DNA of 35,952 nt from Nitrospirae bacterium MYbin3 (GTDB lineage Bacteria > Nitrospirota > Thermodesulfovibrionia > Thermodesulfovibrionales > Dissulfurispiraceae), in the NCBI GenBank assembly GCA_002753335.1, contig PEAD01000029.1, positions 1 through 35,952 on the forward strand, in the 5' to 3' direction. The notes below the pieces were generated by a model, which was given only the letters and a program-made list of their open reading frames with translations, made no database searches and was not told where the DNA came from. The position numbers and the translations under genes were made by a program. Positions 1 through 35,952 of this stretch are shown in pieces (positions within the stretch are counted from its first letter, which is position 1; each line of letters starts with the position of its first letter).

Positions 1-195
1 TCAAAGTTTTCTATCGGGGTGTCAGGGCTGTTGATTAATGCAGGGAAACTGGGCTCCCCTGTAAAAGAACTTGTAATTTCGGGCAATATAACGGACCTTT
101 TTAAAAATATTTCTTTGGTTGGAGAGGATTTAAGATTTTATGGTAATATAGGCAGCTCAAGCCTTTTAATAGAAAACTTTGATATAAGCGCATAG
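1..195 (+). CDS. pmbA: TldD/PmbA family protein, C-terminal fragment (runs off window start)
   Basis: Manual frame-1 translation: SKFSIGVSGLLINAGKLGSPVKELVISGNITDLFKNISLVGEDLRFYGNIGSSSLLIENFDISA*, TAG at 193-195. Matches the typical PmbA/TldE C-terminal pattern (FSxGxxG...PV.E..I.GN..D.F..I..VG.DL). Not in the ORF track. Confidence 0.85.
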   Translation, partial: SKFSIGVSGLLINAGKLGSPVKELVISGNITDLFKNISLVGEDLRFYGNIGSSSLLIENFDISA

Positions 196-204
196 GAGGA
201 TTTA

Positions 205-1362
205 ATGGACTATTTTCTCACCGAAGAGCAACTGATGATACGCGACCTCGCGAGACAGATAGCGGTAGAAAAGATCGTTCCGGTCAGGGCTGAGTTGGAT
301 GAAAAAAATGAATTCCCGCATGAAACCATGAAAGCCATTGCTCAGGCAGACTTGCTCGGCCTCTTCGTTCCTGAAGAATACGGAGGCCTCGGCAAAGGCG
401 CGCTAGATCTCTGCATCGCAATTGAAGAGCTTTCGTGGGGATGTCTCGGGATTGCTACAACTTATGCAGCAAATGCGCTCGGAACCTACCCTATTTTAAT
501 CAGCGGCTCTGACGAGCAGAAGAAAAAATACCTTCCTGATATAGCCACAGGCAAAAAAATGGTTGCATTCGGGCTTACCGAAGCCAATGTTGGAAGCGAT
601 GCAAGCGGCGTTCAGACGACAGCCAAGCTCGAAGGAAACGAGTATGTTATTAACGGCACCAAACAATGGATAACGAACGGAGAAGTAGCTGACATTTATA
701 CAATTATAGCGATGACCGACAAATCCAGAGGCGCCAGAGGCGCATCCGCCTTTATAGTGGAAAAAGGAACCCCCGGATTTACCTTCGGCAAAAAAGAGAA
801 CAAGATGGGCATACGCGCCTCTATTACAAAGGAGCTTGTTTTTGATAACTGCAGAATACCGAAAGAAAATATTATAGCTAAAGAAGGCATGGGCTTTATT
901 GTTGCAATGAAAACCCTCGACAAAGCAAGAGTTGGAGTGGGTTCTCAAGGGGTAGGAGTTGCACAGGGAGCTTTTGACGAGGCGGTTAAATTCGCACGCG
1001 AAAGACACCAGTTCGGACACCCGATTATAAGTTTTCAGGCGGTCCAGCATATGCTGGCCGACATGGCTATACAGATAGAGGCTGCACGCGCGCTGGTTTA
1101 TGCTGTTGCACGCTTTGTTGACAGCGGCGCCAAGGATGTTTCTAAAGAATCGGCCATGGCCAAAACCTTCGCAACCGATATGTGCATGAAGGTTACTGTA
1201 GATGCACTTCAGGTGATGGGCGGCGCTGGCTACATGAAAGAATATCCTGTAGAAAAGATGATGCGCGATGCAAAAATACTTCAGATATACGAAGGCACCA
1301 ACCAAATACAGAGAAATGTTATCGGTCAGGCATTGATCAAAGAAGCGGCGAAGAAAAAATAG
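205..1362 (+). CDS. Acyl-CoA dehydrogenase (short-chain/butyryl-CoA type)
   Basis: 385 aa; FGLTE..GSD, NGTKQWITNG, KMGIRAS, R.QFG.PI, IYEGTNQIQR (catalytic Glu); AGGAGG RBS upstream. Confidence 0.95.
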   Translation: MDYFLTEEQLMIRDLARQIAVEKIVPVRAELDEKNEFPHETMKAIAQADLLGLFVPEEYGGLGKGALDLCIAIEELSWGCLGIATTYAANALGTYPILISGSDEQKKKYLPDIATGKKMVAFGLTEANVGSDASGVQTTAKLEGNEYVINGTKQWITNGEVADIYTIIAMTDKSRGARGASAFIVEKGTPGFTFGKKENKMGIRASITKELVFDNCRIPKENIIAKEGMGFIVAMKTLDKARVGVGSQGVGVAQGAFDEAVKFARERHQFGHPIISFQAVQHMLADMAIQIEAARALVYAVARFVDSGAKDVSKESAMAKTFATDMCMKVTVDALQVMGGAGYMKEYPVEKMMRDAKILQIYEGTNQIQRNVIGQALIKEAAKKK

Positions 1363-1402
1363 CGATTACCAACTTCCATAGAAACCTAGATTTGGGGGGA
1401 AT

Positions 1403-1804
1403 ATGAGTGAACAAAAGGGTAAAGTGGTGGTTGCCGATGATAATGAGTCTATCAGAGAAATGCTCTCGATGCTGCTCGAAATGGATGGCTATGAAGTGCA
1501 CACTGCAGAGAACGGCGCTGTTGCGATCAAAAAATTCGATTCTGTAGGCAATATAGACCTTGTAGTATCCGATATGAACATGCCTGAGCTCAACGGCCTA
1601 GAATTAATCAGTGAGGTGCGGAAACGGGATGCACACGTTCCTATTGTTATTTTGACAGGCGAGGACGACAGCTACTTGGTTTCGGAGGCGATTTCAAGAG
1701 GAGCAGAGGATTACATCAAGAAGAACGAAAATATTCATGAGATTTTCCTGCCAACAATAAGCAAAATACTTGATCAATACCGGTCGAAGAAAGAAAAAAC
1801 CTGA
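1403..1804 (+). CDS. Single-domain response regulator (REC)
   Basis: VVADDN, phosphoacceptor VSDMNMP, ILTG, DYIKK; no output domain. Confidence 0.92.
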   Translation: MSEQKGKVVVADDNESIREMLSMLLEMDGYEVHTAENGAVAIKKFDSVGNIDLVVSDMNMPELNGLELISEVRKRDAHVPIVILTGEDDSYLVSEAISRGAEDYIKKNENIHEIFLPTISKILDQYRSKKEKT

Positions 1805-1815
1805 TAGCTGAAACT

Positions 1816-3498
1816 ATGAAATCGAAACTATATTTGGCGCTGTTTTTTGCGGTTTGGATAGTTTCAATTTTGATTATTCCCCAATTGGTGTCAGCCGCCG
1901 ATGAGCCTGTTATCGATTTAAAAATAGTACATGGTGATACGCTCGAAAACATTACAAAAAAATACGTTGAGAACTGGAAAAACTGGCTCGAAGTAGCCAA
2001 ATTCAACAAACTTCAGAACCCGCACCTGATTTATCCGAACATGACGCTGAAAATCCCTGTAAGACTTCTGCGCGGCGTACCTATGGACGGAACAGCGAGT
2101 TTTGTCAGCGGCGAGCCGAAAATCCGCAAAAACGACAAGAGCGCATTAGAAACAGTTCGCAAAGGTGATGTGGTAAAACAGGGATGCACTATACAGACTA
2201 ACGGGCAGAGTTCCGTTGAAATTACATTTACTGACAAGAATTCTATATTTCTTAAACCGAACACAATATTGACTATTCAATCTTCCCAAACCAAGGCTGA
2301 CAAATACAGAGTCCACGATTTTTATCTTGCGGCCGGACAGGTTATCAACAAGGTCAAGGCCGCAACAGGAACCGAGTCGCGAGATGTAATCCGGACATCC
2401 TCTGCGGTTGCTGCTGCAAGAGGAACCGAGTTCAGGGTGTCCGCAGATGCAAAAGCGGTTACGCGGATGGAAGTCCTAGAGAGCAAAATAGAAGTGGAGG
2501 CCATGAACAAAAGCATCTTACTGGATCAGGGATTCGGCACTCAGGTAAAAAAAGGCGCGCCCCCGGAGCCTCCGAGAAAACTTTTGCCGTCGCCTGTGCC
2601 GTCAGGACTTAAGGAATTTTACAACGAATTTCCAGTGAACATCGCTTTTGAAAACGTAAAAGAGGCAGCAGCCCTGCGCGTAGTACTTGCCAAAGACCCG
2701 GAAGGCAAAGACGTTGTTGCGGAAAAAGTGATCAGGACAGGAGAACCTTTTGTGGTGGACAATGCGTCTGACGGTGGATACATGCTTCTTGGGCAGAGCG
2801 TAGACCGTTCAGGCATTGAAGGCCCTCCATCAAAGCCATATCCGGTCAAAGTGCGCACAACGCCCTACCCTCCTTCCATTGAGTTTAAGCCGGAGGATAA
2901 AGAAGTTGTCGGCAAAATAGCCCAGTTTAAATGGCTTAAAGTAAATGATGCGGTCAAATATCATGTCCAGATCAGCAAAAGCAAAGACTTTAAATCCCTT
3001 GCAGAAGATAGTGTTTCGGTAAAAGAAAACTTCTATAAAACCGGATCGCTTGAGTACGGAGACTATGTGTTCAGGATAGCCTCTATAGCCAAAGATGGGT
3101 ACCAGGGTGGTTGGTCCCGAGTCATTGAATTCAGGCTTATACCCCCTCCACCTGCGCCAGAAATGGCCCCCCCTAAAACATCAGATAAGACCATCACTAT
3201 AGCTTGGCGGGCCATTGGACCTGATTATAAATATCATTTTCAAATGTCCAAAGACAGCGATTTTAAAGAAAAACTGAAAGACGAAATCCTTGGCAGGCCA
3301 GAAATATCTTTTCCAATTCCTGATGACTCAGGCACCTACTACATCCGAACAAGCAGCATAGACTACAAGGGGCTTGAAGGGCCTTTCGGTTCTGTGCAGA
3401 CCTTCGAAATTCCACGCTCCCCATACTTTTGGATAAGCATTTTTATAATGGTCCTTCTTGTCCTTAGTATCATATACATGCTGAATGAAATAGGCTGA
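1816..3498 (+). CDS. LysM + FecR-like domain + FN3-like repeats, C-terminally membrane-anchored protein
   Basis: Signal peptide; LysM (VHGDTL..I...NKLQNPHLIYP..TLKIP); FecR motif IRTSSAVAAARGTEFRV; three FN3-like units ending SVDRSGIEGPPS, SIAKDGYQGGWS, SIDYKGLEGPFG; C-terminal hydrophobic helix. Confidence 0.85.
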   Translation: MKSKLYLALFFAVWIVSILIIPQLVSAADEPVIDLKIVHGDTLENITKKYVENWKNWLEVAKFNKLQNPHLIYPNMTLKIPVRLLRGVPMDGTASFVSGEPKIRKNDKSALETVRKGDVVKQGCTIQTNGQSSVEITFTDKNSIFLKPNTILTIQSSQTKADKYRVHDFYLAAGQVINKVKAATGTESRDVIRTSSAVAAARGTEFRVSADAKAVTRMEVLESKIEVEAMNKSILLDQGFGTQVKKGAPPEPPRKLLPSPVPSGLKEFYNEFPVNIAFENVKEAAALRVVLAKDPEGKDVVAEKVIRTGEPFVVDNASDGGYMLLGQSVDRSGIEGPPSKPYPVKVRTTPYPPSIEFKPEDKEVVGKIAQFKWLKVNDAVKYHVQISKSKDFKSLAEDSVSVKENFYKTGSLEYGDYVFRIASIAKDGYQGGWSRVIEFRLIPPPPAPEMAPPKTSDKTITIAWRAIGPDYKYHFQMSKDSDFKEKLKDEILGRPEISFPIPDDSGTYYIRTSSIDYKGLEGPFGSVQTFEIPRSPYFWISIFIMVLLVLSIIYMLNEIG

Positions 3499-3505
3499 CC
3501 TAAGC

Positions 3506-5875
3506 ATGGCGGAAACTGGCAAGTCTGTGAGGATTCCGGGCATATCTCTTGTTTTGGTCATCTTATGTCTTGCCGGGCTTTTCTTTTTTGAATTCCTTGG
3601 GTTCTTCGAGGGAATCAACAATTATTGTTACGATCTATTCTTTCGCATAAGAGGGCAGGAATCCTCCGACTCAAGAATATTGATTGCCGGCATCGATGAA
3701 AAGTCCCTGAGCAAGCTTGGCCGCTGGCCTTTTCCGAGAGTTCACTATGCGACATTCCTTGACCGCATCGCCGGGGCCAAAATCGTCTCTTTCGATATCG
3801 TGATGCCTGAACCCTCTCCTGACGACAAGCGTCTTGCGGCCGCAGCAAAGAAAATGAAGAATGTGATCTTCCCTGTCTATTTTGATTCGGAGCTGACAGT
3901 CCACTATCCTGTGGCGCCTCTGCCTTCGTCTCCGGTTGGGCATGTCCATGTAGATGCGGATACGGACGGTATTGTCAGGACCATTTACCACACTATGTAC
4001 TCAGAAGGCAAAGCCATTCCATCATTGTCCTCTCTGACCTACGAACTGGCTACAGGGAAATCCTTACAGCGCATACATCCAGCCGCAGACATAAATGAAA
4101 TCAAGAGCATAAAACAAGCCGACCTAATGCGCATAAACTATATCGGCGGCTCAGGAATTTTCGAAAATATCTCGTTTTCGGACATAGTCGAAGGATTGTA
4201 TCCTCCCTCCTACTTTGCGGACAAAATTGTTCTTGTGGGAATCACCGGAGAAGGGCTGGGAGATAAAGCGCTGACACCCTTTTCCCAATCCAGGCGGACA
4301 ACTACAGGCATTGAGGTCCATGCGAACAGTCTCCAAACGCTTCTGTCCAACAACCCCATAGTCGTAGTACCGGTGTATATCCGCTGCTTAAGCCTAATAA
4401 TATTTTCTGTTCTGCTCTTTATATTTTTTTTGAATCTCTCGGAGCGCGGAATTGTTTTGGCGATGGCTTCCGTTCTCCTAGTTACGGCCTTGGCCGATTA
4501 TCTGCTTTTTGCATATGCCAGGCTCTGGCTTCCTGCCTCAATATTCTATGCGGCTGCGGTTTTGGTGCTGGTGCTTGCTTATCTGTCAAAGTTCGATGAG
4601 GCGCTGCGCCTTCTGGACAGGACATATGCGACTATACTCCCTCGCCTTAGGTGGAAGGACCCCTTCATAACGGACCAGAAGGTCTCCGGCCTTCTCGGCC
4701 TCTTCAACACCGAAGGGGTGCGCGCAAAGATACAGTTGCTCAACAGCTTTGCCAATCAGCTGAGTTTTGAAAAAGATCTGTCCGATAAAGCTCTGTTGAA
4801 CGATATACACGGAGTTTTACTGTTCGATCCCTCTGGCAATAAACTTCTTGCCAACGAGCCTGCGATGCGCATATTTGCGGAAAATTCGATTGAGAGCGAC
4901 TCAGTAGAAGTTTTAGTTGATAATCTGACGCCAATTATGATGCTTGAGACAGAAGTTTCGGAAGCGGTCAAGGCAAATCGCTTGTTCTTTGGTACAGAAG
5001 GCATCGTCAGAGCAACAGTATCATTTCCGGGACCGCCGGTGGGGCATTTTAATCTGGATATTTCTATTCTAAGGTTGAACGGGGAAGACTATACCCTATT
5101 CCTATTCTCGGACGTCACAAAAATTGTTGAGGCAAGAAATGAAATTGAAGAGAAAAACAAAGAACTGAAAGAGCTGAATCAGCTGAAAAACAAGTTCCTC
5201 GGCATAGCAGCCCATGATCTCAGGAATCCCCTCTCATCCATAAAGGGGTTCAGCGATATGCTGCTCAGCGGCATGCCGGGGCCGTTGACCGACAGGCAGA
5301 AGCACATTTCTACAACGATCAGCAATGCCAGCAAAGGCATGCTCACTCTGTTGAACGACCTGCTGGACATATCCGCAATCGAGAGCGGCAAGATAGATTT
5401 AAAACTTAAGGCTGGCTCTGTGAAAAAGCTGCTGGAAGACAGATTGACAATAAACCGGATGGTAGCGGAAAAGAAAGAGATTAAGCTGCATGAGTCCCTT
5501 GCGGATTTGCCAGACACCATGTTCGATTACGACCGCATGGTACAGGTGGTGGACAACCTGATAAGCAATGCGGTTAAATTTTCCCCTCCAGGTTCCAATG
5601 TTTATATCACATTAGCGGATGAAGGCGGCATGGCAATGGTGAGCGTTAAGGATGAAGGGCCGGGCTTATCAGAGGAAGACAAGGGAAAACTGTTCGGCGA
5701 ATTTCAAAAGCTCAGCGCAAGACCGACAGGAGGAGAAAAGAGCACAGGCCTCGGGTTGTCGATAGTTAAAAAAATAATAGAAGCACATAAGGGCACTATA
5801 TATGTTGAAAGCGCTCCGGGCTCTGGAGCTGCCTTTATTTTTAAAATACCTATCACAGAAGCTGCGTTGCCATAA
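3506..5875 (+). CDS. CHASE2-domain sensor histidine kinase
   Basis: CHASE2 motifs IDEKSL..LGRWPFPR, DTDGIVR, GIEVHAN followed by three TM helices; H-box AAHDLRNPL, N-box NLISNAVKF, DEGPG, GLGL. Confidence 0.93.
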   Translation: MAETGKSVRIPGISLVLVILCLAGLFFFEFLGFFEGINNYCYDLFFRIRGQESSDSRILIAGIDEKSLSKLGRWPFPRVHYATFLDRIAGAKIVSFDIVMPEPSPDDKRLAAAAKKMKNVIFPVYFDSELTVHYPVAPLPSSPVGHVHVDADTDGIVRTIYHTMYSEGKAIPSLSSLTYELATGKSLQRIHPAADINEIKSIKQADLMRINYIGGSGIFENISFSDIVEGLYPPSYFADKIVLVGITGEGLGDKALTPFSQSRRTTTGIEVHANSLQTLLSNNPIVVVPVYIRCLSLIIFSVLLFIFFLNLSERGIVLAMASVLLVTALADYLLFAYARLWLPASIFYAAAVLVLVLAYLSKFDEALRLLDRTYATILPRLRWKDPFITDQKVSGLLGLFNTEGVRAKIQLLNSFANQLSFEKDLSDKALLNDIHGVLLFDPSGNKLLANEPAMRIFAENSIESDSVEVLVDNLTPIMMLETEVSEAVKANRLFFGTEGIVRATVSFPGPPVGHFNLDISILRLNGEDYTLFLFSDVTKIVEARNEIEEKNKELKELNQLKNKFLGIAAHDLRNPLSSIKGFSDMLLSGMPGPLTDRQKHISTTISNASKGMLTLLNDLLDISAIESGKIDLKLKAGSVKKLLEDRLTINRMVAEKKEIKLHESLADLPDTMFDYDRMVQVVDNLISNAVKFSPPGSNVYITLADEGGMAMVSVKDEGPGLSEEDKGKLFGEFQKLSARPTGGEKSTGLGLSIVKKIIEAHKGTIYVESAPGSGAAFIFKIPITEAALP

Positions 5876-5883
5876 TATCTAAC

Positions 5884-6030
5884 ATGTCGAGCCTGTATCT
5901 GCTAATAGCAATTTCCTTGCTGCTTGGCGTTGTGTGTTGGCTGCTTTTTATCTGGGCTGCCAAGAAAGGCCAATATGACGATGTCGAAGGGCCAAAGTAT
6001 AGAATGCTTGATGATGACGACGAAAAATAA
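5884..6030 (+). CDS. ccoS: cbb3-type cytochrome oxidase assembly protein CcoS/FixS
   Basis: Manual translation, 48 aa: MSSLYLLIAISLLLGVVCWLLFIWAAKKGQYDDVEGPKYRMLDDDDEK*. One TM helix plus the family motif W...GQ(Y/F)DD.EGP..R.L.DD. Below the ORF track cut-off. Confidence 0.9.
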   Translation: MSSLYLLIAISLLLGVVCWLLFIWAAKKGQYDDVEGPKYRMLDDDDEK

Positions 6031-6478
6031 CTTAAAAGTCTTTTTGACAAAAGCGGTAGCCTCAGTTTTTTTTATCGGCCATATCCCATTTGCTCCCGGC
6101 ACTTTCGGAACGCTTGCGGCTGTTGCGTTTGTATGGATTGTTAAGCCTGATTCGTCTGCATTGATTATTATCTCTGCGGTTCTGTTTTTAGCCGGCACCG
6201 CAAGCGCCCACTACGCCGAAACTTGCTATAACAGGCGCGACAGCGGAAATATAGTAATTGATGAATTTGCAGGCTATCTTGTTTCGATTATGTTTCTGCC
6301 GCTTACCACAGGCTATATAATTGCGGCATTTTTTATATTCAGGTTTTTTGATATTGTAAAGCCGTCACCGATAAGGAATGTTGAACAGAAACTGCACGGG
6401 GGATTAGGTGTGATGACCGACGACCTGCTTGCAGGAATCGCTACTAATATAGTCTTGCAGATATGGAGAGTAATCTAG
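6011..6478 (+). CDS. pgpA: Phosphatidylglycerophosphatase A
   Basis: G..PFAPGTFGT, D...IVIDEFAG, FRFFDIVKP.PI, GG.GVM.DDLLAG. Start moved from 5924 to ATG 6011 (or 6014) because the upstream part overlaps ccoS. Confidence 0.93.
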   Translation: MMTTKNNLKVFLTKAVASVFFIGHIPFAPGTFGTLAAVAFVWIVKPDSSALIIISAVLFLAGTASAHYAETCYNRRDSGNIVIDEFAGYLVSIMFLPLTTGYIIAAFFIFRFFDIVKPSPIRNVEQKLHGGLGVMTDDLLAGIATNIVLQIWRVI

Positions 6479-6481
6479 TAG

Positions 6482-7039
6482 ATGAGATGCTTTATTGCGA
6501 TAAAAATCCCATCTTCAATAAAAGAGTCTATCGCAAAGCTTATTAATGCAATAACCACTAACGCTTCGGGCATCAAATTTGTGCCTTCAGAAAACATTCA
6601 CATCACTATGAAGTTTTTGGGCGAAGTCGATGAAAAAAAAGCGCAGGATGTTATTGCATCTCTAAAAGTTTTGTCCGCATCGCATTCCCCCTTCCCTCTC
6701 TAAATTAAGGGCACAGGCGTATTCCTGGACCCTAAACGCCCTAATGTGCTTTGGATCGGCGTTTCTGAATTAGCTAATCTTCAAGAATTACACAAATATA
6801 TAGAATCTTCTCTAGTCATGCTCGGATTCGAAAAAGAGGCCCGTAAATTCTCCCCTCACCTTACGCTAGGAAGAGTGAAAGACCAACGCAGCGCAGGTTC
6901 GGCAGTTAGGCAACTCTTGAAGCACAGCAGCGAAACATTCGGAAGCTTTGATGTCAAAGAGGTCTGTTTAATGCAAAGCGTCCTTAAACCTTCGGGTGCC
7001 GAATACTCTACAATAGAAACTTTCGGATTGGAAAAATGA
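6482..7039 (+). pseudogene. thpR: RNA 2',3'-cyclic phosphodiesterase (2H phosphoesterase, ThpR/LigT) interrupted by an in-frame TAA at 6701-6703
   Basis: ORFs 6482-6703 and 6746-7039 share one frame. Read-through gives MRCFIAI...HITMKFLG...PFPL*IKGTGVFLDPKRPNVLWIG...FSPHLTLGR...L..S.LKPSGAEY, with one HxT motif on each side of the stop. Confidence 0.85.
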
Positions 7040-8598
7040 TAAGGTTTTGTATTTTTCTTGCATCTTTATTTCTTTTAAGCTGCGGTTCGTCTTCCAGAAT
7101 TGATGGCTTCGTATATTACCGCATAAACGCCAATCCCACAACCCTTGACCCTGCCCTGATTGTTGATGTAACCGGCGCATCAATAGCAGCAAAACTTTTC
7201 AACGGATTGGTCAAGCTAGATGAAAATTTAAATATTGTCCCCGACATTGCCGAACGCTGGCAAATTTCAAATGATGGACTGAGGTACACTTTTTTTCTGA
7301 GAAAAGACGTGCGCTTCAAAAACGGCCGCATAGCCAACGCCCATGATTTTAAATTCTCTTACGAGCGGGTACTGCATCCGGATTCAAAGTCACCGGTCAC
7401 ATGGGTATTTGATAAGGTTTATGGTGCCGCAGAGTTCAGGAATGACAGAGTAAAAGAGGTTGCTGGCTTTAGGGTTATTGATGAACACACTTTTGAAATA
7501 AGGCTAAACTCTGTGTTTTCTCCGTTTCTAAATATTCTTACTACCACGACAGCCTATGTGGTGCCTAAAGAAGAGGTCAGCCGTTGGGGGCCTGACTTTT
7601 CGAGCAACCCTTCAGGCACAGGGCCATTTTATCTAAAAGAATGGAAGCAGAACGCTGAGGTTAAGTTAGTAAAAAATCCGAACTATTTTGAAGATACGGC
7701 AAAGATAAACGGCATAGTTTATAAGATTATTCCTGAAGACCTCACCGCGATTACCGATTTTGAGCTCGGTAATCTTGATGTCATATCGCTTCCTGCTTCG
7801 GCATATTCTAAATTCAGGGACGATGCAAAATGGGAAAAAGAAATTCTGACGATGAATGCGCCCAATACATATTACCTAGGACTCAACTGCTCAAAGCCGC
7901 CTTTTGACAACGCAGCCTTGAGGCGCGCCGTGGGATTAGCCGTTGACAGAAAAAAGATTCTCGAGACTTTTTATGAGAAACGCGGCAGGCTTGCGCTTGG
8001 GCCTGTCGCTGACATAATAAGGGCTTGGACAGTTGCCCCTGACGCTAATGACTTTTCATACAAACCGGAAGAAGCATCAAAGATAGTCAAAAAACTTTAT
8101 CCGCAAGGTCTGTCTGCAAAAATGTATATTACTGCCGATCAGGATGTTGTTGACTTGGCCGAAATAATTCAGTCGTATCTCGAAAAGAGCGGCATCAAGG
8201 TGACCATAAAACAGCTTGAATGGAGCGCCTATAAGCAGGCCATAAACTCAGGCGAGCCTGATATATTCTGGTTGAGCTGGTGGGCCGACTATCCTGACCC
8301 CGAAAATTTCTTGTTCCCGCTTTTCCATTCCGCAAATTTAGGCCCGGCAGGCAACAGAACGAGGTATGTAAACAAAAGCGTTGACAGCTTGATCGAGAAA
8401 GGGCAGAAAGCTGTAAATGTTCAGCAGCGCAATGCCTTTTACAAACAGGCTGAAGATATTATAATTTCTGAAGCGCCTTGGATACCGTTCTGGCACAAAA
8501 CAGATTTTCTCATAAAACAGCCACATATAAAGAATTACAAAGCATACCCAATCCACACTATGGATAAGGGGCTTGGAATAACAATCGAAACACGCTGA
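7036..8598 (+). CDS. ABC transporter substrate-binding lipoprotein, family 5 (peptide/nickel, OppA/DppA-like)
   Basis: Lipobox LLSC; TLDP, PDIAE.W.IS.DG..YTF.LR..V.F.NG, GTGPF, WWADYPDP. Confidence 0.92.
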   Translation: MIRFCIFLASLFLLSCGSSSRIDGFVYYRINANPTTLDPALIVDVTGASIAAKLFNGLVKLDENLNIVPDIAERWQISNDGLRYTFFLRKDVRFKNGRIANAHDFKFSYERVLHPDSKSPVTWVFDKVYGAAEFRNDRVKEVAGFRVIDEHTFEIRLNSVFSPFLNILTTTTAYVVPKEEVSRWGPDFSSNPSGTGPFYLKEWKQNAEVKLVKNPNYFEDTAKINGIVYKIIPEDLTAITDFELGNLDVISLPASAYSKFRDDAKWEKEILTMNAPNTYYLGLNCSKPPFDNAALRRAVGLAVDRKKILETFYEKRGRLALGPVADIIRAWTVAPDANDFSYKPEEASKIVKKLYPQGLSAKMYITADQDVVDLAEIIQSYLEKSGIKVTIKQLEWSAYKQAINSGEPDIFWLSWWADYPDPENFLFPLFHSANLGPAGNRTRYVNKSVDSLIEKGQKAVNVQQRNAFYKQAEDIIISEAPWIPFWHKTDFLIKQPHIKNYKAYPIHTMDKGLGITIETR

Positions 8599-8600
8599 AA

Positions 8601-8630
8601 TTGACAGCTTTTCTTCACCTTTCATATACT
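8601..8630 (+). promoter_or_regulatory. Sigma70-type promoter for the lsrF-like operon
   Basis: TTGACA (8601-8606), 18 nt spacer, TATACT (8625-8630); AGGAGG at 8652-8657 before ATG 8666. Confidence 0.7.
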
Positions 8631-8665
8631 ACCAGGATAATAATTTGTCATAGGAGGCTTTTAAT

Positions 8666-9481
8666 ATGGATTTTGGAATGAAAAACAGAATGTCTAAGAT
8701 ATTCAACCCGAAGGATGGAAAGACTGTTATGTTGGCGGTTGACCACGGATATTTTCAGGGACCGACAACAGGTCTCAGGGACATGAAAAATATAATCCCA
8801 CTTATACCGCAGGCTGACTGTCTTTTTGTAACCAGAGGAATATTAAGAAACTGCATAGACCCGAAGATAGAAACGTCGGTATGTCTGAGGGTTTCGGGCG
8901 GGCCGAGCATACTAGGCGAGCTCTCGAATGAAGATATAACCACCTCAATGGAGGAAGCGCTAAGACTCAATGCTTCTGGTGTAGGAATGTCCATGTATGT
9001 CGGCGCAAAAAATGAGGACAGGACAATAACCAACCTCGGAAGGCTTATTAACGAAGCCGAAAGATTCGGCATGCCGGTTCTTGCTATTACGGCCGTTGGC
9101 AAAGAAATGGTCAGGGACGCAAGATATATAGGCCTTGCCTGCAGGATAGCGGCCGAGTTCGGCGCACATATAGTCAAGACTTACTACTGCGACGGTTTTG
9201 AGGATGTTGTCGCTGGATGTCCTGTCCCGATAGTGATTGCCGGCGGCAAGAAGCTGCCCGAGATGGATGCGCTTAAGATGACCGAAAACGCTATAAGAGC
9301 CGGGGCATCGGGCGTTGACATGGGACGGAACATCTTTCAGAGCGACAGTCCTATAGGGATGATAAAGGCTGTAAAGGCGATTGTCCACAAGGGAGCAACC
9401 GCTGAAGAAGGATATGAGATTTATCAGAAAAACAAAAAGTCTGCGATAAGTGGAATAGACCCCAATATGGAGAAGGTATAA
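8666..9481 (+). CDS. lsrF: LsrF-like thiolase / class I aldolase (DeoC/LacD-DhnA family)
   Basis: MLAVDHGYFQGPTTGL closely matches the LsrF N-terminal signature; Schiff-base Lys in VKTYY; IAGGKK; GVDMGRNIFQS. Confidence 0.85.
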   Translation: MDFGMKNRMSKIFNPKDGKTVMLAVDHGYFQGPTTGLRDMKNIIPLIPQADCLFVTRGILRNCIDPKIETSVCLRVSGGPSILGELSNEDITTSMEEALRLNASGVGMSMYVGAKNEDRTITNLGRLINEAERFGMPVLAITAVGKEMVRDARYIGLACRIAAEFGAHIVKTYYCDGFEDVVAGCPVPIVIAGGKKLPEMDALKMTENAIRAGASGVDMGRNIFQSDSPIGMIKAVKAIVHKGATAEEGYEIYQKNKKSAISGIDPNMEKV

Positions 9482-9482
9482 C

Positions 9483-10508
9483 TTGAAAGTTGCGGTTTAT
9501 CACAACAATTCTGATGTCAGAATAGAAGAGCGCCCTATTCCTGCTATAGGCGACGGGGAAATCCTCGTCAAAATGAAGGCGTCGGGTATTTGCGGAACCG
9601 ATGTTATGCAGTGGTACAGGATTAAAAAAGGGCCGCGAGTGCTCGGCCATGAAATGGCAGGAGAGATAGTCGAAACAGGCAATGGTGTTGAACAGTTCAA
9701 ATCCGGAGATCGAGTATTCGTCTCGCATCATGTGCCCTGCTATTCATGCGTTTATTGCGATCAGGGCAACTACACTGCCTGCTCACCCCTGCACACAGGA
9801 AATTATGAGCCGGGCGGGTTTTCGGAATACATAAGGGTACCTGCGCTCAATGTTAAAACAGGAACATTTCTGCTTCCCGCAGGGATGTCATACGAAACTG
9901 CTACAATGATAGAGCCGCTTGCCTGCGCCGTGCTTGGACAAAAGAGCCTTGATGTTAAAAAAGGGCAGACTGTAGTTGTCTTCGGCTCCGGTATTTCGGG
10001 ACTGCTTCATATCCAGATGTCAAAACTTAAAGGCGCAAAGGTTATAGCCACAGACATTAACAAATACAGACTTAATAAGGCGTTGGAATTCGGAGCAGAC
10101 CATGCAATTCACGCTTCCGAATATTCTGTAGAAAAGCTTAAAGAACTAAACAACGGCAGGCTAGCGGACAGAATTGTCGTTTGCGCAGGAGCAAAACAGG
10201 CGGTTGCCAGCGCCGTGGAGTCGATAGATAAAAGAGGCGTGATACTTTTCTTTGCGGTGCCGCAGGAGGATATCTGCATTCCATCGGTAAACTTCTGGCG
10301 CGATGAGATTTCGGTGCGTTTTTCATACGGCGCATCCCCGCAGGATCTGAAAGAAGCGCTTGCTCTAATTGAAACAAACGCTGTTGATGTACAAAAAATG
10401 ATCACACATAAAGTGTCGCTGTCAGGAATACAGGAAGGGTTCAGGATGGTTTCTGAGGCTGCTGATTCCCTGAAAGTGGCGGTAATACCCGATGATTCAA
10501 TTAAATAA
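9483..10508 (+). CDS. Zn-dependent medium-chain dehydrogenase (sorbitol/L-iditol/threonine dehydrogenase-like)
   Basis: TTG start; GICGTD, GHEMAG, structural zinc CxxCxxCx7C, EPLAC, Rossmann GSGISG. Confidence 0.9.
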   Translation: MKVAVYHNNSDVRIEERPIPAIGDGEILVKMKASGICGTDVMQWYRIKKGPRVLGHEMAGEIVETGNGVEQFKSGDRVFVSHHVPCYSCVYCDQGNYTACSPLHTGNYEPGGFSEYIRVPALNVKTGTFLLPAGMSYETATMIEPLACAVLGQKSLDVKKGQTVVVFGSGISGLLHIQMSKLKGAKVIATDINKYRLNKALEFGADHAIHASEYSVEKLKELNNGRLADRIVVCAGAKQAVASAVESIDKRGVILFFAVPQEDICIPSVNFWRDEISVRFSYGASPQDLKEALALIETNAVDVQKMITHKVSLSGIQEGFRMVSEAADSLKVAVIPDDSIK

Positions 10509-10520
10509 GGAGAGAATGAA

Positions 10521-11537
10521 ATGATTGTTGTAATGAAAATCGGAGCAGCGGATGAGGAACTCAAACATGTCTGCAAAAAAGCTGAAGAGCTTGGGTTTTC
10601 TCCGCATGTAATATACGGCAAAGAGCGAAATGTCATCGGTCTTGTAGGAACCGGCGGAAACAGGGAAGAAGTATTTATCATCGAGGAGTTCGAGGGTGTT
10701 GACAGCATAGTGCCGATAAGCAAGCCTTACAAACTTGCAAGCCGTGAAGTAAAGCGCGAGACCTCGATCGTAAATATCGGCGGAGTAAAAATAGGCGGGG
10801 AAGAGCTGATTGTTATGGCAGGCCCCTGCTCTGTCGAGAGCAAAGAGCAGATAGTAAGTTCAGCCCGCCACGTTAAAGCTGCGGGAGCCAGGATTCTCCG
10901 CGGCGGAGCGTTCAAGCCCAGAACCAGCCCCTACTCCTTCAGAGGACTCGGTGAGGAAGGACTCAAGCATCTAGCAAAAGCACGCTCTGAGACAGGGCTT
11001 CCGATTGTTACCGAAGTGGTTAATCCTGTGGATATCGATATTGTTTATAAATACGCAGACGCTTTTCAGGTCGGCGCGCGCAACATACAGAATTTTGCGC
11101 TGCTTACGGCATTAGGCCAGGCAAAAAAGCCTGTGCTTCTAAAAAGAGGGATGGCAACAACAATCGAAGAATTTCTTATGGCAGCCGAGTATATAATGTC
11201 TGAGGGCAACCACGATGTAGTTCTTTGCGAAAGAGGCATAAGGACCTTTGAGACCGCAACAAGAAACACGCTCGACATTGCGTGCATTCCGGTTGTGAAG
11301 GCAAAGTCTCATCTGCCGATAGTGATTGATCCAAGCCATGCTGCAGGGCATGTTCAGTATGTTCCATCTCTGTCAAAAGCGGCTATAGCAGCAGGGGCAG
11401 ACGGTTTGATAATTGAGGTTCACCCTGAGCCGGAGCGCGCTACGAGCGATGGCGCACAATCACTTACCCCGAATCAGTTCGCAAAACTGATGTCAGAGCT
11501 GAAGTTGATAGCGCCTGCAGTTGGCAGAAAGCTGTAA
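10521..11537 (+). CDS. aroF: DAHP synthase, type I-beta with N-terminal regulatory (ACT/ferredoxin-like) domain
   Basis: AGPCSVES, GGAFKPRTSPYSF, QVGARN.QN, LLKRG, CERGIRTF, DPSH, EVHP; about 70 aa N-terminal extension. Confidence 0.95.
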   Translation: MIVVMKIGAADEELKHVCKKAEELGFSPHVIYGKERNVIGLVGTGGNREEVFIIEEFEGVDSIVPISKPYKLASREVKRETSIVNIGGVKIGGEELIVMAGPCSVESKEQIVSSARHVKAAGARILRGGAFKPRTSPYSFRGLGEEGLKHLAKARSETGLPIVTEVVNPVDIDIVYKYADAFQVGARNIQNFALLTALGQAKKPVLLKRGMATTIEEFLMAAEYIMSEGNHDVVLCERGIRTFETATRNTLDIACIPVVKAKSHLPIVIDPSHAAGHVQYVPSLSKAAIAAGADGLIIEVHPEPERATSDGAQSLTPNQFAKLMSELKLIAPAVGRKL

Positions 11538-11571
11538 CAAATATTCAATTATATTTTTCTTGGAGGATTAG

Positions 11572-12015
11572 ATGAAAAAATTTGATCTTGAACTTGCGGT
11601 GGGAATATTCCTGCTTGTCGGAATTATGTCGCTTGCGTACATTTCTATAAAGTTAGGCAGGCTAGAGGTTATGGGGAATTCGGGATACACTGTTTATGCT
11701 GAGTTCGTAAAGTCAGGCGGGGTCAAAAACGGTGCGGTGGTTGAGATTGCTGGCGTTCAGATAGGAAAAATAAAAAGCATAAAACTTAACGGAGAATATA
11801 TGGCTAGGGTCGAGATGGTTATCAACGAGGATATAAAACTTCAGGATGATGCCATAGCCTCGATAAAAACAAAAGGCCTCATTGGAGAGAAGTATATCGA
11901 AATTACTCCCGGCGGTTCCGATAAAGGTGTTTCTGACGGAGGCAAGCTTCGAGAAACAGAGTCAGCAATTGATATAGAAGAGCTTATTTCCAAATACGCC
12001 TTCGGCAAAGTTTAA
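11572..12015 (+). CDS. mlaD: MCE-domain lipid asymmetry protein MlaD
   Basis: N-terminal TM (AVGIF...), F...GGVK.GA.V.IAGV.IG, I.T.GLIGEKYI.I.PGG, TESAIDIEELISK. Confidence 0.92.
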   Translation: MKKFDLELAVGIFLLVGIMSLAYISIKLGRLEVMGNSGYTVYAEFVKSGGVKNGAVVEIAGVQIGKIKSIKLNGEYMARVEMVINEDIKLQDDAIASIKTKGLIGEKYIEITPGGSDKGVSDGGKLRETESAIDIEELISKYAFGKV

Positions 12016-12022
12016 CTAAGGA

Positions 12023-13399
12023 GTGACAAAATTGAAGTATATTTATTATCTAATTTTTTGTGCAATTATAATCGCGTCTTCACCAGCCGTCTCGGTATCG
12101 GCTGAAGCTTCTAAACCCAAGACGGTCCTGAATCTTCAGGAATGCATAAAAAAAGCTGTGGAGATAAGCCCCGAAATTGGAGAAACCCGTTTTGAAGAAG
12201 ATGTCTATAAGGCAAAAAAAATGCAGGCCGACTCAGCCCTCTATCCGCAAATCGATATGCTTGCGATTACAGGCCCCTCGCCAAAAGCAAGGAGAGAACA
12301 GCTTAACCCAATAGACACAAGCTCTAAAACAAGCATCGGCGGCATATTCGGCAATGCCGAGGCTACGCTTATACAGCCGCTTTACACATTCGGCAAGATA
12401 AGCAGCTACAGGGAAGCAGCGGCAAGTGGTATTAAGGTTGCAAAAGCAGGCGTTGACAGGAAAACGTCAGAAATAGTTCTCAGGACAAAAGAACTTTATT
12501 TCGGGCTTCTGCTTGCCAGAGATTTGAGAAAGCTTATACTCGAGATTAAAGATGGCATCGTCAGCGCTATAGAGAAGGCAGAAAAGCAGATAGCGACAGG
12601 ATCGCCGGCAGCGGATGAGCTGAATCTTTTCAAACTGAACGCATTCTATGGAGAGGTTCAGAGAAACCTGAACGAGGCAGAAAAAGGCATTGCGTTGGCT
12701 AAAGACGCGCTCGCTACAAGCATGGGATTGCCTTTGAATGCTGATTTTGATATTGCGGATGATTCCCTCACCCCTCAGGACAGAACAGTTGATGATGTAT
12801 CCAGATACATTCAGCTCTCCCGAGAACTCAGACCTGAATTCCTTCAAATAAAAGAGGGGCTGATAGCAAAAAATGCCTTGGTTAATGTTGAAAAGAGCAA
12901 TCTTTATCCGATGGTCTTTGCCGGTTTGAAAGGCTCTGTTTCTGCTGCATCGAACAGGGATCGGATAAACAATCCTTATATCGATGATTATTTCAACCAT
13001 TCATACGGCGGCGCTTTCATGGGGCTGAAATGGGCTGTGGATTTCGGCATAACAAAAGGCAGAATTCAGGAATCGCTCGCAGAGTACCACAAGATTGCAG
13101 AAAAGAAAAAGTTTGCTGACGAAGCTATTCCTTTTCAGGTGAGAAAGTTTTACCTCGATTTCGAAGAGGCACGGAAAAATATATTCGAGACCGAGAAGGG
13201 TTATACAAACGCAAAAAAATGGCTTGTTGCAGCAATCGCCAACCTTGACCTCGGCATAGGAGATGCTAAGGATATGGCTGACGCGGCACTTGCTTACGCG
13301 ATGCTGAAAGCCAATAATCTTAAATCAATGTACAACCACAGGATAGCTTACGCAAATCTTTTGTATGCCTCTGGATTGGACCTAAAGGAATTAAAATAG
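12023..13399 (+). CDS. TolC-family outer membrane protein
   Basis: GTG start, signal peptide, L.LQECI..A...SP, QPLYTFGK, RPE, YP..F, duplicated OEP helical pattern. Confidence 0.85.
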   Translation: MTKLKYIYYLIFCAIIIASSPAVSVSAEASKPKTVLNLQECIKKAVEISPEIGETRFEEDVYKAKKMQADSALYPQIDMLAITGPSPKARREQLNPIDTSSKTSIGGIFGNAEATLIQPLYTFGKISSYREAAASGIKVAKAGVDRKTSEIVLRTKELYFGLLLARDLRKLILEIKDGIVSAIEKAEKQIATGSPAADELNLFKLNAFYGEVQRNLNEAEKGIALAKDALATSMGLPLNADFDIADDSLTPQDRTVDDVSRYIQLSRELRPEFLQIKEGLIAKNALVNVEKSNLYPMVFAGLKGSVSAASNRDRINNPYIDDYFNHSYGGAFMGLKWAVDFGITKGRIQESLAEYHKIAEKKKFADEAIPFQVRKFYLDFEEARKNIFETEKGYTNAKKWLVAAIANLDLGIGDAKDMADAALAYAMLKANNLKSMYNHRIAYANLLYASGLDLKELK

Positions 13400-13405
13400 G
13401 AGGGG

Positions 13406-14029
13406 ATGATGAAAACTTTGGTTTGTTTGTTGTCTGCAATATTTTTTCTGATATCAGGCTTTAATGCCCATGCCGGAGAACCGACCGATCAGATTCGGGT
13501 TACGGTTGATAAGGTTATCGATATTTTGAAGAACAAAGAGATGAAACGACCTGATAAAACGAGAGAAAGGCGTTCTGCCATTCGTAAGGTGGTTCTGGAA
13601 CGCTTTGATTTTGAGGAGATGGCAAAAAGGTCTCTCGCGCAAAACTGGAGCAAAAGAACACCTGAAGAGAAAAAGGAGTTCGTATCTTTATACACAGATC
13701 TGCTTGAACGGTCATACATAAAGAAAATAGAAAATTACAGCGATGAAAAGGTTGTTTATCTGGAAGAAAAAACCGACGGTGAAAATTCTATAGTAAAAAC
13801 TAAAATGATAACAAAGAACGGCACCGAGATTCCTGTAGATTACAAGCTCGCAAAACTGAACAGCAGATGGAATGTTTATGACATATCTGTGGAGGGTGTA
13901 AGTCTTGTCAATAATTACAGAAACCAGTTCAACAAGATAATCCGTTCGCATGTCAACGGCTATGCCGAGCTTTTAAAGATGATGCGCAGCAAGCAGGAAG
14001 ACGAGGCGTTCGAGGAAAAGAAAAAATAG
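13406..14029 (+). CDS. mlaC: MlaC/Ttg2D periplasmic phospholipid-binding protein
   Basis: Signal peptide; FDFEEMAKRSLA..W, EF..L...LL..SY, VDY.L, W.VYDI.VEGVSLV.NYR.QF. Confidence 0.9.
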   Translation: MMKTLVCLLSAIFFLISGFNAHAGEPTDQIRVTVDKVIDILKNKEMKRPDKTRERRSAIRKVVLERFDFEEMAKRSLAQNWSKRTPEEKKEFVSLYTDLLERSYIKKIENYSDEKVVYLEEKTDGENSIVKTKMITKNGTEIPVDYKLAKLNSRWNVYDISVEGVSLVNNYRNQFNKIIRSHVNGYAELLKMMRSKQEDEAFEEKKK

Positions 14030-14037
14030 CTTCCTGC

Positions 14038-14208
14038 ATGCAGATTAAATGCCCGCACTGCAAAAAGAAGACTACTTGGGAAGAAAACCCATGGAAGCCC
14101 TTTTGCTCCGAAAGATGCAAACTTATTGACCTCGGCAAATGGGCGATGGAAGAGTATAAGATACCTGCAAGAGATGATGAATCAGAAATCGAGGAGGAGA
14201 ATAAATGA
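14038..14208 (+). CDS. yacG: DNA gyrase inhibitor YacG
   Basis: Manual translation, 56 aa: MQIKCPHCKKKTTWEENPWKPFCSERCKLIDLGKWAMEEYKIPARDDESEIEEENK*. CPxC...PFCSxRCxxIDLGxW signature; stop overlaps the dapB start (ATGA). Not in the ORF track. Confidence 0.95.
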   Translation: MQIKCPHCKKKTTWEENPWKPFCSERCKLIDLGKWAMEEYKIPARDDESEIEEENK

Positions 14209-15008
14209 CAAAGATTATAGTGACAGGCGCTACCGGAAGAATGGGCAGCAGAATTGCGGCGCTTTCAAAAGAATATGCGGATATTAAACTGGCAGGTACG
14301 ACCGAGAGAAAAGGACATGTACTGCTCGGTAAAGACATAGGTGGAATTCTAGGCATAGGCGAAAACGGGATAAAACTAGTTGATAACCTTGGCGCGGTTA
14401 TAGAAGCCTGCGATGTCGTGATAGATTTCACATCCATTGCCTCCTCCCTTGAACACCTTAAAATAGCTGCCGCAAATAAAAAGGCGATGATAATTGGAAC
14501 AACAGGCTTTTCTAAAGATGAACTGGCAGAGGCAAAAAAAATCGCTGAAGGCATTCCCGTTGTAATAGCTCCGAATGTGAGTGTGGGAGTGAATCTTCTG
14601 CTGAAAGTATTGCAGGATATAGCGCGGGTTTTTGGCGATGACTACGACATCGAAATAGTTGAGTCACACCACAGGCTAAAAAAAGATGCACCGAGCGGGA
14701 CCGCAATAAAGATGGCTCAGGTAATAGCCGATGCTGTAAACAGAAATCTGGATGAAGTTGCGGTTTATGCCAGGAAAGGCATAATCGGTGAGAGAACAAA
14801 AAAAGAGATCGGTATCCAGACCGTCAGAGCGGGCGATATAGTCGGCGAACACACCGTGCTTTTCGGCGGTCTTGGCGAGAGGATAGAGATAACACATAAG
14901 GCATCAAGCAGAGACACTTTTGCCAGAGGAGCTTTAAAGGCCGCATCATGGATAGTTGGCCGGAAGCCCGGAATATATGATATGCAGGATGTCCTTGGCC
15001 TAAAGTAA
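14205..15008 (+). CDS. dapB: 4-hydroxy-tetrahydrodipicolinate reductase
   Basis: GATGRMG, DFT, IGTTG, E.HHR.K.DAPSGTA, R.GDIVGEH, FA.GA. Confidence 0.97.
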   Translation: MTKIIVTGATGRMGSRIAALSKEYADIKLAGTTERKGHVLLGKDIGGILGIGENGIKLVDNLGAVIEACDVVIDFTSIASSLEHLKIAAANKKAMIIGTTGFSKDELAEAKKIAEGIPVVIAPNVSVGVNLLLKVLQDIARVFGDDYDIEIVESHHRLKKDAPSGTAIKMAQVIADAVNRNLDEVAVYARKGIIGERTKKEIGIQTVRAGDIVGEHTVLFGGLGERIEITHKASSRDTFARGALKAASWIVGRKPGIYDMQDVLGLK

Positions 15009-15017
15009 TAAACCGCC

Positions 15018-16583
15018 ATGGCGGAGAAAATTATAATCTACGGCCTTTCGAGCGTAGGATTAAGAGTTGCAGAGTTCCTTAAACAGACAGGAACAGAGCC
15101 TTTAGTTGCAACCTATCCTGCATCGCCCTATCTATCAAAAATCAAAAACTGCTGCACAAATGTCATAGAGGCCGACCTTTCTAATTTTGAACTCTTACGA
15201 AAAATTGAGATCTCGGATGCCTCTGCCATAATACTTCCGTCGAGCGATGAGCAGTTCAACCTGCAGGCTGCACTTCATGCTGTGGAGATTAATCCTAAAA
15301 TTAGTGTGGTTCTGAGGCTGTTCAACACAAAACTTGCAGCAAAGCTTGAAGAAAACATGCAGAACTTCAAAGTTATCAGTGCATCTCAGGTTGCATCCGC
15401 TGCATTCGCAACAGCAGCTCTACTCGAAAAGCCTATTCTTTCGCTAAAGGAGTCAGATAAAATTTTCAGCTTTTTCAGGGTTCCCTGCTCACTCTTTGCA
15501 CAAAAAACAGTGAACGAAACAGAAAAAGAACACAGCCTGGATATTGTTGCGATAAACAAAATGGTCTTTCCAGCAAAAAACGAAAAAATACCTGACAAAG
15601 GTTCTTTATGCATTTTTTCTGAGTTTAAAAATGGCTTTAGGTTCGAAAAACAGCCATGTCCTGAAAAAAACAATACGCCTACTAAAGCCATAAAAAAAGA
15701 AACCATACCCTTATCAAAAAGGCTTCTGGGAATGGACAAGATTTTACGAAATACATTGACAGCTCTCATTTCTGTCATTATTTTTTGCATAGCTTACTTT
15801 TACAGCTTCGAAAACCTCTCTTTCATTAATGCCGTTTATTTTGTAGTAACAGTCCTTACCAGCACAGGCTTCGGAGATATCAGCCTGAAAGATTCTTCCA
15901 CACTTTCTAAGATTATCGGCATTATGCTTATGCTTTCAGGAATATCACTTTTTACCATACTCTTTGCAATGATAACCGACACCTTAATAAAAAAGAGAAT
16001 GGATCTTATGCTCGGCCGTAAGCGAAGCAGGCTTTCAGGGCATATTGTCTTATGCGGAACAGGAGATGTCGGAATTCGTATTCTCGAAGACCTTCTGGCG
16101 CTCGGAGAAAAAGTTGTGGTGGTAGAAAAAAATCCCGAAAATAAATTTTTTGCTGCCGTTAAAGAGATGAATATCCCTTTTATAATATCTGATGCCACTC
16201 AGGAAAAAACTCTTTCCGACGCAAACATACCGGGCGCAAAAGCCATAATATGCGCAATGGACAACGACATAATAAATCTCGAAGTGGGTCTTAACGCAAG
16301 GGCGTTGAACAGAAACATACGGGTGGTGCTGAGAATATTCGATAAAGACTTCGCGTCACGCATAGAAAAATGTTTTGATATACATTACGCCCTCAGCTCT
16401 TCTCATATTGCGGCTCCTGCTTTTGCTTCGGCCGCTCAAGGAACAGGGGTGGTTAATACCCTCGATATCGAAGGTGAGCTGCTCTTTCTGGTTCAAGAAA
16501 AATTGGATGGCATAAAAGACGAACTGAAGACGCTTTTTGCCCTAAATGCCGATAATAAAGTATTTTATCTCAGAAAGGGCTAA
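15018..16583 (+). CDS. Potassium channel family protein with two RCK-N (TrkA-N) domains flanking a 2-TM pore
   Basis: N-terminal IIIYGLSSVG Rossmann; pore A.YF...T.TSTGFGD; second RCK HIVLCG.GDVG.RI; both RCKs end VVLR(L/I)F. Confidence 0.88.
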   Translation: MAEKIIIYGLSSVGLRVAEFLKQTGTEPLVATYPASPYLSKIKNCCTNVIEADLSNFELLRKIEISDASAIILPSSDEQFNLQAALHAVEINPKISVVLRLFNTKLAAKLEENMQNFKVISASQVASAAFATAALLEKPILSLKESDKIFSFFRVPCSLFAQKTVNETEKEHSLDIVAINKMVFPAKNEKIPDKGSLCIFSEFKNGFRFEKQPCPEKNNTPTKAIKKETIPLSKRLLGMDKILRNTLTALISVIIFCIAYFYSFENLSFINAVYFVVTVLTSTGFGDISLKDSSTLSKIIGIMLMLSGISLFTILFAMITDTLIKKRMDLMLGRKRSRLSGHIVLCGTGDVGIRILEDLLALGEKVVVVEKNPENKFFAAVKEMNIPFIISDATQEKTLSDANIPGAKAIICAMDNDIINLEVGLNARALNRNIRVVLRIFDKDFASRIEKCFDIHYALSSSHIAAPAFASAAQGTGVVNTLDIEGELLFLVQEKLDGIKDELKTLFALNADNKVFYLRKG

Positions 16584-16593
16584 AGGTGAATAT

Positions 16594-17568
16594 ATGATAA
16601 AAGTTGTTTTTGCTCTTGCATTTTATTCGATTATGCTATTTTTCAACGCAGATGTTTCAGCCTCTCTTTACAACAGTGAATACGAGGATAAATTCGAGCC
16701 TGCATCCCTATTTTGTCTTATAATTTTGATATACATAGCAGGTTACGCAATTGTCAGAATAAAAAAAGCCAAGGCGTCAGTTTTAGTTGACAACGGTGAA
16801 CCAACTCCTGCCGAAATAGCTTATCTCAACAAAGGAAGGCGTCATGCTATCTGCGTCTCTTTGTTCGACTTAATCAGAAGGGGCGTCCTCGAAATAAAAT
16901 CAGGCAACGCACTCAAATCAACTAAAAAAGATGACCGCCTCCTGTCCTACGAAATAATGCTGGTAGGTTTCTTTAGAAACGAAAAAAAGCTATCAAACTT
17001 GCTTAAAAACAAAGATGCTCTTAAAAACTACGACCTAGGCATCATAAATTCACTTTTGAGAAAAGGCTGCCTGAAAGATGCTGAAGAAGAGCGCTCGGTC
17101 GGAAATGGGTTAATCAGAAATTCTTTATTTTCACTGCTTTTGCTTCTCGCATTCATGTTCAATTCGGATGTATTATTTATAAAAGGAAATCCGTTTTTTT
17201 ATGCAGCTGTGGGCGTTAGTATTATTGCGCTCATTTCGGGAGCAGTTCTAAGGAAAGCTCATATACATTCAAAACGCGGCAATGAGTTTTTAAATAAATA
17301 CACAGACAAGATAAAAACTTCAGCCGACTATGTTTCGGACAAGAATAGTTATGACCCGTCTCTTAGCTATGGGGTTGCTGTACTCGGTTTCGGAATACTT
17401 GCAGGCTCGGTTTTTGATGAATTTCTGAATTATGTTTCATACACCCGGTCGAGGTTCCCTGATTCCAGTTCTGGTTGTTCGTCATGCTCCACCACAGGCG
17501 GAGATGGTGGAAGCAGCGGCGACGGCGGTGGAAGTGGTGGTTGCGGAGGCTGTGGCGGCGGGGATTAA
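16594..17568 (+). CDS. TIGR04222-like membrane protein with low-complexity Gly/Ser/Cys C-terminal tail
   Basis: P.P.EIAYL.KG.....SL..L.RRG.L motif after a TM helix; two further TM helices; VAVLG..IL segment; tail SSSGCSSCSTTGGDGGSSGDGGGSGGCGGCGGGD*. Start placed at ATG 16594 (AAAGGTGA upstream) rather than 16546. Family recognised by eye. Confidence 0.75.
   Translation: MIKVVFALAFYSIMLFFNADVSASLYNSEYEDKFEPASLFCLIILIYIAGYAIVRIKKAKASVLVDNGEPTPAEIAYLNKGRRHAICVSLFDLIRRGVLEIKSGNALKSTKKDDRLLSYEIMLVGFFRNEKKLSNLLKNKDALKNYDLGIINSLLRKGCLKDAEEERSVGNGLIRNSLFSLLLLLAFMFNSDVLFIKGNPFFYAAVGVSIIALISGAVLRKAHIHSKRGNEFLNKYTDKIKTSADYVSDKNSYDPSLSYGVAVLGFGILAGSVFDEFLNYVSYTRSRFPDSSSGCSSCSTTGGDGGSSGDGGGSGGCGGCGGGD
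17461..17565 (+). repeat. Low-complexity GGN-rich coding tract (Gly/Ser/Cys tail)
   Basis: Imperfect repeats such as ggtggaagcagcggc / ggtggaagtggtggt encoding GG(D/S/C) units; visibly more G-rich than the rest of the gene. Confidence 0.7.
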
Positions 17569-17571
17569 TCG

Positions 17572-18564
17572 ATGCTGAAGGTATCCGGTTTTAATGACTG
17601 GTTCTACCTCCAATGGCATATCACAGACTCCTGCAACCTGAGCTGCTCGCATTGCTACAATGCCTCTGTAAAAGCTGAGCCTGACATAACCCGCCTCTCT
17701 TCTGTTCTGGACAATTTCGTAAGTTTTCTTGGCCGCAATCGCCTAAAAGGCAGAATACATCTCTGCGGAGGAGAACCGTTTCGATCTAAACACCTTTTTT
17801 TTCTTCTCTCTGAAGCGTTAAAAAACTCTATGCCGGTCAGAATACTTTCGAATGGAACCTTGATAACACAAGCCATAGCAAAAAACCTTAAGAGCCATTC
17901 CTGCGAAACAGTTCAGATATCGGTGGAAGGCAGCGAGTCCATACATGATTCATTGCGTGGGCCTTCAAGCTTCTGTGATGCTATAAACGGCGCAGCACTC
18001 TTGAAAGAAAATAAGGTGCCGGTCACTTTTATGATGACCGTGTCAAAAAAAAATGCGGCATATATCGAAGACGCGGCAAAGCTTTCCGAAATTCATGCAA
18101 AACGCTTAGCATTCTCGAGGCTCGTGCCTATAGGTCTTGGGGCATCTATGATAAAAGATATGCTGACCCCAGTCGAAACCAAAAAAATCTTTAGAAGTTT
18201 TCATTCGCTCAAGAAAAAAAATAAATTTGAGATTCCTGTGAGAGACCCTCTGTGGCATGCCTATTTCAACAAATGTAATCCACATCTTATCAGCGGATGT
18301 TCAATAGGCTACAATGGTATTTGCGTGGACACGGACGGCTCTGTTTATCCATGCCGCCGCCTGCCCATAGTTATCGGCAATGCTTATAAAGATGATCTAA
18401 ATGATATTTGGAACTCACCACTGCTTGAAACATTGAGAGACAGGGATAAATTAAAAGGCAAATGCCGAAAATGCAGGCTGAGGTGGCAATGCGGAGGATG
18501 CAGGGCGGTTGCTAATGCAGTATCAGGAGATTGCTTGGCCGAAGACCCTCAGTGTTTTATGTAG
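17572..18564 (+). CDS. Radical SAM/SPASM domain protein (putative peptide/protein maturase)
   Basis: LQWHITDSCNLSCSHC (CxxxCxxC), GGEP, SNG, Q.S.EG, HD..RG; C-terminal C-x12-G-x4-C ... CxxC-x5-CxxC-x17-C SPASM array. No N-terminal extension that could hold an RRE. Confidence 0.92.
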   Translation: MLKVSGFNDWFYLQWHITDSCNLSCSHCYNASVKAEPDITRLSSVLDNFVSFLGRNRLKGRIHLCGGEPFRSKHLFFLLSEALKNSMPVRILSNGTLITQAIAKNLKSHSCETVQISVEGSESIHDSLRGPSSFCDAINGAALLKENKVPVTFMMTVSKKNAAYIEDAAKLSEIHAKRLAFSRLVPIGLGASMIKDMLTPVETKKIFRSFHSLKKKNKFEIPVRDPLWHAYFNKCNPHLISGCSIGYNGICVDTDGSVYPCRRLPIVIGNAYKDDLNDIWNSPLLETLRDRDKLKGKCRKCRLRWQCGGCRAVANAVSGDCLAEDPQCFM

Positions 18565-18584
18565 CCATGAATTCGTTTTATACC

Positions 18585-18616
18585 TTCATATTTTATTCAT
18601 AAATCTCTGCTAACAT
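18585..18616 (+). promoter_or_regulatory. Candidate regulator box (direct repeat) and extended -10 upstream of the efflux operon
   Basis: TTCATA at 18585 and 18596 (11 bp period), then TGcTAACAT at 18608-18616; GGAGG at 18635-18639. Confidence 0.4.
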
Positions 18617-18645
18617 TAAATCAAATAAATTAATGGAGGTTGCTG

Positions 18646-19035
18646 ATGAAAAAATTTGTATTCATAATTATTGCGGTACTGCTGGTTGCAGGAACCGCTT
18701 TTGCAAAGGACTTTGAAGTAAAGAAGAAAGCAGGAGATTATGATGTCGTAGTTAAAATTGACAAAAATCCTCCTGTGGTCGGAACCAATAATGTAACGGC
18801 AGAGATTAAAGATGCAGCAGGAAAGCCTGTTACAGATGCCAAGGTGGTGGTGGATTATTCAATGCCTGCTATGCCGGGTATGCCGCCAATGAATTACAAA
18901 GCAAACGCCAAATTAAGCGGTGAAGTTTATAAGGCAACAATGAACCTTTCTATGGGCGGGCCATGGAACATAGCCATAAAAATATCAAAAGGCGGAAAGA
19001 CTTCTTCCGCTAAATTTAATATAGACGTGCAGTAG
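18646..19035 (+). CDS. Secreted FixH/YtkA-like protein with Met-rich motif
   Basis: Signal peptide (AFA); G.N...I.D..GKPVTDA.V...YSMPAMPGMPPM...Y...LSM.G.W. ATG 18646 fits the GGAGG spacing better than TTG 18640. Confidence 0.8.
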   Translation: MKKFVFIIIAVLLVAGTAFAKDFEVKKKAGDYDVVVKIDKNPPVVGTNNVTAEIKDAAGKPVTDAKVVVDYSMPAMPGMPPMNYKANAKLSGEVYKATMNLSMGGPWNIAIKISKGGKTSSAKFNIDVQ

Positions 19036-19039
19036 ATAA

Positions 19040-20350
19040 ATGATGCTTCCCCCCACAAAGCAGATGAAACGCAGTCCCCTCCCCAATCTGCGTTTCGTCT
19101 GCTCTTTTATTTTTATTTTTTTCTTAATTGCATCTGTTGTTTCAGCAGACGAATTAAAACTACAAGAACTTATAAATGATGCCCTCTCTAAAAATCCGGA
19201 GATATTGGCTTACCAGGCCAGATTAGCCGGGGCCGCCTTTAAGATACCTCAGGCAGAAGCCCTGCCCGACCCGATGCTGTCTTTCGGTTATCAGAATGAA
19301 GGGTTCAAAAGATATACCTACGGTTATGAGCAGGGAGCCCAGTGGATGCTTTCGGCATCTCAAACCTACCCTTATCCGGGCAAAATTCCTCTTAGAACAG
19401 ACATCGCCTCAAAAGACAGAGAAGCGCTGGAGAGAAGCCTGAAAGCGGTCCGTTTAAAAACTATCGTGCGTGTCAAAGAACTCTATGCGGATATTTTCCT
19501 TGCTTATAAAAATCTGGACATAATTAAGGACAGAGCTGCTTTAATAGCACGAATCGAGGATGCAGCTCTCGCACGCTACTCCTCGGGCGTCTCAGAAGTT
19601 CAGGATGCGGTGACTGCGCAAACCGAAAAATATATGCTGCTCGAACGAGAAGAGATGCTCAGACAAAAAATAAATGCGCTCGAAGGCATGATTAATGCGG
19701 TTTCCGGCCGTGATATAAGCGCCCCTATAGGCAAACCCGGAGAATATAACGTATCTCAATACTCAAAAACGCTAGACGAAATAATAAAAACTGCCTATTC
19801 TAATTCACCAGAAATCAAATCTAGAGAGAGTTCGATTTCTGTGTCCGAGAAAAAAGTGGAATTGGCAAAAAAGGACTTCTACCCTGACTTCACTCTCAAC
19901 GCAGGCTATGCCACAAGACGGGGAGTGTTTAAAGATATGTGGAATCTTACAACAACCATAAATGTCCCTCTTTATCATGAAAAAAAGCAAAAACAGGCTG
20001 TCAACGAGGCTGAAGCGGCAACACGAGAGAACAGATACGAACTTGAAGCCCTGAAATTCATGCTATCGTCTTCTATAAGGGAGAACCATGCGATGATAAC
20101 CTCGGCAGAAAAGCTTATGGAACTCTATAAAAAGGGGCTAATACCTAAAGCGTATCAGGACTTTGACTTGGCGCTGGCGGGCTATGTTTCTGGCAAAGGG
20201 GATGCCTCATCTATAATAAGCAGGCTTAAGTCCCTTATCGATTATGAAACTCTTTACTGGAACCAGTTTATCGAGAGAGAAAAAGCGATTGCACGGATAG
20301 AAGCGGTCTCGGGCATATCAGACATGGAATCGAAGGGGAATCAAAAATGA
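19040..20350 (+). CDS. TolC-family outer membrane factor of heavy-metal RND system (CusC-like)
   Basis: L.ELI..AL..NPEI, LPDP.L, Q..P.PGK, YPDF.L, N.PL; position before adaptor and RND genes. Exact start uncertain. Confidence 0.88.
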   Translation: MMLPPTKQMKRSPLPNLRFVCSFIFIFFLIASVVSADELKLQELINDALSKNPEILAYQARLAGAAFKIPQAEALPDPMLSFGYQNEGFKRYTYGYEQGAQWMLSASQTYPYPGKIPLRTDIASKDREALERSLKAVRLKTIVRVKELYADIFLAYKNLDIIKDRAALIARIEDAALARYSSGVSEVQDAVTAQTEKYMLLEREEMLRQKINALEGMINAVSGRDISAPIGKPGEYNVSQYSKTLDEIIKTAYSNSPEIKSRESSISVSEKKVELAKKDFYPDFTLNAGYATRRGVFKDMWNLTTTINVPLYHEKKQKQAVNEAEAATRENRYELEALKFMLSSSIRENHAMITSAEKLMELYKKGLIPKAYQDFDLALAGYVSGKGDASSIISRLKSLIDYETLYWNQFIEREKAIARIEAVSGISDMESKGNQK

Positions 20351-21528
20351 GAAAAAATATAGTGATATTAATTGCTGGAGCATTTCTGGCAGCAGGCTTG
20401 TCGTTCTTTCTTACGAAATCGAATCTGCTTAAAAACGTCTATAAGAATACTGATACAGCATCACACCAAAGCAATACCACACAGGCCAATGACAATACAT
20501 CTTCATCGGAAGCGCCTTTGGTAGAGATATCTGCAGATAAACAGCAGTTGATAGGCGTAAGGACTTATGTAGCCAATATGCAGCCGATGGGCAAAACCAT
20601 CAGGTCGGTGGGCAAAATCGAATACGATGAGAGGAAACTTTCGACCGTCAATTCAAAACTGGAAGGATGGATAGAGTCCCTGCATGTGGATTACACCGGC
20701 AGGCTGGTAAAAAAAGGAGAGCCCCTTGCCGAGATTTACAGCCCTGAACTGATGGCCACACAGCAGGAATATCTCAATGTGCTGAAATGGACTTCACAAA
20801 AACGTGATGAAGGCATCGCTAAGATGCTGGCAAAAGATGCTGACGCAATCCTTGAGGCGGCCAGGAACCGCTTGAAGCTCAAGGATATCAGCGATGAGCA
20901 GATCAAAAACATAGAGACCACAGGCAAGCCTATCAGAACTTTTACGGTTTATAGCCCCTCCAGCGGATATGTGGTGCAAAAAAACGCATTGCGGGGCATG
21001 AAGATAACAGCAGGCGAAAAACTGTTTGATGTTGCAGACATATCGACTCTCTGGATAGTTGCGGATATTTACGAATATGAACTACCTATGATAAGAATCG
21101 GACAGACCGCACAAATAAGCATAAACTCTCTGCCGGGCAAGATTTTCAGCTCAAAAATAGATTATGTTTATCCGTCTCTTTCTGGTGACACAAGAACAGC
21201 AAAAGTAAGATTCACTATACCGAATATTTCAGAAGCTCTCAAGCCACAGATGTTCACGAACATTGAGATCAAGATCGAAATGGGGAAGCGGCTACTCGTT
21301 CCTGATGATGCTGTCATAGACACCGGTGTGCGGCAGATTATCTATGTTGATAAAGGCGATGGCTATTTTGAACCTCGCGAAGTCACCATAGGCCTTAAAT
21401 CAGACGGCATGACCGAAATCACAAGGGGTTTGACATCGGGAGAAAAAGTTGCATCTTCCGCAAACTTCCTTATAGATTCAGAGGCTCAACTCAAAGGCGT
21501 TAAACCGCTCGGCAGCCACAAGCACTGA
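20347..21528 (+). CDS. RND periplasmic adaptor subunit (CusB-like)
   Basis: GWIE.L....G..VKKGEPL..IYSPEL..Q.EYL, LW..A..YE, LKP.MF, F.PREV..G, FLIDSE. Confidence 0.93.
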   Translation: MRKNIVILIAGAFLAAGLSFFLTKSNLLKNVYKNTDTASHQSNTTQANDNTSSSEAPLVEISADKQQLIGVRTYVANMQPMGKTIRSVGKIEYDERKLSTVNSKLEGWIESLHVDYTGRLVKKGEPLAEIYSPELMATQQEYLNVLKWTSQKRDEGIAKMLAKDADAILEAARNRLKLKDISDEQIKNIETTGKPIRTFTVYSPSSGYVVQKNALRGMKITAGEKLFDVADISTLWIVADIYEYELPMIRIGQTAQISINSLPGKIFSSKIDYVYPSLSGDTRTAKVRFTIPNISEALKPQMFTNIEIKIEMGKRLLVPDDAVIDTGVRQIIYVDKGDGYFEPREVTIGLKSDGMTEITRGLTSGEKVASSANFLIDSEAQLKGVKPLGSHKH

Positions 21529-21536
21529 CAACAGTT

Positions 21537-24500
21537 ATGATCGCAAGAATAATCGAGTTCAGCGCCAAGAACAAGTTTATCGTTTTTCTGCTCGTATCAT
21601 TTCTTACGCTCTGGGGTTGGTGGGCGCTAAAGCAGACGCCTCTTGATGCAATTCCCGACCTGAGCGATACACAAGTCATCATCTACACAGAATGGGCAGG
21701 CAGAAGCCCTGACCTTGTTGAAGACCAGATAACCTACCCTATAACCTCAACCCTTTTAGCCGCGCCAAAAGTTCAGGTAGTACGCGGATTCTCTTTCTTG
21801 GGCAGTTCCTTCATCTATGTTATTTTTGAGGAGGGAACAAATATTTACTGGGCAAGAAGCCGCGTGCTCGAATATCTTCAGGCGGTAAAAAGCAAGATAC
21901 CTGCTGATGTGAACCCAGTGCTCGGCCCTGATGCAACAAGCGTTGGCTGGGGTTTTTCTTATGCGCTCATTGATGAGACAGGACAGCACGATCTGTCACA
22001 GCTGCGTTCGCTGCAGGATTACAATGTCAAGCTGGCGCTCGAAAGCGTGCCCGGAGTTTCTCAGGTGGCGAGCATAGGCGGTTTTGTAAAGCAATACCAG
22101 GTGACCATAGACCCGAACAGACTGCTCGCTTACAATCTATCGCTTCCGAAAGTTATGGATGCGATAAGAAAAAGCAATCGAGACGTCGAAGGCCGGGTGC
22201 TTGAGTTTTCTGGCATCGAATATATGGTCAGAGGCAGAGGCTACATAAAGAATATTAAAGACCTCGAATACATACCTGTTGCTACAAACAATGCCGGAAC
22301 CCCTGTGCTGCTTAGGGATATTGCGAATATCCAGCTTGGCCCAGAAATAAGGCGAGGCATAGCTGACATTGATGGTAAAGGCGAAGTGGCAGGCGGCATA
22401 GTTGTTGTTCGATTTGGTGAAAATGTGCTCGACGTAATCGAAAGGGTCAAAGAGAGAATAAAAAAAGACATATCGCCAAGCCTGCCTAAAGGAGTGCATG
22501 TAGTAACAACCTATGACAGATCTGATTTAATACTCAACTCGATCGGCACACTTAAGGAAGAGATAATCAAGCTGTCTCTGGCGGTTGGCGCGGTATGCAT
22601 TGTGTTTCTCTTCCATCTTCCTAGCGCACTTGTTGTAATACTCACACTGCCTATAGCGATAATCATTTCCTTTATCTGCATGTATTACTTAGGCGTAACC
22701 TCAAATATTATGAGCCTTAGCGGAATAGCCATCGCTGTTGGTGCGATGGTGGACGCCTCTATAATAATGGTCGAAAATGCCCACAAAAAGCTTGAAGAAT
22801 GGGAGGCAGGAGGCAGGCAGGGCAGCCGCACTGATGTGATAATCGAGGCTGCCAAAGAGGTGGGCCCTTCCCTCTTCTTTTCGCTTTTAGTTATCACCGT
22901 AGGATTTCTGCCTGTGTTCACGCTTCAGGCTCAGGCCGGAAGACTATTCAAGCCTCTCGCTTTTACAAAAACCTTCGCGATGCTGTTTTCGTCATTCTTG
23001 GCCGTGACTCTTACACCGGTATTGATGACGCTTCTGATTAAGGGCAAAATTCATTCAGAAGAAAAAAATCCGATAAGCTTAATTCTGCATAAAATTTACG
23101 AGCCGGTTGCAAAACTATCATTAAGATTCAAATGGAGCGTCATAATTATCGCGATTGTAATAATGGCCGCCACTGTATATCCGTTCATGAAGTTAGGCTC
23201 CGAGTTCATGCCTCCGCTCTATGAAGGCACGCTCTTCTATATGCCAGTAACGGTGCCTGCAGCCTCTATTTCTGAGGCATCCAAGCTGCTCCAGCTTCAG
23301 GACAAGCTGCTAAAAAAGATACCCGAAGTTTCTCAAGTCTTCGGCAAAGCAGGCCGAGCCGAGACAGCAACCGACCCAGCACCGCTCGAAATGTTCGAGA
23401 CCGTTATAAACCTTAAGCCAGAATCCCAATGGCGTCCAGGCACGACCATCGAATCACTGAAATCAGAGATGAATGACGCACTGACAATACCGGGCGTGGC
23501 CAATTCATTCACTATGCCTATAAAAGCCAGAATTGATATGCTTTCTACCGGCATAAGAACGCCTGTCGGAATAAAAGTTTTGGGGGCAGACCTAAATGTC
23601 ATAGAAAAGATAGGTCTTGATGTTGAGAATATTGTAAAAGATATTCCGGGCACAAGAAGCGCCTATGCAGAAAGAGTGACAACAGGATATTTCCTCGACT
23701 TTTCTGTAAAACGTGATGAAGCGGCGAGGTATGGATTGACTGTCGACGATGTTCAGGAAATCATACAGGCAGCCGTAGGAGGAATGAATCTGACCATCAC
23801 CGTTGAAGGCAGGGAGAGGTACCCTGTAAATGTGCGTTATTCGAGGGAGCTCAGAAATGATATCGAGCGCCTAAAAAGAATCCCTGTGCCTGTCATGGGA
23901 GCTCAACAGGTTGTTATGGGTGGAAATGGGCAGACCTCTCCGGGGCAGTTGCTTCAGGTGCCATTAAGCGAGCTTGCAGAAATAAAAATTGTAAAAGGCC
24001 CCACAGGCATTAAAAGCGAGGAGGGTCTTCTCACCTCGTATGTATATATCGATTTTGCAGGCAGAGATGTTGGCGGTTATGTGGAAGAGGCCAAGAAAAA
24101 AGTCTCTGCACTGAATATACCGAGCGGCTACCGCCTTGAATGGAGCGGCGAGTATGAATATCTCGTAAAAACCCATGAACGGCTGAAGCTAGTGATACCT
24201 TTAACTCTTGCGGTAATTTTTGTGCTCATTTACCTGAACACAAAATCTGTTACAAAAACCTTTATAGTCCTGCTTGCGGTGCCGTTCTCGCTCGTAGGCT
24301 CCTTCTGGTTCTTGTACATTCTCAACTACAACATGAGCATAGCGGTGTGGGTCGGAATGATCGCCCTTGCAGGCCTCGACGCAGAAACAGGCGTGGTGAT
24401 GCTTCTCTATCTTGACCTTGCTTATGAAAAATGGAAAAAAGAGGGGAAACTGAACACCATTAGCGACCTCAGAGAAGCGGTAATGTACGGCGCCGTAAAG

Positions 24501-24701
24501 AGGATAAGACCCAAAATTATGACAGTGAGCGTTATACTTGCAGGCTTGATACCGATAATGTACAGCCACGGCGCTGGTTCGGATGTCATGAAAAGAATAG
24601 CAGCGCCGATGATAGGCGGCGTAGTGACCTCCACTATGCTCGAACTCATCATATATCCTGCAATCTATATGATCTGGAAAAGCAGGGAGTTAAAGGATTA
24701 G
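21537..24701 (+). CDS. cusA: CusA-type heavy-metal (Cu+/Ag+) efflux RND permease
   Basis: LDAIPDLSD.QVI, LGPDAT.VGW, GAMVDA, R.RPKIMT; Met residues at the CusA metal-site positions in EFMPPL, LEMFET, IDMLSTG. Confidence 0.93.
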   Translation: MIARIIEFSAKNKFIVFLLVSFLTLWGWWALKQTPLDAIPDLSDTQVIIYTEWAGRSPDLVEDQITYPITSTLLAAPKVQVVRGFSFLGSSFIYVIFEEGTNIYWARSRVLEYLQAVKSKIPADVNPVLGPDATSVGWGFSYALIDETGQHDLSQLRSLQDYNVKLALESVPGVSQVASIGGFVKQYQVTIDPNRLLAYNLSLPKVMDAIRKSNRDVEGRVLEFSGIEYMVRGRGYIKNIKDLEYIPVATNNAGTPVLLRDIANIQLGPEIRRGIADIDGKGEVAGGIVVVRFGENVLDVIERVKERIKKDISPSLPKGVHVVTTYDRSDLILNSIGTLKEEIIKLSLAVGAVCIVFLFHLPSALVVILTLPIAIIISFICMYYLGVTSNIMSLSGIAIAVGAMVDASIIMVENAHKKLEEWEAGGRQGSRTDVIIEAAKEVGPSLFFSLLVITVGFLPVFTLQAQAGRLFKPLAFTKTFAMLFSSFLAVTLTPVLMTLLIKGKIHSEEKNPISLILHKIYEPVAKLSLRFKWSVIIIAIVIMAATVYPFMKLGSEFMPPLYEGTLFYMPVTVPAASISEASKLLQLQDKLLKKIPEVSQVFGKAGRAETATDPAPLEMFETVINLKPESQWRPGTTIESLKSEMNDALTIPGVANSFTMPIKARIDMLSTGIRTPVGIKVLGADLNVIEKIGLDVENIVKDIPGTRSAYAERVTTGYFLDFSVKRDEAARYGLTVDDVQEIIQAAVGGMNLTITVEGRERYPVNVRYSRELRNDIERLKRIPVPVMGAQQVVMGGNGQTSPGQLLQVPLSELAEIKIVKGPTGIKSEEGLLTSYVYIDFAGRDVGGYVEEAKKKVSALNIPSGYRLEWSGEYEYLVKTHERLKLVIPLTLAVIFVLIYLNTKSVTKTFIVLLAVPFSLVGSFWFLYILNYNMSIAVWVGMIALAGLDAETGVVMLLYLDLAYEKWKKEGKLNTISDLREAVMYGAVKRIRPKIMTVSVILAGLIPIMYSHGAGSDVMKRIAAPMIGGVVTSTMLELIIYPAIYMIWKSRELKD

Positions 24702-24743
24702 AATTCAGCTCCTGAAGGCTGTCGTATCAAGACCTTCTTTTTC

Positions 24744-24773
24744 TTGCCAAATATTCTGCCGGAGTGATAAAAT
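24744..24773 (+). promoter_or_regulatory. Sigma70-type promoter for gatAB
   Basis: TTGCCA (24744-24749), 18 nt spacer, TG-a-TAAAAT extended -10 (hexamer 24768-24773); GGAGG at 24796-24800. Confidence 0.6.
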
Positions 24774-24806
24774 TTCATTCGTTCTTAATCAACACGGAGG
24801 AAACCC

Positions 24807-26261
24807 TTGAAGCTTAATGAAATGACCATAACCGGCCTGCGCAATTTACTCGACAAAAAAGAGATCCGGCCGTCAGAAATCTTGGACGATGTTTACGCAA
24901 GAATTGAAGAGGTTGAGGACAAGATTCATGCGTACCTTATCACCACAAAAGAGCAGGCTTATAAAACCGCAGCAGAAGCCGAAAAAACGATCATAGAAAA
25001 CAAGACCGCGCTTCTCACAGGCATTCCAATAGCGGTAAAAGACAATATGTGCACCGAGGGAATACTCACAACCTGCGGATCAAAGATTCTCTATAATTTC
25101 ATCCCGCCTTACGAAAGCACAGTTACTGCAAGAATGAAAGCACAGCATTATCTTCTTACAGGCAAAACCAATATGGATGAGTTTGCGATGGGCTCATCAA
25201 CCGAAAACTCGGCATATTATCCTTCCAAAAATCCTTGGGACACAGGATGCGTGCCGGGCGGAAGCAGTGGTGGGTCAGCCGCAGCAGTTGCCGCCGATGA
25301 ATGTATTGCGGCAATAGGTTCGGATACAGGAGGCTCAATACGGCAGCCCGCCTCGCTTTGCGGAGTGGTCGGGTTAAAGCCCACTTACGGAGCGGTTTCG
25401 CGCTACGGCCTTGTAGCGTTCGCCTCGTCGCTGGACCAGATAGGCCCGCTGACAAAAACTGTTGCGGACTCCGCACTGCTTTTAAATGTCATAGGGGGTC
25501 ATGACCCCAAAGATTCGACATCCGCTCCCGGTGAAATAAAGGACTTCACAAAAGTAATCGGACAGGATATAAAGGGAATGCGGATAGGCATACCTGAAGA
25601 GTATTTCATCAAAGGGCTCGACAGCGATGTGGAAGCCTCAGTAAAAGATGCCCTAAAAAAACTTGAAGCTCTCGGTGCGGTACCTGTTGAAATCTCACTT
25701 CCACATACCGAATATGCGGTCGCAACATACTATGTCATCGCCACATCCGAAGCATCATCAAATTTGGCACGATACGACGGAGTGAAATACGGCTTCAGGC
25801 GTGATGGAAAAGACCTTCTCGATATGTACATGAAAACTAGAGCTGAAGGCTTCGGCCCCGAAGTAAAAAGACGAATAATGCTCGGCACATTTGCGCTTTC
25901 GTCCGGATATTACGATGCATATTACCGTAAGGCCCAACAGGTAAGGACTTTATTAAAAACCGATTTTGAAAAAGCGTTCGAGAAAGTTGACATAATAGCT
26001 ACTCCGACAGCCCCTACTACGGCATTCAGGTTCGGCGAGAAAACCACAGATCCTCTGCAGATGTATCTTTCTGACATATTCACCATCTCTGTAAACCTTG
26101 CGGGAGTCCCGGCTATATCTGTGCCCTGCGGGTTCTCGGCAAAAAGAATGCCTATAGGGCTTCAGTTGATAGGGAAGCATTTCGATGAGGCATCAATTCT
26201 CAAAGCCGCTTACGCCTTTGAGCAGAGCACCGAATGGCACTTAAGGAAACCAACCCTATGA
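24807..26261 (+). CDS. gatA: Asp-tRNA(Asn)/Glu-tRNA(Gln) amidotransferase subunit A
   Basis: TTG start; [54 protein letters not shown]. Confidence 0.97.
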
Positions 26262-27685
26262 AATACGAAGCCGTAATAGGACTTGAAGTCCACGCGCAGA
26301 TGGCCACAGACACAAAGATTTTTTGCGGATGCTCAACAAAATTCGGCTCAGAGCCTAATTCACAGACCTGCCCTGTCTGCATCGGCATGCCAGGAGTTCT
26401 GCCTGTTCTGAACAAAAAAGCTGTTGAGTGTGCGATAAAAACAGGGTTAGCGGTTCAATCCAAAATCTCGGCATACAGCCGTTTTGCACGAAAGAACTAC
26501 TTTTATCCTGACCTGCCGAAGGGTTATCAGGTCAGCCAGTACGAACTGCCTATATGCGAGGGCGGCCACATAGAAATCGTGATTGATGGTGAAGTGAAAA
26601 GAATCGGCCTGACCCGCATACACATGGAAGAAGATGCAGGCAAAAACATCCATGAAGGCGGCGGTCCTTACAGCTTTGTTGACCTTAACAGAACCGGAGT
26701 TCCTCTGATGGAGATTGTTTCTGAACCGGACATCAGAACTCCGGCAGAAGCTGCCGCATACATGAAAAAGCTGAGGGCGATACTCAGGTATCTCGAAGTT
26801 TGCGACGGCAACATGGAGCAGGGCTCGTTGCGCTGCGACGCCAATGTTTCGGTCAGACCTATCGGCCAGAAAGAGCTAGGCGTGAAGGTCGAACTGAAAA
26901 ATATTAATTCATTCCGTTATGTAGAAAAGGCTCTTGAATATGAGATAAAGAGGCAGATAAATGTTATAGAGAGCGGCGGAAAGATTGTTCAGGAAACAAG
27001 GCTTTTTGATTCATCAACAGGAGTCACCCAGTCCATGCGGTCAAAAGAAGAAGCGCATGACTACCGCTATTTTCCTGAGCCGGACCTCGTACCCATAGTC
27101 CCATCAGAAGCATGGATCGAGAAAATAAGGCAGGCTCTAACAGAACTCCCGGACGCAAAAAGAGAGAGGTTCGTAACAAAATACAGCCTTCCTGAATATG
27201 ATGCAGAGCTGCTTACAACAGATAAGACAGTGGCCGACTGGTACGAAACCGCAGTCTTGGCAGGAGGCCAGCCAAAAGCGGTATCAAACTGGATGATGGG
27301 TGAACTTACTAAAATGCTGAACGACGAGAACAAGTCAATAGAAAATTGCCCCATAAAACCGGAACACCTGGCCGGGATGCTCAAACTCATAGACAACGGC
27401 ACAATCAGCGGTAAAATAGCCAAGACCGTTTTCGAAGAAATGTATAAAACAGGCAAGAACGCTGATGCAGTAGTCAAAGAAAAAGGTCTTGTGCAGATAA
27501 GCGATGAAGGAGCAATAGAGAAAGCGGTGGATGAAGTCCTCTCAAAAAGCGCTCAAGAAATTGAACGTTTTAAGGCCGGGGATGAAAAGCTTATGGGCTT
27601 TTTTGTGGGGCAGGTTATGAAAGCAACCAAAGGCAAGGCAAACCCGCAGATGCTTAATGAGCTGCTGCGAAAAAAACTAAGCTGA
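26258..27685 (+). CDS. gatB: Asp-tRNA(Asn)/Glu-tRNA(Gln) amidotransferase subunit B
   Basis: [66 protein letters not shown] 26258 overlaps the gatA stop. Confidence 0.97.
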
Positions 27686-27750
27686 TTGTTATGCTGTAAA
27701 TCACCCTGCAATCTTAAATTCACACTTCAACTCTAATTCTTCACGATAGC

Positions 27751-27802
27751 TGTAAATTTCTTGTAAACAAAAGCTGTAAGCTGAATGTAAGCTGTCTATA
27801 GT
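27751..27802 (+). promoter_or_regulatory. Array of TGTAA direct repeats plus candidate -10
   Basis: TGTAA at 27751, 27762, 27775, 27786 (spacing 11, 13, 11), including TGTAAGCTG-AA-TGTAAGCTG; TATAGT at 27797-27802. Confidence 0.55.
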
Positions 27803-27844
27803 TAATATTACAAGCAAGAAACTATTATGAACAGGAAACCATAA

Positions 27845-29755
27845 TTGAGGCTCATCAAGAAATATTGTTTACTCATCATGCTTTCCGGCCTCTTGTTGCC
27901 GCTTAATGCATGCGTCTCTTTCGAAGCTAAAGAAGCATTCAATAAAGCAAACAACATCATGCTTACCGGCAACTACTGCTCTGCATTAAAAGAGTTTAAT
28001 AGGGCATCATCTATAAGCCCCGATCTTCTAAAAGAAGAAGCGTTCATTCTGAATACATCAAGGGCAAAAAAAGAGTGCTCTGCTGTGTTGTATAAAGAAG
28101 GTATAGCACTTGCGGATAAGGGCAATCTGCAGGGCACGCTCGACAAATTCAAGGCAGCGGTAGAACTGGATCCCAGCAATGTAGATGCCCAAGAAGGCTT
28201 GGCGATAGCCGTTGCAAGCAAAACCGAAAACGACAGAAAAGCTGAAGAGCATTACAAAACAGGTTTGGAACTGTTCACGGCAAAAGACTGGCAAAAGGCA
28301 TTCAGCGAATTCGACAGGTCTCTAACTTTAAATCCCAAACACCTCCTGTCCCGCAACAAAAAAGCCGAAGCAGACCGCGAACTGAAGAAAACCGCAGAGC
28401 TCTACCAGAACGCTGTGAAAGAATTTGAACGCAAACAATGGGCAAACGCAATCGAAAAACTGAACATTGTATTAGCCGCATCTCCGTTCCATAGCGAAGC
28501 CCCGGCTAAAATCAAAGAGGCGCAGGAAGAGCTTCAAGCGGCTGTGAACAGTTATGAAAAGGGGATGTTATCCCTTAATCGCAACGATACTGCCGGAGCA
28601 GAAAAAAGCCTTAAAGATGCCCTTAGCCATAACCCCTACCACGCCAAGGCAAAAGAGTCGCTCGCCTCGATATTCTACAAAAAGGCGTTGCTGCTTGAAA
28701 GCAAAGGGCTGTCGGGCAATGCCCTTGCCGAGTTCATAAAAACATCGAGATTGCTGCCCAATTATAAAGAGACCAATGAAAAAATAAATATACTGACCGA
28801 TGCCGTAAAACAGAGGATTACTTACAAGATAGCACTGCTCCCGTTCAAAGATCTATCAAAAAACGAGGCCGCGGCCGAGTCGGCATATGAAAGGGTTTTA
28901 AAGAACTTTTCATCGAGGCAGAAAGAATCGAATCTAAGGATATTCGACAGGGAAGAACTCAATAAAATTCTCTCGGAACAAAAGCTCTCGATGTCTGGCT
29001 TGATAGACTCCGAAAGCGCTGTGTCTGCAGGCCGGCTGAAAGGAGTCAACGCACTCGTTACTGGGAAGCTGCTTTCAGTAAAAGTCACTACTGATGTATC
29101 CGCAGAGCCGAAAACCAAAGAGTACAAATCAGGAACAAGACAAAAAAGAAATCCGGCATATGATCAGGCCGTAAATAACGTAAACGAGTGGCAAAAGACC
29201 GTTGAATCATCGAAAAAAAATGCCTCAAAAAACAACTGGGGATATTTGGCCGCAGTAACAGGACTGAGCACAGCCCAGACAACCCTGAAAAACACGCCTA
29301 AGTTCATTGATGATCCTGTTTACAGCAAGTGGAACTATAAAGTCATAACGCACAAGAAGAAGGCTCTGGTTAAAATCTCATGCCGTCTACTGGACACAGA
29401 AACAGGCATGGTGCTGTACAATGATATTGTGGATGAAGAGTTTTCTGTTAAAAGCTCCACTGTGGAAAACCCCTACCCGGACATAGGCGTGCACGCCAAG
29501 GCTCTCGATATAGCTTCAGATGATGAGCTGCAAGACAAAGCGATTTCGGTTGCAACACAGAAAACAACGGACAGGCTTTTTGAATCCTTAAGCAAAGCCG
29601 GATATAAGTTCTATGCTGCAGCAGAAAAGGCAAAGGCGCAAGGCAATATTACAGATGCTGTAGAGAACTATATGAACTTTTTATTCAGCATTCCAGAGGC
29701 CTCCCAAGGCTACAAGGAAGAGAGAGAGCAGACAAAAAGAATACTCGAGCTTTAG
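27845..29755 (+). CDS. TPR-repeat lipoprotein with CsgG/HfaB-like domain
   Basis: TTG start; lipobox LNAC; repeated TPR units (A.ELDPSN..A, L.LNP.H, L..NPYH..A); KIALLPF...DREELNKILSEQKLS.SGLID..SA...GRL.GV.A.VTG. Confidence 0.75.
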   Translation: MRLIKKYCLLIMLSGLLLPLNACVSFEAKEAFNKANNIMLTGNYCSALKEFNRASSISPDLLKEEAFILNTSRAKKECSAVLYKEGIALADKGNLQGTLDKFKAAVELDPSNVDAQEGLAIAVASKTENDRKAEEHYKTGLELFTAKDWQKAFSEFDRSLTLNPKHLLSRNKKAEADRELKKTAELYQNAVKEFERKQWANAIEKLNIVLAASPFHSEAPAKIKEAQEELQAAVNSYEKGMLSLNRNDTAGAEKSLKDALSHNPYHAKAKESLASIFYKKALLLESKGLSGNALAEFIKTSRLLPNYKETNEKINILTDAVKQRITYKIALLPFKDLSKNEAAAESAYERVLKNFSSRQKESNLRIFDREELNKILSEQKLSMSGLIDSESAVSAGRLKGVNALVTGKLLSVKVTTDVSAEPKTKEYKSGTRQKRNPAYDQAVNNVNEWQKTVESSKKNASKNNWGYLAAVTGLSTAQTTLKNTPKFIDDPVYSKWNYKVITHKKKALVKISCRLLDTETGMVLYNDIVDEEFSVKSSTVENPYPDIGVHAKALDIASDDELQDKAISVATQKTTDRLFESLSKAGYKFYAAAEKAKAQGNITDAVENYMNFLFSIPEASQGYKEEREQTKRILEL

Positions 29756-30486
29756 CCGGTTATCTTCTCAATATCAACAAATCCTGAATTCCATTCAATA
29801 GCATCTGTTGTTACATTTTCAAGATAGGGCAAGATACCAAGCACCGGCACAGGACAAAGCTCTCTGAGCACATCAGGGTTTGTTTTTGCAGCAATGCTGT
29901 CTTCGGGCTGACAGTGGTTATTGATTATCACACCCTTCACATCAAGTCCTTCATTTAGCGCTTGTTTTACCGTCAACAGCGTGTGGTTGATAGTACCGAG
30001 AGAAGCCCGCGCTACAACAACGACAGGCAAGGCAAGACTTTTTATTAAATCCAAAATAAAGTATTTTTTGTTTATTGGAACAAGCAGCCCCCCTGCCCCT
30101 TCAACAACCATGAATTCGTATTTCAGAGAGAGCGTTCTGTATGCATGAAGTATTTTTTCGATATCAAAATGCCTGTTTTCAAGCGCAGCAGCAACCATCG
30201 GAGCAAGAGGATTTTTATATAGAGATGGAACGACAACATCAATTGAATCATCCATGCCGGCCATTTCTCTCAGAAACATTCCATCAGAAGGTATTAATGA
30301 ACCATTAACTTCATCGCATCCGGTTTCAACAGGCTTCATTGCGCCAATGCTCATGCCCTTTTTCAGAAAAGCTTTAATGATAGCGGCCGACACAACTGTT
30401 TTCCCGACGCCGGTATCGGTGCCTGTTACAAAAACACCTTTCAAAAAACTATCCGCAGCTCTTTGTCCTGAGTTCAACAAGCTCAC
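29752..30486 (-). CDS. bioD: Dethiobiotin synthase
   Basis: FVTGTDTGVGKT, KPVETG, VVEGAGGL.VP, LGTINHTLL. The start may be the in-frame TTG at 30444 rather than GTG 30486. Confidence 0.95.
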   Translation of the reverse strand: MSLLNSGQRAADSFLKGVFVTGTDTGVGKTVVSAAIIKAFLKKGMSIGAMKPVETGCDEVNGSLIPSDGMFLREMAGMDDSIDVVVPSLYKNPLAPMVAAALENRHFDIEKILHAYRTLSLKYEFMVVEGAGGLLVPINKKYFILDLIKSLALPVVVVARASLGTINHTLLTVKQALNEGLDVKGVIINNHCQPEDSIAAKTNPDVLRELCPVPVLGILPYLENVTTDAIEWNSGFVDIEKITG

Positions 30487-30826
30487 TTGTTGTCTTTCTA
30501 AGCCGTGCCGTAAGCTGAGTTAGTATCAGCCTGAAGTCCTGAGAAACCTTATTCATCTCATTATCGAGAAAATCCTTGTCCAGAATACCGATCTCGCAAT
30601 CCTCAAGCGCTGTTACAGAAGCAGAGCGGGGCTCATGTTGAAGAAAACTCATCTCACCAAAAATATCGTCCTTCACCAAAACCGCAATCACTATTTTTTT
30701 TTCTCCGGATATCTTTGCAACCTCTACCTTTCCGGAAATAATTACATATGTGGCGTCACTGAAGCCTCCCTCTTTGATGATCACATCCCCTTTTTTGTAC
30801 TTCTCCTTTATCGCTATATTCCTCAT
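30449..30826 (-). CDS. Stand-alone cyclic nucleotide-binding domain protein
   Basis: G..IIKEG, Y.I.SG.V.V, phosphate-binding cassette FGEMS.L...PRSASV.A, C-helix; no HTH. Confidence 0.9.
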   Translation of the reverse strand: MRNIAIKEKYKKGDVIIKEGGFSDATYVIISGKVEVAKISGEKKIVIAVLVKDDIFGEMSFLQHEPRSASVTALEDCEIGILDKDFLDNEMNKVSQDFRLILTQLTARLRKTTSELVELRTKSCG

Positions 30827-30881
30827 ATTCCCTCCTTCAATTTTGTAATATAGGTACTTTTATAGAATATCATAATCGCAG

Positions 30882-30917
30882 CCTTATTTGGACTGTCATA
30901 TATGCCGTCCAAAAAGG
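30882..30917. repeat. Imperfect inverted repeat in divergent intergenic region
   Basis: CCTTaTTTGGACtgtCATA|TATGccGTCCAAAAAGG, with arms CCTT/AAGG, TTTGGAC/GTCCAAA and CATA/TATG. Confidence 0.55.
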
Positions 30918-30961
30918 TAAAATAAATTAATTACGACAGACTATTCGTCAACAGAAATATT

Positions 30962-32842
30962 ATGATTGATAAACAAAATAACGAGTGGGAGACCATCTTT
31001 CAGGCTATAGGCCATCCCGCAATAATTCTAGACCCCAACCATAAAATTCTAGCAGCCAACAGCGCAAGCATCAGATTAACGGGTAAAACTGCCTCTGAAA
31101 TAATAGGCAGGCAGTGTTATGAGATATTCCATGGAAAAGATATTACTGAGCCACCCGAGGGCTGCCCCATGGAAAAACTGCTTAATTCCGGACAGACAGA
31201 AACCGTTGACATGGAAATGGAATCTCTCGGAGGTATCTTTCTTGTTTCCTGCACGCCAGTTTTTGATGAGCTAGGAAAGCTGCAGAAAGTAATCCATATA
31301 GCCACAGACATTACCGAGCGCAAGAAGGCTGAAGAAAGGGTTTTGCAGGAGCGCAATTTCGCAGATTCAGCGCTTAACAGCCTGCCCGGCATTTTTTATA
31401 TGTTTGACATGGCCGGAAAATTTCTTCGCTGGAACACCAATTTCGAGAAGGTAACAGAGTACACCTATGAAGAAGTCAGCCAAGCCGGGCCTATGGATTT
31501 CTTCGCAGGTTCAGACAGGGATGTTATCCAAAAGAAGATGCATGAGGTTTTTGTAAAAGGTTCAGCAGAAACAGAAGCAATATTGGTATCAAAAAGCGGA
31601 AAGAGCACTCCATATTATTTCAACGGCCACAAGGCCCAGATCAATGGGGTTCAATGCCTTATCGGAATGGGCATAAATATTTCTGACAAGAAAAAGATCG
31701 AAGAACAGCTCCGCCAGTCTCAGAAAATGGAGGCTGTAGGCCATCTTGCTGGAGGCATTGCGCATGACTTCAACAATATCCTGACCGCGATTATAGGCTA
31801 TGGCAGTCTATTAAAAAATCTGATTCCCGCCAACGATCTTATGTATGATTATGTTCAACAGATACTCACCTCATCAGAAAAAGCTGCCAGCCTAACGCAC
31901 AGCCTGCTTGCTTTCAGCAGAAAACAGATCATAGAACTCAAGCCTGTTGATGCAAATGATATCGCCCTCAGGATGCAAAAGATACTGGCAAGAATTATAG
32001 GAGAAGACATAGAGATAAATATTATCCTGTCTCGCTGCGACCTGATAGTTATGGCCGATCAAGGCCAGATAGAGCTTGTGCTCATGAATCTTGCTACGAA
32101 CGCGCGTGATGCCATGCCTAACGGTGGCAGACTGTCTTTAACTACCAACGCGGTCGAAATTGATGATGAGTTTGTAAAAACATATAATTTCGGCTCGGTA
32201 GGCAAATATGCGGTTATCACTTTTTCTGATACAGGCTCAGGCATGGATAAAAAAACCGCAGACCGGATTTTCGAACCGTTCTTTACCACAAAACAGGTGG
32301 GAAAAGGAACAGGACTGGGACTCGCAATGGTCTATGGAACCATAAAACAGCATAACGGTTTTATAAATTTGTACAGCGAACCGGGCGAGGGCACAACCTT
32401 CAGAATATATCTGCCTTTGGCAAAAACTGTTCAGACCAAGAAAGAAGAAAAAACCTCGAAAAATATTGTGCCGGGTAATGAGACGATACTTCTGATCGAG
32501 GACGATGAAGCGGTAAGAAATGTGACAAAGGCGATGCTGGAACATTTCGGATATACCGTAATAGAAGCTTTTAATGGAACAGAGGCTCTCCAAGTCTTCG
32601 AAAAAAATAAAGATGCTGTGCAGCTCGTTATTTCTGATATCATAATGCCGGGACAGAATGGAAAAGAAACATACAATGCAATGAAACAGACCAAACCCAA
32701 CCTTAAAGTGCTGTTTGTCAGCGGCTATACAGCAAACATCCTTACACAAAGAGGCATTCTTGACGAAACTACCAACTTTATATCCAAGCCCCTTAATCCT
32801 AATTCTTTTTCGATAAAAATACGCGAAGTCTTAGACAAATAA
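30962..32842 (+). CDS. Cytoplasmic PAS-PAS hybrid histidine kinase / response regulator
   Basis: Two PAS/PAC units (DITERK, NISDKK); QSQKMEAVG.LAGGIAHDFNNIL, NARDAM, FEPFFTTK..GKGTGLGL; REC with EDD, SDIIMP, SKP; no TM helix. Confidence 0.95.
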   Translation: MIDKQNNEWETIFQAIGHPAIILDPNHKILAANSASIRLTGKTASEIIGRQCYEIFHGKDITEPPEGCPMEKLLNSGQTETVDMEMESLGGIFLVSCTPVFDELGKLQKVIHIATDITERKKAEERVLQERNFADSALNSLPGIFYMFDMAGKFLRWNTNFEKVTEYTYEEVSQAGPMDFFAGSDRDVIQKKMHEVFVKGSAETEAILVSKSGKSTPYYFNGHKAQINGVQCLIGMGINISDKKKIEEQLRQSQKMEAVGHLAGGIAHDFNNILTAIIGYGSLLKNLIPANDLMYDYVQQILTSSEKAASLTHSLLAFSRKQIIELKPVDANDIALRMQKILARIIGEDIEINIILSRCDLIVMADQGQIELVLMNLATNARDAMPNGGRLSLTTNAVEIDDEFVKTYNFGSVGKYAVITFSDTGSGMDKKTADRIFEPFFTTKQVGKGTGLGLAMVYGTIKQHNGFINLYSEPGEGTTFRIYLPLAKTVQTKKEEKTSKNIVPGNETILLIEDDEAVRNVTKAMLEHFGYTVIEAFNGTEALQVFEKNKDAVQLVISDIIMPGQNGKETYNAMKQTKPNLKVLFVSGYTANILTQRGILDETTNFISKPLNPNSFSIKIREVLDK

Positions 32843-32898
32843 TCAAAATAGCATTCCTCCCCTGTCAAATACACCGCTTAAAAATGTAAAATAAACAG

Positions 32899-34095
32899 AT
32901 GGCAACAGCCTATTTCGACTGTTTCTCAGGGATTAGCGGTGACATGTGTTTGGGGGCTCTTATTGACGCTGGAGTCACGGTGTCTGACTTAAAGAAAGAG
33001 CTCCTCAAGCTTGGCATAAGCGGATATACACTGGCCGCAGAAAAAACCTTGCGATCAGGAATCTCATGCACAAAAGCGGATGTGCGAATCAAAAAACACC
33101 ATCATGACCACGCCACAAAATGGAAAGATATAGAAAAAACCATACTATCATCAGCACTGGACACCAGGATAAAAGACAAAGGAATTACGGTTTTCAGGCT
33201 TATTTTTGAGGCTGAAGGCAAGGTGCACGGCAAAACCTTTGACTCTGTGCATCTTCATGAACTCGGAGGCATAGACTGCCTTGTCGACATATTCGGAACC
33301 ATAATCGGCCTAGAACTGCTCGGCGTTCAAAAAATTTTATGTTCAGATATAAATATGGGCTCAGGTTCTGTTCGCACAGAGCACGGCATACTTCCGGTTC
33401 CTGCTCCTGCTACATTTGAGCTTATGCGCGGATATACGGTCTATTCTTCGGGCACGCCTTTTGAGCTGACCACGCCTACAGGTGCCGCACTGCTCAAAGG
33501 ACTTAAAGCAAAAAACTCGCCCCTGCCCTGCTTTAAGGTCAAAACCATAGGCTGCGGAGCGGGCAATAAAGATTTTAATGATAAGCCTAATATTCTGCGT
33601 CTGATAATCGGGGATGCAAAAAACAATCCGGCTGATGAAACCATTACAGTAATAGAAACCAATATAGATGACATGAATCCACAAATTTATGGCCATCTAT
33701 CCGAGAAGCTTTTCGCGGCAGGAGCTCTCGATGTCTTTATGGAACAGTTGATAATGAAGAAAGGGCGGCCTGCCATTAAGCTTACAACACTTGCAAAGGT
33801 AGGGCAGGCTGAGCAGCTTTCTGATATTATTTTTAATGAAACCACAACGATAGGAATAAGATTTTATAACGCTGAGCGCAGAACACTCGGAAGAGAGATA
33901 AAAACTTTAATCACGCCTTACGGCAAAATGCGCATAAAAGTTTCTAGCCTCAACAGAAAGGTCATCAACGCATCTCCGGAATACGAGGATGCTAAAAACA
34001 TAGCTGACAAAACAGGAATCCCTCTCAAAAAACTTTTGGAATCGCTCAGCGCCGAATGCTTAAAATACAGCTCACAAATTAAAAAAGGAGGTTGA
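32899..34095 (+). CDS. larC: Nickel pincer cofactor biosynthesis protein LarC (nickel insertase)
   Basis: YFDCFSGISGDM.LGAL, HHHDH, AE.KVHG, VH.HE.G..D, HG.LPVPAPAT, E..TPTGA, ETNIDDM.P, MKKGRP, PEYED. Confidence 0.93.
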   Translation: MATAYFDCFSGISGDMCLGALIDAGVTVSDLKKELLKLGISGYTLAAEKTLRSGISCTKADVRIKKHHHDHATKWKDIEKTILSSALDTRIKDKGITVFRLIFEAEGKVHGKTFDSVHLHELGGIDCLVDIFGTIIGLELLGVQKILCSDINMGSGSVRTEHGILPVPAPATFELMRGYTVYSSGTPFELTTPTGAALLKGLKAKNSPLPCFKVKTIGCGAGNKDFNDKPNILRLIIGDAKNNPADETITVIETNIDDMNPQIYGHLSEKLFAAGALDVFMEQLIMKKGRPAIKLTTLAKVGQAEQLSDIIFNETTTIGIRFYNAERRTLGREIKTLITPYGKMRIKVSSLNRKVINASPEYEDAKNIADKTGIPLKKLLESLSAECLKYSSQIKKGG

Positions 34096-34097
34096 AT

Positions 34098-34346
34098 ATG
34101 CAGCATGTAAAGCTATACACACTCAGCACCTGCGGCCATTGCAAGGCCGCAAAAAAGTTCCTTGATTCTTGTATGGTGGCATACGAATTCACCGACGTGG
34201 ACCTTTTGAGCAACGAAGAAAAGAATGCGGCGGTAGAAGAAATTAAAAAACTTACATCTCAATGCGCCTTCCCAACAATAATAATAGGGGACAAGGTGAT
34301 TGTCGGCAACAACGAACAGAAGATAAAGGAAGCTCTCGGAATATGA
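34098..34346 (+). CDS. Glutaredoxin-like (NrdH-redoxin family) protein
   Basis: LYTLSTCGHC, cis-Pro FPTII, VIVG; GGAGG at 34087-34091 favours ATG 34098. Confidence 0.88.
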   Translation: MQHVKLYTLSTCGHCKAAKKFLDSCMVAYEFTDVDLLSNEEKNAAVEEIKKLTSQCAFPTIIIGDKVIVGNNEQKIKEALGI

Positions 34347-35224
34347 AAATACTTGTGGCCGACAATTCAGAGGAATCCAGGACAACTCTTTCTAAAATCC
34401 TGACTGATAAAGGCCATGAATGTGTACTATTAGAAAACAGCGCCGAGATAATAAGCACCGTTTACCATGAAGCTCCGGACATAATCATACTGGACCTAAA
34501 GCTTTCTAAGCCCCCTGCTCTATCGGTGCTTCAGCAGCTCAAGTCAGCTCCATCAACGAGAGACATACCAACACTTCTTATAGCATCAACGAAATCAAAA
34601 ATTAAACTGGGAAAGGGTTATGACTATGGGGCCTATGATTACCTGTCCAAGCCTTTTTTCGAAAAAGAGGTTGTGGCGCGGCTCCAAAATATTATAGAGA
34701 TACGAGAAAGGCTGAAGGAGTTCGAAAAGCTTCTGGTAAGGGACTATCTGACCGGTTTGTACAACAGAAAATTCTTCATGGAAAGGTTTATTGAAGAGCT
34801 TTCCTGGTCTATCATGTACAGTGAACAGTTCTCTCTGATGGTTCTAGACATAGACCACTTTAAGAAAATCAACGATACATACGGACATGGATGCGGAGAT
34901 GAAATATTAAAGCAGGTTGCCGACACAATGCTTGCAACACTTCGCGCTCAGGACCTATTGGCCCGCTACGGCGGCGAGGAGTTTATAATCCTTCTGCCTA
35001 ATACCGGCATAGAATCAGCAGTAGAAATAGGCGAGAGTCTTAGGAAAGCGGTGCAAGAACATGATTTCAGGTGCAATCAGGATTTAAAGATAGCTGTCAC
35101 CATAAGCATAGGCATTACCAGTCTTTCGGACGATGAACCTACCTCCGACCATATCATAGGCCAGGCTGACAAAGCGCTTTACAGGGCAAAGGAAACCGGT
35201 AGGAATAAAGTGGTAGTTTACTGA
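34343..35224 (+). CDS. Response regulator diguanylate cyclase (REC-GGDEF)
   Basis: MKILVAD..., ILDL, LSKPF; DYLTGLYNR, DIDHFK.INDTYGH..GD, I-site RAQD, GGEEF. ATG 34343 overlaps the glutaredoxin stop. Confidence 0.93.
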   Translation: MKILVADNSEESRTTLSKILTDKGHECVLLENSAEIISTVYHEAPDIIILDLKLSKPPALSVLQQLKSAPSTRDIPTLLIASTKSKIKLGKGYDYGAYDYLSKPFFEKEVVARLQNIIEIRERLKEFEKLLVRDYLTGLYNRKFFMERFIEELSWSIMYSEQFSLMVLDIDHFKKINDTYGHGCGDEILKQVADTMLATLRAQDLLARYGGEEFIILLPNTGIESAVEIGESLRKAVQEHDFRCNQDLKIAVTISIGITSLSDDEPTSDHIIGQADKALYRAKETGRNKVVVY

Positions 35225-35260
35225 CCAATAAAAATAAATTTCTTCATAAAGGAGTCACCT

Positions 35261-35833
35261 ATGTCAGATAAAGAAAGACCTTTGCCTAAACCTCCGTCAA
35301 CGCCTTTCGGAGGCAACAACAGATTTAATGAAAACAAGCCGAATGAACCAATGATGGCAGACCGTCTTGCTATGGCCATGGCCTCAGGGCAGATAGATGA
35401 GTTCATGAAAAAAGAACTACCTGACAACGAACAGTCGCGCTCACTGGCTATGATGATGCTCGGAATGTCAGGCATGATGCCGCAGGGCTGCATGCCCAAT
35501 GTGCCTCTGACAAATTTTGAAGCCACCCCAGTAGATGCCCCAAAGGAAGATACGCAGACTCCTGAAGATATTGTAAAAGCTGTAAATGATGGAGACGTAA
35601 AAGGGCTTATGTCTATGTTGGAGCAAGAGTACAGAAAACGATCCGGGAACACTGCGCCTGAGCCTTTTGAAAAAGAGCCTTCGCCTTCGTCTGCGCAGCT
35701 TTCAGCCGGTGAAAAAGAGGCTGTTGACAGGCTGATAAATATCGCATCAGAAAACAACACTACCGTTGACTGGCTTATAATGCGAGCCATAAAACAATAT
35801 CTACGTGAATACGAAAACACAGGAAAGCTCTAA
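35261..35833 (+). CDS. Hypothetical protein (Pro/Met-rich linkers, possible C-terminal helix-helix DNA-binding/dimerisation element)
   Basis: AAGGAG RBS; 190 aa; co-oriented with neighbours; no family recognised. Confidence 0.7.
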   Translation: MSDKERPLPKPPSTPFGGNNRFNENKPNEPMMADRLAMAMASGQIDEFMKKELPDNEQSRSLAMMMLGMSGMMPQGCMPNVPLTNFEATPVDAPKEDTQTPEDIVKAVNDGDVKGLMSMLEQEYRKRSGNTAPEPFEKEPSPSSAQLSAGEKEAVDRLINIASENNTTVDWLIMRAIKQYLREYENTGKL

Positions 35834-35927
35834 CCCCTGAGCAGGGCGAACGCACTATGTGAGGTATAGGGGATAGTGTAGGCATAATAAGTGCAATAAC
35901 ATAGGCACTAACTTAAAGGGGGAGCCT

Positions 35928-35952
35928 ATGTTACCGAATCCGAAGCCGTATT
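35928..35952 (+). CDS. Start of a gene truncated by the window end
   Basis: AAAGGGGGAG RBS followed by ATG TTA CCG AAT CCG AAG CCG TAT. Confidence 0.45.

Follow-up and report, generated by a model that had tools for sequence, protein, structure and literature searches.

Why a radical SAM/SPASM enzyme should be encoded directly behind a membrane protein with a cysteine-bearing tail, and what it might do to that tail, is the question raised by the locus studied here. The window, i.e., the whole analyzed stretch of 35,952 nt from Nitrospirae bacterium MYbin3, carries on its plus strand a gene for a 324-aa membrane protein (the carrier) and one for a 330-aa radical SAM (rSAM)/SPASM enzyme, the TAA stop of the former being followed after 3 nt by the ATG of the latter (Table 1). 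Our main reading, with a probability of roughly 0.55, is that this cassette is a two-gene post-translational modification system with a thiooxazole product. That the tail serves as the substrate of the enzyme is very probable.

Table 1. Features of the cassette and of the gene before it, in window positions.
Feature	Position	Strand	Basis
RCK (TrkA_N)/Ion_trans_2 potassium-channel gene, possible operon part	15018..16583	+	profile match
Proposed substrate carrier, a 324-aa membrane protein of TIGR04222/DUF2207_C type	16594..17568	+	profile matches; TIGR04222/DUF2207 as nearest ESM Atlas clusters
Probable Sec signal peptide (about residues 1-23), remnant of full-length form	16594..16662	+	hydropathy peak at residues 1-19; aligns to N-terminus of 490-aa orthologs
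TM1 (residues 36-54), then basic stretch	16699..16755	+	hydropathy
Junction of in-frame deletion, about 167 codons, after residue 38	16700..16712	+	global alignments to G001 ortholog, P0122
TM2-TM3 hairpin (residues 178-196, 201-219), then 6 Lys/Arg	17125..17250	+	hydropathy
H4, moderately hydrophobic helix (residues 256-274), probably not membrane-spanning	17359..17415	+	rough insertion energy
Gly/Ser/Asp tail, proposed core for modification, with Cys-x-x-Cys pairs C295/C298 and C317/C320	17464..17565	+	sequence
rSAM/SPASM enzyme, 330 aa, without RRE, proposed maturase	17572..18564	+	profile matches, tree
CxxxCxxC radical SAM cluster motif (C21, C25, C28)	17632..17655	+	sequence, alignment
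SPASM domain, seven conserved Cys (243, 261, 298, 301, 307, 310, 328)	18298..18555	+	invariant in 75/75 aligned clade sequences

The gene pair and its carrier protein

The tight arrangement of a tailed membrane protein and a compact enzyme, described in the first-pass annotation, was confirmed from the ORFs. It had also seen no RRE/PqqD protein and no free precursor nearby. Indeed, no PqqD/RRE was found anywhere in the genome (93.7% complete), and the 71 ORFs of at least 30 aa at 13000-22000 included no Cys-rich free precursor. The same genome yielded neither a nucleotidyltransferase (NTase) partner nor another tailed membrane protein. The potassium-channel gene ends 10 nt before the carrier start, and a promoter/terminator scan gave nothing usable.

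The carrier scored 46.3 bits against the TIGR04222 cut-off of 43, in line with the family assigned to it at first, and had a weak DUF2207_C match as well. Its several transmembrane (TM) segments and its Ser/Gly-rich, Cys-containing C-terminus also agree with TIGR04222. According to Antoine et al. (Microb Genom 2025; PMC12452194), TIGR04222 proteins are putative substrates of MNIO enzymes (DUF692/PF05114). The MNIO profile had no match in the window genome (G000, 93.7% complete), while the control was matched. The tail Cys are spaced by 3, 19, and 3 positions; Gly precedes three of the four, and the tail ends in two Gly-Cys-Gly units, which fits the Gly-Cys/Sec-Gly substrate motif of SbtM. A filter for Gly/Ser/Cys-rich ends with at least 2 Cys gave just 3 matches among 25,451 genome ORFs of at least 30 aa, namely the carrier and two zinc-ribbon-like ORFs of 67-71 aa, and the carrier tail is, therefore, not a chance feature. 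Selenocysteine in the tails was considered and rejected: TGA is the stop codon of 14 of 48 carriers, but reading through it adds no further Gly/Cys sequence, and the TAA stop of the window carrier gives no selenocysteine read-through.

Both closest orthologs of the carrier are 490 aa long, and the segment deleted in the window corresponds to an extracytoplasmic DUF2207_N-like domain; the signal peptide cleavage site of the carrier was judged by eye. A longer contig of 59,948 nt also carries the identical 324-aa protein. For reads at the deletion, a single sequencing run was located, which covered only short pieces beyond 18300. The length of the orthologs is what one would expect if the system were real elsewhere and the window copy decaying after its deletion. 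However, the deletion keeps the reading frame and spares the tail as well as every catalytic Cys, the domain is naturally absent from many carriers, and one related genus has both a short form (321 aa in G039) and long ones (493-498 aa in G051 and G180), which makes decay a very improbable explanation.

The carrier body had been regarded initially as both leader and anchor. Enzymes of the window clade pair, however, with very different partners, between 53 and about 500 residues long. Some are TIGR04222 proteins, in which an N-terminal DUF2207_N-like domain may be present or absent, others are single-pass proteins that have this domain alone, and the one at L081 is a 53-aa ORF made of a hydrophobic helix plus tail, with a clear ribosome-binding site. 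Since the partners have nothing in common but the tail and a membrane anchor, the body cannot be a conserved leader; the loss of about 167 residues in the window, which leaves the tail intact, was also counted against that role. The body is, thus, probably an anchor, and this half of the earlier proposal was retained.

The basic stretch directly after TM1 places the following domain inside. On a rough scale, the insertion energy of H4 was +3 or more in 10 of 27 homologs and below 0 in 2 of 27, so that H4 qualifies poorly as a TM segment in many homologs and marginally in Nitrospirota. Most single-pass carriers have basic residues after their helix, and L211 has an in-frame fusion of the tail to an RCK potassium channel (a single contig, with a lost stop as a possible cause). 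Owing to the basic residues, the poor H4, and the L211 fusion, the tail is likely cytoplasmic, in contrast to the periplasmic location predicted by Antoine et al. (PMC12452194). With H4 marginal, this holds less firmly for Nitrospirota, and modification before export would still be possible.

The enzyme, its relatives, and the genes beside them

The enzyme exceeded the Pfam cut-offs of Radical_SAM (PF04055; 66.5 vs. 29.5) and SPASM (PF13186; 49.9 vs. 21.5) and passed that of no named NCBIfam family. Its best NCBIfam match was SbtM (TIGR04082; 184.9 bits, cut-off 350), with 176.7 bits for ACGX (TIGR04340; cut-off 400), 161 for AhbD (cut-off 500), 144 for TIGR04053 (cut-off 395), and 138 for GeoRSP (cut-off 400). 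The sacti- and ranthipeptide maturase profiles (AlbA, SkfB, StsB, PapB) gave 69-98 bits against cut-offs of 300-850, including 98 for StsB, 90 for PapB, and 72 for AlbA, and anSME gave 65 bits. The SbtM match starts at profile position 199, the N-terminal domain being missing, and identity to SbtM is 29%; the nearest named homologs are from Nitrospirota. A full SPASM cysteine array had been claimed for this enzyme. The array is indeed present, albeit with seven conserved Cys and not eight: the eighth is variable in the window clade, where 28 of 75 sequences have no extra Cys, and C235 of the window enzyme could be such an eighth ligand. In SbtM-type enzymes, an eighth Cys four residues before the first is invariant (32/32).

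A 75-sequence alignment was used to collect 512 relatives from genome_contigs, of which the best 80, representing 79 loci, were kept. Among these best 79 loci, 42 have a tail gene, 39 by the filter and three (L037, L039, and L047) on inspection, with the tail of L039 and L047 seen as a fragment at the contig edge; the filter had no match in the remaining 37. A first, quick tree was built from the loci, the window enzyme, and the enzymes of four relatives. In the window's clade, all 40 rows have a tail gene, either directly beside the enzyme or at a distance of one gene; the filter or inspection accounts for 38 of them, and the others are L037 and L047, the latter with a tail fragment at a contig end. 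This clade spans about 17 phylum labels, and 16 of its 40 rows are Nitrospirota and not independent. A second tail clade comprised 8 rows (support 100/99), and an archaeal/Zixibacteria branch had the tail in 3/3 rows. In a sister clade of 25 rows, tail genes were absent throughout; 20 rows had a PqqD cluster, and in 22 of 23 (two identical duplicates left out) there was a free peptide with CxxCxxCHxC at its end.

The first-pass annotation had named two computational outcomes as fatal to the pairing, that close homologs mostly lack a tailed neighbor or that the enzyme clusters with heme or cofactor enzymes. The 40/40 count is the opposite of the former; as to the latter, the tree separates the enzyme from the AhbD-like and MftC groups. 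A group supported at 98/97 unites all tail clades with SbtM, the free-peptide clade, and three rows without assignment and excludes the AhbD-like enzymes; the window genome has its own AhbD-like gene on contig C59. The window enzyme is not inside the SbtM clade, the two forming separate clades that are not sisters in this tree, in which the order of the sub-clades is not resolved. No PqqE outgroup was found for the tree, and in the group sampled for true ACGX enzymes, 0 of 151 exceeded the cut-off; that group overlaps the Actinomycetota sample, so that the Bacillota label of L028 is doubtful.

From the carrier side, 15 of the 301 genomes searched in the same phylum were TIGR04222-positive, and 13 of these have an adjacent rSAM gene; in one exception the contig ends in the tail, and the other is a protein with a Cys-free tail and no rSAM. 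In the Desulfobacterota sample (251 genomes), all four TIGR04222 matches over the cut-off have an rSAM gene. Twenty wider regions were also compared, covering 9 of 10 over-cut-off matches of the Actinomycetota group, all 7 of the Pseudomonadota group, all 4 of the Planctomycetota group, and one of the Myxococcota group. MNIO was present in 6 regions, rSAM in 5, and both in none. Actinomycetota-group regions had MNIO in 5/8 and rSAM in 0/8, and Pseudomonadota-group regions had rSAM in 4/7, the other three being cut by contig ends. The Myxococcota-group region had rSAM. In the Planctomycetota group, MNIO occurred in one region, neither enzyme in two, and one was cut by a contig end; two Cys-tailed carriers there had neither enzyme within 4 kb. 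A direct partner swap was seen between L196 (NTase-carrier-MNIO) and L197 (NTase-carrier-SbtM-like). MNIO occurred in one of 14 other cassette genomes (window-clade, second-clade, and short-SbtM; the free-peptide genome G699 was left out), the exception being G700, with its MNIO next to a DUF2063 gene. At L212, the gene preceding the tail operon showed no similarity to a DUF2063 protein and was rejected as an MNIO partner. The genome G791, flagged as unpublished, underlies none of the claims made here.

Cys-x-x-Cys pairs bind metals unmodified, and some tails have no enzyme nearby. Both points would be compatible with a tail that undergoes no covalent change and acts as a native metal or Fe-S ligand, or as a tether or regulator for an enzyme with another substrate, such as a small molecule, the channel, or an NTase. 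Such a role is improbable, however: no third gene is common to the clade, just 10 of the 79 loci have an NTase-like gene, for which the window genome gave no match, and the place beside the tail is taken alternately by peptide-modifying enzymes of two unrelated families.

In 7 of 17 Nitrospirota loci, the gene immediately before the cassette encodes an ion channel. The window, L014, L024, and G180 have an RCK channel there, and L011, L012, and L027 have a GLIC-like protein (best E 2e-4 for L011, the one tested). Two further loci are flanked by PspA and SPFH genes. An obligate K+ channel link was rejected, since the channel adjoins the cassette in two of the three genomes that have it (201 searched) and does not in G082. 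A copper link via downstream YtkA/CusCBA was likewise rejected, with no CusA/B/C match in 288 loci and YtkA in the window locus alone. Metal or envelope-stress handling by the cassette is, at this stage, a lead.

Short SbtM enzymes and the proposed product

Orthologs of SbtM without the N-terminal domain directly follow TIGR04222 tail genes in four genomes (G074, G083, G065, and G653). Two that were scored reached 538 and 530 bits against the SbtM cut-off of 350, three that were compared are 58-59% identical to full SbtM, and the three placed in the tree are nested in the SbtM clade at 100/100. No SbtA precursor match was found in these four genomes; it was present in the control G548. A metagenome survey found 350 SbtM-like loci, and 80 of these were taken: 67 full-length, 12 short, and one undetermined. 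Among the short SbtM-like loci, 8 of 12 have a tail gene within 3.5 kb, on the opposite strand in four of the eight (two of these four being near-copies), and 4 have no tail nearby. None of the 67 full-length loci has a TIGR04222 gene, a count to be read with at least 2.1 kb of upstream sequence in just 39 of the 67. For a DUF2063-like nature of the SbtM N-terminal domain, the comparison gave only E 0.13, in one of four sequences.

According to PMC9204691, SbtM converts the Cys of a Gly-Cys motif into a thiooxazole with a loss of 4 Da, absorbance at 304 nm, and retained reactivity with iodoacetamide, the first step resembling the thiol oxidation by anSME. The thio(seleno)oxazole forms at Gly-Cys within GGUG (PMC9204691, PMC11002830). 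MNIO thiooxazole peptides are described as copper-binding in PMC12452194 and PMC12668002, and the former does not establish the type of MNIO modification on TIGR04222 tails. A thiooxazole is likelier than a thioether because SbtM-family enzymes and MNIO oxidases partner the same tails, and parsimony, with one product for one substrate type, favors it. Since the window enzyme is not SbtM, as seen from the 29% identity and the seven SPASM Cys, we infer its chemistry, and a 5-thiooxazole is, by analogy, somewhat better than an even bet.

In the proposed mechanism, the enzyme would recognize the Cys-x-x-Cys Gly/Ser tail directly, without an RRE or a cleavable leader, while the membrane protein would keep the tail at the inner membrane face. 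Hydrogen would be abstracted from the Cys beta-carbon in an SbtM-like manner with two SAM per Cys, and each tail Cys would be oxidized to a 5-thiooxazole (-4 Da). The result would be a membrane-tethered array of thiol-bearing heterocycles that might bind soft metals such as Cu, although metal binding by the modified tail is only weakly suggested. The rSAM cassette would then be an oxygen-independent counterpart of the MNIO enzymes found in the same gene position.

The default product of the first-pass annotation was a thioether crosslink, i.e., with the same enzyme and substrate, Cys-to-carbon rings (sactionine to the Gly/Ser alpha-carbon, or to the Ser beta-carbon). A seven-Cys SPASM layout is typical of thioether formers. 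The seven conserved Cys would fit a possible open coordination site on the first auxiliary cluster. The regular Cys-x-x-Cys repeats and the classical RiPP layout of the sister clade, with PqqD and free CxxCxxCHxC peptides, point the same way. Against this, the thioether-forming families score about half of SbtM (69-98 vs. 185 bits), Cys spacing is not fixed among tails (3, 4, or 5), and MNIO and true SbtM enzymes, the latter as orthologs, accompany the same tails and share a third gene. It is by HMM scores that thioether formers were excluded, the tree having been built without them. A thioether product is, accordingly, unlikely in our estimate. Another Cys/Ser modification, such as anSME-like oxidation to an aldehyde or formylglycine, epimerization, or desulfuration, would be in keeping with the anSME-like first step of SbtM (PMC9204691) and with the chemically uncharacterized state of the window clade. 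The anSME score is just 65 bits, however, and no sulfatase or epimerase context recurs in the neighbor clusters, so that there is little likelihood of such chemistry.

Thus, the rSAM-tail pairing of the first-pass annotation was supported, and its leader role and thioether default were not. Its suggested readout, a -2 Da shift with lost alkylation, would miss a thiooxazole because that product is -4 Da, absorbs at 304 nm, and keeps a thiol that is still alkylated. The thiooxazole chemistry is directly testable, given a short tail and a stand-alone 330-aa enzyme, with the short SbtM orthologs being near-characterized.

A broader extension is tentative and, on balance, doubtful: three or more lineages (MNIO, short SbtM, and uncharacterized rSAM clades) might have converged on a leaderless, membrane-tethered cytoplasmic poly-thiooxazole tail, grafted onto varied membrane bodies in bacteria and Asgard archaea and acting as a copper/redox sensor or buffer with neighboring ion channels and envelope-stress proteins.

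Relation to known systems

Overall, the cassette is a real and widespread pair, very probably of enzyme and substrate, that is apparently undescribed; no description of the rSAM-tail pairing was found in the mostly open-access literature searched. A third of the TIGR04222 genomes lack MNIO according to PMC12452194, and the cassette is a possible answer to this published gap, the fate of TIGR04222 tails in genomes without MNIO. In that article, radical SAM is mentioned in the main text in the references alone. If the thiooxazole reading is true, RiPP-type heterocycles would occur on integral membrane proteins across many phyla, made independently of oxygen by a leader-free enzyme, with a possible use in engineering metal-binding tags.

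With the MNIO-TIGR04222 system (PMC12452194), the cassette shares the carrier family and the Cys/Gly/Ser tail. It differs in its rSAM/SPASM partner, in a genome without MNIO, and in a tail favored to be cytoplasmic as opposed to periplasmic there. SbtM/SbtA (TIGR04082/TIGR04081) is the best-scoring family, within the same broad rSAM/SPASM tree group and with a Gly-Cys motif (PMC9204691, PMC11002830). In contrast, the window enzyme lies below the cut-off and lacks both the N-terminal domain of about 195 aa and the eighth conserved SPASM Cys, and its substrate would be the Cys tail of a membrane protein, whereas SbtA is a selenocysteine peptide. Bufferins and captophorins chelate copper through 5-thiooxazoles installed by MNIO (PMC12668002; see also PMC11626156), and the product and metal-binding role proposed for the cassette are the same. 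They are, however, small exported peptides modified by an oxygen-dependent MNIO iron enzyme with a DUF2063 partner, as opposed to a tethered tail and an rSAM enzyme.

The ACGX rSAM enzymes (TIGR04340) and the sister clade with PqqD and CxxCxxCHxC peptides are closest by score and tree and have Cys-repeat targets as well, but these targets are free peptides, accompanied in the sister clade by an RRE protein, and the window enzyme is below the ACGX cut-off. To our knowledge, ACGX has no characterized chemistry. Both anSME and QhpD are rSAM enzymes acting on whole proteins, and a whole-protein substrate is what the cassette would have in common with them; their substrates are soluble and folded, and the low anSME score sets the window enzyme apart. 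In comparison with all of these, the new element would be a RiPP-type cysteine modification acting on the tail of a membrane protein.

Surroundings of the cassette and its outlying copies

The YtkA-like/CusCBA-type neighbourhood of the cassette in the window was not conserved across the related loci. Envelope-stress-like operons enclose the cassette at two other loci: L031 has an SPFH/band 7 gene there, and L081 has two PspA genes alongside spermidine-synthase-like ones. The cassette was also present in three loci labelled Thorarchaeota and Zixibacteria (L038, L039, L040), where the carrier is of a distinct type of about 500 aa. The copy in genome G037 appears scrambled, by assembly error or decay: its rSAM ends short, ahead of the last Cys cluster, the carrier is partial and the OsmC-like fragment is duplicated. 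At 6746-7039 the window also encodes part of a LigT-like 2'-5' RNA ligase/phosphoesterase, a short fragment of 97 aa.

Carrier variants and small tail-bearing proteins

The channel part of the L211 fusion shares 29% identity with the window's channel (15018-16583), and a short SbtM gene (SbtM-family rSAM without the N-terminal domain) faces the fused gene. The mini-carriers, which at 53-86 aa comprise nothing beyond the three elements tabulated, are the simplest assay substrates; in L212 and L213 a GluR0-like channel gene follows. The zinc-ribbon-like ORF of the window's own genome (G000) is a possible substrate in trans, the alternative being an ordinary FmdB-type protein.

Features in the window and related loci
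Feature	Location	Strand	Description
YtkA-like protein and CusCBA-type heavy-metal RND system	window 18640-24701	same as cassette	directly downstream of cassette
Zinc-ribbon-like ORF	G000 C1:62208-62411	+	67 aa; Gly/Ser tail with Cys-x-x-Cys pairs at end
Channel-carrier fusion	L211:4543-7167	-	TIGR04222 carrier and tail in-frame with RCK/Ion_trans_2 potassium channel
Mini-carrier	L212:2772-3311	-	hydrophobic helix, basic residues, Cys-x-x-Cys tail
Mini-carrier	L213		hydrophobic helix, basic residues, Cys-x-x-Cys tail
Mini-carrier	L081:5826-5987	+	hydrophobic helix, basic residues, Cys-x-x-Cys tail
Scrambled-looking cassette	L013:7020-8977 (G037)		partial carrier, rSAM fragment, OsmC-like fragment

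Peptide genes beside rSAM relatives in the sister clade and in archaeal-labelled loci

Small Cys-rich peptides with patterns other than CxxCxxCHxC lie upstream of the rSAM relatives in three archaeal-labelled loci (L069, L090, L043). Within the 25-row sister clade, whose enzymes have no tailed membrane neighbour, one gene cluster is conserved over many phyla (L045, L049, L062, L080 and others). It encodes an rSAM/SPASM enzyme, PqqD, a 41-55-aa peptide with a CxxCxxCHxC end, a prenyltransferase/cyclase-fold protein and an asparagine-synthase-like protein, frequently joined by a metallo-beta-lactamase-fold protein of 1000+ aa. None of the three peptides that were scanned matched an NCBIfam family, and the cluster looks like a RiPP family so far undescribed.
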